A stretch of DNA of 64,000 bases. Origin: an uncultured candidate division Zixibacteria bacterium. Lineage in GTDB: Bacteria; Zixibacteria; MSB-5A5; UBA10806. This document shows positions 1 through 64,000 of the stretch, in pieces. The stretch spans positions 448,001-512,000 of the forward strand of contig CAWFQL010000012.1 in assembly GCA_963817915.1 (NCBI GenBank), in the 5' to 3' direction. The notes under the pieces are model-generated. The model worked only from the letters and a program-made list of their open reading frames with translations, was not told where the DNA came from and searched no databases. Every line of letters begins with the position of its first letter. Within the stretch, counting starts at the first letter, position 1. The translations under genes were made by a program, and so were the position numbers.

Positions 1-66
1 GATGCCTGAATAATACATGGCAACAGCAGCCAGATACTTTGCGATTCTTTTTAACTGTGCGATCAT
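1..66 (-). CDS. N-terminus of a CDS running off the window edge (MIAQLKRIAKYLAAVAMYYSGI...), possibly a polysaccharide deacetylase
   Basis: ATG at 66 just downstream of the DegT stop; open to position 1; N-terminus resembles those of EPS deacetylases. Confidence 0.45.
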   Translation of the reverse strand, partial: MIAQLKRIAKYLAAVAMYYSGI

Positions 67-74
67 ATTAAAAA

Positions 75-1277
75 CTATTTTCCAGTTAGGCATTCAAGAA
101 TTTTATCTACATCGCGGTTCGTTAAATAAGGATGAGTGGGCAGAGTAAAAAGCCGATCTACAACAGTCTGAGCCCCATTAAAATCGAATTCCTGATTTGC
201 CAGGTATCTTCCAATTCCCGGTATTTGACTAATTGTCGATGGATACATCGCACTAGCCTTTATGCCATATTTCGAAAGTCTGAAAATGGCCTTATCTCGC
301 TCATTTCTGTTGCGAGCCATGACGGGAAGACGCACGTAAATCGTATTATTGTTTTCGCTATATCCGGGAATTTTATAACGATCATCGCATGATAGTCTTT
401 CACCAATCATTTTTGCATTTTGGGATCTAATCGCATTAAAATGATTTAGCTTATGAAACATCGCGGCTCCGGCGCACTTCTGCAACCGCGAGAGACCGCC
501 TATTTCAAAGTTTGGCTCAAAGACCGTCTGGCCCAAGTTGAGGAATGGCATCTTATTGGGCAGCCAGTATAATCTTGGATGAAGCATTAAGGCATACGCG
601 ATAATCTTCAAAAGCGCAGATAATTCATGAGCCGTTGAATATTGGCGCATTTTCTTAGCAGTTTTCTCTACAATTACAGCGAGCTCATCCTTATTTGTGA
701 TTAAAATGCCGCCAAGATATGTAGACAAGGGTTTGCCGCGATCAAGACTGAATATGCCAGCATCACCAAAACTGCCCGCCGGTCGATTTCCAAATCTTGA
801 TCCCATTGCCTGGGCTGAATCATCTATTATAAAAACATTATGATCTCGACGGATAGGCAATAAATTATCCCAATTACTGACAATTCCGAACAGATTGCTT
901 GGTACAATCGCCAGGACTTTATCGAAATTCAGTTTCAATAGTTGTCCATAATCGAAATCCATGGTCGATGGGTCAATGTCGACCAGCCGAATCTTCAGTC
1001 CAAGCTTAGCGACCGGAGCCGCAACCGTAAAACAAGTATAAGCGGGGATAATCACTTCATCCCTTGATGAATCTGATAGCTTCATCATGCCATCAAGCGC
1101 ATGATAGAGAGCGGTTCTTCCCAGATTAAAAAGAAAACAATGCTTCGCTCCGGTTAGAGTCTTTATTTGGTTAATAAAGATTGAAGAGTTCGCTTCGGGC
1201 TTAAAACGAGAACCGAGCATTTTAAAAATGTCTGCAGTCGAGATCGGAAAGCCTGCTGGAGGAACTAAATATGGCAT
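75..1277 (-). CDS. DegT/DnrJ/EryC1/StrS family PLP-dependent sugar aminotransferase
   Basis: EVIIPAYTC, IIDDSAQAMG, FSLDRGK (PLP lysine), LFTLPTHP motifs. Confidence 0.9.
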   Translation of the reverse strand: MPYLVPPAGFPISTADIFKMLGSRFKPEANSSIFINQIKTLTGAKHCFLFNLGRTALYHALDGMMKLSDSSRDEVIIPAYTCFTVAAPVAKLGLKIRLVDIDPSTMDFDYGQLLKLNFDKVLAIVPSNLFGIVSNWDNLLPIRRDHNVFIIDDSAQAMGSRFGNRPAGSFGDAGIFSLDRGKPLSTYLGGILITNKDELAVIVEKTAKKMRQYSTAHELSALLKIIAYALMLHPRLYWLPNKMPFLNLGQTVFEPNFEIGGLSRLQKCAGAAMFHKLNHFNAIRSQNAKMIGERLSCDDRYKIPGYSENNNTIYVRLPVMARNRNERDKAIFRLSKYGIKASAMYPSTISQIPGIGRYLANQEFDFNGAQTVVDRLFTLPTHPYLTNRDVDKILECLTGK

Positions 1278-1345
1278 AAATTAATTTCTCGCCAAATTCC
1301 AATTTTAGACGATTTTGTCCGACGATAGTGCTCAGCCATCAAAAT

Positions 1346-2467
1346 TTAACGCCCCAATTGCCTTCTGATTATTGGCCCTAAATATCTCGTCATTGACAGG
1401 GGCACAGTCTTATTCCAGGCCGTGCTGAAAAATTTCATTGTATTGGATGAGGAATCAATTGGGCCATGCGAAGGCCTATCATTCTTAGGGTCAGCATTCA
1501 ATAGATAATGATTGTAATCTACAAGTTCTGCTCCCCATTTTTCCTTAAATATCTTTTGCCCATCGTACCGTATCGATCCAAAGTCAAAAAACTCATATTT
1601 ATTTTCAATTCCCCATTTGATGAAACGCCAATGACAAAGATCGTTAGGCCGCTTATCCCAATAAGCAGGGTCCGAAACAGTATTGATAATATGTATGCCT
1701 TTACCAACAGCAAAACCCAATAATGACGCGATAATTTTGCCTTCATATTCCGCCCAGAATATTTTTAGATATTTACTGAGATTTTCGGCTATTTGGGAAT
1801 AATAGGTAAGAGGGTGGGCCGGAACTCCGAGCCTTTTCATCGATTGCAAAAACAGCGGGTAAAAATTATCTTTTATCATCCCGGGATCGGATTTTTCATA
1901 GCAGGTCACATTATTGCGTTCAGCCTTTCGAATAGCCTTGCGAACCATTCGATCAACTTTGGTCTCGAAAAATAGATCTGCATCAGCCTCCAATTTTAAT
2001 ATCCCGCGATAATGCTGATTGGTAGGAATTAGATATTTGTCCCGTATATTTTGGGGGATACCAAACCCGCCATGAATTTCGGCGGACTTGACCTTTGCCT
2101 GCACCAGTACTTCTCTGGTCAGATTGAAGACATCATCATATTCTTCTGCTTTCAAATCTCCAAGCAGCAAGCCACCATATTCTGAGAATGGTTGAGAAAG
2201 TAATTTTTTTCCGAAGAAAACACTATTGAATATAAAAAATGGGATTATTCCGACTACGTTCTCGTTTTTTTCCAAAAGATAATAATGAGGCTGATAACGA
2301 TATGAATTCTCGACGACCTTTTTATACCCAATTAGATGGCAAAATCTGCCTTCCGGGTGATTAATAACAAAATTGTCCCAGGACGTCTGATAAGATTCAT
2401 CCGATGAAAGCGGCGTTAAATTTATTCCGGATAATAGTTCTATTTTTTTATTCAACTTCTTTTCCAT
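1346..2467 (-). CDS. FemAB-like GNAT-fold protein (EPS aminoacyl/acyltransferase)
   Basis: SQPFSEYGG, RKAIRKAER, FFDFG...FKEKWGA motifs. Confidence 0.8.
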   Translation of the reverse strand: MEKKLNKKIELLSGINLTPLSSDESYQTSWDNFVINHPEGRFCHLIGYKKVVENSYRYQPHYYLLEKNENVVGIIPFFIFNSVFFGKKLLSQPFSEYGGLLLGDLKAEEYDDVFNLTREVLVQAKVKSAEIHGGFGIPQNIRDKYLIPTNQHYRGILKLEADADLFFETKVDRMVRKAIRKAERNNVTCYEKSDPGMIKDNFYPLFLQSMKRLGVPAHPLTYYSQIAENLSKYLKIFWAEYEGKIIASLLGFAVGKGIHIINTVSDPAYWDKRPNDLCHWRFIKWGIENKYEFFDFGSIRYDGQKIFKEKWGAELVDYNHYLLNADPKNDRPSHGPIDSSSNTMKFFSTAWNKTVPLSMTRYLGPIIRRQLGR

Positions 2468-2503
2468 TGGATAAATTCTAAATTAATTTGATTCACATTT
2501 CAT

Positions 2504-3934
2504 TTATTTTAGGAGGTTACAGCTTGCGCTACAAATTCTCGAATTTTCCTTTTCTGCTATATTTTTCAAGATGAAAGTAAGGGAGTAAAGAGTCCACATT
2601 TGTGGGTAGTATGCGGCCGATAAAAATGTTGCTGTCACAATATACCCTATTATTGAGGCTGGAATCGCGCTTGATATAACCATTATGGTCTCATCGTGAT
2701 TTGCAATAGGCAGCTTTCTTATATTTGCCACTGTCTTTAGCGCATAGATCATCAAAGCCAGATACATTATTATTCCAAAGACCCCCAGCTCTCCCATAAC
2801 TTGGGGAATCGTCCCATGAAAAGTCCTTCCCCATTGCGTATTTCGATCCCGAAATCCTTGCACATATTCAGGCATCCTGACCGGACCATTGCCTGCGCCC
2901 ACACCCGTTAATGGATTATCCATCATCATCCTGACTCCAGCCATCCAATATAGTCGCCTTAGACGTGCTGTGCCTTGGTCAGTCTGCTTTATAGACATTA
3001 TCTTTTGCCAGTAATCGGATGATGCGAATAGAGTCATGGCAATAGCGGCAAAGATTGTCATTGCGATTCCCAGCCATTTCTTTTTGGAGTAAAATATACT
3101 AAAAACCATTAGAGTTACCAAACCGACAAAGCCTCCCCTGGATGAACTGATCATTACGCCTATCGTAAATACGAAAAAAACAATAAGGCTAAAGTATTTT
3201 TTAGATGGTGTTTTGGCGTACACAAAATAATAATACGCAAATGGTATGACGGCAATTAATGCTAAAGCAAAATCAGCCTCGTCTCCGATAAATCCACTCC
3301 CCGTTCGTCCGCTCGAACGGTCTCCGGCTGCATTAATAAATCCTACCACAAAGTAATTTACAAAACCCTTATATGAGTGATAGAGATGAATAATCAAAAT
3401 CAACCATACTATGCCGCTTAATCTTTCTTTGGTGTCGACCACATTAGTTGCAATCAGGAATATTACAAAAACAGTAAACATGGCTTGGGTAGTATCGTAA
3501 GCAAATCGGTTATTGGCAGCTGTTATTATTGTCAGGCCCATCAATGCAATGAGAAGGATATAAATTGTATTAAAACGCTCCCAGCGGATATTCCTATGAT
3601 TTCTCGAAAGGCTCACAATCCAGGAAATAAGCATAAGCAATTCGATAATCATTGTGACTCGTAATGCTTCGAAGGCGGGGAATATATCAACAGGTCTTAG
3701 ATATTCACACAAAAAATATAACAGTACGCCGGCGTATACATTCATTAATACTACGATACCTACAACAACTGCGGGCACTATCGCGATTACGGCAAACTGC
3801 AATTTAAATGGCAATAATGCGAGAAGAATGGCCGCTATAATTGAAAAGATCAAAAAGAAGATAAATCCAAGCCGCCTGTTTGTAATCAGGTCGTCTTTGG
3901 TTTTAATCCAATTGGAATTTATGAAATCAGCCAT
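2504..3934 (-). CDS. O-antigen ligase/Wzy polymerase family membrane protein
   Basis: Multi-TM; SSSRGGFVGL, RRLYW..G..M..DNPLTGVG, H...ELG motifs. Confidence 0.85.
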   Translation of the reverse strand: MADFINSNWIKTKDDLITNRRLGFIFFLIFSIIAAILLALLPFKLQFAVIAIVPAVVVGIVVLMNVYAGVLLYFLCEYLRPVDIFPAFEALRVTMIIELLMLISWIVSLSRNHRNIRWERFNTIYILLIALMGLTIITAANNRFAYDTTQAMFTVFVIFLIATNVVDTKERLSGIVWLILIIHLYHSYKGFVNYFVVGFINAAGDRSSGRTGSGFIGDEADFALALIAVIPFAYYYFVYAKTPSKKYFSLIVFFVFTIGVMISSSRGGFVGLVTLMVFSIFYSKKKWLGIAMTIFAAIAMTLFASSDYWQKIMSIKQTDQGTARLRRLYWMAGVRMMMDNPLTGVGAGNGPVRMPEYVQGFRDRNTQWGRTFHGTIPQVMGELGVFGIIMYLALMIYALKTVANIRKLPIANHDETIMVISSAIPASIIGYIVTATFLSAAYYPQMWTLYSLTFILKNIAEKENSRICSASCNLLK

Positions 3935-4000
3935 TGTAAATAGCTCTTAGCATTAATTACTACTTCTACTCCTCGCATCCCTTCCAGGATCGATCTTAGC

Positions 4001-5476
4001 TCAGCCGCCAATAAATTGCCTTATTTTTAATGGATTTCTAACGCATTTTTTTACAAAATCCTTTTCATCTTGATTGAATATACCCGTAAAATAAAGCAAG
4101 GCTGGGAATAAAAATGTTAAAAACAAACTCGAAATCGATGATAAAAATACATTTTGAATGTTAATCACAAACGAACAGGTTAATAATATCGCATAAATGA
4201 TGGTCACCTGGAGAATTTTTGACCAGGCATATTCGATATGCAAAAGATATTGTCCAAATAAATAGATAAGCACAGCGCGAATAGCGTATGAGAATAATGT
4301 CGAATAAGCTGCTCCGATACTACCCCAACGTGGTATAAATAGAAAATTTAGCAAAAGATTAATTATACCGGCAATTGCTGATGAAAGCGCGAAATATTTG
4401 GTCTTATCATTGACCAATATACCCACTCCGACTATAAGAATAATCCCATTCAAAACGTACGCAAAGCTAATGAGTGGTACCAGTTTATAAGCGCTCCAGT
4501 ACGAAGGGTTAGAGATTAAACGGAGAACGTCCTTGGATAGTATTGAAAGCGCTAAACTTAAAAACATGGAGCCTAAGAGAAAATAAGTAAATACCTTGGA
4601 TATTGTCTCCTTGGCGCCGTCCTGTTTCACGATATCGAACATACGGGCGTGCCATATTTGTTGGAATGGAGCCACAAATAAAACTGATATCAGCATCCCA
4701 AACTTATAAGCCAAAGAATATAGTCCTACAGAATCCAAGTCGCGATAGTGGTTTAGGAAAAATCGGTCGGCAAAGGTCAGCATAAAGGCGGAGAGATCAG
4801 AAACCAGGAGTGGCGCCCCAAATTTGAACATATGCAATATTATATTTCCACTGAATTTAAATTTCGTTTCGCGGAAAGTAGACCAAAGGAGATATGCACT
4901 GATCGTAACAGAGGCAATTAGTGAGCTGTAGAGAATTCCGGCAACACCCATTCTAAAATACACAAGAAACACAATATTGAGTATCAGGCTAAGTATCAGT
5001 CTAACAGTTCCAACTAATATGTATCGCAAGCTCTGTTGTTTTGCTCTTAGATACACAAGTGGAATTTCTATTCCGGCTGAGAAGAACATGGTTGTGAACA
5101 TAATGCGGAAATAGCCAGAATATTCCACTGTTCCGAACACCAGTTTTGTAATAGAATTAGAGAGCAAGTAACCGGCCGTGGCCGTAAATCCCATTATCAC
5201 TAGCGTACTTATAATTGATGAACTGACGACCAATTTTCGTTCGTCTGTGTTTCCGAATTTGTAGTAGAAACGCATGACGGCCGCCGTCATACCGGCACCG
5301 ACTATGGTGGATATTACATCAATCGTGAGCGTAAGAAGCTCCAATATGCCATATTCGGCCGGTACCAGCAGATTTGTATAAAGCGGAATCATAAGGAACG
5401 ATATAATTTTGCTTAGAACAATACCAAGCGTATATATCGATCCATGTTTAGCTATATTTTTTATTTCATTATACAT
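4001..5476 (-). CDS. Wzx-type oligosaccharide flippase
   Basis: Multi-TM; PLYTNLL..EYG, DRFFL, VGLYSLAYK, GAAYST motifs. Confidence 0.88.
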   Translation of the reverse strand: MYNEIKNIAKHGSIYTLGIVLSKIISFLMIPLYTNLLVPAEYGILELLTLTIDVISTIVGAGMTAAVMRFYYKFGNTDERKLVVSSSIISTLVIMGFTATAGYLLSNSITKLVFGTVEYSGYFRIMFTTMFFSAGIEIPLVYLRAKQQSLRYILVGTVRLILSLILNIVFLVYFRMGVAGILYSSLIASVTISAYLLWSTFRETKFKFSGNIILHMFKFGAPLLVSDLSAFMLTFADRFFLNHYRDLDSVGLYSLAYKFGMLISVLFVAPFQQIWHARMFDIVKQDGAKETISKVFTYFLLGSMFLSLALSILSKDVLRLISNPSYWSAYKLVPLISFAYVLNGIILIVGVGILVNDKTKYFALSSAIAGIINLLLNFLFIPRWGSIGAAYSTLFSYAIRAVLIYLFGQYLLHIEYAWSKILQVTIIYAILLTCSFVINIQNVFLSSISSLFLTFLFPALLYFTGIFNQDEKDFVKKCVRNPLKIRQFIGG

Positions 5477-5554
5477 GCCAAAGATTTGAAAGATTCTCCC
5501 GTATCCAATGTGATAGTCGAAATTTGAAAATCTTTAGAATCTAATTTGAATCCC

Positions 5555-6898
5555 TCAATTCGTTAAATTGCTCATGATCTGAGCCAATTTCTCAGTTTGT
5601 TTGCGTCTTGTAATTTCCCGCAGTTTTACTTTGTCGCTTTCGATAGTATTTGTCCCGATATTTCTTTCATTCATAAGTTTAGTTATGCAATTCTTTATTG
5701 CTTTCTTGTCGTTAATCCCAGCTTCTAAGACACTATTAAATTGGCTCAAAAACTCACTCGTCATTCCTGGCGGTATTAACGCGAGAATCTTATTGCCGGT
5801 TGCCAGATATTCGAATGTCTTACCGGGGATTGCGGAATTTGCCATTTCGGATTGTATTACCAACAAAACATCGGCATTCATAATCTTGTCGAAATATCTA
5901 TCTTTCGGAATCGGCCCGGAACTGAAAACAATTCCGTCCAATTTTAATTCCCTAATCAAATTTCTTATCTTCGCGTCGCCGAGATCATTCTTGCCCACAA
6001 ATTCAATCCGAATCTCTTCTTTATTTATGAGATTTTCTGCAATCAATTCGGAAACTGCCTCGAAAAAGGCAGATGGATCCCGGCCCATATATAATGTGCC
6101 AGCATAAAGAAAGCTTAATGGTTCATTTTTATTTTTTGTCATCTTCACTCGGCCTTCAAAATCCTCTTCATCATAGCCATTGAAAATTGTCGAACATTTC
6201 CCGTCCTTCAAATAATACTTATTTTTGAATTGACTGGCTATTAACGGTGTAGCTGTAATGATAAGTCTCGCTTTCGTGATTACGGCCCTTTCAAGGCATC
6301 GTTCTACAAAATCGGAAAGCTTGTTTGAATGAGCGTATAATCTGACTCCCATCGTCCACGGATCCCGAAAATCGACGACCAATTTTCGGCCCGTGAAAAA
6401 TTTGGCGGCCAAGCCAATCAGATGTCCAGTGAATGGCGGACCTGAAGCATATATGATATCTATTTTATTCTTCCTTATCAGCTTGATCGCGGCAAATACT
6501 CCGGGGAAAAACCAGCCGATATGTTCATCCGGCGTGGCAGATAATGAATCTATTAATTTTTTCCATAATGGCCTCCTAATTGGGAGTCTTTCACCGGCAG
6601 AAGCGGTACTATCACTGATTTTTTGCCCGGAATTATTTTCCGGATTCTTATGTCGTTTGATTTTTTTTTTCAACATCGAAATAAGATCATCGAGCGTAAG
6701 CCATTTTGAAGTGCGATGAATTTTAAAACTATATTCGTGGTCAGATGTGTCTACAGTGGGATAATATCTGGTTTCTACGGTTAAAATATATGGATCCCAG
6801 CCATAACTAGGCAAATATTTGGCAAATTTGACGCTTCGAACAGCTCCTACTTCCAAATCAGGATGGAAATGATAGGCAATGATTAATACTTTTGGCAT
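5555..6898 (-). CDS. Glycosyltransferase family 4
   Basis: KVLIIAYHFHP, DFRDPW, NGYDEEDF, IPGKTFEYL motifs. Confidence 0.88.
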   Translation of the reverse strand: MPKVLIIAYHFHPDLEVGAVRSVKFAKYLPSYGWDPYILTVETRYYPTVDTSDHEYSFKIHRTSKWLTLDDLISMLKKKIKRHKNPENNSGQKISDSTASAGERLPIRRPLWKKLIDSLSATPDEHIGWFFPGVFAAIKLIRKNKIDIIYASGPPFTGHLIGLAAKFFTGRKLVVDFRDPWTMGVRLYAHSNKLSDFVERCLERAVITKARLIITATPLIASQFKNKYYLKDGKCSTIFNGYDEEDFEGRVKMTKNKNEPLSFLYAGTLYMGRDPSAFFEAVSELIAENLINKEEIRIEFVGKNDLGDAKIRNLIRELKLDGIVFSSGPIPKDRYFDKIMNADVLLVIQSEMANSAIPGKTFEYLATGNKILALIPPGMTSEFLSQFNSVLEAGINDKKAIKNCITKLMNERNIGTNTIESDKVKLREITRRKQTEKLAQIMSNLTN

Positions 6899-7087
6899 TT
6901 TACATACTCTAATAACAAAATTACCTGATGAAAATAATCATTCCCATATCGCGGGAGATGCCGCATTTCTATCACTATTATCACATATCCCATATCTACG
7001 CTAATTCCAAATTATTCTTTCATTGAGTCGATACAAATCATATTGAATTTCCATCTCGGAAACCCCATCTGCTTTCTGAATTGGTTC

Positions 7088-7729
7088 CTAAATCATCCCC
7101 AATTCCTTAAGTTCCTTTTCAAATCTTATTTTATACATATATGGAAGTATCTCGTCATAATTTCCAACCGCTATATCCTGGAAATTGCCATCTTTTTTGC
7201 ATTTATAATAATGCTCCTTGCTCCTATAACCGATGACTTCGGCCGGATTTCCGAGGACTATTGCCAAGGGAGGAACATTCTTGGTTACTACCGCGCCCAT
7301 GCCTATAATTGCGCCTTCTCCAATTTCGATTCCCGGCATTATCATGACTCCGGCGCCTGTCCAGACGAATTCCCTTATGACTACAGGCTTGAGTTCGACA
7401 CCGTTATCGAATGGTATCCTTTGGGCGTTGCGATATTTATGCTGGACTGTAAAAATAGTACAATTGTATCCAATGCCAGTGTTTTGGCCAATATAAAGAC
7501 CACCCTGTGAATTGATCATCGTCCCACTATAAATTGAGACCCTATCTTTTAAAACAACCCTGTTCGGCATATTTATAAGTACATTATTGTCGATTTTAAT
7601 GTCTTTCCCATATTCCTTGAACTGCTCGGGTAAATATTCTCTTGATTGGCTTCTTAGAAATTGGTCATAATTCCATGATAGGAATTTGTAAATCAGGCTT
7701 TTACCAAATAGCTTCTTAATTATATTCAT
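7088..7729 (-). CDS. Hexapeptide-repeat (left-handed beta-helix) O-acyltransferase
   Basis: VWTGAGVMIMPGIEIGEGAIIGMGAVVTKNVP...GNPA. Confidence 0.88.
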   Translation of the reverse strand: MNIIKKLFGKSLIYKFLSWNYDQFLRSQSREYLPEQFKEYGKDIKIDNNVLINMPNRVVLKDRVSIYSGTMINSQGGLYIGQNTGIGYNCTIFTVQHKYRNAQRIPFDNGVELKPVVIREFVWTGAGVMIMPGIEIGEGAIIGMGAVVTKNVPPLAIVLGNPAEVIGYRSKEHYYKCKKDGNFQDIAVGNYDEILPYMYKIRFEKELKELGMI

Positions 7730-8050
7730 ATGGTGATTAATTGACTCAAGTCGAAATTGTCAATCCCTAAAATTGTTGCTTATCCCCGGTTTCCTGCAAA
7801 ATACCGAACAGGCTGCTTAATATCATATCGGCATCCTAATGTCAACTTACAGCTTGTCACCGGAGCTAAATATATCAACTTCCTCAACTTAAAAGAAAAT
7901 TCTTGCGGAATTCAACCTTATTCCATAATCTAATAAATTCATTTCCACTGCCGACAAAAAAAGGGAGGCATTTGATGGGAAATATTTGCTGTTTTGAATC
8001 CAGTGGAGTGATATGCCGAATCGATAACTATAGGAAGACAACTGAGAATT

Positions 8051-9148
8051 ATGGCTAAAAAGATTATCCTAATTACAGGCGCCAGACCCAATTTCATAAA
8101 GGCGGCGCCGCTATTGTCGGAATTGCATAAACATTCCGACAAAATCCAAACAATTTTGGTTCATACCGGACAGCATTATAATCATAACCTTTCTCAGCTT
8201 TTTTTCGAGGAATTGAAAATGCCCAAACCCGATATTTATCTCGGGATCGGCTCCGGAAGCCATAGCCAGCAGACCGCTGGCATGATGACTGGCCTCGAAA
8301 AGGCATTTGAAGATCATAAACCGGACATGGTCGTGGTTTTTGGAGACGTTAATTCGACTCTGGCAGGTTCGTTGGTAGCCTCGAAAATGTGTATTCCGAT
8401 CGCTCACGTCGAATCGGGATTGAGAAGTTTCGACATGACAATGCCCGAGGAAGTAAATCGAATCGTTACCGACCGACTATCAGATATCTGCTTTGTCTCC
8501 GAAAATTCAGGCATGGTGAATTTGCGAAATGAAGGAGTATCGTCGGAAAAGATGTTTTTTGTAGGCAATATTATGATTGATTCTCTGATTAAACATCTCG
8601 AAGTTTGCAGGAAATCGGCAATATTGGATACGTTAAAATTGACCCCCAAAAACTATGTGGCGATCACACTTCATCGTCCATCCAATGTCGATAACGCTGA
8701 TATTCTCAAGAAGGTCCTAATGGTGCTTAAAAATATAAGTAAAAGAATACCGATTGTATTTCCTTGTCATCCAAGGACTAAGAGCGATTTAGAAAAATTC
8801 GGACTATTGGATTTTGCTGAAAAAGATAATATTCGAATAATTGAGCCGTTGGGGTATATCGAATTTCTCAGGCTCCAGAGTGACGCTAAATTTATCTTAA
8901 CGGATTCCGGGGGAATTCAGGAAGAAACCACATATCTGCATATTCCCTGCGTTACTTTGAGGTACAATACCGAACGACCTGTCACAGTTGATGTTGGTAG
9001 TAATGTGCTCACCGGGCCGGAACCTGAAAAGATATTGGCGGCGGTCGACCAAATTTTTAATAGCACCTTTAAGGCCGGCCAAATCCCGCCGCTCTGGGAT
9101 GGGGCTACCGCCGGTAGAATCGCCGATATCATATTGAAGAAATGCTAA
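8051..9148 (+). CDS. wecB: UDP-N-acetylglucosamine 2-epimerase (non-hydrolysing)
   Basis: GARPNFIK, HTGQHY, GDVNST, HVESGLRS, TDSGGIQEE, TERP motifs. Confidence 0.95.
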   Translation: MAKKIILITGARPNFIKAAPLLSELHKHSDKIQTILVHTGQHYNHNLSQLFFEELKMPKPDIYLGIGSGSHSQQTAGMMTGLEKAFEDHKPDMVVVFGDVNSTLAGSLVASKMCIPIAHVESGLRSFDMTMPEEVNRIVTDRLSDICFVSENSGMVNLRNEGVSSEKMFFVGNIMIDSLIKHLEVCRKSAILDTLKLTPKNYVAITLHRPSNVDNADILKKVLMVLKNISKRIPIVFPCHPRTKSDLEKFGLLDFAEKDNIRIIEPLGYIEFLRLQSDAKFILTDSGGIQEETTYLHIPCVTLRYNTERPVTVDVGSNVLTGPEPEKILAAVDQIFNSTFKAGQIPPLWDGATAGRIADIILKKC

Positions 9149-9220
9149 AATCTTTTGTACAATCCATATTACAGGAATCAAGCTTATTGCGGATTCGTAA
9201 TCTATTGAGCTCCTCTTAAG

Positions 9221-10108
9221 GTGATAATGACAGAAAAGATTAATTCCAAATTCGAACGATATTTTGAAAATGCGAATCTTCCCAACGCAAATGTCACGGA
9301 GGAACAGGGGTACTTTTCGCGGGAAGACAAGCATCTATATTATTTTTTGTGTGCCCCTAAAAGTCCTTCGAATATCGGCATGGTACTCTGTAGCCCATTC
9401 GGTGAGGAGAAAGTACGAACGATAAGGATTTTTATGTCGTTCGCGCGTATCATGGCGGCGCTGGGTATCACGACTATGTGTTTTGACTACTACGGCGATG
9501 GCGACAGCGAGGGGAATTTCGAGGATGCTACTTATGATGATAGAATAAGGGATATTCATGCTGCTATCGATTTTCTAAAAATTAAGAAATCAATCAAGAA
9601 AACCGGTCTGTTAGGCTTGCGTTGGGGCGGTACCCTTGCTGCCTTAGCTGCAGAGGATATCAAGCCAGATTTTCTTGTTTTGTGGGATCCTATTGTAGAC
9701 ACTGCCAAGTATTTTTTCAATGCGCTTAGATTAAATATCGCGTCTCAGACCCTGATTTGGGGTAAAGTGAAAAAAAATCGGGAAGCGCTAATTAAAGATA
9801 TGGAAGCCGGCGAAAATGTGATAATTGAAGGCTATCCACTAACTGGAAATCTTTACAACAACGCTATCAAGAATGATTTGAAGAAGCAGAATTTTAAATT
9901 TAGCGGCAAGGCTTTAATAATCCAAATTTCAAAAAGCTCTGGCGAAATAAAGCAGGAGATAGCAGACTTGGGCAGGGCTTACAGCTATTCCGAAATTCAT
10001 GCCGTTGACAAGGAATTCGAATGGGACAAAAGTATAATCTGGGAGCCTTCGCCGCCCCAGCTTTTTGACACAACCATAACTTTTTTGGAAAAAAATGGAT
10101 TTGTTTAG
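9221..10108 (+). CDS. Alpha/beta hydrolase, exosortase-system 'hydrolase 2'-like
   Basis: PFGEE, FDYYGDGDSEG, GLRWGG elbow, LWDP. Confidence 0.75.
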   Translation: MIMTEKINSKFERYFENANLPNANVTEEQGYFSREDKHLYYFLCAPKSPSNIGMVLCSPFGEEKVRTIRIFMSFARIMAALGITTMCFDYYGDGDSEGNFEDATYDDRIRDIHAAIDFLKIKKSIKKTGLLGLRWGGTLAALAAEDIKPDFLVLWDPIVDTAKYFFNALRLNIASQTLIWGKVKKNREALIKDMEAGENVIIEGYPLTGNLYNNAIKNDLKKQNFKFSGKALIIQISKSSGEIKQEIADLGRAYSYSEIHAVDKEFEWDKSIIWEPSPPQLFDTTITFLEKNGFV

Positions 10109-11048
10109 AGAAGAAGCCTTTAGTATTAAGAAGGATAATCAACAAACTCTTTACGGCATTATCCATAATCCAGTGAAACCCAACGGTTCATTGGTGATAT
10201 TGCTTAATATCGGGATGCAATTTCGAGTATGCCATTCACGGTTATTTGTTCTGCATGCCCGCTTTTTACAAGAGGCGGGATATACGGTTGTGAGAATTGA
10301 TACGACCGGGGTTGGTTACAGTCAGGGAGAGCATCAAATTGAACGCTCGGTTGATTTATTTGACTCAATTCAAACAGGTTTTTTCAAAAACGATGTTCTG
10401 GAAATAGTAAAATATTTCAAGCAAAAGCTGAATCCTGCGAAAATATTTCTTGTTGGCCTCTGCGGTGGAGCGTTATCGGCGATTTTCTCAGCCATCGAAG
10501 ACGAAAGTATCAACGGCATTATATTTACTGCGGGGCCCATAACATTGACATCAGCCGAATTCTCATTATCAGCCTTACATCCATTTGAGGCCGAGCAAAT
10601 GATGAAGGGATATCTCGGTAAAATAGCAAATCCAAAGGCCTGGGGCAGATTTTTTTCCGGAAAAACTTCTTATAAGGATATTTATTACTCGATCAAAGTC
10701 AGATTGACCGGTAAATCGGTCGTCAGCCGTCAGGATTCCGATGATGGTATTGCTGCTACGAATAGTTCAGAGGAGTTTAAGGGTGAAATTTTCAATCAGG
10801 CGTTTTTTGAAGCATTTAAGTCGCTCATGAAATTCCGCAGACCAATTCTATTCATAATGCCTCAGTTAGATCGCACCACTTATGATTTTGATAAGATATT
10901 CCTGCCCATGCTTGTTAATTTTAAAGCCGAACAGGCGTTTTATAGTGTTGCACGCATTGAGAAGGCCGACCATACTTTCACTCAACCAGAATCCGTCAGG
11001 GAAATGTTCAATATCACTCTTGACTGGCTAAATAAAAATATAAAGTAA
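10095..11048 (+). CDS. Alpha/beta hydrolase, exosortase-system 'hydrolase 1'-like
   Basis: RVCHSRLFV, GVGYSQG, GLCGGA elbow, ADHTF; overlaps the upstream gene by 14 nt. Confidence 0.75.
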   Translation: MDLFREEAFSIKKDNQQTLYGIIHNPVKPNGSLVILLNIGMQFRVCHSRLFVLHARFLQEAGYTVVRIDTTGVGYSQGEHQIERSVDLFDSIQTGFFKNDVLEIVKYFKQKLNPAKIFLVGLCGGALSAIFSAIEDESINGIIFTAGPITLTSAEFSLSALHPFEAEQMMKGYLGKIANPKAWGRFFSGKTSYKDIYYSIKVRLTGKSVVSRQDSDDGIAATNSSEEFKGEIFNQAFFEAFKSLMKFRRPILFIMPQLDRTTYDFDKIFLPMLVNFKAEQAFYSVARIEKADHTFTQPESVREMFNITLDWLNKNIK

Positions 11049-11109
11049 TTATTGCCTTATAAAAATTAATCGTCAGCTTTGATGGAAATTATACTTATTC
11101 TAATTCGGA

Positions 11110-12108
11110 CTATATACCGAGTTTTGTCCTGAAGACTTCTATGCCTGATACATATTGCTTGAATTTCGTATAGTCGCTTGGAATCGGGTAGCGTCGCAAT
11201 GCAAATAGATTCGGGTTAGCAATTGTAAAATCAAAACCCTCCATACCGGTAACTGCCGCTATATACCCGGAGGTTTTCAATATCTCGATAGTCTCATTGT
11301 CGAAATCATCCTGTTGTCCGTTGGGATAACAAAAAATATCGGCTTTTGAACCCAAATGCTCTTCAATAATCCGTTTGGGTTCGACTAATTCTTCAACCTT
11401 TTGTTTTCTGGGAATTTTGGTGATTATTGGATGAGTAATCGTATGAGGATGGAAATCGATTTTTGATTTATGCATTTCGTCTATTTCATTCCACTTTAGC
11501 GGTTCGTATTTTCCCATCGGCTGGCCGGAGATATCAATTCCCATCACTTGCATCAGCTTATCAATCAGAGTCAATTTTTCTTCATTTTGAAGTTTTTTGC
11601 AGTAGCGAGTGACGGTCAACGCCAATCTGGCACGATTGCTGAAATCCAATAGCTGTTCTTTCCCCATGCCGCAGAAGCTGAGATCGACCTCGGTTAATCT
11701 GCACTGTTCAAACGCGAATTCGATCTTATCCCACCATAAAAACAGCCTTTTTTCAATAAAATCGCTCGTTAGAAATATTGTCGCGGGATAATCATATTTG
11801 CGAAATGTCGGGAAGGCGTTGAGATAGAAGTCGCGATATCCGTCATCAACAGTAAAGACAACCGACTTATAAGTATTCCGTTTTTCGATAATTGCCGCTA
11901 TATAATCTGATAGCGATAGTACCTTATAATTATTTCTCCTGAGAAAATCAAAGTACCGTTCCAGTAAATCGTTAGTGATCAGCCCATTGCTGCTATCTTT
12001 TTGGTGGATGCTATGGAGCATGAATACAGTTGCCGTGTTTTTAGTAAAGCCCGCGAAAAATGGATATAGGTTTAATGCGTCGGCGATCTTAAGAATGAGT
12101 TTTTTCAT
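11110..12108 (-). CDS. Polysaccharide deacetylase (NodB/CE4)
   Basis: TVDDGY, HTITHP, FCYPNG motifs. Confidence 0.9.
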   Translation of the reverse strand: MKKLILKIADALNLYPFFAGFTKNTATVFMLHSIHQKDSSNGLITNDLLERYFDFLRRNNYKVLSLSDYIAAIIEKRNTYKSVVFTVDDGYRDFYLNAFPTFRKYDYPATIFLTSDFIEKRLFLWWDKIEFAFEQCRLTEVDLSFCGMGKEQLLDFSNRARLALTVTRYCKKLQNEEKLTLIDKLMQVMGIDISGQPMGKYEPLKWNEIDEMHKSKIDFHPHTITHPIITKIPRKQKVEELVEPKRIIEEHLGSKADIFCYPNGQQDDFDNETIEILKTSGYIAAVTGMEGFDFTIANPNLFALRRYPIPSDYTKFKQYVSGIEVFRTKLGI

Positions 12109-12145
12109 ATTGCCTTAATTTTTAATATCGAGAAATTTCGGAGCT

Positions 12146-12763
12146 CTATTTTGTTCTTACAAGGCATTCGCCGTCTTCCACCATAGCGGTATACCCTCCG
12201 ATGATATAGCCGTCGCATTTTAATAATCTGTCAAGCATCTCTCGTTTTTTTTCGGGGGTTATGTATTTCATATCGTACTCTTTATATGGGAATAGAGGCA
12301 GGTTTTTCATGGCATTCTTTTGTTTTTCGAGATATTCCTCCAATGTGCAAATAACCTTGGCAGGATTCCCCGCGGCGACCGAATGTGGCGGTATATCGGA
12401 AGAAACTACCGAATTTGCCCCCACGATGGACATAGGGCCGATTTCTACACCGGGCAGAATAACTGTTCTGGTTCCGAAATGGCATGATTCATGGATAATG
12501 ATTCTGCCAATTCTCGTGGCGTCGATATATTCATTCGGCATGGCGTCATGGGCCAGGATGACGCACAATTCTCCAAAACCGCAATTGTCTCCAATCGATA
12601 TCAGAAAGCAGTGAGGAGCATCGATCCATGTTGACATCGGCAGGTTGACGCCTTTGCCAATCTGCATGCCCATCTCGCGCAAATTTTCCCAACGGCGAAT
12701 TTTCCTTTGAGTTTCAAACTTTTCCTTTATATGTCCAGCAGTCCGATATATAAATGACAACAT
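12146..12763 (-). CDS. Hexapeptide-repeat O-acyltransferase
   Basis: ILAHD, VILPGVEIGPMSIVGANSVV...AAGNPA. Confidence 0.85.
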   Translation of the reverse strand: MLSFIYRTAGHIKEKFETQRKIRRWENLREMGMQIGKGVNLPMSTWIDAPHCFLISIGDNCGFGELCVILAHDAMPNEYIDATRIGRIIIHESCHFGTRTVILPGVEIGPMSIVGANSVVSSDIPPHSVAAGNPAKVICTLEEYLEKQKNAMKNLPLFPYKEYDMKYITPEKKREMLDRLLKCDGYIIGGYTAMVEDGECLVRTK

Positions 12764-13102
12764 TATATATACCTCCTATCATCACTATTAAGGCGAGGGC
12801 GATTCAACATCCGCGATCCCAATTAATCCAATTTCCTGGTAAATATCGGCCGCATCTTCAAGCCAACATAATCGTCCAAATTAGTATATATTCAATTTTC
12901 GAGGATTTCCACCAAAAATGGAGGCTAATATCTAATGTGGATATGTAGTATCTTGAAAAGCGTTATTTTCGATTAGTTTTTTTGTGCTTGAAAGAGCCCG
13001 AAATCAGAATTAGCTTGCGGATAAAATTATGCGTATTTAGTTTAATTATACTTGTAGCGTATTGGGATTACCTAATTACGCTTGCGTTTCCGGAGGCCTA
13101 AA

Positions 13103-14074
13103 ATGGCAAAACTCGCAGTGATTGTCGTTAGCTGGAATACGGAAGAATTAACCAGAAATTGTCTAAAATCCGTAGAAGCTGAACTTAATAATATAGACAG
13201 TGAAATCTGGGTGGTCGATAATGCTTCATCTGACCTCTCGGTTGAGATGATAAACAATGAATTTCCCCGTATCAAAATTATTGAAAATCGTGAGAATTTC
13301 GGATTTGCCCGCGCAAATAATCAGGCCCTGAAAGCCGCTGAGGCAGACTATTATCTATTGCTAAATTCCGATACTATTATTCCACAAAATTCCATCAAGA
13401 ATATGCTGAGTTTTCTTGATTCCAATCCTCAGGCCGCGGCTTGCGCCCCCAGGCTGATTAAGAAAAATGGCGAAGCCATCAATCCGATTCAATCATTACC
13501 GTCGATCTTCGGAGAAATCAGAAATTGTTTTAATTATCACTTCTTTCCAGTGGGCAATATCATGAGGAGGCTATTATCTTCCAATACTAAACTCAATAAA
13601 AACGATCAGCGTCCTATTCAAAAAGAAATATTATCCGCGGCATGTTTGATTATCAGAAGGGAAACTATCAAAAAAATCGGCTATTTAGGCGAAGAGTTTT
13701 TTCTTTTTTCAGAAGAAAACGACTATTTTACCCGTCTGAAAAATGCCAAACTCGATAGCTATTATTTACCTAATATTGATGTCATTCATTTAATAGGGAT
13801 GAGTAGAATGAACTTGAATCAATATGAATCGGATTACAATTTCTTTAAATCCAGAATATTATATTTCAAAAAATACTGCAGTTATAAATCGGGAATATTA
13901 AAGCTGGTTTATTGTTTCTTTTTTTATTGGTCCATAATGACATTGACACTTTGGAGAATCATCAAGAAAAAAAAGAATGAATGCGGAGAAAATCTATATA
14001 AAAGCTTGCTTAAAACATTGTATTTGCTCACTCTGATTACCGAAGCCTTTTCACCGGCCATGGAAGCCTTTTAG
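13103..14074 (+). CDS. Glycosyltransferase family 2
   Basis: IVVSWN, VVDNASSD, NFGFARANN, LLLNSD; ATG at 13103 follows GGAGG. Confidence 0.9.
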   Translation: MAKLAVIVVSWNTEELTRNCLKSVEAELNNIDSEIWVVDNASSDLSVEMINNEFPRIKIIENRENFGFARANNQALKAAEADYYLLLNSDTIIPQNSIKNMLSFLDSNPQAAACAPRLIKKNGEAINPIQSLPSIFGEIRNCFNYHFFPVGNIMRRLLSSNTKLNKNDQRPIQKEILSAACLIIRRETIKKIGYLGEEFFLFSEENDYFTRLKNAKLDSYYLPNIDVIHLIGMSRMNLNQYESDYNFFKSRILYFKKYCSYKSGILKLVYCFFFYWSIMTLTLWRIIKKKKNECGENLYKSLLKTLYLLTLITEAFSPAMEAF

Positions 14075-14144
14075 CCGTAATTATTAGTAGTATTCCGATC
14101 TGAATGCAGGTAAACGCTACGAAAAATAGTTACTGCGCGAATTA

Positions 14145-14157
14145 TGAGCAATGCTCA
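14145..14157. promoter_or_regulatory. Palindrome TGAGCA-A-TGCTCA, candidate enhancer for a sigma-54 activator
   Basis: Perfect 6-1-6 inverted repeat about 150 bp upstream of a -24/-12 motif. Confidence 0.4.
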
Positions 14158-14308
14158 GATTTCAATAAGCGACTTAAGCTTATATGCTGCATGGGAGAGC
14201 TGTTATGGGCATTATATACAGCCTTTCATTGTACATATGGGCTCTTGAATCGCCCGGAATGTCCGTGCTAAGCCGTTGTCTCACAATGCATTTTTGAATC
14301 ACATTAGA

Positions 14309-14324
14309 GGGCATGATTGTTGCA
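14309..14324 (+). promoter_or_regulatory. Sigma-54 (-24/-12) promoter
   Basis: GGGCATgattgTTGCA with exact GG-N10-GC spacing, about 65 bp upstream of ATG 14388. Confidence 0.6.
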
Positions 14325-14387
14325 TTAAAGTCATTGTATAAGGATTCTTTCCGATATTAATTTTGAAGGACAATAAATGGAGGTTTT

Positions 14388-15503
14388 ATGAATAGATTTC
14401 TTTCATTCGCTTTAATAATCAGCCTTGTCATATTGGGAGCCAATCTCGGAGTTGCCGGCAATTTTTCGAATATCATGATGCTCCACCATTCTACCGGAAA
14501 TAATTTAATTAATCAAGGTGGAGTGCGTAGCCTGATCGCGGCCTACAACACCGCGCATGGCACAAACCTCGAGTTTTGGGACCACGGCTATAATGCAGAT
14601 GGCGTGCACAATCAGAGCGGTAGTTATTTTGCCAATTACAATATTCCCAATGATAATACCAACCCAGACGGTTTGTATGCATTGTTTATGTTGCCAATTA
14701 ATAATCCTCCTGATAATGCATTAAGCCGATTTCTCCTTGCGCATCCAATGGGGGTCGACACCGTTACCCATGATGTGTTTATTTTCAAATCCTGTTTTCC
14801 AGCCAGCGATATTTCGAGCGAGCAAATGCTGACTGATTACCAAAATTGGTATTTGGCTATGCGCACTATTATGGATGCCCATCCCGAGAAGATCTTTATC
14901 CCGTTTACTCCGCCGCCATTGGTCAGGAGCGCTACGACAACCGCAAATGCCGCACGCGCCCAGCGATTCGCCGATTGGCTGACGTCTTCGACGTACCTAT
15001 CCGGCCATCCCAATATTATTGTCTTTGATTTCAGACATTATTTAATGGAACATGACTCGACTTCAATTTATTACAATTGCCTGCGCGAAGTTTATGGTGG
15101 AGCTGGAAGCGATTCTCATCCCAATTTATTGGCCAATCAAACGGTTGCTCCGATATTTGTGACCTTTCTGACTGACGCAATCACTGCTTATCAGAATCTT
15201 CAGGGCCTTGACCCCGAAGATATTGGTTTGAGCATTCCGGGAAAATTGAGTATTCTGGGGAATTATCCTAACCCCTTTAATTCGTCTACCATAATTGAAT
15301 ACAGTCTGTCATCGGCAGGCGAAGTTACAATTGATATTTTTGATATTTTGGGGCGGAATTTAAAAAGCGTTCCAATCGGACTGCGGGAAGCGGGCCGATA
15401 TTCCTATAATTGGCAGGCCAATGGTTTGTCTTCGGGCACCTACATATTTAGGATAGGCGCCAATAATTCATTTGTCTCAAAAAAGATACTATATTTGAAA
15501 TAA
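14388..15503 (+). CDS. Secreted protein with SGNH-like domain and T9SS-type/FlgD-like C-terminal domain
   Basis: Signal peptide; HHSTG, FKSCFP, DSHPN; C-terminal GNYPNPFNSSTIIEYSL...SSGTYIFRI. Confidence 0.75.
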   Translation: MNRFLSFALIISLVILGANLGVAGNFSNIMMLHHSTGNNLINQGGVRSLIAAYNTAHGTNLEFWDHGYNADGVHNQSGSYFANYNIPNDNTNPDGLYALFMLPINNPPDNALSRFLLAHPMGVDTVTHDVFIFKSCFPASDISSEQMLTDYQNWYLAMRTIMDAHPEKIFIPFTPPPLVRSATTTANAARAQRFADWLTSSTYLSGHPNIIVFDFRHYLMEHDSTSIYYNCLREVYGGAGSDSHPNLLANQTVAPIFVTFLTDAITAYQNLQGLDPEDIGLSIPGKLSILGNYPNPFNSSTIIEYSLSSAGEVTIDIFDILGRNLKSVPIGLREAGRYSYNWQANGLSSGTYIFRIGANNSFVSKKILYLK

Positions 15504-15538
15504 ATTTGAATTTGCCCGAATTTATTATGGAGAAAATG

Positions 15539-15570
15539 AAAGCGTCCTATTAACTGTAGGGCGCTTTTTC
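15539..15570 (+). terminator. Intrinsic terminator between convergent genes
   Basis: aaagcgtccta-ttaactg-tagggcgcttt hairpin followed by a T-tract. Confidence 0.65.
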
Positions 15571-15729
15571 TTTCAGCTAATTGAGATGAGTAGTAATCTA
15601 TCGAACGGCCATTATGGGAAATGGCGAATTCTATCTTCAATAACTTCGAAATATTCTGCTAGTGGAAGAATGAGCGATAACGCTAAGGCTTTTCCTTCGC
15701 TAAAGATTAAAGTATGGCAAATTATCTTA

Positions 15730-17082
15730 CTACTCCTTCTTTTCCCGCAAGCATTTTCTGATTGCCTGTATTGCACTTTCTCCAACTGCGCCCCACGCAG
15801 TCTCTCCTTTTTTGCTTAAGTCAAAATTTGGATCTTTTATGTGAATGGAGAATTTGGTTCCGGCGGATGTTGTAATTGTAAACTTTTCAATATCAATCAA
15901 TATTTTTTCGTCATGTATCGATCGCTGTTTCTCAAAATTTGTTGACGCTGAAACAATATCCTTATAAAAAAATTCATGTGTAGTCTCATCTGAGGCCTTG
16001 CCCGTAATTAGATCAAATGAGCACGAGTAGCATAGCAATTGATCTTGACCAAATGATATTACGGACAGTAGCAGGGGTGTAAATCTCCATTTCTTATCCC
16101 TGCCGAATTTTTGACGATATTGGGCATTGGTTCGATCCGCGATATAGGTCAATTCCGAACGAGCAACTATCTTGGCATGATCGAAAGAGAATTTATCCAT
16201 CGAAATGACATTGATCAGATTTTCTTTGTCTTCGGCCAGATACCAGTCCATTTCTCCGGTCGAGGGCATTTGCCATTGATGCCACGAGATTCCAAAGAGT
16301 CCCATGCAAATTACAATCGCCGCTGCGATTATGATTTCCTGTGAAATACTTAAACCCATAATTAATGCGATTGCGCCTACAAACAAACAGAGGCGAGCCC
16401 AATTTGGAGATTGATCAAAGTAATTCTTTATACGGAATCTCTTCGTTTCTTCATGAATGTTGTCCGGTTTATTCTTCCTGACTTTATCTTTTACGTACTT
16501 GTTTTGGAAATCCAAATGGCCAAGCATTTTTTCTATTTCGGCCTTATCCTGGTTTAATTTACTGACTTCAATCATAATACTACCGGGGCCCGGGGGAGGG
16601 ACAATGAGCCCATTGTCTTCATAATACCCCCATTTTATTATGGCGGATAAATGAAGATAATGTGCTTTAGAATTGTCAAGTTTGATTGCGGCGTTTAGAT
16701 GGCTTTCTATTTCCTGTACTTCTCGCTTTGTAATTGACTTTGGCCGTCGGCCTTTTAATAACGATAAGGCAAGATAATAACGCGCGTTTGCGTTCTTATA
16801 ATTCAGATTGACAACTTTCCTGAATCTATCAATTGCCTCATCGTATAGCCTAAGTTCGAGACAGCCCAATCCAATCGCATGATGGTATTCTTCATTATCC
16901 GGATTTGATTCGGATAAAATCTTAAGCTGATCTATATATGCCCGAGCATTGTCATTTTTAATTTTGTTGAAGTCGGCCAAATTCTTGATATAAAGCTTAT
17001 TTTGGCACTTGTCGCATTCGTCGAGAGGTTCATTTTTCGGGGGACCCGCAAGGCAATAAGGGCATTCAAATCTTATGGGCAT
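15730..17082 (-). CDS. Zn-ribbon + TPR + two-TM hypothetical protein
   Basis: CPYC...CDKC, TPR-like helices (YDEAIDRF, ARYYLAL), hydrophobic helix pair. Confidence 0.7.
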   Translation of the reverse strand: MPIRFECPYCLAGPPKNEPLDECDKCQNKLYIKNLADFNKIKNDNARAYIDQLKILSESNPDNEEYHHAIGLGCLELRLYDEAIDRFRKVVNLNYKNANARYYLALSLLKGRRPKSITKREVQEIESHLNAAIKLDNSKAHYLHLSAIIKWGYYEDNGLIVPPPGPGSIMIEVSKLNQDKAEIEKMLGHLDFQNKYVKDKVRKNKPDNIHEETKRFRIKNYFDQSPNWARLCLFVGAIALIMGLSISQEIIIAAAIVICMGLFGISWHQWQMPSTGEMDWYLAEDKENLINVISMDKFSFDHAKIVARSELTYIADRTNAQYRQKFGRDKKWRFTPLLLSVISFGQDQLLCYSCSFDLITGKASDETTHEFFYKDIVSASTNFEKQRSIHDEKILIDIEKFTITTSAGTKFSIHIKDPNFDLSKKGETAWGAVGESAIQAIRKCLREKKE

Positions 17083-17173
17083 GATATTTTACCAGGATAA
17101 TCGAGTTTTCATTGATCCAGTTTCCAATTAGACCTCATAAATATAATGATATCAAAGCTTCGTTTTTTCTGTC

Positions 17174-17950
17174 TCATTGGATCGCAACCCGATTTGCGAT
17201 TGACCTTAGCCCGATAGCTCGCTGTCCCAAGAGAATCAAATCCGCCCTATTATCGATTCCTGATAAGTCCAAATTCGAAATGTCTGTGCAAAGAATTTTA
17301 ATATTATCAGCAAGCAATAGATATTCTTGATTGCCCTTAAAAGAACCAGCATGATTTATTGAATACTTAAATTTCTCTTTCAATAACTTTATTTCATTTC
17401 GAATCTTTTCTAATTCATCATGCGAATCCGAATATCCTTTTGCTTCAGATAAACGATCTTCTTGTGCTTGAAGCAATAAGCATAATTCTCTTGATGCGAT
17501 GACATTGTCTATGGCTTCCGGACCTATGCTTGACGCAGAATCGGCATGCATAAGAAATACGCATATTACAGTTGCCAAGACAAATGCAAGGATCTGGGCA
17601 ATTAAAAAATATCTACCTGAAATGAAAGTATCGGGCGTAAATGCCCCACCGACTGTCAGTAGAAATGATATGCCAATATAGCCAAGTATAATCATTCCGA
17701 GTGCCGGCAAGATCCCAGAAGATTCTGTCAACTTGATCTTTGATATAAATATTTTCTTTAGTAAACCGCCGATCACCCCCCATGCCAAGGCAGTCAGAAT
17801 CTCAATCCAAATTATCCTGAGCCAGAAATATGGAGATCGATTGTTCCCCGGGACTAGCAAAAGGGGTATTATTATTGCTGATACCGCTGTAATTATATAG
17901 CCGAATATCGAGATGGCGCCCATTCTTTTATTCTCGTTAAATCTATTCAT
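17174..17950 (-). CDS. Hypothetical membrane protein (4 TM + coiled-coil C-terminus)
   Basis: Four hydrophobic segments then a charged helical tail; tight operon spacing. Confidence 0.65.
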   Translation of the reverse strand: MNRFNENKRMGAISIFGYIITAVSAIIIPLLLVPGNNRSPYFWLRIIWIEILTALAWGVIGGLLKKIFISKIKLTESSGILPALGMIILGYIGISFLLTVGGAFTPDTFISGRYFLIAQILAFVLATVICVFLMHADSASSIGPEAIDNVIASRELCLLLQAQEDRLSEAKGYSDSHDELEKIRNEIKLLKEKFKYSINHAGSFKGNQEYLLLADNIKILCTDISNLDLSGIDNRADLILLGQRAIGLRSIANRVAIQ

Positions 17951-17958
17951 AAGGGCAG

Positions 17959-18981
17959 CTAAATCTTGTCTAATATATCCTTCTTTTTCATATCGTATTC
18001 TTCTTTGGAAATTAGCCCGGCATCAAGCATTTTCTTGATATCGTTCATTTTGGCGAAAGCGTCTCCGGGTATCGATTTGTTAACCTGACTTGAACCTTCC
18101 TCAGTCGAACCGGCAATATTCTGACCTATTCGCCTGCCAGCCTCGGCCCCAATACTTATACCCGCGCCGCCCAGCAGAAAAGCGTTTGCAATACCGCTAT
18201 CATTTTCAGCCGCCTTTTCGATAGAATCGAGTATTTTCATTGTAGTATAGGCGGAGCCCACTTTCGAATTGCTAATTAGATCTATTTCCATCTTTTTACC
18301 ATAAACTTCTTGGATTTTCGCCATCTCTTCTTGAGGAATTCTGATTGACTCAATATTAAAATTGGTTATCTCAATACCGAATCGATCAAATTCCTTGAAT
18401 AGATTATTCTCCATTTGTTTAGAGAGCTCATTCAATTTTGAATTTATATCAAATATTGAAACTTTATTTTCAACCATTATTTTTGACAGCATATCACCGA
18501 CTCGCTGAGCAATTTCGCCTGTAAAATATTTTACAATCTTCCGGGCATTAGTTATCCCTATTGTTCCGACGACCTGAGAATAAAAATTTCGAGAATCCTT
18601 GATCCTCAAACCCCAGTAGCCATTTGCGCCCAAATTTATGGGTACATTAATTTTGGGATCCATAAGCGGAATCAGCCCATTGGTCCCCCATCCTAGATCT
18701 CGCTTTGCCGTCTTATTGAAAAACCAAATTTCGGCGGTAAATGGAGTTTGATTGCCAAAGGCTAAATTTACAATCTTATTCAATAATGGAAAATTAGGAG
18801 TAACCAGCGTATGAGTCCCGGGGCCGTATAAATCAAGCGCCTGTCCGCCTTTGACTAAAATCGCTTCCTGGCTCTGATTCACTATTAATTGACTGCCTAT
18901 TTTAATCTCATCGCTTGGATATTTCCAGACTAAAATATCGTCAGATGAGGCATCGAATTTTATTCTATCAAGTGTATCCAT
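17959..18981 (-). CDS. SPFH/band-7 domain protein (YdjI-like) with C-terminal SHOCT domain
   Basis: LVWKYP, GSQLIVNQSQEA, GPGTHTL, TPFTAEIWF; SHOCT KKMLDAGLISKEEYDMKKKDIL. Confidence 0.85.
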   Translation of the reverse strand: MDTLDRIKFDASSDDILVWKYPSDEIKIGSQLIVNQSQEAILVKGGQALDLYGPGTHTLVTPNFPLLNKIVNLAFGNQTPFTAEIWFFNKTAKRDLGWGTNGLIPLMDPKINVPINLGANGYWGLRIKDSRNFYSQVVGTIGITNARKIVKYFTGEIAQRVGDMLSKIMVENKVSIFDINSKLNELSKQMENNLFKEFDRFGIEITNFNIESIRIPQEEMAKIQEVYGKKMEIDLISNSKVGSAYTTMKILDSIEKAAENDSGIANAFLLGGAGISIGAEAGRRIGQNIAGSTEEGSSQVNKSIPGDAFAKMNDIKKMLDAGLISKEEYDMKKKDILDKI

Positions 18982-19438
18982 TTTTTTCTCCAGGATTAAT
19001 TTTATGCCACTCTTTTTGATAAATGCTACAGCCAGGAAGACGATCTAATATTAGTGTAAAATCCGTTTTGAATTTTTACGAGTTTTAATTGTCGAATTAA
19101 ATCGAAAGCGATTCTTCGGCAGATTTCGTCCGGCATGAGTATTATTAGAACCATGCACGCGCTCCTTAAATACTATCATCAGCGTTTCTGGGGAAAACGC
19201 ATAACGACTAATATTTAATTATAGAGTCGAAGCTCTAATTTGTCAAATTATAAAAAGCAAATGATCGATGCAGAAATAATGATTTCAAAACCTGATAACG
19301 GTGCATTAATCGCGTTACCGGCATGATATCGCAGGAACATTTTAGCAGAAAAAAGGTTAAGTTTATCCAATGGGCAATTGACCATCCCATGGCAAATGCC
19401 CGCGTGGCAATTGATAAATATCAATAAGGAGCGGCAAC

Positions 19439-20059
19439 ATGCGTAAACTCATTGTCTGTAATTTTGTCACATTGGATGGTCTTTATGAAGGGAAGGATAA
19501 ACGTATAAACTCGTTATTTGCCGACCTGCATGAAGATTACGCGAATGACGATAGTTTCGATTTTTACAATGCTGAACTGATGCGATCCTCGGACTTTCTG
19601 CTTCTAAGTCGCAATTCATTCCTGGGCAATAAGGATTACTGGTCGGGCGTCCCGAATAATCCCAAATCAACTAATATCAGACGTGAGATCGCGGGGCTAA
19701 TGACCTCTATCGAGAAAATCGTCATTTCGGACAAACTGAAAGAAGCGGAATTAGCGCCTTGGGGAAATACGCGTATCATCAAACGATTGGATGCATACAA
19801 AGAGATTGCCGAACTCAAACAACAACCTGGCAAAGACATCCTTGTGATCTTGAGCCGTCTGCTCTGGAATGATTTGCTTGTACATGATTTGGTGGATGAA
19901 TTGCATCTTGCTTTTTTCCCATTGATCGGCGGCGAAGGCACTCCGTTATTTGACGGCCACCCACGAGTGTCACTTAAGCTCGTTAAAACTCGTACTTGGG
20001 AAGGTTCGGGTAATATCCTCGCCCGCTATGAAGTCAGCCGCAAGCCGTCAATAAAATAA
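19439..20059 (+). CDS. RibD C-terminal/dihydrofolate reductase family protein
   Basis: [38 protein letters not shown]. Confidence 0.85.
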
Positions 20060-20120
20060 TAGTTTAGGGCCTGACCGGAACGGAATATCACCCTAAGTTC
20101 AATAGAACCACATTAAATTG

Positions 20121-20152
20121 ATTCAACGAAGGCGGGGGGAATCGAATCCCGT
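20121..20152 (-). repeat. Degenerate copy of the tmRNA 3' end (att-like site, most distal)
   Basis: attcaacgaaggcggggggaatcgaatcccgt versus ssrA attcaatggaggcggggggaatcgaacccccgt. Confidence 0.75.
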
Positions 20153-20295
20153 TTTCCTTAAATAGAGTGTGGGTTTATGACTGCGGTGCCCAAATGGGGC
20201 CAAGTTTTGGTAACGTAAATTTTTGGATTTCGGCCTATCGCGGCCTCCAATCAAATATTACTCGAAGTTTCTCTGAAATGAAAAATCCATCAAAT

Positions 20296-20330
20296 AAAAA
20301 AAGGGCTGGCAAAATACCAGTCCTTTATTT
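20296..20330 (-). terminator. Intrinsic terminator downstream of the RRM gene
   Basis: aaaaaaa-gggctgg-caaaata-ccagtcc-tttattt hairpin with A/T tracts on both sides. Confidence 0.6.
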
Positions 20331-20409
20331 TATCGGCTATCTGCCCTCAATGGAGCAGAATCGTTCGATATCTCAGCCAGCTAATGCTGGCCTCGCCTTG
20401 CGTCCTTCG

Positions 20410-20685
20410 CTAATAGCGGGAGCGACTGCTACTGCTACTCTCTGAACGTGGCTTAGCAACATTTACAGTCAACGCGCGGCCATCAAGCTCTTTGCCATTC
20501 AAATTGGCGATCGCGGCTTCGGCCTCGGACTGGGTAGGCATTTCGATAAAGCCGAATCCCTTGGATTCGCCGCTCATCTTGTCCTTAATAATGTTCGCAG
20601 ATGTGACCTGTCCATGGCTTTCGAATGCCTGACGAAGATCGTCTACTGCTGTCTGTCTTGCTAGATTTCCGACGAATAAATTCAT
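20410..20685 (-). CDS. RRM-domain RNA-binding protein
   Basis: RNP2 LFVGNL, RNP1 KGFGFIEM, Ser/Arg tail. Confidence 0.92.
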   Translation of the reverse strand: MNLFVGNLARQTAVDDLRQAFESHGQVTSANIIKDKMSGESKGFGFIEMPTQSEAEAAIANLNGKELDGRALTVNVAKPRSESSSSSRSRY

Positions 20686-20952
20686 CGTTTTCTCCTTTGT
20701 TCGTTCATCTTGCCGCTCACTTTGTTAGGAGCGATCCTTCGGCAAAATTAAATACATTTCTGCGCTTTATTGCGCTTTGTGACCTCAGATTAATTTTTAC
20801 CAAGGATTGAGTGCTGGGCAAGGCTTGAGAAAACTAATAACGGAGATCGTTACCATGACAAGCATAGCGACTATGTGCTTGAATGTCAAGAACTATTATC
20901 ATGTGTTTTCGATTCGGCCTGGCGAACACGGCTGGTGACGTCAGGTACTTTA

Positions 20953-21893
20953 TTAGTGTTTTTCAAGCCATTCCAGTATAGCGCGAAGACTGCCTGTGGC
21001 CAAAGCGATACTCGTATCCGCCGCGCCGTAATACATGCGGATGGTGTCGCCATCGGGAGCTAAAGTGCACCCGCAGGGAAAGACTACATTGTCTACATCG
21101 CCTCGCTGCTCGTAAGATTTTTCCGGACCAAAAATCCACTCGTTGCTTCGCTTAAGACATAGCTCCGGTGCCTGCAAATCGAACAACGCCAGGCCAAGTC
21201 GATAAATAGCGCCAGCTGCATTTTGTCGAACCCCGTGATAGATTACAAGCCAGCCTTTCCCAGTCTCGATAGGCGGAGACGATAGACCAATTTTATTCGC
21301 ATCCCACCACCCGCCAAGCCTGGCCTCCAACATTAATTTGTGATTGCCCCATTGGCGCAAGTCGGATGAATAGGAAATCCACATGTGGGCGCCGGGCGAA
21401 CTTACCGGGCGGTGAATCAATGCCCAGTTTCCACCGATACGATGAGGCAGTAGGGCCGCATCTTTATCTTCAGGCTGCATTATCAAACCATAGCGCTCGA
21501 AGTGATTAAAATCCTCGGTAAGCGCCAGGGCTACGCCCGCGCCGTCACGCGTGTAGGCGGTATAAACGATAGCGAATTTCCTTAATTCGGGCACATAGGT
21601 TATGCGCGGATCTTCAATGCCCCACAATTCTTCCGGGAAATTACTCGGGATCCGCGAGTAAAGTGGGCTGAGAATCAATTTTCCAGTTATCTATGCCGTT
21701 GGCCGAGCGGGCAGCGCAAAGGTGGGAATGGCCGCGACGGTCTTCCACGCGACACAACAAAAGAGTGGTTCCGTCGGCCAACAATACCGCTCCAGGGTTA
21801 AATACGCTATGCGCCGGATAGGGCCAATCTATCAGCGCTCAATATTGGATTTTGGTTATGGCGAATAAAAAGTTCGGGATATTGATTGCTCAT
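20953..21893 (-). CDS. GH130-like glycosidase/mannoside phosphorylase (two apparent frameshifts near 21830 and 21660)
   Basis: ATG at 21893 overlaps the upstream TGA; NPILS, VFNPGA, RVEDRRG in shifted frames, then WGIEDPRI, DKDAAL, VVFPCG, YYGAAD. Confidence 0.82.
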
Positions 21894-24175
21894 TTTGATT
21901 CTGCCTCGATAGTTAGAAGTGGATTTTCAGCTAGTCGTAATTCAAGCAATGATTGTAGAAAGGCCAGTGTCGACTCGGCCCCTTGATTCTCGTTAGGCCG
22001 GTCCGGATGCAGGCCATCCCGGCAACCTCCAGTTGTTGGATCGTAAACTGGAAGATTCAGGTCGTTGCGTCCGAGAAACCATTCGAAAGCGCGACGGGCT
22101 TCCTTGCGCCAACGTTTATCTCCCGTGATCCGGTAAGCTTCGAGGCAGGCGGAGACCATCGCCTGAGCCTCTACCGGTTGTTGATCGAATCGGGCGCGCA
22201 CGCCATTTTGCTGATAAAAGCCATTGGATCCGATAGGCACAAAATGCCCTTTCTCTGACCGTTGAAGATCGGCCAACCAGCCAAGCGCTTCCAGTCCGGT
22301 TTCGGTCATGGCGGCATTCGGTATTGATTGGCCGCACATGAGCAACGCATGCGGTAAGGCAGCGTTACAATAAGTCAGTTTATCTTCATACCAGTGCCAG
22401 TTCTCCGAGCGATTATCTTGATACAATTTCAATAATCGTCCGGATAATTCCTCGCTGACCTGGTTGGCTCTACTGTCACCGGTAAACCGCTGTAAATATT
22501 CATGGATTCCAATAAGCGCGAATGCCCAGGCGCGCGGACTGGTTGTGTTAAGGATCGCTGGCAAAGCCTGTTCAAACAAGCGGCCGGCCATACTTTGTAA
22601 GGCTGGTATGTTCGATCGTCCTAAGACAATGCCCAAGCGCCCATAACGTGCGGCCGTGGCTATCATCGGAACCGTTAACTTCCAGCCAATTACGCTGATA
22701 ATCCATAAAGTTACGAAAACATCCCGTTTCAGTATTGAAAGCATACCAGATAAATGCAAGATAACGGGAGGCCAGTTCCGGGGCTTCTCGATTACCTATT
22801 GCTTCCAGAAGAGCGCTTACCATCAACGCACGGGCGTTGTCATCGGTGGTGTATCCCTCTATATAATTGGGGATCGTGAAAATGGCATGTTGTAATATGC
22901 CGGTCTCATCTGTCATATGATGCAAGTGGTCTGTTTTAAGAGGCGGCAATTCACCGGGACGTTTGTCCAACGGCTTAACCGCGAATTCCTGCCGAGCAGA
23001 AATGACGCCGCTCCGCCCGCGCGCGTTCGAAGCTTTCCATATAACGACTCGCCACCTGCGGCCAGATCATATCTCTTCCAAATATGTAGGCTTTCTTGCG
23101 CATAGCATGTCGCTGGGATTCGTTGTCCAGGAGACTGATTACCTGATCGGCCAGCGCCGCCGGGTCCCGAAAAGGTACCAACGCTCCACGTCCGTCGGCC
23201 AGCATCTCTTCGGCATACCAGTATGGTGTTGAAATTACAGCCTTGCCGGCCCCTACAGTATAAGCAAGCGTGCCCGATGTAATTTGTGCGGCATCAAGAT
23301 AGGGCGTGATATAAATATCCGCTACGCTTATAAATTGAATAAGCTCTTCCAAACTGACAAAGCGGTCATAAAAAATCACTTGACCCTCTACACCTTTCTC
23401 CTGAGCCAGCCATTGCAGTGATAGCCTGTATGATTCGCCGTCATTCCGCAATACATGGGGATGGGTAGCGCCAAGAATTATGTATACTACATTTGGGTAT
23501 CGGGCTAAAATATTGGGAAGGGCTGAAATGACATTCTCGATCCCTTTGTTTGCCGAGAGCAAACCGAAGCTAAGTAAGACAATTTTGCCTTCGACTCCAA
23601 ACAGGTCTTTGTGAAAACTTGGATCGACAAATGGCACGTCAGGAATGCCATGAGGGATTAAATCGATCTTTCCCCGGGTCTACACCATATACTTCTTGCA
23701 GAAATTCCACGCCGCGCGCGCTCATAACCACCAACCGATCGGACAGGGCCGCCACTTCCTTTAATACTCGAAGCTGATTGGGATCGGGGTTTCGCAATAT
23801 GGTATGTAGAGTCGTGACAATAGGCATCCGCAATTCTCGCAAGAGGGCCAGAATATGGCTGCCAGCATGCCCTCCGAAAATACCATATTCGTGCTGGAGA
23901 GATATAAGATCTACATCGTTGATGTTCAAGAAATCGGCGGCGCGACGATAGGAATTAATGTCTTTTTCGGTAAGTTCAAACCGAACACGGGTTGGATATG
24001 CGTAGCCGGCCTCGATATCATTTACCGGAAGCACGATGCAGGTTTTTTGACTGTACTGGGTGGCAATGGCCTCACACAAATCAGTAGTAAAGGTGGCAAT
24101 GCCGCAATGGCGCGGCAGGTAGTTGCCGATAAATGCGATGCGATCAAGTTTGGAATTATTAGAATCGTTATCCAT
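21890..24175 (-). CDS. GT4 glycosyltransferase fused to an (alpha/alpha)6-barrel-like domain (split by about 3 apparent frameshifts)
   Basis: GNYLPRHCGIATFT, LQHEYGIFGG, SGTLAY, GYTTDDNARAL, FDQQPVEA, NQGAESTL spread over four ORF pieces. Confidence 0.82.
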
Positions 24176-24612
24176 ATATTAAATCTCTTTTCTGTCGGCC
24201 AGATTCCGTTGCAGCAAATTATGACCTGTTAACTAAAAGAGGCGGTTGTTCCAACAACTGCCATTACGGGTTCGGTATAAGACTCTTGCAAATCCCTGCA
24301 ATCTAGGATGGCTGAACCGTTAATACCTATAGTAGCCATTTTGCGTTTCGAGTGCAAGCCATATCTAGATCGAGCACCATTGGCTGCATTATTGATAACT
24401 GAGGGTATTAATGAAAAAAATAATTCGATCTATAAATAATCCATAGGGGATTGAATGGGAGTTTGAAGTTTCATCTCTAAATGCAAGCCACTTAGGAAAA
24501 TTTGACAACTTAAAATCTGCTAGGGAGACCTCGCGACCATAAGGCCAAGCTTAGGAAATAGAAGTAAACTTGAGTGTCAAAATAAAATACGAATGTTTTC
24601 AACTGCATTTGC

Positions 24613-24661
24613 ACGATTTAGGAAGCCTCAAATCATTGTGGAGGCGGGGGGAATGGAAGTC
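24613..24661 (-). repeat. Copy of the tmRNA 3' end plus conserved flank (att-like site)
   Basis: acgatttaggaagcctcaa...tggaggcggggggaatggaagtc; flank shared with the copy at 25776-25822. Confidence 0.8.
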
Positions 24662-24820
24662 TAGCAGTAAGCAAATTCAACATTGTATTAAAATGAAGAG
24701 CGATGATCCGCTAATTTTTTATCATTCATTTGCAAAAGAACATATATAGCAGTTTTATTCGCCCTCGCAATTCATCTAATTAATATAGGGTTAGATTTTA
24801 ACGTGGCAATGTTAGGCATT

Positions 24821-25261
24821 CTATTGGAGGCTATGTATTTCGATTTTTCTTCTTTCACACACATCATTAAAATGATGGATATCGGAAGTAACCAAATAAT
24901 CAATGTGCAAACTTTCATTTTGAAGCATATTTCGAATAATCATATCTACAAAACTAACGCGCCTTTTACCTCTAGCTGCCAATTCAATGGTCTCTTTTAG
25001 TGCCCTATCTCTATAAGGAGAATCATCTATATATGATACAGATAATTCTGCCATACTTCTTTCAAATTGAGCTACGCACAAACTATTTCCTAATAATCTA
25101 GTATTTAGAAATTCATAAAGAGTGGGCCAAGGCAATGCAAAATTAAAAAGCCTAATTTTCTCAAAGGCCATAATAGATTTCTGATGATATTGATCGTTTT
25201 TATCAAGTAAACCAATCCAGAATACAGTATCGGCTAATATGAAACGCGGTATCTTATTCAT
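24821..25261 (-). CDS. PIN-domain (VapC-like) ribonuclease
   Basis: ILADTVFW, TLYEFL, SFVD, TSDIHHF acidic motifs; ATG at 25261 overlaps the upstream stop. Confidence 0.82.
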   Translation of the reverse strand: MNKIPRFILADTVFWIGLLDKNDQYHQKSIMAFEKIRLFNFALPWPTLYEFLNTRLLGNSLCVAQFERSMAELSVSYIDDSPYRDRALKETIELAARGKRRVSFVDMIIRNMLQNESLHIDYLVTSDIHHFNDVCERRKIEIHSLQ

Positions 25262-25571
25262 CCTGACCACTTCCCACTGTTTTCGCTGCATATCCGAGCC
25301 AAGGAGCCACTTTTCTCTGTCCTTTGATAAAACTCCCAATTGATTTGCCATTTTCAACACGCACAATGTAAATTCTATCTTGTAATCTTAAATTCATCGC
25401 TGCAGACAAATCTCTCTTTATTTCATCCAAAATATTCTTTTCATATTCATAATAAAAAAAAGAAAAATTACCTACGCATTCCTTGGCTTCTTTTGAATCT
25501 AGCCAATGAAATAAATTCATATAGTCGCCATCTATCCCCAAATCGTAAGATAACCAAATTGCCATTTTCAT
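25254..25571 (-). CDS. Small hypothetical protein, possibly Cas2/VapD-like fold
   Basis: GGAGG RBS before ATG 25571; AIWLSYDL strand-Asp motif; coupled to the PIN gene. Confidence 0.6.
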   Translation of the reverse strand: MKMAIWLSYDLGIDGDYMNLFHWLDSKEAKECVGNFSFFYYEYEKNILDEIKRDLSAAMNLRLQDRIYIVRVENGKSIGSFIKGQRKVAPWLGYAAKTVGSGQDE

Positions 25572-25792
25572 TTTTACCTCCATGCTAATCTAGACCAAGA
25601 CTTTAGCTAATATAATAAATAAAACGAAGTCTATCATTATTTTTTATTTAATTCGCTTTTTATATTTATCGACAAGATTTTAAGCAATTAAATTTATGAA
25701 TAAAGTTAAGTCGTATTTTCTGCTAAGCAGCAAAATCTAATATTTCAAAATATAAAGGCTTCTTCAAATCCCTTAACGACTTAGGAAGCCTC

Positions 25793-25819
25793 AATTCAAT
25801 GGAGGCGGGGGGAATCGAA
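25793..25819 (-). repeat. Exact 27-bp duplication of the tmRNA 3' end
   Basis: aattcaatggaggcggggggaatcgaa identical at 25793-25819 and 26129-26155. Confidence 0.92.
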
Positions 25820-25870
25820 GTCGCCATAGGCGACCAAGCCCCTGGCTTGCCTTGCCCGCCTCAGGCGGGC
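25820..25870. repeat. Three tandem mini-palindromes with a GCC-N3-GGC core
   Basis: gtcgcc-ata-ggcgac, caagcc-cct-ggcttg, gcccgcc-tca-ggcgggc. Confidence 0.85.
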
Positions 25871-26112
25871 CACGTCCGAGGATATCTTTCGTCTAACCAT
25901 TTACGGCCAACGCCTGATTTTAAAAATATTTCCCTTTCCCGTGCAGCATCGTAATTTTCAAATTGCTCGGTATGGATCAATTTAAATTCGCCAATGATTT
26001 GGCCGCCCTTGGTCTGTCCTGAATGATGTTCAGATAGACGACGTTTAAGATTGTTGGTTATTCCAACATATCGCTTGCCCTCTTCTCCCTGTAATACATA
26101 AAGATGAACCAT
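25861..26112 (-). CDS. Stand-alone GIY-YIG nuclease
   Basis: LYVL...YVGITNNLKRRLSEH, AREREIFLKSGVGRKWL. Confidence 0.9.
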   Translation of the reverse strand: MVHLYVLQGEEGKRYVGITNNLKRRLSEHHSGQTKGGQIIGEFKLIHTEQFENYDAAREREIFLKSGVGRKWLDERYPRTWPA

Positions 26113-26135
26113 TTAAAATTCTTTATTAAATTCAA

Positions 26136-26490
26136 TGGAGGCGGGGGGAATCGAACCCCCGTCCGAAGATGCCTCAGAAAAACCTTCTACACGCATAGGC
26201 AGTCATTTGATTCTCGACAATTGGAACGCCGACAGCCAGGCTTTCCTTTTGTCCAGCCCCCTTTTTTTTCGCCCCGCAGCCGGAGACATTCCGCAAGGCT
26301 ATCTTATCAGTATCGACGCTCTATCCCAAGCCGATAAGCAAGCTTAAGTAGAACGAGCCACCAGTGTTTTAGGCAGCTAGTGCGTACGAATAATCGTTGG
26401 CACTTGTAGTGTTTCCCGGTGTTTAACGAGATACTGGGACCTCGGCGCGCCAGTTTGACCTCGACTATCCCGTCGAAACCAATCGCCCCC
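26136..26490 (-). ncRNA. ssrA: tmRNA (transfer-messenger RNA)
   Basis: 5' GGGGGCGATTGGTTTCGAC; 3' GGGGGTTCGATTCCCCCCGCCTCCA; tag reading frame ANDYSYALAA* at 26401-26369; 355 nt. Confidence 0.95.
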
Positions 26491-26769
26491 ATGTTTTCAA
26501 AGAGCAAAAATAACACTTCATCAAATCAATATAAACATCGACTTCAAGGCGGTCAATCTATCTATACATTTATTTTACTCCATTTTTTGTTCCAATGTTT
26601 CGAAATATACTTTCAATTAATGTCCGGATTTGGTATAATAAGCGGCGGTATGAATTGGTTATCATTAAACCAATTGGGAATTGAATGACCCTGTTCGGGA
26701 TACTGGCAGGGCTTTGCCGGGGATAAAATTGAGACCGGGATCTCCGGTACAATTTTAAAATACAAACTC

Positions 26770-27853
26770 ATGAAATCAGACATTTTTTCAATAATAGCAG
26801 GTACAGGAAGCTATATACCCACAAGAATTGTCAGCAATGATGACTTCCTCCAGAATGAATTCTATAATGTCGATGGCATCAAAATCGATAAAGACAATCA
26901 CGAAATAATCAATAAACTCAAAGAGATTACCGGTATTACCGAACGACGATATGTTACCGACGATCTTAAAGCATCCGATATAGCCCTAATGGCCGCCCAG
27001 AATGCTTTGCAGTCATCCGGTATCGACAAAGAAAGTTTGGATTATATCATTGTCGCTCACAATTTCGGCGATATCGGAGCCAATAATAGAAGATCGGAAT
27101 TCGTGCCGTCACTGGCAGCGAGGGTAAAGCATAAATTGGCCATAGCGAATCCTTATACAGTCGCCTATGATTTGCCATTCGGATGCCCCGGGATGGCTCC
27201 AGGGTATTATTCAGGCCGATTACTACATTCGATCCGGCGATGCCAAACGGATCATGGTTATAGGTGCAGAGACATTATCCCGAATTTCTGACCCGCACGA
27301 CCGCGACAGCATGATTTACGCTGACGGAGCCGGCGCAACAATTCTGGATGCCAGGGAAAGCTCGTCGCCTGTCGGGATTCTGGCTCATGCCACACGTTCG
27401 GATACGCTTAATGAAGCGTTTATGCTCTGGATGGATAAATCCAATAATCCCAATCATAAAGAAAATGATTTATTCCTCAAGATGGATGGCCACAAGCTTT
27501 ACGAATACGCGATCAAGACAGTTCCTCAAGTCGTAAAAGATGCTCTGACCAAGGCAGGGCTGGCTCTGCGCAATGTCTCAAAGGTTTTGATGCATCAGGC
27601 CAACGCCAAATTAGATGAAGCTATTTTAAAACGAATATACAAACTCTACGACGAAAAAGATGTGCCCGACGATATTATGCCGATGACCATTTATCGCCTT
27701 GGCAATAGTTCAGTTGCCACCCTGCCGACAATGCTTGATTTCCTGCGGCAGGGGATTCTCAACGGCTATAAATGGAAAAGTAATGATATACTGGTGCTTG
27801 CCTCGGTAGGAGCTGGTATGAATATCAATGCGGTAATCTATAAAACACCCTAA
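26770..27853 (+). CDS. fabH: 3-oxoacyl-ACP synthase III (apparent frameshift near 27190)
   Basis: GTGSYIP, TGITERR, FGCPG (catalytic Cys), DGAGA, HQAN, GNSSVA, SVGAGM across two ORFs. Confidence 0.85.
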
Positions 27854-27860
27854 GTAGTAA

Positions 27861-28648
27861 ATGCTTCATAGAATTAATATTAACGTCGCCGATATCCGCA
27901 AAAAGCCCAAATTCAAATCCGAGCGAAGAACTCAAGCATTATATAATGAGCCCGTCGAGATTTTAAGCAAGGGCAAGCTGTACTCGCGCGTAAAATTGCA
28001 TGACGGTTTTAAGGGGTATATTAATAACCTTTTTATATCGAACGATGAAAGTCGACCTGGAGTAGATTATACCGTCAAATCAGTTCTGGCCTCTGCCTAT
28101 TCTATCCCCGGCAAAAAATCTTCTATAATCACAATGCTGCCGTTCGCGGCAGAAATTAAAGCCGAAGTTTATTCCGACAGTTTTGTCTTATGCAAATGCC
28201 ATAGATATGGTGATTTCTATATCGATAGAAATGATCTTGATTTTATCTAGCGAAAAACCGAAATTGACATTCGATAAGGTCCCCGAAATGATCGATCTAC
28301 GCCATGAAATTTATGGGTGTTCCATATCTCTGGGGCGGCAGGTCTTATTTCGGAGTCGATTGTTCAGGTTTTGTAAATATTATTCTGAAATACTTTGGCC
28401 TGATAATGCCAAGAAAATCGAGACATCAGAAAGAAATTGGCAGGAAAATCGGGCAGACCGAAATTCGGCCCGGAGATTTACTCTATTTCCCGAAACACGT
28501 GGGAATTGCCCTGTCTCCAACCGAGTACCTTCACTCCAGCCTCTCACAGGGCGGTGTCCATATCAATTCATTCGATCCGACTCAAAAAAGCTATCTGAGA
28601 TATCGCGATTTGACTTTGAAGGCTATTAGAAGAGTGACTTTAGATTAG
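27861..28648 (+). CDS. SH3 + NlpC/P60 (C40) cell-wall peptidase (apparent frameshifts at about 28240-28305)
   Basis: TQALYNE SH3-like N-terminus; GVPYLWGG, GVDCSG, PGDLLYF, HVGI. Confidence 0.8.
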
Positions 28649-28675
28649 ATAATCGCATTTAGGATAATTCATCCG

Positions 28676-30034
28676 TTAGATTTCTTTAATCCCATATTTT
28701 TTCATTCTATAAATAAGCACATGGCGCGGAATTCCAAGTCTCTTTGCGGCTTTGCTCTGGTTCCAGCCGCAGGCTCCCAATGCCTCCGCGATCATCTTTA
28801 TTTCTGAATCAACTAAAATAGATGGGCTTCTGGCGTTGTCATTTTGAGAAATAATGCCATTGGGTTTTTGGTTTAGTATTTCGTCCGGCAGATCAGTGAT
28901 CTTTATCTTTTTGCCTTTGGCAAGAATTATGATTCTCTTTATGAAATTTTCCAATTCTCTGACATTGCCAGGCCATGAATAATTCGTCAAAGCGTCTAAA
29001 GCTCTATTATCAAATGAAACAGCTTCGTCATCCGAAAATCGCCTGGCAAAATAATCGATCAGCATCGGAATATCATCGCGCCGTTCCCGCAAAGGCGGTA
29101 TTGTAATTGGAATAACATTCAGTCTATAAAATAGATCCTCGCGAAATAGGCCATTCTTGACTCTCGAAGACAGGTCCTGATTCGTGGCGGCTATCACTCG
29201 AATATCAATCGAAATTGATTCGTTCGATCCCACCGGCTCGACGATTTTTTCCTGCAATACTCTCAGTAATTTGGCTTGCAATTCAGGGTGAAGATCCGCG
29301 ATTTCATCGAGGAAAATTGTGCTATTATTGGCGAGAATAAATTTTCCTGTTTTATTCTTTATCGCGCCTGTAAATGACCCCATGATATGCCCGAAAAGCT
29401 CGCTCTCTAGAAGATCGCGCGGGATGGCGGCGCAATTTACAGTAATCATCGAGTTCGCTGCTCTGTCGCTGTAACGGTGAATTGCCTTGGCCACTAACTC
29501 CTTACCTGTTCCTGATTCGCCCGTGATAAGAATAGTGGCGTCGGTAGCGGCGACTTTCTTAATAGTTAGAAATATCTCCTGCATCGGTCTTGAGACACCA
29601 ATAATATTCGAGAATGAATATTGACCATCAAGTTCGCGCCGCAGCCTGATATTCTCATCTTTTAATCTTTGGAATTCCAATGCCTTTTCAACAGTCATAA
29701 GAAAATCATCTCTGTCAAACGGCTTGGTTATATAGTCGAATGCCCCTAATTTCATCGCCTCGACTGCTTTTTCAATTGTGCCGAACGCGGTGATGCAAAT
29801 AACGGGCATATCAGGGTAAATCGCTTTTGCCTTCTGCATCAATTCCATTCCGCTGAGACCGGGAAGTTTCAGATCAGTTATGAGGAGGTTGTAAGCGGAT
29901 TTCTTTAATAATTCCAGGGCTTGCTCGGCAGATTCCACCGATGTCGAGAGATAACCTCTTTGCTTGAGATTATAATCGATAATTCTTCTCAACGATTCAT
30001 CATCGTCGACTGCTAATATGCGATATTCTTCCAT
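28676..30034 (-). CDS. Sigma-54-dependent response regulator (NtrC/ZraR family)
   Basis: Receiver domain, GESGTGKE, ESELFGH..GSFTGA, FREDLFYRLNV, Fis-type HTH. Confidence 0.95.
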   Translation of the reverse strand: MEEYRILAVDDDESLRRIIDYNLKQRGYLSTSVESAEQALELLKKSAYNLLITDLKLPGLSGMELMQKAKAIYPDMPVICITAFGTIEKAVEAMKLGAFDYITKPFDRDDFLMTVEKALEFQRLKDENIRLRRELDGQYSFSNIIGVSRPMQEIFLTIKKVAATDATILITGESGTGKELVAKAIHRYSDRAANSMITVNCAAIPRDLLESELFGHIMGSFTGAIKNKTGKFILANNSTIFLDEIADLHPELQAKLLRVLQEKIVEPVGSNESISIDIRVIAATNQDLSSRVKNGLFREDLFYRLNVIPITIPPLRERRDDIPMLIDYFARRFSDDEAVSFDNRALDALTNYSWPGNVRELENFIKRIIILAKGKKIKITDLPDEILNQKPNGIISQNDNARSPSILVDSEIKMIAEALGACGWNQSKAAKRLGIPRHVLIYRMKKYGIKEI

Positions 30035-30049
30035 AATTATTCGTGTACG

Positions 30050-31102
30050 TCAGGCAACCGGTAATGTAATCGTAAAGGTAGTGCCATTTGCTGGCGCGCT
30101 ATCTACCTTGATCTGTCCGCCATGTTCGTCAACTATCGTCTTGGCAGTCGCCAAACCTAAGCCTGTACCGTGCGCCTTGGTCGAGAAAAAAGGATCGAAT
30201 ATTTTCACCAGGTTGTCGGGCGCGATTCCTTTTCCGGTATCGGCAATTGTAATTTCGACAGATTTTGGTGAGTCATCTGATCTTAGACGATTTTCAATCA
30301 TTATCGTGCCGCCGTCGGGCATGGCCTGCATGGCGTTGATAATTATATTCAAGAATAGCTGATGCAGCCTGTTCTTGTCGCCCATAATATGGGGGAAACT
30401 GCGCGGTTCGAATTGAATCTCTATATGATGTTTCTCGAATTCATTTAGCATCTGCCTTAATATGGTCGAAAGTAATTCACCCGCGTCCAGATCAGTCTTA
30501 TTGATTGGGGTCGGTTTAGCGTATGAAAGATAATCGCCCACTACAGAATCAAGGCGATTGACTTCTTTTTCTATTATCGATGTGAATTCGGTTCTATCAT
30601 TTGCCGGCGTGGTTTTATCTTTGAGAATCTGCACCGCTCCTTTTATCGACCCCAATGGATTTTTTATCTCATGCGCGATAGAAGCAACCATCTGCCCCAT
30701 CAACGATAACCGTTCAGATTGACGAAGCTTATTTTCAGCTTCATCCTTTTTCTTGCGAGAGGCTTTTTCGCTTTCAAGCAATATCCCTGAAAATCCGCCA
30801 ATTGCGAAATAGAATACTATTTCCACCAATTCGCTATAAAGCTCATTGGGATCGTTAACTGGCTTTATTCCTATATAAATTATTGAAAAGACACCAATGA
30901 CTGTTGCTGTAAGCAGCCCGCCACGCAATCCAAACCAGATCGCGCCAAGCACAATCGGGATATAGCAAAGCCGCCCATGGATCGCGTGGATGAAATGGGA
31001 GTGCCCGATCATCGAGCCGAAAAGTATATCGTAATAATGAAATGTAAGTGTCAATGATGTGATTATGATCACCAGAATCAATTTTGTCCGTTGAGTAAGC
31101 AT
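30050..31102 (-). CDS. Membrane sensor histidine kinase with His-rich N-terminal loop
   Basis: AHEIKNPL H-box, N/G1/F/G2 boxes; TM region with FHYY...GHSHFIHAIH. Confidence 0.92.
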   Translation of the reverse strand: MLTQRTKLILVIIITSLTLTFHYYDILFGSMIGHSHFIHAIHGRLCYIPIVLGAIWFGLRGGLLTATVIGVFSIIYIGIKPVNDPNELYSELVEIVFYFAIGGFSGILLESEKASRKKKDEAENKLRQSERLSLMGQMVASIAHEIKNPLGSIKGAVQILKDKTTPANDRTEFTSIIEKEVNRLDSVVGDYLSYAKPTPINKTDLDAGELLSTILRQMLNEFEKHHIEIQFEPRSFPHIMGDKNRLHQLFLNIIINAMQAMPDGGTIMIENRLRSDDSPKSVEITIADTGKGIAPDNLVKIFDPFFSTKAHGTGLGLATAKTIVDEHGGQIKVDSAPANGTTFTITLPVA

Positions 31103-31142
31103 GAGATATTAATAGCCATAATTCTACAAATGTCAACAAAAT

Positions 31143-31158
31143 TGTAGAATATTCTACA
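31143..31158. promoter_or_regulatory. Perfect 16-bp palindrome TGTAGAATATTCTACA, candidate activator-binding UAS
   Basis: 100 bp upstream of the -24 element; an extra ATTCTACA half-site at 31121-31128. Confidence 0.6.
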
Positions 31159-31257
31159 TAATACGATCTTTACCACCATTTATTCAACCCTCAGTATATG
31201 CCGGTAATTCATTGAGTTATATTGCCTTAGACGTTTTCATGTCGATCTATATGAATA

Positions 31258-31273
31258 TGGTATGTTTCTTGCA
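31258..31273 (+). promoter_or_regulatory. Sigma-54 (-24/-12) promoter of the cusCBA-like operon
   Basis: TGGTATgtttcTTGCA with GG-N10-GC spacing; divergent sigma-54 activator gene. Confidence 0.72.
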
Positions 31274-31402
31274 TTAGGACAGATAGTATGAAGCAATGAT
31301 GGTGAAGCAAAAAAATAGGATGACAAAGTAGAATTTTAGTAATTAGTTAGATATCAAATATGGTATAGGATCAATATAATGTGATGAAAGAACGAAATAG
31401 GA

Positions 31403-32683
31403 ATGAATAATCTCAAATACATTATCGCCTTATTATCGGCGTTAATTCCTCTAACTCTTCAGGCTCAGGTAAATGATACACTCACCTTGAATGATGTCCT
31501 CAAACAAGTGATAAGCCACAATGATCGGCTTACCGCCGCGCGCTACATGGAAAAAGCAGCATACGCCAAAATCGGTCCCGCAGGCGCCTGGGATGATCCC
31601 ATGCTGATGCTGGGTGTGGTCAATGTTCCTACATCATTTGATTTCAAAATGGACGATATGACCATGCGAATGATTGGTATCAGCCAGAATATTCCTTATG
31701 CAGGGCAAAAGCATATGCAGACTAAAGCGGCCAGAGCGGACGCCGAAGCTTCGGGAGAAGAAAAACGAGGCATGGTAGTGGATATGGCTACCGCCGCAAA
31801 GTACGCTTATTACGATCTTTATTATCGCCAATTGATCCTGAAAGATATGAATGATCAAAAACAACTGCTTCAAGATATCCTGAATTCGGCGATGGCGAAA
31901 ATTCAAACGAACCAGGCAAATCAATCTGATGTATCAGCTGCTCAAGCCGATCTCTGGCGGCTCGAATCAGAGATCCTATCGACTCAGCAAATGATCGATG
32001 AGTCGCAAAATAATATTTACGCATTAATGGGCAAGGAGCCGGTGGTCGGATCGATTAATTTGAAAGAACCGGAATTAACTTCATTGCCAAATGATGCAAG
32101 CGATTGGATTAAGTCGGCGGGCGAGTCTTACCCTCCTTTGCGAAAGATGAAAAAGCAAAGCGATAGCTATAAATATTCGGCATCGGCCGCTCGAAGAATG
32201 CGTTGGCCGATGCTCAATCTTTCGGCCGATTATGGATTCCGTTACCCCGACCCCATGGGTATGGCGCGGATGAATATGGTTAATATTCAAGCCACCTTAT
32301 CTTTGCCGATATTCTCAGGCCGTCAGCAGGGAAAGATGGCGCTATCCATGTTCAACATGAAAGAGGGCGTCGATGCCGAATACAATCAAATGCTTCTCGA
32401 TATCAAGGCCGATCTGCAATCGTTGCATACAAAGGCGAAACGGCTTACTCAGAGTCTGAATTTATATCGGGAGCGAATAATTCCGACGGATTACGACGCG
32501 TATAAAAGCGCTATGGCAGGATATACTGCTGATAGAATTCAATTCATAAATCTACTGACATACGGGATTACGATATATCGCGATAAAATCGCTTCGAATC
32601 AGATCGCTTTTGATTTATCACGAACTATCGCCGAGGCGGAAAAATATTATGTCAATCCTGATGATTATGGGCTAACAAGGTAA
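31403..32683 (+). CDS. TolC/CusC-family outer-membrane efflux protein
   Basis: Signal peptide, AGAWDDPMLMLG, ISQNIPYAGQ, LSLPIF; first gene of the RND operon. Confidence 0.85.
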   Translation: MNNLKYIIALLSALIPLTLQAQVNDTLTLNDVLKQVISHNDRLTAARYMEKAAYAKIGPAGAWDDPMLMLGVVNVPTSFDFKMDDMTMRMIGISQNIPYAGQKHMQTKAARADAEASGEEKRGMVVDMATAAKYAYYDLYYRQLILKDMNDQKQLLQDILNSAMAKIQTNQANQSDVSAAQADLWRLESEILSTQQMIDESQNNIYALMGKEPVVGSINLKEPELTSLPNDASDWIKSAGESYPPLRKMKKQSDSYKYSASAARRMRWPMLNLSADYGFRYPDPMGMARMNMVNIQATLSLPIFSGRQQGKMALSMFNMKEGVDAEYNQMLLDIKADLQSLHTKAKRLTQSLNLYRERIIPTDYDAYKSAMAGYTADRIQFINLLTYGITIYRDKIASNQIAFDLSRTIAEAEKYYVNPDDYGLTR

Positions 32684-32706
32684 AGCAACAATTTTTAAAG
32701 GAGAAG

Positions 32707-34704
32707 ATGATGTCCAGCGAAGATAAACATTATCACCTCGATGACGAGCCGTTGCCTGAGGGCGAAGAGGCTCCTCCGCCATTGACTCATACAATGGCTA
32801 TTATCAGATGGTGTCTTCTGATAGGGCTTTCGTTATTCGCCGTATTCATGATAGCTAATTATCTCGGTTTCGCGCCCTGGGAAGCCAGAGGGGAGAATAT
32901 CACTCAATATCATTGCCCGATGCATCCTACATATATCAGCAATCAGCCGGGCGAATGCCCCATCTGCGGCATGTCGCTCGTTCCCATAAATAGCGATGGC
33001 AAGAACGCCGCAAAAACAGATACTTCACAAATAAAATCAATGCCCGCGATTCCGCCCGCTAAAAAGATTTCGGAAAAAGCCCAATATTACTGCCCCATGG
33101 ATACTGAAGTTGTTTCTGATAAGCCTGGCCGTTGCCCCAAATGCGGCATGGACCTTGTCCTGAAAGAGATATCATCAGATTCGTCGGCGATTAAATCAGA
33201 ATCCGAGAAAAGCCCATCCGATAGTGCGGCAGTAATACAGGCAAAATATACATGTCCTATGCATCCCGAAGTTATTTCGGATAAGCCCGGACGATGCCCT
33301 AAATGCGGCATGAATTTGGTAAAGATGGCCAATGAAGATAAAAAGATTCAAAAGCCGGGCGATTCAAAAGCAAAGAAAACAACCATTAAAAAGGAGTCCC
33401 CCAAAAAAGCTCAATATATATGCCCGATGGATACCGATGTAGTCTCCGATAAGCCGGGAAGATGCCCCAAATGCGGCATGGACCTGGTTCTCAAAACCGC
33501 AAAAGATGAATCTATGATTATGCCAGATGATCCCCCGCAAAATGCGTCAACAAGCAATACCGATCAGGGAATGGAAAATATGCCGGGGATGGGGGAAACC
33601 ACGACTACTTCCGCAGTCCCGGAGAGTTCATCTGTCCCCGGCCTAATGCCTGTGACAATCGAGCCTCAACGTCTGCAGTTGATTGGATTACGCACCGGAT
33701 TTGCCGAATTGAAGAATCCTGGCGGCAAAGTTCATATCGTGGGTTTCGTGACTCCCAATGAAACCAAAATGAAAAATATCCAGACCAGGGTCAGCGGATG
33801 GGTGCTGAATTTGGCGGTGGATAAGACCGGACAATATATCGAGGCCAATCAACCATTGATGACACTATATAGCCAGGATCTATATCAGGCAGAACAGGAT
33901 TTCATGGTGGCGCGCGATGCCGCTAAGACCGGTGTAGGCGATTCGGCTCTTGCCAAGATGCGTCTGCAATTAGTTGACGCTTCCAGGGAACGATTGCGCT
34001 TAATGGGTCTTTCGAATAATGAAATTTCCGAAATCGAAAAATCTGATCTGCCAAGCGCGCAGATGATTATTCGCAGCCCATTTTCTGGCTATGTGCTCGA
34101 GAAAGCGGTTTTGCCAGGGCAATTTATTTCACCCGACCAGAGCCTTTTCACTATTGCCGATTTGAATAATGTCTGGGTTATTGGGGATGTCTACGAGCAG
34201 GATCTGCCTTATATCCATACCGGACAGACAGCCTCTATGAAGCTTACATCTTATCCCGGCGAGAATTATGAAGGCACGATATCATATATCTATCCCTCGG
34301 TTTCTGAGCAGACCCGAACAATAAAAGTACGAATTGAATTCCATAATCCATCGCTGCATCTTCGCCCCGGAATGTATGCTGAGGTCGAAGTTGACCGCGG
34401 CGGAAATAAAGCCCTTGTGGTGCCTGCCGAAGCCGTAATCGATGGCGGCGAAGTACAGTATGTTTTTGTCGTTCGCAATGGCAAGCATTTCGAGCCGCGC
34501 AAAGTCACGATCGGCCGTTCATCGGATGACTGGATGGAGATATTAAGCGGCCTTTCCTCGGGCGAAGAAGTGGTTACCAGCGCGAATTTCTTAATAGATT
34601 CCGAGAGCCGTCTGAACGCGGCAATTACAGGCATGGGCGCCGCGCCAAGCATGCCCGATATGCCTGATATGCAAAAAACAACTTCTGAAAATGGAAACAG
34701 ATAA
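32707..34704 (+). CDS. cusB: CusB-like RND periplasmic adaptor with four heavy-metal-binding (CPM[H/D]..CPxCGM) repeats
   Basis: Four YxCPM..PGxCPxCGMxLV repeats, then MFP core (RVSGWV, LRPGMYA, SANFLIDSES). Confidence 0.88.
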   Translation: MMSSEDKHYHLDDEPLPEGEEAPPPLTHTMAIIRWCLLIGLSLFAVFMIANYLGFAPWEARGENITQYHCPMHPTYISNQPGECPICGMSLVPINSDGKNAAKTDTSQIKSMPAIPPAKKISEKAQYYCPMDTEVVSDKPGRCPKCGMDLVLKEISSDSSAIKSESEKSPSDSAAVIQAKYTCPMHPEVISDKPGRCPKCGMNLVKMANEDKKIQKPGDSKAKKTTIKKESPKKAQYICPMDTDVVSDKPGRCPKCGMDLVLKTAKDESMIMPDDPPQNASTSNTDQGMENMPGMGETTTTSAVPESSSVPGLMPVTIEPQRLQLIGLRTGFAELKNPGGKVHIVGFVTPNETKMKNIQTRVSGWVLNLAVDKTGQYIEANQPLMTLYSQDLYQAEQDFMVARDAAKTGVGDSALAKMRLQLVDASRERLRLMGLSNNEISEIEKSDLPSAQMIIRSPFSGYVLEKAVLPGQFISPDQSLFTIADLNNVWVIGDVYEQDLPYIHTGQTASMKLTSYPGENYEGTISYIYPSVSEQTRTIKVRIEFHNPSLHLRPGMYAEVEVDRGGNKALVVPAEAVIDGGEVQYVFVVRNGKHFEPRKVTIGRSSDDWMEILSGLSSGEEVVTSANFLIDSESRLNAAITGMGAAPSMPDMPDMQKTTSENGNR

Positions 34705-34723
34705 TTATTAAAAGAGCTGTATA

Positions 34724-37700
34724 ATGATAAACGCAATAATAGATTACTGCGCCAGGAATAAAGCCATCGTCATAATTGGAACGCTGTTCGCGATTGCGGG
34801 CGCTTATTATGCTTTGAAAAATATCACTCTCGATGCTATTCCCGACTTATCCGATACTCAGGTCATAGTTTTTTCGGAATGGATGGGTCGCAGCCCTGAT
34901 CTTGTCGAGGATCAAGTTACCTATCCCATTGTAACCTCATTGCTTTCCGCGCCCCATGTCACCGCTGTGCGCGGTTATTCGATGTTTGGTATGTCATTTG
35001 TATATGTAATTTTTGAGGACGGCACCGATATGTACTGGGCGCGGAGCCGTGTGCTCGAATATATGAGCCAATTCCAGAGCAAATTGCCCCAGGGCGTGGC
35101 GCCTATAATAGGCCCGGATGCCACATCGATCGGATGGATATTCCAATACGCGCTGATAGATACCTCCGGAAAGAATGATCTCGCCGATATGCGAACATTC
35201 CAGGATTTCACATTACGATACGCGTTATCATCGGTGCCCGGAGTATCCGAGGTAGCCAGTATTGGAGGCTATCAAAAGCAATATCAGGTCGAAGTCGATC
35301 CCGATAAGCTTCATGCCTATAATCTCTCTATAGGCGATGTTACCCGGGCAATCCGCCAGAGTAATAATGATGTAGGCGGGCGTGTCATCGAATTAACCGG
35401 GCGCGAATATTTTATACGGGGTAAAGGGTATATTCGAGACCTGGAATCGTTGCGGCAAATCTCACTGGGAGTCGATGGCGATGGAACACCGATCCTATTG
35501 GGCAGTATTGCCAAGGTCGGATTTGGTTCCGATATCCGTCGAGGAGTCGGGGAATTTGACGGAGTCGGCGAGGCTGTCGGCGGTATCGTAATCATGCGCC
35601 ACGGCGAAAATGCGTTGGAAGTTATCAACCGGGTAAAGAGCAAAATTAATGATCTAAAATCGACACTGCCGCCCGGCGTCGAGCTTAAGGTTGTTTATGA
35701 TCGAAGTAACCTGATTAATAGAGCAATAGATACTCTCAAGCATAGCCTGCTCGAAGAAGGAATAGTCGTTGCTATCGTGATTTTTTTATTTCTCCTACAT
35801 TTTCGAAGCTCATTGGTGCCGATCATAACTTTGCCGATAGCGATCGGCCTGGCATTTATTCCGATGTATATTCTGAAGATCAACTCGAACATTATGAGCC
35901 TTGGAGGTATTGCCATCGCGATCGGAGCCATGGTCGATGCCAGCATTGTCCTTGTTGAGAATGCTCATAAGCGATTGGAAAAAGCCCCTCCCACTGCGGA
36001 TAAGAAGGAAGTCATCATTGCTGCCGCAAAAGAAGTCGGCCCTCCGATATTCTTCTCGCTCCTGATTATTACCGTGGCCTTCCTGCCGATTTTCGCGTTA
36101 ACAGGGCAAGGGGGAAGATTATTCAAGCCTTTGGCCTATACCAAGACATTCTCGATGTTCTTTGCGGCAATTTTGTCGGTTACTTTAGCTCCGGCCCTGA
36201 TGACAATACTTATTCGCGGGAAGATAAAGCATGAAGCCAATCACCCAGTCTCCAAATTATTAATCAGATTATATAAACCATTTGTATATGTCGCTCTGCG
36301 CAATCCAAAGACGACAATCGCGATCGGTTTGGCCGCGATTATAGCGTCGATACCTATGCTTCCCAAGATCGGGTCAGAATTCATGCCGGCTCTTAACGAG
36401 GGTGATATTCTTTATATGCCGACAACATTCCCGAATATTTCAGTCGAGCAGGCCAAGCAGTATATGCAATATCAAGACAGAATTATGAGATCATTCCCTG
36501 AAGTGATTTCCGTTTATGGTAAAGCCGGCCGCGCAGAGACTCCAACTGATCCCGCTCCGCTGAATATGCTAGAGACAGTTGTCCAGCTAAAGCCGCGCGA
36601 GCAATGGCGAACCGTGGAAGTCAAAAGATGGTACTCGAGCTGGGCTCCCGGTTTCGTGAAATCGATACTTCATCCTGTCTGGCCGGAAAAACGGACTATC
36701 ACCTGGCAGGAGCTGATCGACGAATTCGATAAAGCCATGAAATTCCCCGGTTGGACCAACGCCTGGACAATGCCAATTAAAACCAGAATCGATATGCTTT
36801 CTACCGGTATCAGAACTCCAATCGGGGTGAAAGTCTTTGGTAACAATCTCGATGAGATTGAGAAAATCGGCATGGAATTGGAGCAATCGCTCTCGAAGAT
36901 TCCCAGCACTCGAAGCGTTTTCTCCGACCGAAATACCGGTGGTTACTTTATCGATATTATTCCCGATAGATCTGCAATCGCTCGCTATGGATTATCAATG
37001 AAGGACGTTCAGGATGTCATCGAGGCGGCTATCGGCGGCATGCCGGTAGAGGTGACAATCGAAGGAAGAAATCGTTTCTCCATTAATGTTCGTTACCCGC
37101 GGGATATGAGGCAAAATATCCAAAGACTTAAAGACGTACTTGTTCCGATTCCGGATTAATTCTGGTCAGGGCGATGGTGGCGGCATGGGAATGCTGGATA
37201 CTGATAATATCGTCAATACCGAAAATCCGCCTATGCTTGTTAGTACAGATTTGAATGGAATTTATAATCCATGGGAAAATTCGAAAAAATTGCAATCAAT
37301 GAATAATATGGGCGGCGGAGGAAGCCAATCATCATCCATGCCTCAGGGAGGCAATGTCACTGGCGGATCAGGTTTCAAATCGCAGCTTCCGATGGGCGGA
37401 CAGGGATCCGCCTCAAAGTATAAGTTTTTCCCTGAAGGCGGACGGCATGTGCCATTGGGACAGATTGCCGAAATAAAGATCGTCACCGGTCCCCCTATGA
37501 TTAAAGATGAGGCCGGAATGCTGGTTGGATATGTATTTGTCGACATGGATCAATCGCAACGCGATATCGGCAGCTATGTAAACGAGGCCAAAAAAGTTGT
37601 CGCCAACGAAATCAAAATTCCGCCAGGATATTATCTCAAATGGACAGGCCAATACGAGCTTTTAGAACAAATGTCGAAGAGAATGAAAGTAGTTGTTCCT

Positions 37701-38225
37701 ATCACACTCATTCTTGTAGTCATCCTGCTCTATCTCAATTTTCGAAATATCACAGAGACGCTTATTGTATTGGCATCGGTGCCATTTGCCCTCGTGGGAA
37801 GTGTCTGGCTCATGTATTTTCTCGGATATAATTTCTCTACAGCTACTTGGGTTGGAATTATCGCGCTTGTGGGACTTGCGACCGAGACGGGGATTGTGAT
37901 GGTATTATATCTTGACCATGCCTATGAACGGCGCAAGGCCGCCGGCAAGATGCGCGATCTCAATGATATTATTTGGGCGCACATGGAAGGCACTGTTATG
38001 CGGGTCAGGCCCAAGCTGATGACAGTTGGAACGACGATGATAGGATTGGTGCCACTGCTTTGGGCGCAAGGCAGCGGAGCCGATGTCATGAAAAGAATAG
38101 CCGCTCCCATGGTCGGCGGTCTTATCAGTTCGACATTCCTAACTCTTGAGATTATCCCAGTGATTTATACATATTGGCGCTACTGGCAAATAAAGCATGA
38201 AAAGAAATCTCGAGCATCGGAATAG
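34724..38225 (+). CDS. cusA: CusA/CzcA heavy-metal RND permease (apparent frameshift near 37155)
   Basis: LDAIPDLSDTQVI, NIMSLGGIAIAIGAMVDA, NAWTMPIKTRIDML, RVRPKLMT, RIAAPMVGG. Confidence 0.92.
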
Positions 38226-39872
38226 GGAGTTGCTATTTTAACGGACGGCAATATTGACCGCCCGGCGGCAGGATTTCCTGTTGGCTTGGCGGATTGGGCC
38301 GCGGGCGACCATTGGCCGATATGTTCGGAATAAATCTTGCATTTGCCGATCGATTCCCATTTCTCGCCTGAATTGTAATTCCAGTCGATAAATTCGCTTC
38401 CAGCGCCCGTCGTCGTGACAAGATAAGAATTGCCGACAAATCCGAATCTCTGCGCCTGTCCCTCAGGTGATGGAGTATCGCCACCCGAAGGATCGACAGG
38501 AAGCCAGCCATAATTCGGCAGATATATCTCGCACCAACGATGAAAGACTTCATCCTCCGATGCCAAATCCCCTCTGATGGTTATTGCGCCTGAATATCTC
38601 GCCGGAATTCCCGCCGCGCGACACATTGCTATATAGACAAAGCTGTATTCTGAACAACTCCCGTTGCCTCGTTCAATGACCGCGGGCGCGACATTCCAGC
38701 CGCCTGATAGCTCGTAAGTCAAATGATCGATGACCCAGCGATAAATTTTTCTGGCGATCCAATATGGATTGGATTCGTTGCCGATTGCGGCCTTGACCGA
38801 GTTTTGAATTATAGGATTCTTCAGGTCGAATTTGGTATCGTCGGATAGATACTTTTCGCTTATGTCTTTTGGAATCTGTTTTAATGAGCCTATCTTGCCG
38901 GGAGTGACAAAATATCGAGTCTCGTATAGATCGGCCGTAATTAGATAAGACGCCCTGGCGGAGCCGCCTGAAGGAATATTCTCAAAATGAAATGCCGCAA
39001 ATGGCTGTCCCCATTTGTCGGTCACATATCGCGGGCTGGAAGTCGAAAAATAGGCCGGCTCGCCAATAATTGTCTGATGCTCTGAATTGGATGGAATCGC
39101 CAGATAGATGTCGAGTGATTTCAGAGTATCCGGGACCATAGTTTCTGACTTCGTTATAGTAATTCATATTCTGTCGCTGGCATTTGGTCTTGGAATAGAG
39201 AACTCCGTCATCTGTCACAATGTTATAAAGTGAATCAGTTTGAAAATCGACGTTGAACAATTTATCATTTACAAATGCCAGACCCCAGGGAAAAGGCCCG
39301 GGGGATTCAATTATCTTTATGACATCGCCAGTCTCAGGATAAATCATATAAATTCTATTCTGCATTCTATCAGCGGCCCAGAGATAGTTACCATCAAATG
39401 CCAGCCCCGTTGTCGAGCCGGAAGGCGCGGGGAATGATTTTATAGTCGTGCCGTCATCCGCGGATATTTTATTGATGGTTGATTGGTCGGCCAACCAAAG
39501 AGTCTTGCCATCCCAGGCCATTCCTGTCGGCGAGGTCACCGGGGATGAGATGGTCTTAATATTGACACCAGACTTGATGTCTAACTGAATTATATTATTC
39601 TCTTCGGCGTCGACTACCCACATATAGGAACCATCCCACGCCAGCCCGTAAGGTCGAAATGTTGGCGCGGATATCGCGTTGATGGTATTGCCGGTAGTCG
39701 GGTCAAGCGCGTAAATAGAATCGCTTTTGAAATCCGCTATCCATAGATTGTGTCCATCGAATGCCATTCCGGATGGGCATGATGAAACTGGAAACGATTT
39801 CAAGATATCTCCCGGCGTTGTAATCAATGAACTGCCGGTTAAAAGGATACTCAATATTAAAGTATGTAGCAT
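38180..39872 (-). CDS. Secreted beta-propeller + transglutaminase-like protein (apparent frameshift near 39130)
   Basis: Repeated G[LM]A[WF]DG..LW blades; GSCSEYS, HRWCEIY, VDPS Cys-His-Asp triad. Confidence 0.8.
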
Positions 39873-40122
39873 CGCGCCTCCCGCCTGATTTTGAAGGTTT
39901 CCAATTCTATTAAATTATACTCCGCATTTTGGCCGGACTCAAGATGATTTTAGACTGCAAAAATGCAGAATAGCCGCATAGAGTAAAATCTATATTTCTG
40001 ATTTTCGAAATTGCAGCTTTATAAAATGCTTGCTTTTCCGAGGAGCATTTCTCATTTTATTGTAGAGCTTTTTGAAAATGCTCTTTCTATTCGCGATCGG
40101 TTTTATAAAGCGGAGGATTCAA

Positions 40123-40927
40123 ATGATGGACATATATCAGGAAATTGTCAGATTGCCATGCTGAGGGGAGACCATTCGCGTTCGCGATGATCGTCAAGGC
40201 GATCGGCTCCGTTCCAAGGGATGTCGGCGCCAAGATGATTGTGTATTCCGATGGTTCGATCGCCGGGACAATCGGTGGCGGCAATCTCGAGAAATTGGTT
40301 ATCGATGAAAGTGTCGAATTGCTTAAAGGCGAGAAGGTTCATTTACTAAAAACCTATAGACTCGAAGAATCAGGGCCGGACTCTACCGGTATGTATTGCG
40401 GGGGAGAGGTCGAGGTCTTTATCGAAGTGAATCCCAGACCGGATAAATTGATTATCTTCGGAGGCGGACATATTGGCCGCGATCTTGCGAAAGTCGCCGC
40501 AGGACTGAATTTCAAAATTATTATTGTCGATGAACGGCCTGACATCTTGGCCCAATATCAAAAACCCATTGAGACATTTCTTACTGACGAGAGTTTCAGC
40601 ACCAATTATCCGACGATCGACAAGAACAGCTACATCGTTATAGTCACTCACGGCCATCGCTGCGATAAGCAGGCTCTTGCCAATGTTATCAATAAGGATT
40701 GGGCTTATGTCGGCATGATAGGATCAAGAAAAAAAATAACAAAAACCTTCGCTGAATTGGAAAGCTCGGGCATAAAAAAATCGTTATTGGAAAAAGTCCA
40801 TACTCCGATCGGACTCGATATCGCCGCAGAGGGTCCCTATGAAATCGCGGTAGCAATTGCCGCCGAGCTTATCGCGATTAAAAGAAAAAAAAATCATCCT
40901 GAGCGTCAATTCTCCAAAATTATTTAA
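40123..40927 (+). CDS. xdhC: XdhC/CoxI family molybdenum-hydroxylase maturation factor (apparent frameshift near 40156)
   Basis: GGAGG + ATG at 40123; GSVPR..GAKM, GTIGGG, MYCGG, THGH, GMIGS, PIGLDI. Confidence 0.88.
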
Positions 40928-42122
40928 TCAATGACCAGGGATAAAGCGCATAGAATGCGGCGCAACGAGATAAATCGTCGATTTCTACATATTCATTAGG
41001 CGCATGTGCCATTTTTTCCTGCCCCGGGCCGTACCCGAATGTAGGTATATCGAATATTCCCATTGTCGCTACACCGTTTGTCGAGAATGTCCATTTGCCG
41101 ATATTGACTTCGGAATTGAATAGCTGCTTATGGCATTTTGAAGCAAATTTCAAAAAAGGATGCTCTTCTCTCAAAGCCCAGGTCGGATATGTCTTAGGGG
41201 TTGGATATACTGTTCCCCGCCAACTTGGAACTTCGTATTGCGGAATCTGCACCTGCGCCCCGGCAGTTTTGACCTCGGCCAATGATTTCAATTGATCGAC
41301 TGCGCTTTCAGGAGTTTCGCCCCATGTCAAACGTCTATCAATATATATCGCGGCCATATCTGCCACCGCGCACAATGATGGCGAGTTCGAACGTATTTGC
41401 GACGCCGCCAATGTCCCTTTGCCAAGAAAATCGTCTGATATCAATTGGCCGTTGTATTTTTCCAACGCGGTAATTATCGGCGCCAATTTATAGATGGCAT
41501 TGACTCCTCGTTCGGGGGCGGAGCCGTGGCAGGAGATTCCATCGACTACAATCTCAATCTCCATTCGCCCTCGTTGCCCGCGATTGATATTGCCATCGGT
41601 TGGTTCGGTTAGGATCACAACATCCGGGCGGATTTTATCTTCTTTGATTATATATTGCCAGCATAGACCATCGCAATCTTCCTCCTGAACCGACCCGACA
41701 AACAAAACCGTAAATGGTAATTCGCTCTTTGATTCCGCCAATATTTTCAAAGCGGTTATCATCGATGCCATCCCGGCCTTCTGATCCGATGTGCCCCGAC
41801 CCCAGACCTTATTGCCTTTTATTTCGCCGGAAAATGGTTCTGAATTCCAAAGTTTTCGTTCGCCGATATCGACCGTATCGATATGAGCGTCGAAAGCTAT
41901 CAGCGGCCCTTTGTTTCCCAGACGCGCGATTATATTTCCCAGCTTGTCGATTTGAACATCATCCGCGCCATTCTGCCGAAACTCATTTTCGAGAAATCGA
42001 ATTATTTTCTCTTCTTTCCCTGAAAATGATGGAATCTGGATCAGTTTCGAAAGTAACTTAGCCGAGAAATCCTTTAACTCGTCGGCTCCCTTATTAATTA
42101 TTAACGGATCCCTCATTGTCAT
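40920..42122 (-). CDS. ygeY: YgeY-family M20 metallohydrolase
   Basis: DAHIDTV, GRGTSDQKAG, QEEDCDGLCWQY, GQRGRME, HGSAPERG, KWTFSTNG, AHAPNE. Confidence 0.9.
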   Translation of the reverse strand: MTMRDPLIINKGADELKDFSAKLLSKLIQIPSFSGKEEKIIRFLENEFRQNGADDVQIDKLGNIIARLGNKGPLIAFDAHIDTVDIGERKLWNSEPFSGEIKGNKVWGRGTSDQKAGMASMITALKILAESKSELPFTVLFVGSVQEEDCDGLCWQYIIKEDKIRPDVVILTEPTDGNINRGQRGRMEIEIVVDGISCHGSAPERGVNAIYKLAPIITALEKYNGQLISDDFLGKGTLAASQIRSNSPSLCAVADMAAIYIDRRLTWGETPESAVDQLKSLAEVKTAGAQVQIPQYEVPSWRGTVYPTPKTYPTWALREEHPFLKFASKCHKQLFNSEVNIGKWTFSTNGVATMGIFDIPTFGYGPGQEKMAHAPNEYVEIDDLSRCAAFYALYPWSLIK

Positions 42123-43171
42123 TCGATTATTTCCCATGATGGTTGATATTTATCCAATTCCTCTTTTGTTCGCGGATCCATTGGATGCGGCCGATCGGGT
42201 ATCTCGACATCCTTTTCGACGCCGCACAATGGAGTCGAAAAATATCTCTGGCCGGTATCATTTATCATGGTGACAATCCGTTTCAATTCTGGATGTTTTT
42301 TCGCCAATTTGATCGCGGCCGCGATATTCGATCCCGATGAAATACCACAGAATATTCCCTCTTTCGATGCCATCATCCGCGCCATATCCAACGCCTCTTG
42401 GGTGGTTGTCGTAATTACGCCGGTCAGCATAGATACATCGAGATTGATCGGCACGAAACCGTCGCCTATACCTTCGATTCCATGCGGTCCCCATTTCCGT
42501 TTGGCAAGAAGTGGACACTCGGCAGGTTCGATAGCGTAAAGCTGTAATTTGGGTTTTTGCTTGCGTATAAATTTGCCTACCCCGGTAAGTGTACCACCAG
42601 TGCCTTGCGTGGCGATAAAAGCATCGAGCTTGCCGCCGGTCTGTTCCCAGATTTCAGGGCCGGTTGTCATAAAATGTGCCTTTATATTGTCTGGATTATC
42701 AAATTGCGCGGGCACCCAGTATCTTTTAGGGTCATTAGAGCGAATCTCTTCGAGTTTATTCAATGCCAGATCAACATCGCTTTCGCCGCCGGGCGTATAG
42801 ACCATTGTTGTGCCATAGGCGATATCGAGCATCTTGCGTTCTTCCGACATCCCTTCAGGCATCACGATAATACATGGATATCCCTTGACCGCCGCTACGA
42901 ATGAGCATCCGATTCCGGCGTTGCCGGTGGAGCATTCCAAAATCGTCATTCCGGGTTTTAGCTCGCCTCGCTTCTCAGCGAGATTGAACATATTCAGATA
43001 GATTCTATCTTTGAGACTTCCGGACGGGGAAAAATACTCAACCTTTGCCAAAACTTCGCAATCAATTCCATTCATCTTAGGAATTTTATTCAAACGTACC
43101 AACGGAGTTCTGCCTATCGCATCGAATATGCTTTTTGATATTTTTCTGTTGTTATCCCACTTAATTGCCAT
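42119..43171 (-). CDS. Cysteine synthase (CysK)-like fold-type II PLP enzyme
   Basis: IGRTPLVRL, SGSLKDR, STGNAG, GTGGT, IEGIG, GISSG, DTGQRY. Confidence 0.85.
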   Translation of the reverse strand: MAIKWDNNRKISKSIFDAIGRTPLVRLNKIPKMNGIDCEVLAKVEYFSPSGSLKDRIYLNMFNLAEKRGELKPGMTILECSTGNAGIGCSFVAAVKGYPCIIVMPEGMSEERKMLDIAYGTTMVYTPGGESDVDLALNKLEEIRSNDPKRYWVPAQFDNPDNIKAHFMTTGPEIWEQTGGKLDAFIATQGTGGTLTGVGKFIRKQKPKLQLYAIEPAECPLLAKRKWGPHGIEGIGDGFVPINLDVSMLTGVITTTTQEALDMARMMASKEGIFCGISSGSNIAAAIKLAKKHPELKRIVTMINDTGQRYFSTPLCGVEKDVEIPDRPHPMDPRTKEELDKYQPSWEIIE

Positions 43172-43188
43172 TTACTCTCCTCACAATT

Positions 43189-44430
43189 CTATTTCAACAA
43201 TTTACCTATTTCTTTTTCAATTACATCTATATCAGGTTTGATGGCTTCTTTCTCGAATTTGACATTCTTGAGGGCCGTATCTACATCCTTTAATCCATGC
43301 CCCGTAATAAGCAAGACTACTTCTTCTTGTTGCTTTAAATATTTCTTTTCTTTCAATTCAAGCATCCCCGCGAATGCCGCTGATGCCGCCGGTTCCGCGA
43401 AGACCCCACCCGATGATGCTAATATCTTTTGTGCTTTTAGAATCTTGGCATCGCTTACTGAGAAAAATCCGCCGTTAGAACCGTAAACCGCTCTTAAGGC
43501 CTTGATGCCATCCCGCGGATAGCCGACTGAAATCGAATCGGCGATAGTACTTGTACTTTCAAGCGGTTTAATTTTCTTATTCTTTTTAAAAGCCCTCACG
43601 AGCGGGTTAGCACCGTCGGCCTGGATACCATAAAGCTTAGGAATTTTATCTATCATATCCAACCGGCGTAAATCGCAAAATCCCTTGTATATCCCGCTAA
43701 TAATACATCCATCTCCAACAGGAACAATGACTGAATCCGGAGCGTGGCCAAGCTGGCAGGCTATCTCCAATGCCGCGCTCTTTTTGCCTTCGCCTGTAAA
43801 TGGGTTAACTGCCGTATTACGATTATACCATCCGAATCTTTCGCAGGCTGTCTGGCATAGATCAAACGCATGATCATAATCGCAATTCAATCTCAATACA
43901 TGGGCGCCATGCATTAAGATTTGCGCGAGCTTCGGCTTCGGCGCGTTCTTCGGTACGAATACTACTGTCTTCAATGATACCGATGATGACAATGTCGCCA
44001 GGGAAGAGGCCGCGTTGCCGGTAGATGCCGCCGCTATTACATCGGCCTTTGCCTCTCTCGCCATCGCAATTGCCACGGCCGACGCCCTGTCCTTGAACGA
44101 CGCCGATGGGTTTCTGCCATCGTCTTTAATCCAAAGATTTTCCAGGCCGGTTAATTTCGATAGATTGGGGGATTTAAATAAAGGGGTGCCGCCAATTACG
44201 AGAGAGGGCAGGCTTTCGATATTCTCGAACGGGAAAATATCGCTAAATGCTTCGAATACTGATTTGTTTCGCCGTAAATGAAATCCATCGCGATACTTTG
44301 ATTTCAGGTCATCTAAAGGATAGACAACATCGAGTGTTCCCTCGAATTGTCCGCAATGCGGGCATGTCAATGTTTTGGAGTCCGCTTGATATTCGGAATT
44401 ACAGGTTACGCATTTAAGGTGATATTTCAA
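43189..44430 (-). CDS. Threonine synthase (ThrC)-like PLP enzyme with N-terminal Zn ribbon
   Basis: CVTC..CPHC, NPSASFKDR, ASTGNAA, PVGDG, EPAASA, TGHGLKD; probable TTG start overlapping the ssnA stop. Confidence 0.85.
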   Translation of the reverse strand: MKYHLKCVTCNSEYQADSKTLTCPHCGQFEGTLDVVYPLDDLKSKYRDGFHLRRNKSVFEAFSDIFPFENIESLPSLVIGGTPLFKSPNLSKLTGLENLWIKDDGRNPSASFKDRASAVAIAMAREAKADVIAAASTGNAASSLATLSSSVSLKTVVFVPKNAPKPKLAQILMHGAHVLRLNCDYDHAFDLCQTACERFGWYNRNTAVNPFTGEGKKSAALEIACQLGHAPDSVIVPVGDGCIISGIYKGFCDLRRLDMIDKIPKLYGIQADGANPLVRAFKKNKKIKPLESTSTIADSISVGYPRDGIKALRAVYGSNGGFFSVSDAKILKAQKILASSGGVFAEPAASAAFAGMLELKEKKYLKQQEEVVLLITGHGLKDVDTALKNVKFEKEAIKPDIDVIEKEIGKLLK

Positions 44431-45770
44431 ATTCGCTCCCACAGCCTTTTTGCTTGTTTGCGTGCTTGATCCAAAATATTCTTATAATCGAATGACGAAA
44501 ACTCTCCATCCTTCAATATCCGTTTGCCGTTCACCCAGACCGAGTCCGCTTTTTGATTGGCCAGTCCATATAAATAATGCCCATAGATATTTTGACTCGT
44601 TAATGGGGTCGGGGGATTGTAGGACCATAGCACTAAATCTGCGGAATATCCCGGGGCTATCTTCCCGATTTTCGCGCCGGTAATATTGTTGAAAATCTGC
44701 GGATTTCCGTCTATGAGCATTTTAGAGATTATATCAAATCCGTAATTTGAATCTTTCTTTAGATGATGAGTAAGATATAATAGCGATTTCGCCTCTTGCA
44801 TAATATCAGAGCCGATTCCATCAGTGCCTAACCCGATATTGACTCCTTCATATTTCCACCATTCGGCAATTCCGACAGCGTTATTCTGATTCGAACGAGG
44901 GCACAGGATCAAATTCGCGCCGGATGATTTTAGCAATTCTATTTCGTCTCTGTCGAGATGAACTCCGTGAATTGCGAGGCTCTTATTGTTCAATAAACCA
45001 TATTTTGCAAATCGTTGAGTAGCCCTGATACCATATTTCGCAATAGAATCGTCTTGATCGAATTTATCTTCGGCCAGATGGAAATGATATCCCGGCGAGA
45101 ATTGCCTTGTTGCTTCCGAGATATTTTTCAGACTTTCATCCGATAATGTCATTGAAGCGTGAAGTCCGACCATTGTATTCAAAAGGCCGTTATTTAGATT
45201 TTGAGCTCGCTTTTTCCAGGGCCAGTATAGTTTCATTCAAGGCCTTCGCTGAAATTTATTTTTGCCTTTTCTGTCAGATAATTCAAAACATATCGAACCT
45301 CGGAGCCCTATGGTCTCGAATGCTTCCGCAATTTTGCTCAGTGAGCCTTTGATATTGGTCTGGCTCGAATGATGATCCGCGACTGCTGTCACTCCCGATA
45401 ATACTGATTCGCAAAGACCAATCATGGCGGAATAATAGATATCATCAAGATTCAATGCTTCATCGAGCCGCCACCATATATTTTCAAGTATCTCTTTGAA
45501 ATTTGCCGAATGCTTTCCTGTGCCTGCCCAGCCGCGCGCGAATGATGAATATAAATGATGATGAAGATTTACCAGCCCGGGTGTCAACAATCCTGTATCG
45601 ATTTTTTCAACACCGGCATCGGGGTTGGCGGTTTTCAGTTGATTGAAATCGCCGACAGAAGCAATAATTCCATCTTCGACTAATATAGCCCCAGATTCTA
45701 TTACGCCAACCTCGGAATTCGTAAACAAATAAGGGGCTGATATAATATTCTTTTTCGATTTATTTGACAA
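44427..45770 (-). CDS. ssnA: SsnA-family amidohydrolase (apparent frameshift near 45240)
   Basis: NLHHHLYS.FARG, WWRLD, DHHSS, GLHAS.TLS, HFHLAE, SNQNNAVG, LGTDG. Confidence 0.88.
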
Positions 45771-47505
45771 ATAGTCCTACCGGTTTGAATTGCTTAACAT
45801 CAATAAGCCCGTAGTCGGTAAGTTTTAGCTCTGGAATCACCGGAAGCGCGAGGAAGCTCAAAGTCATCATCGGCTCTTTGAGTTTCGAACCAAGTACATG
45901 AATTACATCAATCAGCTTTTCAACATCGTCGGCGACTTCCTGCAACGGCCTGTCCGACATCAAACCCGCTATCGGTAATTTTACATCGGCCAATACCTGA
46001 CCATCGGCGACCGCCGCTATTCCTCCGCCGATCTTATTGATATGAGTAACAGCCTTAAAGATATCGCCATCATCAACACCCGCGACAATTATATTGTGCG
46101 AATCATGCGCTATCGATGTTGCCACAGCTCCGCGCTTGATCCCGAATCCCTTGACCAGACCTTTTCCAATTCTGCCCGAGGCCGTGTGACGTTCCAATAC
46201 GAATAACTTCAGGATATCCCGTTTGGTATCAGATACAACTTCACGGCCATTAATTTTGGGATCAAAAAGTCTGTGTTTGGTGATAATCTGATCCGGAATA
46301 ATCTCGATAACCCTGACTTTGCCCTTCTTGGCAGGGATATGAAATTCATCGCCGTTAAGCCATTTAATATTGACCGTGCTTCTGATAATCGGCTTCGGGC
46401 GCGGAATATCTTCATATATGGCCTGCCCGTTTTTCCCGACCAGCACACCTTTTTTGAAAACCTCGGTGATATTCATCTTTTTGAAATTATCAAAGACAAC
46501 TAAATCTGCCACCAGTCCCGGCGCAATTGCTCCCAAATCCTTGAGGCCGAAATATTCGGCAGGATTCAGGGTGACTAGCTGAATAGCGGTGATCGGATCG
46601 AGTCCCAATTTGATCGCCTTTCTCACAACACCATCAGTATGCCCAGTTGCCAGGATATCGCCCGGATTATGATCATCGGTCACCAGCATGAAACGGTTCT
46701 TATTTGACGCATTTACCAGCGGCAACAGGTCTTTCAAATTTCTGGCCGCGGAACCCTCGCGAATCATCACATACATTCCCAAACGAAGCTTTTCCCGCGC
46801 CTCTTTCAACGTTGTTGATTCATGATCCGACGATATCCCCGCTGAAATATACCCCGCAAGGTTTTTACCACTCATGCCGGGCGCGTGACCCTCGACCCGC
46901 TTCTCCTCGGTAATCGCGATCTTTTCCATCAAATCCTCATCGCCGCCGAGAACGCCCGGATAATTCATGACTTCTCCCAAGCCGACCACCCATTTTTCCC
47001 TGAAAAATGGAAATATATCGAATGCCTTCATTGTCGAACCCGATGTTTCTAAATTGGTCGCTGGTACACACGATGGGAGAGTGATAAATACATTCAACGG
47101 ATTATACTTCGATGATTCCAGCATATAGCGAATACCATCATATCCTAAGACATTGGCGATCTCATGCGGATCCGCTACAATAGAAGTCGTCCCGCGAGGT
47201 ACGATCACTCTCGCCAGCTCGGGAATAGTCACCATCGATGATTCCACATGGAAATGGCCTTCGATAAATCCCGGCGCGACATATTTGCCGTTCATGTTTA
47301 TACGCTTAACCGATTTATATCTGGGACCGACTCCGGCGATTCTATCCTGATAAATAGCGATACTGCCTTCGATAATTTCATTGGAGAAGACATTGACGAT
47401 TCTGCAATTATCAAGGCTCAAATCGGCCATTCTCTGATCCGAGGCTACCTCGATTAGCTCCTTGATAGCCCTGACTGATCTTCGAGCAAATGGATTAGGC
47501 GACAT
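45760..47505 (-). CDS. ade: Adenine deaminase
   Basis: GHFHVESSM, DPHEIANV, EVMNYPGV, SDHE, IREGS, AHDSHN, LPVIPELK. Confidence 0.95.
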   Translation of the reverse strand: MSPNPFARRSVRAIKELIEVASDQRMADLSLDNCRIVNVFSNEIIEGSIAIYQDRIAGVGPRYKSVKRINMNGKYVAPGFIEGHFHVESSMVTIPELARVIVPRGTTSIVADPHEIANVLGYDGIRYMLESSKYNPLNVFITLPSCVPATNLETSGSTMKAFDIFPFFREKWVVGLGEVMNYPGVLGGDEDLMEKIAITEEKRVEGHAPGMSGKNLAGYISAGISSDHESTTLKEAREKLRLGMYVMIREGSAARNLKDLLPLVNASNKNRFMLVTDDHNPGDILATGHTDGVVRKAIKLGLDPITAIQLVTLNPAEYFGLKDLGAIAPGLVADLVVFDNFKKMNITEVFKKGVLVGKNGQAIYEDIPRPKPIIRSTVNIKWLNGDEFHIPAKKGKVRVIEIIPDQIITKHRLFDPKINGREVVSDTKRDILKLFVLERHTASGRIGKGLVKGFGIKRGAVATSIAHDSHNIIVAGVDDGDIFKAVTHINKIGGGIAAVADGQVLADVKLPIAGLMSDRPLQEVADDVEKLIDVIHVLGSKLKEPMMTLSFLALPVIPELKLTDYGLIDVKQFKPVGLFVK

Positions 47506-47534
47506 AATATTTCCTCAATACCATTCTGATTTGA

Positions 47535-48743
47535 CTAATTAAATTGTTTTAATTCCAGACAGCTCTTGACCGGCTGGGTCAAAAGGCAAAGTCCGCAACC
47601 GACACATTTTTCAATTGAAATATTGGGCGTGCGATTTTCATGGTTCCATTCGATCGCTTCATGGCCGCCATCACGGCAGGCTATATAGCAATGACCGCAT
47701 CCGATACATTTTTCTTTCACTACCTGACTTCTAACTTTTATCCGCGGCAGATGATCATGATCGACTAAATTGGGCAGCGCTTGTCCGATAAGCTTGTCAA
47801 CCGATTCGATATTTTTCCTTAAAAGATAATTATCAAGCCCCGATGTCAGATCATTGATAATATCAAATCCATAGAGCATCACCGCTGTGCATATCTGGAT
47901 ATTGCGCGCGCCAACCGAAAGCAGTTCCACTGAGTCGCGCCAATCCGATATGCCGCCATTACCGGATATTACGAGCCCCTTCAGATTTCTGGCAATCTCC
48001 GCGACTGTTCTCAGCGTAATAGCCTTGATTACCGGCCCGGTTAATCCCGAATATGTCGATTTTCCGCTGACATTCGGCTCTGGAGTCAACGATTCGATAT
48101 CTATGCCCATTAACGCCGGAATCGAATTAGATGCCGTGATGCCATCGCACCCAGATCGTTGCACTGCCTTCGCAATTGCGACTATATCAGTAACCTGCGG
48201 AGTAATTTTTATCAACACTGGCAAATTGCCGGCGGCTTCCTTCACCCAGGTCGCGGCCCGTTCTGTGGCTGATTCGCTTTGTGCCAGCATTTTCCCCGGA
48301 TCTTCTCCGATATTTCCCTGCGGGCAGGAAAAACTGCATTCGATTAAATCGACTCCGGCATCCTTGAGCATCCTAACGAGCGTCTGCCAGCCTTCTTTCG
48401 ACCCCGACATTATCGATGCCGCTATCATCTTCGATGGGAATTCCTTTTTGAGAATTTTGACACGCCTTACTATCTCATCGATATGATAGCCGCTGATTAA
48501 ATCGATATTACCCATTCCGATTGCTCTATCATCATTTTTGATTGAGCTCATCATCGGATAAGCTAAATCGACTTTGGTTCCTTCAAGCGAAGTTGTCTTC
48601 AGCACTAACCCTGCCCAGCCGGCTTCGAGTCCTCGTCTGGCTATCGAAAGCTCATCGGTCGATGGCGCCGCTGATAATATGAATGGATTCTCTAACTCTA
48701 TGCCGAGAAAATTGGATTTCAGTCTGGTTGATGTTAGGGTCAT
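47535..48743 (-). CDS. preA: Dihydropyrimidine dehydrogenase PreA-like subunit (FMN barrel + ferredoxin)
   Basis: NPFILSAAP, GWAGLVLKT, SFSCPQG, KITPQVTDI, CIGCGHCYIAC. Confidence 0.8.
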   Translation of the reverse strand: MTLTSTRLKSNFLGIELENPFILSAAPSTDELSIARRGLEAGWAGLVLKTTSLEGTKVDLAYPMMSSIKNDDRAIGMGNIDLISGYHIDEIVRRVKILKKEFPSKMIAASIMSGSKEGWQTLVRMLKDAGVDLIECSFSCPQGNIGEDPGKMLAQSESATERAATWVKEAAGNLPVLIKITPQVTDIVAIAKAVQRSGCDGITASNSIPALMGIDIESLTPEPNVSGKSTYSGLTGPVIKAITLRTVAEIARNLKGLVISGNGGISDWRDSVELLSVGARNIQICTAVMLYGFDIINDLTSGLDNYLLRKNIESVDKLIGQALPNLVDHDHLPRIKVRSQVVKEKCIGCGHCYIACRDGGHEAIEWNHENRTPNISIEKCVGCGLCLLTQPVKSCLELKQFN

Positions 48744-50002
48744 AGCTTCGTATCTTTCAAAAATGATAATATCTTCTGCGCCGCCGATTTCCCATCGCGC
48801 ACCGCTTCGACTATGGTACCTTCGCCTCTCGCGAAATCACCACCCGCGAAGATGCCTTTTATGGATGTTGTCAGATCGCCATTAATTTTGATTTTATCAG
48901 CATATCCGGAATATAGACCGACAGCAATTATGGCTAATTCCACAGGTAGTATAAATTCAGTGCCTGCCACATTTCCCGGTATTCGTCTGCCGCCGGAATC
49001 TAACTTGTCTGTTAAACTAGTTCTGACACATTTGATCGACGCAAGATTCCCGGCTTTGGAAATAAATTCTATTGGGGCGACCAGGTAGTCGATTATCACA
49101 CCCTGCCCTTGAGCCTCTTTGAGCTCCGACTCCCAAACTTTGATTTCTTTTGGCCCGCGTCGGTATAGAAGATGAATTTCCGATGCTCCAAGCCGCGCCG
49201 CTGTCGATGCCACGTCGAGTGAGACATTCCCACCGCCGATTACGACAACTCTCTTGCCTTTTAACGAAGGATATTTGGATTTCCGGGCTTGCTCCAAAAA
49301 CTGGAGAGCGTGGATTACCTGTGGGAGATTTTCGCCGGGGATATTCAACAATTTTCCCTCTGAAAGTCCGGCCGCGACAAAAACCGAATCATAACTGCCG
49401 AGTAACTTCGTGGGATCATCGATTGTAGAATTTAAATTGATTTCTATTCCAAGCGCGATAGCGTGCTGGATATCCTTCGCCAAAATTTCGTCAGTCAATC
49501 TAAATTCGGGGATGCTGCTTGACGGCACGCCGCCGATATGATCACCCCGTTCAAAGATTGTCACTGCGATTCCGACTTCGGCTAATTTGATTGCGCAACT
49601 TAGCCCGGCTGGGCCTGATCCTATGATCGCTACTTTATTTCCGGATTTCCTTACAGATATATTGCCGAAAGTTTCGGAGCTAGTAGCGTAACTATGAAGC
49701 TCCCTTATCATCAAGGGCCGATCTATCTTGGCTCTCGTGCATTGTGTTTGGCAAAATACTTCCTCCGGACAGACCGCTCCGCAGGTTGCGGCCATTGGGT
49801 TGGCATCTCGAATTAATTCGGCCGCGTATCGAATATTGCCTGATTTAATAGATCTGATAAAATTCGGAATTGGTATCGATGCCGGACATGCTTTTTGACA
49901 TGGCGGATCAAAACAACTCAGACATCTCAAGGCTTCGTCATTCAACCAGTCGCTCTGTAATTCAATATTTTTGGAATTTTCTGTCGAGGTTGTTTTATTC
50001 AT
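48740..50002 (-). CDS. preT: PreT/GltD-like FAD/NAD(P)-dependent Fe-S oxidoreductase subunit
   Basis: EALRCLSCFDPPCQKACP, CGAVCP, IGSGPAG, VIGGGNV, FAGGD. Confidence 0.8.
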   Translation of the reverse strand: MNKTTSTENSKNIELQSDWLNDEALRCLSCFDPPCQKACPASIPIPNFIRSIKSGNIRYAAELIRDANPMAATCGAVCPEEVFCQTQCTRAKIDRPLMIRELHSYATSSETFGNISVRKSGNKVAIIGSGPAGLSCAIKLAEVGIAVTIFERGDHIGGVPSSSIPEFRLTDEILAKDIQHAIALGIEINLNSTIDDPTKLLGSYDSVFVAAGLSEGKLLNIPGENLPQVIHALQFLEQARKSKYPSLKGKRVVVIGGGNVSLDVASTAARLGASEIHLLYRRGPKEIKVWESELKEAQGQGVIIDYLVAPIEFISKAGNLASIKCVRTSLTDKLDSGGRRIPGNVAGTEFILPVELAIIAVGLYSGYADKIKINGDLTTSIKGIFAGGDFARGEGTIVEAVRDGKSAAQKILSFLKDTKL

Positions 50003-50118
50003 CGCTTGTTGTCATCCGATCATCATATTCTTTTATAAGGATAGAAAATAAACAATATTAATGAAAGCCCAAAAAGCCCTTATATACCGGAAGGTCCGGG
50101 GTCTTAATAAATTCATCC

Positions 50119-50670
50119 TCATTTGTTGCCGCCAGTAACCCTATGAGAAAAAGCTCCTAAATTCTCCTCAGTAATAATAGTCGCCGCCTTTTTCAACGCT
50201 TCGATTATTTGGATATATCCGGTGCAACGGCATAAATTTCCGGCAATAGCAGTCTTTATTTCAGCTTCATTCGGATTTTTGTTTTTGAGAAATAGGGCAA
50301 TTGACGACATCACCATTCCCGGCGAGCAAAATCCGCAATGAACTGCATCGTATTCCAAAAAGGCTTTTTGGATTGGATGAACCTCATTAGCCATTCGGGG
50401 AGTAACCCCTTCGATTGTCCAAATAACCGCGTTGTCAATCTGTGGCGCTAAAACCAGGCAGGCATTGACAGCTTCGCCGTTGAAAAGCACGGTGCATACT
50501 CCGCACTCGCCGATCTCGCATCCGCATTTGGTGCCATAGTATCCAAGCCCATCGCGGAGGAATCTAAGCAATGTCCAACTGATAGGGACTTCCTTTTCGT
50601 ATTCGATCCCATTGAGGCGGAATCTGACAATAACATCCTTTTGCGTGTCTATGTAATTAGCGTTTTTCAA
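50119..50670 (-). CDS. Xanthine dehydrogenase-family [2Fe-2S] subunit (trimer 2)
   Basis: GTKCGCEIGECGVCTV, CGFCSPG, GNLCRCTGY. Confidence 0.92.
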   Translation of the reverse strand: MKNANYIDTQKDVIVRFRLNGIEYEKEVPISWTLLRFLRDGLGYYGTKCGCEIGECGVCTVLFNGEAVNACLVLAPQIDNAVIWTIEGVTPRMANEVHPIQKAFLEYDAVHCGFCSPGMVMSSIALFLKNKNPNEAEIKTAIAGNLCRCTGYIQIIEALKKAATIITEENLGAFSHRVTGGNK

Positions 50671-51527
50671 TTTGTATACCCATCGTAATTAAATGCTTCG
50701 TCCAGGGCCCTTTGCATCAGGCCGATTAAAACCGGCTTTTTGTAAGGTGTCGACCAGCGATATCCGCTGTCCTTAATCATCAGGTCAGCCGCTAAATTCG
50801 AGACTTCTTCAAATAATTTTGGCGAGCCGGATTGCCCGCGTAAGATGCGTTCAATTTCATTTATCCTAGATGGCACAGGGAAGACTGAGCCTGCGGAAAT
50901 CTGCGCGGATTTAATTATATTCTCTTTATCTTTTGCCAGAGAAACAGCCAGAGTCATCCTCGATATATTCACTGCCTGCCGTCTGCCCAGCTTTATATAT
51001 GAAATGCCATTTTTATCAGGCTTAGTTTTGCAGGTAATTGAATGCAATAATTCATTCGGCTGAATAACGGTCATGTATGGCATAGTAATGAAATCAGCCA
51101 ATTTTACTGATCGTTTCGCGCCCTTACTTATCAGAATAAGTTCGGCATCATATATCAATAATGCCGGCGCCGTATCCGCGCACGGCGAAGCGTTAACAAT
51201 ATTGCCACCAATTGTACCGCGATTTCTAATTTGTTGCGACCCCACCATGCTTGCCGCAATCGAAAGCAAAGGGAGATTGTTTATAATAATTGAATTTGTC
51301 GCAAGCGAATTGTGAGTCACTGCCGCGCCGACCTCGATAGAGTCACCATTTATCTTTATAAAATCCAATCCAATAGAAGCGACATCTATCAATTTCTTGG
51401 GCTCACCTCGGCGAAGTTGGGGGATAACATCCGTGCCGCCTGCTATCGGAGTGTAATCGCCCGAAGACATTATATTCAACGCTTCGTCTACTGTCCGCGG
51501 ACGAGCAAATTCATTCACGGCGATCAT
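50667..51527 (-). CDS. Xanthine dehydrogenase-family FAD subunit (trimer 2)
   Basis: IAGGTD, QIRNRGTIGGN..NASPCAD. Confidence 0.92.
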   Translation of the reverse strand: MIAVNEFARPRTVDEALNIMSSGDYTPIAGGTDVIPQLRRGEPKKLIDVASIGLDFIKINGDSIEVGAAVTHNSLATNSIIINNLPLLSIAASMVGSQQIRNRGTIGGNIVNASPCADTAPALLIYDAELILISKGAKRSVKLADFITMPYMTVIQPNELLHSITCKTKPDKNGISYIKLGRRQAVNISRMTLAVSLAKDKENIIKSAQISAGSVFPVPSRINEIERILRGQSGSPKLFEEVSNLAADLMIKDSGYRWSTPYKKPVLIGLMQRALDEAFNYDGYTN

Positions 51528-53872
51528 TCTATGATACTCCGGGCCTTCAATGAGCCTCGTTTACTGGCGCGCGATAATTGTTTTCCCAAAAGCACCCTTT
51601 CAAGGGTCAACGGCAGATTTCTGATTCTCATACCGGTAGCATTGGCGACAGCATTCGCAATTGCGGGGGCGGCAATCTCACAGGCAGGCTCACCTAGTGA
51701 TTTCGCGCCGAATGGCCCGACCGCGTCTGGATTTTCGACAAATACAATACTCATATCCGGGATATCGCAAGCGGTCGGAATTAGATATTCATCGAAATTT
51801 TCCAACATCGGTACGCTGTCCTCTTCGCCATATTCTTCCAAGAGCGCATATCCTAGACCCATGGCAACACCGCCATAGATCTGCCCCGAAGCCCCGTTAA
51901 GATTCAGCGCTCTGCCGAGATCATGCGAACTTATGAATTTGGTCACCTTTACCTGGCCGGTGACAGTATCAACCTCGACTTCAGCTAAATTCGCGGCATA
52001 GACAAATGTGAAATAGGCATCTCCCTGGCCGTCTTCTTCATTCCAGGTAGTCGATGGTGACTTATACCATCCGAATTCAAAAAGCGATATTCCCTTTTTA
52101 AAACCTGCCGCCGCTAATTCGGCAAATGTCAGGCGTTGTGAATATTCTGAGCTGTCCACTGTCGAGTGGATTTGATTGCTTTCAAATACCAGAGAGCTCT
52201 GCGGGCAATTCAATATTTCCGCCGCCAATGGTTTCAAACTATCCGTCAGCTTTTGGCAACCAATTCGAGCCGCGTTTCCCGCCATAATGCTGGTTCGCGA
52301 TGCCACCGTGGGACCCGAATCAGGCATTACCGAAGTATCTGCACTCAAAAATCTAATCTTATCAATTGTTATTCCAAGCTCTTCGGCAATCACCATAGAT
52401 ATAGTAGTAGCAGAGCCCTGTCCCATATCGACCAGCCCGCACGACGCCACAATCGAACCGTCGGTCTGAATTGAAATAGCGACCCCAGCAGCATCGGTAC
52501 CTTCAGCGCCAAGCGAGACTCCTCTATAACTACATGAAATCCCGATTCCCTTTTTTATTTTGTCATTGCTGCCCTGGTTGTCTTTCCATTTTGTTTTGAA
52601 ATTTCCCATATTGCCAACATTGGCCAGAGCATCACCGACACTTACCTTATGATTCAATTTCTGGCCGGTCGCCGTGATGGAGCCATCCCTAAGAGTATTC
52701 AATAGACGAAATTCCATAGGATCTTGGTTCAACTCTGCCGCAAGTTCATCCATCAATGATTCCACAGCGAAACAAATCTGTGGCGATCCGAACCCCCTCA
52801 TCGCGCCGGTGTAGCAATTATTGGTATATACAGCGTAAACATCGGTCTTCACATTCGGCACGATATATGGCCCGGTAGCCTGAACCACCGAACGCCACGT
52901 TACGAATGGTGACATGGCGGCGTACGCGCCGGCGTCGGCGTGAATAACTATCTCCATCGCCTGTAGCAGACCATCCTTGCGCGCGCCGACCTTATATTTC
53001 ATTTTATATGGATGGCGTTTATAAGATTCTCTCATTGAATTTTCACGGCTATTGACCATTTTTACAGGCCGTCCGGTAGCGATCGCCAGTAATGCTGCCC
53101 GGCAGCATAGCGCGCTCATAGCTTCATCCTTGCCGCCGAATGATCCGCCGAGAATCGCTTGTAAAATTCGAATTCTATTCAACGGCAAATTCAATACCGA
53201 TGATAAAACCCGCCTTATGCTATACAAATTCTGAACCGATCCGGTTATGGTTATGCCGCCATTTTCTCCCGGCTCGGCCAAGACCGCTTCAGGCTCCAGG
53301 TATGAATGCTCGATTTTTTGAGTGCTATATTCTCGTTCGATAACAATATCAGATTTAGCAAATCCATCGGTGATATCCCCACGTTTGACCTTGTGATGAT
53401 TGCAGAGATTGCCTTTTTCATGAACCAGGGGAGAGGCAGGTTTCAATGCTTCAATTGGATCGGTTACGGGCTCTAATGGTTCATATTTGACTTTAATTTG
53501 TTTGGCGGCTTCCTCTGCGATTTCAACAGTTTCGGCCGCGACTATCGCTACCACATCCCCAAAAAATCTCGCCTTATCCACGCATAAAACCATTTGATGC
53601 GGTTCTATCGCCCCGAATGATTTATTGCCGGGAATATCATTGTAGGTCAAGATCGCCCGCACACCTGCGATTTTTTTTGCCTTCTCAATATCAATCGAAA
53701 TTATCTTCGTGTGAGGAAAATCAGTATACTTTACCGCTCCATACAATTGCCCGCGTCGATTATAGTCTGCCCCGTACATGGCTCGACCCGTAACCTTATC
53801 GAGCCCGTCAACGCGAGGGACGCTCGTCCCGATTATCTTGAATGTTTTATCGTCCGGCTTAATATCAGGCAT
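51524..53872 (-). CDS. Xanthine dehydrogenase-family molybdopterin subunit (trimer 2)
   Basis: KVTGRA.Y, GGSFGGK, AMRGFG, DMGQG, TVASR, GAKSLGE; ATG 53872 overlaps the upstream gene end. Confidence 0.93.
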   Translation of the reverse strand: MPDIKPDDKTFKIIGTSVPRVDGLDKVTGRAMYGADYNRRGQLYGAVKYTDFPHTKIISIDIEKAKKIAGVRAILTYNDIPGNKSFGAIEPHQMVLCVDKARFFGDVVAIVAAETVEIAEEAAKQIKVKYEPLEPVTDPIEALKPASPLVHEKGNLCNHHKVKRGDITDGFAKSDIVIEREYSTQKIEHSYLEPEAVLAEPGENGGITITGSVQNLYSIRRVLSSVLNLPLNRIRILQAILGGSFGGKDEAMSALCCRAALLAIATGRPVKMVNSRENSMRESYKRHPYKMKYKVGARKDGLLQAMEIVIHADAGAYAAMSPFVTWRSVVQATGPYIVPNVKTDVYAVYTNNCYTGAMRGFGSPQICFAVESLMDELAAELNQDPMEFRLLNTLRDGSITATGQKLNHKVSVGDALANVGNMGNFKTKWKDNQGSNDKIKKGIGISCSYRGVSLGAEGTDAAGVAISIQTDGSIVASCGLVDMGQGSATTISMVIAEELGITIDKIRFLSADTSVMPDSGPTVASRTSIMAGNAARIGCQKLTDSLKPLAAEILNCPQSSLVFESNQIHSTVDSSEYSQRLTFAELAAAGFKKGISLFEFGWYKSPSTTWNEEDGQGDAYFTFVYAANLAEVEVDTVTGQVKVTKFISSHDLGRALNLNGASGQIYGGVAMGLGYALLEEYGEEDSVPMLENFDEYLIPTACDIPDMSIVFVENPDAVGPFGAKSLGEPACEIAAPAIANAVANATGMRIRNLPLTLERVLLGKQLSRASKRGSLKARSIIE

Positions 53873-54723
53873 CCGAATCAATTCCCATCATTTGTCGCAG
53901 GCCTCGTTTCAATAAAACCGCTACCATCTCTTTTCTGTATATTGCGTCCGAACGAATATCATCGATCGGCCTGGCCTCACTTTTCGCCATTTCGCCGGCC
54001 TTTTCGATTATATCGCTATCGAGCGTTTTATCTTTCAGGAATTCTTCAGTCGCACTTGCCCTGATAACAGTCGGCGCAACAGCACCCAGCGCGATTTTTA
54101 TTTCGACGACCTTCCCCTTTTTTAATCGTTGCGCTCGAGGCTACGGAAACTTTGCTTATCGCCAGTGCTTTTCTTGTGGCCAGCCGAAGGAAGAAGCCGT
54201 GATTGATTATTTTTGTTAATTTTATGGATGTAATCAGTTCGTTTGGTTTCAATACGGTCATTCCGGGACCTTTGTAAAATTTCTCAATTGGAATCAATCG
54301 CTTACTTTTTATAGATGACAATTCCAGTATCGCACCTAAAACGTATAATGGAGGAATCAAGTCCCCCGCCGGGGAGCCGTTGGCGATATTTCCGCCTATT
54401 GTCGCGCGATTTCTAATTTGAACCGATCCGGCCAGAGAAGCCGCTTCCACTAATTGCGGCGCATGTTTCCTCAACAGCGCCGATTTTTCTATCTCCGCGA
54501 ATGTTACCAGCGGCCCGATGGAAACTGTATTCTTAACAAACGATATTTTATGAAGTGACGACACTTTCTCCAATACCAGCAATTTCGGCCAGGGCTTCGA
54601 TAACTGATCATGGAGCCTGACCAGTATATCAGTACCGCCGGCGACAGCGACCGTGTTTTTGCCGTTCTTAGCTTGTAATGCCGCCTTCAGATTGGCAGGA
54701 TTTATCGTCTCTATAACTTTCAT
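53865..54723 (-). CDS. Xanthine dehydrogenase-family FAD subunit (trimer 1; apparent frameshift near 54115)
   Basis: VAGGTD, QIRNRATIGGN; shifted frame continues IALGAVAPT...PIDDIRSDA.YR to a stop at 53865. Confidence 0.88.
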
Positions 54724-55199
54724 TTTTTCACTGCTGATGTCGTAATATTCTCAGCCGCCATCTCCACCGCCTCGATTATTTTACTATATCCGGTGCAGCG
54801 GCACAAATTGCCAGATAACGATCTTTTTATTTCCAAACGTGTCGGATTCGGATTTTTCTTCAATAGGGAAGAGGCCGATAGAATCATACCCGGTGAACAA
54901 AATCCGCATTGAACAGCACCGGTCTTTTTGAATGCTTCCTGTATTGGTCTGAAATGATCGTTATTCTCGATTCCTTCGATCGTGGTAATTTCCCTGCCGT
55001 CAATTTGGGATGATAAAATCAGACATGAACAGACCGGGTCGCCATCTAAAAGAACCGTGCAGGCTCCGCATTCGCCTTTGCCGCATCCTTCTTTTGTCCC
55101 GACAAGCTCAAATCTTTCGCGCAACAGATCGATTAATCGTTCTCCACCCGACGCTTCAATCGCAACCTGTTTTCCATTCAATTTAAATTTGAGCTTCAT
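54720..55199 (-). CDS. Xanthine dehydrogenase-family [2Fe-2S] subunit (trimer 1)
   Basis: GTKEGCGKGECGACTV, QCGFCSPG, GNLCRCTGY. Confidence 0.93.
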   Translation of the reverse strand: MKLKFKLNGKQVAIEASGGERLIDLLRERFELVGTKEGCGKGECGACTVLLDGDPVCSCLILSSQIDGREITTIEGIENNDHFRPIQEAFKKTGAVQCGFCSPGMILSASSLLKKNPNPTRLEIKRSLSGNLCRCTGYSKIIEAVEMAAENITTSAVKK

Positions 55200-57442
55200 T
55201 TATTGTGCATTCCCAGCCATATTTTTTCGGGGCTTATCGGCAATTCCTTTATTCGCACTCCAACCGCGTCATAAACAGCATTGGCAATCGCAGGGGCAAT
55301 CCCCATCAACGGCTGCTCGCCAAATCCCTTGGCGCCGAATGGTCCTTCCGGAAAGGGATGCTCGACAATTATTGGAATTATCTCAGGCTGATCTTCAGCG
55401 GTGGGAATTATATAAGTCGAAAATTCGGAATTCCTTATAGAACCCTTGGAGTCGGCAGTCATGTTTTCCGAAAGTGCGTAACCGATTCCCTGCAATGTAC
55501 CGCCTTCAATCTGCCCTTCCACTAATGCCGGATTAATTGCTTTGCCGACATCATGCGCGGCCCAGATTTTCAAAACAGTAACTTCGCCTGTTTCTTTGTC
55601 TACTTTGACTTTGGCCAAATTAGTAGCCCAGGCATAAACAACATAGGCATCGCCCTGGCCTGTCTCGTCATCGAAGCTGGTCGAATGAGTCACATACCAG
55701 CCTTCAGCCGCTAGACGTTTCTTTTTCATTACGCACGATTTAATGACATCAATTAGCGGGTGAGTATCATTGTTGATTATTACCCTACCATCATCGATTT
55801 TTATATTCGAGATTGGTTGATTATACTTAAGGCTCGCCTCTTCCAATAGAATGCTTTTTATTTTCAGACAGGCATCGATTAGCGCATTGCCTGACATTGT
55901 CGTCGATCTCGATGCCACGGTCGGCCCTGAATCTGGAACACGGCTGGTATCCGCGGGATTCATTATCACCCATTCTAATGGCGTTCCCAATTCTTCCGCC
56001 ACGATTTGCGAAAGCACGGTTCTCATTCCCTGGCCGATTTCAGTCGTTCCTACGGAAAACAGAACTGACCCATCGGCATGCAAGATGATATGCGCTCCTG
56101 TACGAGCCAGATATTTACCCCCGGCGCCGAGACCGACTCCATAATAGATCGTCGAAAGACCGTAGCCTATGCCATCGTCCTTTTTCGATTTTGGAGACCA
56201 CCCCGAAACCTGAAGAACCTTGTCGAGCGTCTCTTCCAGTCCGATGCTGTTATTCAGTTTTTGTCCGGTGACTGTCGTATCTCCGACTCTCAGCAAATTT
56301 CTTCTTCGAAATTCTACCGGATCCATGCCTATCTTTTCCGCTAATTGATCCATCTGCGATTCAACCGCGAATATAATTTGCGGCGAGCCAAAACCCCTGA
56401 ACGCGCCCGTCGGTACTTTATTGGTAGCGACCGCATAACTATCAATTTTGGCGTTTTCGCATCGATATGGGCCGACCGAATGAGCTGTCCCTCGAAATAA
56501 TACTACACCCGATAAAGTAGCATAGGCGCCGCCATCTATCACATATTCGGCTTCGACCGCTTTTAATGTCCCATTTTTATCAACGCCGGATTTATATCGT
56601 ACCCAGGCCGGATGACGTTTGGAGGTGCAGATCATGTCTTCTTTGCGATCATAAACCAATTTGACGGGACGTTTTAATTTCCATGCCGGCAATGCTACCT
56701 GACAAGCCAATAACGATGGCACATCTTCTTTTCCGCCAAATCCCCCGCCGGTCGCGCATTGAATGACCCTGACCTTATTCTCTGGCAGACCCAAAATTGT
56801 GGTAATGGCTTTTCTAATATAGAATGGGCATTGCATTGAGCCCCGGATTTCAATGCTGCCATCCGGATAGGGAATCGCTATCATCGCCTGTGGTTCTATA
56901 TATGCATGTTCCTGATACGGAGTTCGATATTCATTCTCGATTATAACTTCGCATTCTTTGAATGCCTGCTCCGGGTTGCCCCGTCTGATCTTTAGATGGC
57001 GGTATATATTATCATTTCCAAAAAGATGGATATCCTTGTGATTACGCGCCTCCAATGGATCAAGTAATGGCGCTAAATTTTTTATTTTCACTTCGATATT
57101 CTGAACAGCTGCCCGTGCGCTCTGACGGTCATCGGCAACCATAATCGCGATCGGTTCACCGATATAATTGACTGCGTTTTCCGCCAGAAATGGCTGATCG
57201 TCAATTACTATCGGTATGCAATTTTTTCCCGGAATATCTTTGAATGTGAAAATGCCCTTAACGCCATTATTTCCTATAATTTTGCCTGTATCCAATTTTT
57301 GAATGACGCCGCGGGCGATCGGGGAACGGACTATTGCAGCATGAAGCATTCCATGAATCTTGTAGTCATCGGTGAAAAGCCCGGCTCCGGTTACTCGTTC
57401 TGCGCTGTCTGAACGAATTACTCTTTTCCCTACAACACTCAC
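55196..57442 (-). CDS. Xanthine dehydrogenase-family molybdopterin subunit (trimer 1)
   Basis: QEHAYIEP, GGGFGGK, AFRGFG, EIGQG, TVASR, GQIEGG, GAKGFGE. Confidence 0.93.
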   Translation of the reverse strand: MSVVGKRVIRSDSAERVTGAGLFTDDYKIHGMLHAAIVRSPIARGVIQKLDTGKIIGNNGVKGIFTFKDIPGKNCIPIVIDDQPFLAENAVNYIGEPIAIMVADDRQSARAAVQNIEVKIKNLAPLLDPLEARNHKDIHLFGNDNIYRHLKIRRGNPEQAFKECEVIIENEYRTPYQEHAYIEPQAMIAIPYPDGSIEIRGSMQCPFYIRKAITTILGLPENKVRVIQCATGGGFGGKEDVPSLLACQVALPAWKLKRPVKLVYDRKEDMICTSKRHPAWVRYKSGVDKNGTLKAVEAEYVIDGGAYATLSGVVLFRGTAHSVGPYRCENAKIDSYAVATNKVPTGAFRGFGSPQIIFAVESQMDQLAEKIGMDPVEFRRRNLLRVGDTTVTGQKLNNSIGLEETLDKVLQVSGWSPKSKKDDGIGYGLSTIYYGVGLGAGGKYLARTGAHIILHADGSVLFSVGTTEIGQGMRTVLSQIVAEELGTPLEWVIMNPADTSRVPDSGPTVASRSTTMSGNALIDACLKIKSILLEEASLKYNQPISNIKIDDGRVIINNDTHPLIDVIKSCVMKKKRLAAEGWYVTHSTSFDDETGQGDAYVVYAWATNLAKVKVDKETGEVTVLKIWAAHDVGKAINPALVEGQIEGGTLQGIGYALSENMTADSKGSIRNSEFSTYIIPTAEDQPEIIPIIVEHPFPEGPFGAKGFGEQPLMGIAPAIANAVYDAVGVRIKELPISPEKIWLGMHNK

Positions 57443-58038
57443 AATTTCCTGGCCTTATCGAAATCATCCTGCGTATCAATATCCTGCAATATGCCGGGAT
57501 CGTTGACCTTTAATCGGATAACCATTCGCTCGTGATTTTTTATAAGCTCCTTAAGATTGGCCTCTTCCGATGATTCCAATGATTCCCTGATGATATGCTG
57601 CGTAATAATAATGGGATGACCCCGACGATTATCGTAAACCGGAATTACTATCCTATTCGTAAATTTCTGCCAGGTATCGAGAAGGTGTTTATATGTTCCG
57701 GCCGCTACGAACGGATGATCGACCAGCGTTACTAGAGCTCCCCCAATTTCCGAATGCAAAACCGAAAGAGCGCTTTTCAGGCTGGAAAATTGTCCTTGTT
57801 CCCAATTTTTATTCAGTACAAATTTAATGCCCAGCCTGTTGGCTTCTAATCTGACTTCGCTCCATTCAGAACCGCCAACAACATATACATCAGAAAAATC
57901 AAGTTTCTTTAAATTTCCTGCAATTACTTCAAGGAAGCTCATGCCTTTTAATTTCAGAAGCGCTTTATTCTTGCCGATTCGCTGTCCTTCACCGGCAGCG
58001 AGGATAATGGCCGCTATTTCCTTTTTTTCTGAATTCAT
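57439..58038 (-). CDS. mocA: MocA-like molybdenum cofactor cytidylyltransferase
   Basis: IILAAG.G.R.G..KALL, LVDHP, RRGHP, DIDT; adjacent to Xdh genes. Confidence 0.8.
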   Translation of the reverse strand: MNSEKKEIAAIILAAGEGQRIGKNKALLKLKGMSFLEVIAGNLKKLDFSDVYVVGGSEWSEVRLEANRLGIKFVLNKNWEQGQFSSLKSALSVLHSEIGGALVTLVDHPFVAAGTYKHLLDTWQKFTNRIVIPVYDNRRGHPIIITQHIIRESLESSEEANLKELIKNHERMVIRLKVNDPGILQDIDTQDDFDKARKL

Positions 58039-58050
58039 ATTATTCAAAAA

Positions 58051-59052
58051 TTATACTTCGATCTTTCCACCCATTGTCATCGCCATAACAGCCTTGCAGG
58101 TGTGTAAACGATTTTCCGCTTCGGGATATACCCATGATTGCTTGCCATCGATTACCGAATCCGTCACTTCATTGCCCCTGTCCGCGGGCAGGCAATGCAT
58201 ATAGATAGCGTCCTTTTTCGCTAATGACATCATATGATCGTCGCAAATCCAGTTTTTGTAATTCGCCGCCAATTTCAATGCCTCTTGCGGCTTTCCAAAA
58301 AGCTCCAATATCCCCCAGCTTTTGGGATACACTATGTCGGCATTTTCAAATGCCTCTTCCATTGAATCCGCTATCTCAAATTTCGCCCCATTTTGCGAGG
58401 CATTCTTTCCGGCTAAATCTATTTGGTCCGCCATCAATTTAAATTCCGGCGGATGTGCCAGAACAACATTCATTCCGTATCGTGTCATCAAAGTTATCAG
58501 ACCCTGGGGAACCGATAACGGCTTGGCATAGCTTGGAGCATACGCCCAACTTACAGCGATCTTTTTCCCCTTAAGATTATCGCCGAATTTCTCCTTTATT
58601 GTCATTAAATCCGCTAATGTCTGAAATGGATGATCTATATCGCACTGCATATTGAAAACCGGTACTGTAGCGTGTTTCGCTACTTCGCGCATGTAGCTAT
58701 TTCCTTCGCCAGGTACAAGGTCGTGCCTGATCGCGATGGCGTCCCCATACGATGAAAGGATTATTCCCATATCTTTGGGACTTTCTCCATGGGCCACTTG
58801 TGAAGTCGATGCCTCAATAAAATGAGCGTGCCCGCCTAACTGGGTTATCCCGGCTTCGAACGAATTTCGAGTCCTTGTGGATTTATCAAAAAAGAATAGA
58901 AAAACCGTTTTATCTTCTAAGAGCCTGTGGGGAATTCCATTATGCTTCTTGTTCTTTAAATCTTTTGCCACCTTCAACGCCAATTCTATTTCATCATTAG
59001 ACCATTCCTGCGTTGTGATATAATCTCGACCTGTCAGTTTTTTCGCGTTCAT
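58051..59052 (-). CDS. ygeW: YgeW-like (OTCase-family) carbamoyltransferase
   Basis: KSTRTR, HPFQ, WAYAPSYAKPLSVPQG, YPKSW, HCLPAD. Confidence 0.78.
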   Translation of the reverse strand: MNAKKLTGRDYITTQEWSNDEIELALKVAKDLKNKKHNGIPHRLLEDKTVFLFFFDKSTRTRNSFEAGITQLGGHAHFIEASTSQVAHGESPKDMGIILSSYGDAIAIRHDLVPGEGNSYMREVAKHATVPVFNMQCDIDHPFQTLADLMTIKEKFGDNLKGKKIAVSWAYAPSYAKPLSVPQGLITLMTRYGMNVVLAHPPEFKLMADQIDLAGKNASQNGAKFEIADSMEEAFENADIVYPKSWGILELFGKPQEALKLAANYKNWICDDHMMSLAKKDAIYMHCLPADRGNEVTDSVIDGKQSWVYPEAENRLHTCKAVMAMTMGGKIEV

Positions 59053-59386
59053 TCTCTCGTTTTGCCTTTCACAAAATTAACCATTTCGACGCATTCAATA
59101 TGCGGCAAACAGACTATAAAAATGTTTTGCATTTGATAAGATACACTAAATCATTATGCGGTTGCAAGTTATTTCAATAGTTTAAGATGAGCTTTTATCC
59201 CCGCTGCTAAAACGCCGATAAATGTTCTTGACGAAAATATCTTATTAATTAGATTAAGTATAGACAGTAACTGGTTTTGATTTTTCGATAAATTCAATGG
59301 CTTGGAGTTTTTGCGCCTTCTGCGATAATTAGATGCTGTCGATTTTTCGGGAATTGATGTCCAAGTAAAATTTTGTCAGGAATTAG

Positions 59387-61696
59387 TTGATGATGCCGCA
59401 GGAATTTGACAATTTATCAGCTGAATTAGATTCTCTACGCGAACAAATTACCAATCTTAATAATCACATAGAAAAGATTCAAAGAGAAAATGAATCGCTA
59501 ATTTCAACCGAACGCAAATTCCGGGATCTGATCGAATTGTTGCCCGAGACAGCATTCCAAATGAATACTGATCTTATTCTGACTTATGTAAACAAAGCGG
59601 GCCTGGAATTAATGGGATACACTCAAAACGATATAAACAACGGTTTAAATGCCCTTGAAACGATTATTCCTGAAGACCGCGAAAAAGCTATAGAAAATAC
59701 CGCCAGAGTTTTAAACGGCGGGAAAGCTGAACTTAAAAAATATACGGCATTAAGAAAGGACGGGACCACTTTTCCCGCAATCATCAAGGCTATCCCCATT
59801 ATTGAGAATAATATAATTACCGGGATGCGAGGGATTTTGGTTGATATATCAAGCCGGGAGGATTTTGACAGAATCCAGGCAGCTCTGGTTAAAATTTCCG
59901 AATCGCGAAATCTCCATGGTAAATTTGATGAAATGCTTGCCGAAATTCATAAAATTCTTGGCTCATTAATTGATACCACCGATTTTTATATAGCCCTTTA
60001 TAATAAAGCCGATGACACCTATGATTTTCCTTATTATGTAAGTACAAAATATAAATCAGCCTGGACATCAAGAAGTATCAAGAAGCATTTGACCGATTAT
60101 GTCCGAAAGACAGGCAAGCCTTTGCTTGCCAATCATGCCGTTTATGAAGAGCTCAGTGCTAAGGGGGAATTTGACATTGATAAAGATCTTCCATCAAGCT
60201 GGCTTGGCGTCCCGTTAAAAATTGCCGGGATTACCATAGGTGTGGTGGCCGTTAGAAGCTATGAGCCATCTCTCCAATATAATGAAAATGATCTTAAGAT
60301 TCTCGATATGGTTTCCGGAAATATTGCCATGTCTATAAAGCAAAAACGCGCCGAAGACGCCCTTCGGGAAAGCGAAGAAAAATATCGATCCTTCATAGAA
60401 AAGGCATCGGAACCGATCTTTTCTATTACCGAAACCGGCGAATTTCTCGTAGTCAATGTCGCCGCGGCAAAATATCTTGGAGGCATCCCGAAAGATTTTA
60501 TAAATAGGTCGATGTGGGACCTTTTCCCCAAGAAGATTGCCGATAAACAAATGAAATCGGTGCTAAAATCTATAAATACTCAAAAAGCTCTTACCATTGA
60601 AGCCCGAACAATATTAAACGGACAGGAGAGGTGGTTTAGTAATAAAATCGACCCTGTTCAGGACAGCAAGGGTTCCGTCAGAAGTGTCCAGATTATCGCG
60701 TCCGATATTACAGATAGAAAACGAAATGAGATAAGGGAAAAGGCCCGGCTTAAGCTTCTTAATCTTCTCAGAGACGCCAAGAATGTCGATGAGTGCCTTG
60801 AATATGGCTGCAATGCGATTTATGAATCGGAACTGTTCAAAAGAGCTGTTTTAACTCTTCATAGTGACAAGAGAGAAATAACCAATATTGGGTACATTGG
60901 ACTGGAAAAATCAGTCATCGCCGCCGCGTTGAAAGCGCCCGCTCCCGATCCGCGCATGTCGGCGCAGATTACACAGGAAAAATTCCGAATCAGCCATTCA
61001 TACTTTATCCCTAAAGAGGCGTATACGGGAATTCAGAATCTATCGCAATACATCAGCCAGCGAAAAGAAAAAGATGAAGAGAAAACATCGTGGAAGGCCG
61101 GCGATGATTTGTTCGTGCCTGTTTTCGGAGATAACTCCAAACACTGCGGCTGGCTTTCCGTGGATACCCCATTCAACAAATGCAGACCAACTACTGATGA
61201 AGTGATAATTCTCGAAGAAATCGTGGATATCGTCACCAAAAAAGTACGAGAAATCCAAAGCCTCGATGAGCTATCAAAGGAACGTAAAACGCTGCACGAA
61301 AAAAATATCGCTCTCAAGGAAATTCTTGATTCCATAGAAAACGAGAAAGATGAAATTAGAAGGCAGATATCATCTACAATCGACCAAACCATCCTGCCCG
61401 CCCTAAGCAAACTCATCAAGAGAGATGGAACAGTAAATAAAGCCTATTATAATGTTATAGCTCATGATTTGCAGCGGTTAGCGGCAATTACAGGCAAGGA
61501 TGATATCCTGGAGTCGTTATCTCCGAGGGAATTTGAAATCTGCACTCTGATAAAAAATGGAGCGTCCTCAAAAGACATAGCTGAGGCCCTTAACATCTCA
61601 GTCTCCACGGTGCAAAAGCACCGCGAAGTTATCAGAAAAAAACTTGGACTCATTAATCAAAATATCAACCTCACGACATACCTGCTTAAAAAATGA
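59387..61696 (+). CDS. PAS-GAF-PAS-GAF-like + LuxR HTH transcriptional regulator
   Basis: PAS (RKDGTTFP; ASDIT.RK), GAF (SWLGVPL), C-terminal LSPREFEI...IAEALNIS.STV..HR. Confidence 0.88.
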   Translation: MMMPQEFDNLSAELDSLREQITNLNNHIEKIQRENESLISTERKFRDLIELLPETAFQMNTDLILTYVNKAGLELMGYTQNDINNGLNALETIIPEDREKAIENTARVLNGGKAELKKYTALRKDGTTFPAIIKAIPIIENNIITGMRGILVDISSREDFDRIQAALVKISESRNLHGKFDEMLAEIHKILGSLIDTTDFYIALYNKADDTYDFPYYVSTKYKSAWTSRSIKKHLTDYVRKTGKPLLANHAVYEELSAKGEFDIDKDLPSSWLGVPLKIAGITIGVVAVRSYEPSLQYNENDLKILDMVSGNIAMSIKQKRAEDALRESEEKYRSFIEKASEPIFSITETGEFLVVNVAAAKYLGGIPKDFINRSMWDLFPKKIADKQMKSVLKSINTQKALTIEARTILNGQERWFSNKIDPVQDSKGSVRSVQIIASDITDRKRNEIREKARLKLLNLLRDAKNVDECLEYGCNAIYESELFKRAVLTLHSDKREITNIGYIGLEKSVIAAALKAPAPDPRMSAQITQEKFRISHSYFIPKEAYTGIQNLSQYISQRKEKDEEKTSWKAGDDLFVPVFGDNSKHCGWLSVDTPFNKCRPTTDEVIILEEIVDIVTKKVREIQSLDELSKERKTLHEKNIALKEILDSIENEKDEIRRQISSTIDQTILPALSKLIKRDGTVNKAYYNVIAHDLQRLAAITGKDDILESLSPREFEICTLIKNGASSKDIAEALNISVSTVQKHREVIRKKLGLINQNINLTTYLLKK

Positions 61697-62122
61697 CTTT
61701 CGATTATCCCACCCCGGGATCTGCTGCAAATCATTGCACTCGTAAAATTAGCAATTGGCGTCTGTCAACCCTTATATAAAGTCGACCTTACTTTATTGCG
61801 TATCTGTTAATACGCATTTAGTGGGTAATCTATCCGTATTGACTATCACATGGATAAAACATACTTTAATCCGGTAAATAGACAATATATTTAAGTTGAT
61901 GCAAACAATTTAAAATTGAATTAGTCCTAATTTCTAATGCTTCCTGACGCTTCCCAAAATATTTCGCGACGAAAAAATGCGAAAAAGGAGTGTATCCATT
62001 GCTAAATCGTCTTAGTAGTACTCAGGTTTTTGCGCATCATATAAATTTCGCGTGCCTGCATGATTCAAGAGAAAATAATTTAACCATAAAAATGATGTTT
62101 ATTGGTGGATTGAGGTGAAAAG

Positions 62123-64000
62123 ATGAAAAGATTGTTATCATTTCTGATTGCTGTAATCATGGTAGCGGTTTGTTCCGCAATTTCGATTGCCGCTACAAAT
62201 GTGAGCCAACCTGTCTATATTACCAATAATGATAGCGAATACGATAGGAGCCCTTCGATTGTCTTTGATGGCTCATACTATTGGCTTTTTTATGTGAAAG
62301 GCGATGACGTCAACGGAGTGCGGGGCTTTAACGGCTACAATCCCGAAAATGATACTTATGTCGTCTATTACAAAAGGGCGACTTCTATAGCTAATCTGCC
62401 TTTGGACGACGAAACCCAGCTCTATCGATCGTCTTCCCAAAGACCTACTAATTTTGACCAATCAATGGTGTCCGCGGCTTACCTTAATAATAAGATATAT
62501 GTTTTTGTCTCCAGCGGTCTTTCGAGCGCTGATAGGGGACTATACTATTATATGTATAGCGGATCTGACTTGGTCAGGCCCGTTCAACCTTATCTCCAAT
62601 TCAATATCTCAGGGTAGCCATGTCAATATCGCCCGCGACAATAGCCACATATATATAGTATGGAGCTCATCCGATGGTAGTACCGATTGCTACACCTGGG
62701 ATGGAATTACACTCAGCTCCAAAATTGATGTAACTGACGATGGCTCGCCTGCAGTTGCCTTGGCGGGAGGCTCGCTTTATGTTGCAGGAACTGATAATAT
62801 CACCGGCGATATCGAGGTTTTTTCTGCTGCGGCCTCAGCAAATCCCGTATTTTCCCATCATTCAACCGCAATGACAGGCTTAATCAATTCCAATGCTGAG
62901 CTATTTAACAATGGTACTTCTCTTTGCCTTATCGCAGTGCCTTATGATAATGCTATCGAAAAGAAAAATCTTATCTATTCCGGATATATCGGTTCATCCT
63001 GGTCTCCGGCCAGAAGGATTAGCAGCGGCGGATATTCGGGCGCGAATTGGTGGGAATTCTCGCCGATCGGCTATAATGATGGTTTCGATTCTTACGTTAT
63101 CTTTTCCATGGAATCAGAAGGGACTACTTATTCTGATGCCGAAATCGCGTTCATAAAACTGAATTGGGATCTGGCCAATGATCACGATTTCCATATCCAA
63201 AATGCCATTAATCTTGCCGCCGATAATGACCAAATCAATGTGTCGGCAGGTGAATACTATGAAAATCAAATCGTGATAGACAAACCGGTTAATATTACCG
63301 GTGCCGGATTGGCCGCCACCATTATTGACGGAAGCAGTGTTACCGGATTACCTGGCTCAGGTCTAATCCGTATTATCGCTCCCGGTAATGTCACATTCAG
63401 CGGCTTCACTCTTCGCAAAGCCGGTAGTGTGAATGGCAGCGATAGATTTGGGATATACGCCAATTCAAGTGTACCCGGTTTCGAGTATAATATCAATAAC
63501 AATAGAATTATCGGCACCAATGATCCCAATGACGCCGGCGACTATGGTGTCTATGCCAGCAGTGGACATGAAAGCTTCAAATTCATTCAAAATGAAATCT
63601 CCGGTACAGGAGCAAATCCGATGCTGGTAGAGCTTCATGAAGGGCCTATCGAAATAAGCGAAAATTCGCTCGATGTCGGTGTGTGGGGGTGTGACGCTAT
63701 TTTTATAATGACCTATGGCGGTTTGGATATTTCGACATTGCAGAAAATCAGCGGTAATAGCATTAATGCCGGCACTGGAGGGCCATTCGACTATGATCAC
63801 AGGGCCTCCGGCATCACATTCGCGAGTGCCTATACAGGAACCCAGGGCAGGTTCTTGAATATCCAGATTACCGACAACACGGTTTATAATCTCAATTCAA
63901 ACCGGAGGGGAATAGGGCTTTGGAATAACGCTCCGGCTGGAAGTGGCAGTATCGGCGATATTGTAAATCCAGTCATTGCTCGTAATACCATAACCGGAGT
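62123..64000 (+). CDS. Large secreted protein with N-terminal beta-rich domain and right-handed beta-helix repeats; partial, apparent frameshift near 62570
   Basis: Signal peptide; shifted frame reads WSGPFNL...HIQNAINLA.DND.I.VSAGEYYE..IDKPVNITGAG and runs off the window. Confidence 0.72.

Follow-up and report, generated by a model that had tools for sequence, protein, structure and literature searches.

The window analysed here, a stretch of 64,000 nucleotides from a Zixibacteria metagenome-assembled genome (MAG), carries an intact tmRNA gene (ssrA) and, directly 3' of it, a cassette of 336 nt. When read along the tmRNA strand, the order of the parts is as follows: the intact gene, a 23-nt spacer, a GIY-YIG ORF of about 83 aa, a copy of the 5' strand of the T-stem, a group of hairpins, and a copy of the tmRNA gene from T54 to its last base (Table 1). 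The tmRNA gene is left whole by the cassette, because the latter sits between the complete 3' end and a displaced, hairpin-interrupted one.

Table 1. Features of the ssrA locus and its cassette (positions in the window)
Feature	Position	Strand	Evidence or remark
Promoter-like site upstream of ssrA, TTGACC-17-TATATT	26528..26556	(-)	Consensus match
ssrA (intact tmRNA gene)	26136..26490	(-)	ARAGORN; Rfam RF00023, 185.6 bits, model 1-374 (full length); tag ANDYSYALAA
Direct-repeat copy 1: functional tmRNA T-loop to last base (20 nt) plus 7 nt of flank	26129..26155	(-)	100% identity, 27 nt
Spacer, tmRNA end to ATG, 23 nt	26113..26135	(-)	Own promoter would not fit
GIY-YIG nuclease gene, 83 aa, single domain	25861..26112	(-)	Pfam PF01541, E 4e-12
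Psi-left: copy of the tmRNA stretch immediately 5' of the T-loop, within the ORF	25870..25883	(-)	Compared with 26157-26170, 12/14 identical
Hairpin H1, sense CCCGCC-TGA-GGCGGG (forward strand GCCCGCC-TCA-GGCGGGC)	25854..25870	(-)	Stop codon in loop
Hairpin H2, sense CAAGCC-AGG-GGCTTG (forward strand CAAGCC-CCT-GGCTTG)	25835..25849	(-)	Variable middle hairpin
Hairpin H3, sense GTCGCC-TAT-GGCGAC (forward strand GTCGCC-ATA-GGCGAC)	25820..25834	(-)	Abuts the first T of the T-loop
Direct-repeat copy 2: displaced T-loop to tmRNA 3' end plus 7 nt of flank (pseudo-copy)	25793..25819	(-)	Repeat comparison
Possible unit terminator: 7-bp inverted repeat AGGCTTC/GAAGCCT, 22-nt loop, then T-rich run	25756..25791	(-)	Read from sequence

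The direct repeat that had been proposed to bracket the insert is indeed exact over 27 nt, with a start-to-start spacing of 336. It comprises the last 20 nt of the tmRNA gene, beginning with the first T of the T-loop, and 7 nt of downstream flank. Judged from the sequence, an exact 27-mer recurring within 1.1 kb is no chance event. As predicted, the GIY-YIG gene is the sole gene between the repeats, and its ATG starts at the 24th nucleotide past the last tmRNA base, but this distance had been counted from an encoded CCA that does not exist. The Rfam alignment showed that the CCA tail is absent from the gene-encoded sequence, and the "CCA" of the original prediction corresponds to the last two bases of the acceptor stem and the discriminator (CCUCCA, followed by UUG).

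The inner duplication was also confirmed, psi-left matching ssrA at 12 of 14 positions. This tmRNA-like stretch and hairpin H1 together encode the C-terminus of the nuclease (YPRTWPA), and the TGA stop codon (25861-25863) forms the loop of H1, both as originally read. All three GCC-N3-GGC hairpins are perfect. Folded as DNA, they reach -25.3 kcal/mol (z -2.7), and the module is positioned exactly at the T-loop start of the displaced tmRNA copy.

Terminator and promoter scans returned nothing within the cassette. The promoter scan found 2 sites compared to 2.9 expected in shuffled sequences, and the match upstream of ssrA is weak taken alone; it is the only promoter-like site positioned to drive ssrA and the cassette. 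The nuclease gene, which would then have no promoter of its own, is probably read through from the ssrA promoter. At the other end, the inverted repeat and T-rich run of Table 1 could terminate the whole unit; the 22-nt loop exceeds the 8-nt limit of the terminator scan, which for that reason did not call the site.

The 83-aa protein belongs to the GIY-YIG superfamily (46.7 bits against a Pfam cut-off of 22.6). Its single domain spans residues 3-66 of the Pfam model, and no further domain is predicted in the AF2 model (pLDDT 88). The GIY-YIG fold consists of a three-stranded sheet and helices with conserved Tyr, Tyr, Arg and Glu residues, and the predicted element order (E-E-H-H-E-H-H) agrees with it. 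Residues Y5, Y15, G17, R25, H29, and E61 are invariant across 54 homologues, and we take all of them except G17 to be catalytic residues of the fold. An NCBIfam search gave no informative family for the protein. The best sequence and fold matches were UPF0213 proteins and Slx1: Foldseek placed UPF0213 BH0048 and Slx1 first and also listed the UvrC N-domain and I-TevI, and a sequence match was found to the PDB entries of UPF0213 proteins (1ZG2 BH0048 and 1YWL EF2693, E 1.3e-7). We know of no function for the UPF0213 structures. Slx1, a structure-specific nuclease for branched DNA according to PDB entry titles, has an extra RING domain and a partner, Slx4, unlike the single-domain cassette protein. 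A homodimer prediction, prompted by the two-fold symmetry of the hairpin module, gave no support for a dimer of the 83-aa protein (score 0.01), a result that speaks neither for nor against dimerisation. The dN/dS ratios (0.06-0.18 in 8 pairs; 0.17-0.18 for this protein against the homologues L064 and L065) indicate that the ORF evolves under purifying selection.

The same design was found again in the same MAG, where three tandem GIY-YIG units with a period of 322 lie behind tRNA-fMet, each ending in a hairpin-interrupted pseudo-tRNA. Among 40 relatives, the four closest homologues (55-74% identity, three families) are all located directly 3' of ssrA with their parts in the same order. The ssrA cassette is carried by G000, G003, G004, G031, and G040, and the psi-left arrangement is also present in loci L006-L009. 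A T-stem pairing of psi-left maintained by selection was considered and found to be unsupported, the tRNA-Val and tRNA-Ser examples showing mismatches.

We then checked the flanks of homologues more widely, as had been proposed. A co-oriented tRNA or tmRNA gene was adjacent in 59 of 80 loci on genome contigs (45 upstream, 11 downstream, 3 on both sides) and in 50 of 80 metagenome loci, and the pattern of H3 plus T-loop was seen 3' of the ORF in 38/80 and 57/80 loci, respectively. The neighbouring tRNAs cover at least 12 amino-acid specificities, in addition to tmRNA. These loci come from more than 10 phyla with protein identities of 41-73%, and record titles name Zixibacteria, Verrucomicrobiota, Desulfobacterota, Nitrospirota, Kiritimatiellota, Sumerlaeota, Ignavibacteria, and Patescibacteria as hosts. 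A minimal unit of ~320-350 nt was found in more than 100 loci from independent assemblies, and both tandem arrays and solo pseudo-copies occur. The idea of an integrase-free unit is hence borne out as a recurrent design beside tRNA and tmRNA genes, in the same genome, in relatives, and in genome and metagenome loci. We use the working class "tRNA/tmRNA-nested GIY-YIG mini-cassette" for this unpublished family, defined by a small GIY-YIG ORF beside a co-oriented tRNA/tmRNA gene and a partial gene copy interrupted by GC hairpins; the window and its paralogues show all of these features. Full-text searches of the published literature yielded mitochondrial and phage papers and the Ssn nuclease study, PMC11893778, with no description of tRNA-nested bacterial GIY-YIG cassettes among them, and the supplements of PMC11893778 may list such homologues.

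This recurrence bears on two explanations of the locus. The first is an assembly artefact produced by the 27-nt repeat, for which it could be said that the source is a draft MAG with several split ORFs and that public reads cover the conserved tmRNA part only. Its probability is negligible, as dozens of independent assemblies share the architecture, including records titled complete chromosomes (L078, L101, and L069), and the ORF is intact and conserved.

The second concerns integrase-mediated islands in tRNA and tmRNA genes, which insert at the T-loop and restore the gene by means of a direct repeat spanning T-loop to 3' end. The cassette shares the T-loop insertion and the gene-restoring repeat, which brackets the insert, but it is only ~0.33 kb long, has hairpins at the junction, and contains no recombinase gene inside the repeats. 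As originally noted, no integrase or transposase domain was detected in any of the 12 ORFs with 100 aa or more located from 19.4 to 32.7 kb, or in the two ORFs adjacent to the element. T-loop-class integrases leave a direct repeat of this kind, and the cassette might be read as the remnant of an ssrA genomic island (attL/attR) that lost its integrase and cargo. This reading is already close to refuted: no integrase domain lies within ~6 kb, the ~320-350-nt unit is repeated across all those independent assemblies, and the hairpin module and the fusion of the ORF to the pseudo-copy are conserved, which is unlike the outcome of random deletion.

The hairpins were proposed to be part of the unit, and their conservation and covariation in an alignment of 33 elements confirmed this. 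H3 is paired in 100% and H1 in 98.5% of the cells, compared to ~40% in slid controls, and H1 is present in 33/33 elements. At six pairs of the module, changes were found on both sides, with no one-sided (G-U) change; compensatory changes affect three of the six H3 pairs. The base of H2 (CAA../..TTG) is partly conserved (helix 3, 78% paired), and the module consists of two or three GC hairpins in the cassette family. The H1 loop follows the pattern N-R-A, with a purine at position 2 in 26/30 and A at position 3 in 25/30 elements, and the H3 loop follows T-Y-N (27/33 and 32/33), which is the reverse complement of N-R-A. H1 and H3 can thus be read as inverted copies of one GCC-NRA-GGC motif. The module sequence (GGCGGG-TAAAGC ... 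GCTTG-TGCGCC), its order, its frame relation to the ORF stop, and its T54 position are kept across phyla, with ORF dS values of 0.7-1.7. The hairpin sequence is conserved whatever the target, which led us to reject a P-nucleotide-like origin of the palindromes.

The genome-wide count suggested by the original prediction yielded 63 GCC-apex hairpins, compared to 10-17 in three Markov simulations. The expected enrichment beside GIY-YIG genes held only in part: the genome-wide excess is real, but just 6 of the 63 adjoin a GIY-YIG gene. The other 57 cap unrelated longer palindromes. Likewise, most of the 48 CCGCC-N3-GGCGG contexts in this genome cap several unrelated longer palindrome families, and the relative G029 shows the same capping (18 stretches). 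The extended form TCCGCC-N3-GGCGGA has 33 copies in this genome, compared to 0 for the reversed control. The capping of unrelated palindromes would be expected if the hairpins were an independent, tiny REP/MITE-like palindromic repeat that invades loops and dead DNA, including pseudo-tRNA copies, and has nothing to do with the GIY-YIG protein. The relative G016, with 61 copies of TCCGCC-N3-GGCGGA and no GIY-YIG homologue at E 1e-5, also speaks for such a repeat. We nevertheless consider it quite improbable, since the features of the module just described are kept across phyla despite the divergence of the ORF, and since the median hairpin count is 6 in relatives with a GIY-YIG homologue and 1 in those without (one-sided Mann-Whitney p 0.009, in kin that are not independent).

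A dispersed palindrome next to a small nuclease gene recalls other systems. RAYT and IS200/IS605 enzymes are HUH/Y1 transposases that form covalent intermediates. With them, the cassette has in common that one small nuclease gene is paired with dispersed short palindromes, which in the cassette, too, would be recognised as hairpins, and an over-represented dispersed palindrome was indeed found here, as a putative cognate site of the nuclease. The enzyme, however, is of the GIY-YIG and not of the HUH (Y1) type; it only hydrolyses DNA and therefore cannot transpose by itself. IS200/IS605 elements are also raised in the Discussion of PMC11893778, the study of the Ssn nucleases.

These nucleases offer the closest parallel. 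Ssn proteins (SsnA of Neisseria meningitidis, CDD cd10448) consist of a single GIY-YIG domain and cleave single-stranded DNA next to the NTS/SRM hairpin repeats that flank their own genes; these repeats are dispersed in the genome and occur in larger numbers in genomes with the gene (Chenal et al. 2025, PMC11893778). Compared with that description, the cassette protein falls into the same size class (83 aa versus ~90-100 aa, single domain), its gene is tied to GC-rich hairpin repeats, and the hairpins are likewise scattered in the genome and more numerous in gene carriers. The strict Watson-Crick pairing of the cassette hairpins would fit their recognition as DNA, and by analogy with Ssn we infer that the nuclease recognises them. 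Unlike the Ssn repeats as given in that paper, the cassette hairpins are of the form GCC-NRA-GGC with 3-nt loops, not CGTCATTCCCGCGMAVGCGGGAATCYRG, and they are confined to one side of the gene, within a duplicated tRNA/tmRNA end. Flanking SRM/NTS repeats resembling CGTCATTCCCGCGMAVGCGGGAATCYRG were not found at the ssrA cassette. Near-consensus NTS repeats flank a paralogue in this genome instead (G000 C17), which shares only 35% identity with the 83-aa protein and sits on a long branch of the tree. The main text of PMC11893778 contains 0 occurrences of tRNA or tmRNA.

The edges of the repeats are informative about how the cassette arrives. As predicted, the break point is at the T-stem/T-loop junction: among 32 loci, 18 have an exact repeat that begins at T54. 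In 16/32 the repeat stops at the last base of the gene, and in the others it extends up to +20 nt, the most frequent extent being from T54 to the last base of the tRNA. Such edges would be expected of a conserved tRNA that acts as shared homology, with flanks derived from donor and recipient. In L006, for instance, the functional copy ends in CCTCCA followed by TTA and the displaced copy in CCTCCA followed by CCA. The right edge, which lies anywhere from 0 to +20 nt and can take in the terminator, is too variable for a fixed-length target-site duplication, and this reading was rejected.

The proposal that the nuclease targets T-loops found no support. The functional tmRNA T-arm is letter-for-letter identical in genomes with and without the cassette, and hence a nuclease that simply cut the T-arm would keep cutting the gene of its own host; a homing model in which only the empty site is cut would provide no immunity. 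Among the relatives, which belong to different genera, we found no filled and empty alleles with identical flanks, and for this reason mobility of the cassette is inferred from its pattern alone. An exact-match scan of metagenome contigs with the junction of psi-end and flank (filled or empty allele of the same strain) gave 0 matches. In public read runs, the best share of sampled words was no more than 0.15, and the contigs of four runs covered only the conserved tmRNA part. In one set of public reads (X3), a 38-nt piece (25800-25837) was seen in a foreign context.

Considering the purifying selection on the ORF, the gene could alternatively be a domesticated, immobile Ssn-type nuclease gene, kept behind highly expressed tRNA and tmRNA genes for the sake of expression. 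The hairpins would then act as an mRNA 3' stabiliser, a terminator or a regulatory site, and the duplicated gene end would be an old scar. A host-level role of the Neisseria Ssn in transformation (PMC11893778, main text) and the lack of a direct sign of movement in the junction scan and the reads are compatible with this. The protein tree, which rests on a short alignment of 84 columns, adds to it: the three ssrA cassettes from family f1 form one group, in keeping with vertical descent. On the tree, 11 changes are needed to explain the tmRNA association of 12 rows, yet a single origin of these tmRNA-associated proteins remained acceptable in the AU test (p 0.236); we therefore dropped the claim that the association arose repeatedly and independently. 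Even so, domestication seems unlikely to us. Presence of the cassette is patchy within genera and families: in family f1, six relatives have a readable region downstream of ssrA without it, and two of these belong to genera in which another member carries it (with flanks that do not align). Tandem arrays and solo pseudo-copies, as well as 41-73% identity over more than 10 phyla beside at least 12 tRNA species, argue in the same direction. Finally, a role at the RNA level requires neither the strict Watson-Crick covariation of H1 and H3 without G-U pairs nor their being mirror images on opposite strands.

Taken together, the cassette looks selfish rather than host-useful. We favour, with a probability of about 0.6, the reading that it is a member of a widespread family of integrase-free selfish mini-cassettes in tRNA and tmRNA genes, which rides along with transcription of the tmRNA gene and brings a replacement gene end. 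Following the Ssn analogy, the small nuclease would bind the hairpin module in its extruded or single-stranded form and would introduce nicks next to it, in the sense strand at H1 and in the antisense strand at H3. The breaks, together with the conserved flanking tRNA/tmRNA homology arms, could then allow the cassette to be copied into the corresponding gene of other genomes and into genes whose T-arms are similar, and to stack in tandem. More tentatively, and as a possibility that we would not yet call probable, it may represent a new mechanistic kind, a self-contained "T-arm homing" element. Here, an Ssn-like nuclease of ~80 aa would nick beside an inverted pair of GCC-NRA-GGC hairpins extruded on opposite strands, and the T-arm and 3' end would serve both as safe harbour and as homology arms for recombinase-free spread across phyla. 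The same enzyme would also seed 15-nt mini-hairpins into other DNA hairpin loops (tRNA arms, REP-like stems) throughout the genome.

If the favoured reading holds, this unit of ~0.33 kb with one 83-aa protein would be among the smallest autonomous mobile units known, colonising some of the most conserved bacterial genes without destroying them, and doing so across many phyla, some of them uncultured. Many "pseudo-tRNA" calls and tandem oddities by tRNA genes in annotations would find an explanation, and the idea of hairpin nucleases of the Ssn type would reach beyond a host function to a selfish life style. Such cassettes would also provide tiny nucleases whose natural cognate DNA hairpins can be read from the sequence, as possible single-stranded DNA tools. 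With the cognate site next to each nuclease gene, specificity could be tested directly, and the mirror symmetry of H1 and H3 would give a concrete, falsifiable prediction of the cut positions.

Two further systems resemble the cassette in the way it would spread. The Seg proteins of T-even phages (e.g., SegB in the tRNA cluster) are free-standing GIY-YIG homing endonucleases known for "intronless homing"; like I-TevI, they have a separate DNA-binding domain and 200 aa or more. Like the cassette gene, Seg genes are stand-alone GIY-YIG genes located among or beside tRNA genes, and both are presumed to spread through break-induced copying that co-converts the flanks. To our knowledge, no hairpin module or duplicated gene end accompanies Seg genes. 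Moreover, the cassette protein is a bare catalytic domain of 83 aa, lacking the separate target-recognition domain of homing endonucleases, and its host is a chromosome and not a phage. In atp6 of Allomyces, a mobile mitochondrial endonuclease ORF is said to bring along a replacement gene end. GC-rich double-hairpin elements occur in Allomyces mtDNA (PMC2800124, citing Paquin et al. 2000). As far as these elements are described there, the systems are alike in that an endonuclease ORF lies in a gene kept functional by the accompanying duplicated terminal part and co-occurs with mobile GC-rich hairpins. The target in Allomyces, however, is an organelle protein gene and the hairpins are no fixed part of the cassette, whereas here it is the T-arm of bacterial tRNA and tmRNA genes.

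The original prediction had placed a lone GIY-YIG gene between two exact 27-nt copies of the ssrA end, and this arrangement was seen again (see table). The repeat contains the final 20 nt of the tmRNA gene, starting with the first T of the T-loop (T54 in tRNA numbering), plus 7 nt of flank, and the GIY-YIG gene, which follows a 23-nt spacer, is the sole ORF between the two copies. Its last seven codons cross a 14-nt tmRNA-like stretch (psi-left; 12/14 identical to the tmRNA just 5' of the T-loop) and then enter the first of three perfect GC hairpins (H1 to H3 in sense order). These hairpins at the displaced T-loop, with the stop codon in a hairpin loop, were likewise confirmed: the stop codon is the loop of H1, and H3 touches the first T of the displaced T-loop. 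The claimed absence of an integrase or transposase also held, as none of the 14 ORFs tested within about 6 kb of the cassette contains a recombinase domain. Only one correction was needed: the tmRNA gene encodes no CCA tail.

Coordinates of the ssrA cassette in the window (G000 contig C12) and of other GIY-YIG genes in the same genome (G000)
Feature	Location	Strand	Details
tmRNA gene (ssrA), full length	26490..26136	minus	ARAGORN, Rfam
Exact direct repeat	26129-26155 = 25793-25819	minus	offset 336 nt
GIY-YIG ORF, 83 aa	26112..25861	minus	GIY-YIG domain E 4e-12
Tandem GIY-YIG units behind tRNA-fMet	G000 contig C16:333700-334800		loci L002-L004
Fifth GIY-YIG gene	G000 contig C17:67800-68500 (locus L005:1269-1800)		35% identity

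The 83-aa protein matches UPF0213 structures by sequence, and its predicted fold (pLDDT 88) consists of the GIY-YIG domain alone, with UPF0213 and the Slx1 nuclease domain as the nearest matches. Residues Y5, Y15, G17, R25, H29, and E61 are kept in 54/54 aligned homologues. The ORF is under purifying selection, with dN/dS values of 0.06-0.18 in eight pairs; two pairs were saturated. The nuclease gene may be expressed by read-through from the ssrA promoter, because the spacer is only 23 nt long and a promoter scan of the cassette interior found no promoter-like site.

Homologues were detected at E 1e-5 or better in 19/40 genomes of the same class. The four closest (G003, G004, G031, and G040; 55-74% identity) are each located immediately 3' of ssrA and repeat the order of parts seen in the window: a protein tail (Y/F)PRTG from the tmRNA-like TTCGGACGGGG, then two to four GC hairpins, and finally TTCGATTCCCCCCGCCTCCA. 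In G003, TTA follows the functional copy and CCA the displaced copy. The original prediction had suggested looking for empty ssrA sites in relatives, and ssrA genes with no cassette behind them were seen. Among ten ssrA loci taken from the family to which the window belongs, the cassette is present in two and absent from six with a readable downstream region; the other two are unreadable there (one contig end, one N). The cassette-free loci include G011 and G008, which belong to the genera of the carriers G003 and G004, respectively. The functional tmRNA T-arm and acceptor end are identical between filled and empty genes. tRNA-fMet and tRNA-Gly are the sites of other subfamilies, in which two or three units often stand in tandem; in G017, the units are found upstream of the tRNA and are accompanied by copied 5' parts and leader. 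ORF-less units of pseudo-end and hairpin module were also observed at ssrA, stacked before and after the GIY-YIG gene (L166:1380-1900, L065/L007:1350-1500); a unit of roughly 90 nt can therefore multiply alone.

A profile of five ssrA-type proteins retrieved 302 relatives in species-representative genomes, and the best 80 of these loci were fetched. As expected from the original prediction, homologues often adjoin tRNA or tmRNA genes: ARAGORN placed a co-oriented gene directly beside the ORF in 59 of these best 80 of 302 (45 upstream, 11 downstream, 3 both), and several of the other 21 begin at a contig edge or have a recognisable displaced 3' end. The adjoining genes encode tRNA-Pro, Ser, Ala, Val, Leu, Asn, Gly, Asp, Glu, His, Gln, and Lys, and tmRNA. 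A second, independent set of 80 loci came from metagenomes (best identity 70%); a co-oriented gene was present upstream in 50/80, and the hairpin-plus-T-loop pattern followed the ORF in 57/80. The nearest of them (70%) lies at tRNA-Glu, where the T-arm region resembles that of tmRNA.

Repeat edges were analyzed in the 32 genome loci in which an exact seed for the displaced end was available. T54 is the starting point (23 nt of gene) in 18/32 loci; in 7/32, the repeat starts at position 60, where the T-loop holds another hairpin. It ends at the last base of the gene in 16/32 and extends up to 20 nt beyond in the others. If donor and recipient have only the conserved tRNA in common, the repeat would be expected to stop at the mature 3' end. 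In two loci of one Verrucomicrobiota MAG (L103:1370-1860 at tRNA-His and L119:1370-1850 at tRNA-Asp), the repeat takes in the terminator, so that the tRNA terminator hairpin lies inside the duplicated segment; the two terminator copies in L103 differ by compensatory changes.

GCC-N3-GGC followed within 2-4 nt by TTCRANT occurs in 38/80 genome loci. Of these, 32 also met a looser first-hairpin pattern and entered the alignment together with the window; in total, seven loci were left out, six without the first-hairpin pattern and one (L109) with its sole match upstream of the ORF. The consensus reads psi-left, (C/T)CCGCC-NRA-GGCGG(G/A), TAAAGC, a variable middle hairpin ending in GCTTG, TGCGCC-TYN-GGCGCA, and TTC(G/A)AATCC. 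Paired cells amount to 100% in H3 and 98.5% in H1, compared to about 40% with partners slid; the patterns used to choose loci dictated the three apex pairs of H3 and some of H1, but left the outer three H3 pairs unconstrained. In six pairs both partners had changed, and no pair had changed on one side only, in contrast to the tRNA-derived T-stem helix of the same alignment with its 13 G-U cells. The H3 loop, T-Y-N, is the reverse complement of the N-R-A loop of H1, and the flanks GGCGGG-TAAAGC and GCTTG-TGCGCC are near mirror images too; a single hairpin motif is therefore present in the module as an inverted repeat, read on the sense strand in H1 and on the antisense strand in H3. The window's own module has TGA as the H1 loop and a minimal H2; the stem of its H3 is compensated (GTCGCC/GGCGAC), and the H3 loop, TAT, is atypical. 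The strictly Watson-Crick pairing, together with the strand symmetry, suggests that the module acts at the DNA rather than the RNA level.

A six-frame search of G000 revealed four further GIY-YIG genes, three of them in tandem with a period of 322, directly behind the initiator tRNA gene. Each of these units consists of spacer, ORF, and a tRNA copy that spans the D-arm through the 3' end. In the pseudo-tRNAs, a TCCGCC-N3-GGCGGA hairpin replaces the 3' strand of the anticodon stem, and the ORF stop lies in the pseudo-anticodon loop. Upstream of the tRNA-fMet gene, there is a copy of the tRNA 5' part, broken by a hairpin. The remaining gene, on contig C17, is flanked by several copies of a repeat with two mismatches to the NTS motif of the hairpin-associated Ssn nucleases, as printed in PMC11893778, and by a second hairpin, ATTCCGCA-N5-TGCGGAAT; this distant paralogue is probably genuinely SsnA-like.

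The predicted genome-wide enrichment of GCC-N3-GGC hairpins was borne out. G000 contains 63 GCC-apex hairpins (stem of 6 or more, loop of 3) versus 10-17 in three first-order Markov simulations, whereas all hairpins of that size pooled are only about 1.2-fold enriched. Just 6/63 adjoin GIY-YIG genes, and the remainder cap at least five unrelated longer palindrome families (gtcattgcga.., gtaggtcgg.., ggcggaacc.., gtcacgg.., gcatgct..). The capping hairpin is (T)CCGCC-N3-GGCGG(A), 13-15 nt long (e.g., C6:102690, C6:102862, C9:291554, C17:74343), and looks as if it had been inserted into the loops of other hairpins. One capped family resembles a decayed T-arm. TCCGCC-N3-GGCGGA occurs 33 times in G000 (reversed control 0), 213 times in G018, 71 in G029, 61 in G016, and 0-8 times in most relatives; in the 18 stretches inspected in G029, the copies again lie at the tips of varied stems. 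The median is 6 copies in genomes with a homologue versus 1 in those without (one-sided Mann-Whitney p 0.009, kin not being independent). A clear exception is G016, with its 61 copies and no homologue at E 1e-5.

By analogy with Ssn, the nuclease may recognise the hairpins. The cassette could spread by break-induced, homology-dependent copying with tRNA/tmRNA sequence as arms. Target labels cluster on the protein tree (38 changes versus 50.9 in shuffles, 0/200), with host phylum confounded with the label; the scatter of tmRNA-associated proteins on the tree was not significant (AU p 0.236). Ssn with its SRM hairpins is the closest described system; the word tRNA does not occur in the main text of PMC11893778. 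The cassette also has one or two traits in common with each of four other systems: phage Seg genes, mobile ORFs of fungal mitochondria that come with duplicated gene ends, integrase islands at tRNA genes, and REP/RAYT. A full-text literature search found no description of tRNA/tmRNA-nested GIY-YIG cassettes. The present analysis adds statistics on a repeat running from T54 to the last base, a pair of mirror-image hairpins (NRA/TYN) that covary strictly by Watson-Crick rules, a link of hairpin load to homologue presence, and the NTS-flanked paralogue resident in the same genome.

Directly downstream of the cassette (window 24821-25583, minus), there are two overlapping ORFs of 181 and 109 aa with no Pfam match at E 0.01. 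Each of three nearby genes is broken into two ORFs that adjoin or overlap, namely a glycosyltransferase (22975-24175), a FabH-like ketosynthase (26770-27853), and an SH3 plus NlpC/P60 gene (27861-28648); these are likely draft-assembly frameshift errors or real pseudogenes. Finally, window positions 25800-25837, which cover the displaced tmRNA end and H3, recur without a single difference over their 38 nt in a 952-nt contig from a public freshwater-sediment run (X3, record 11), where the sequence on either side is unrelated.
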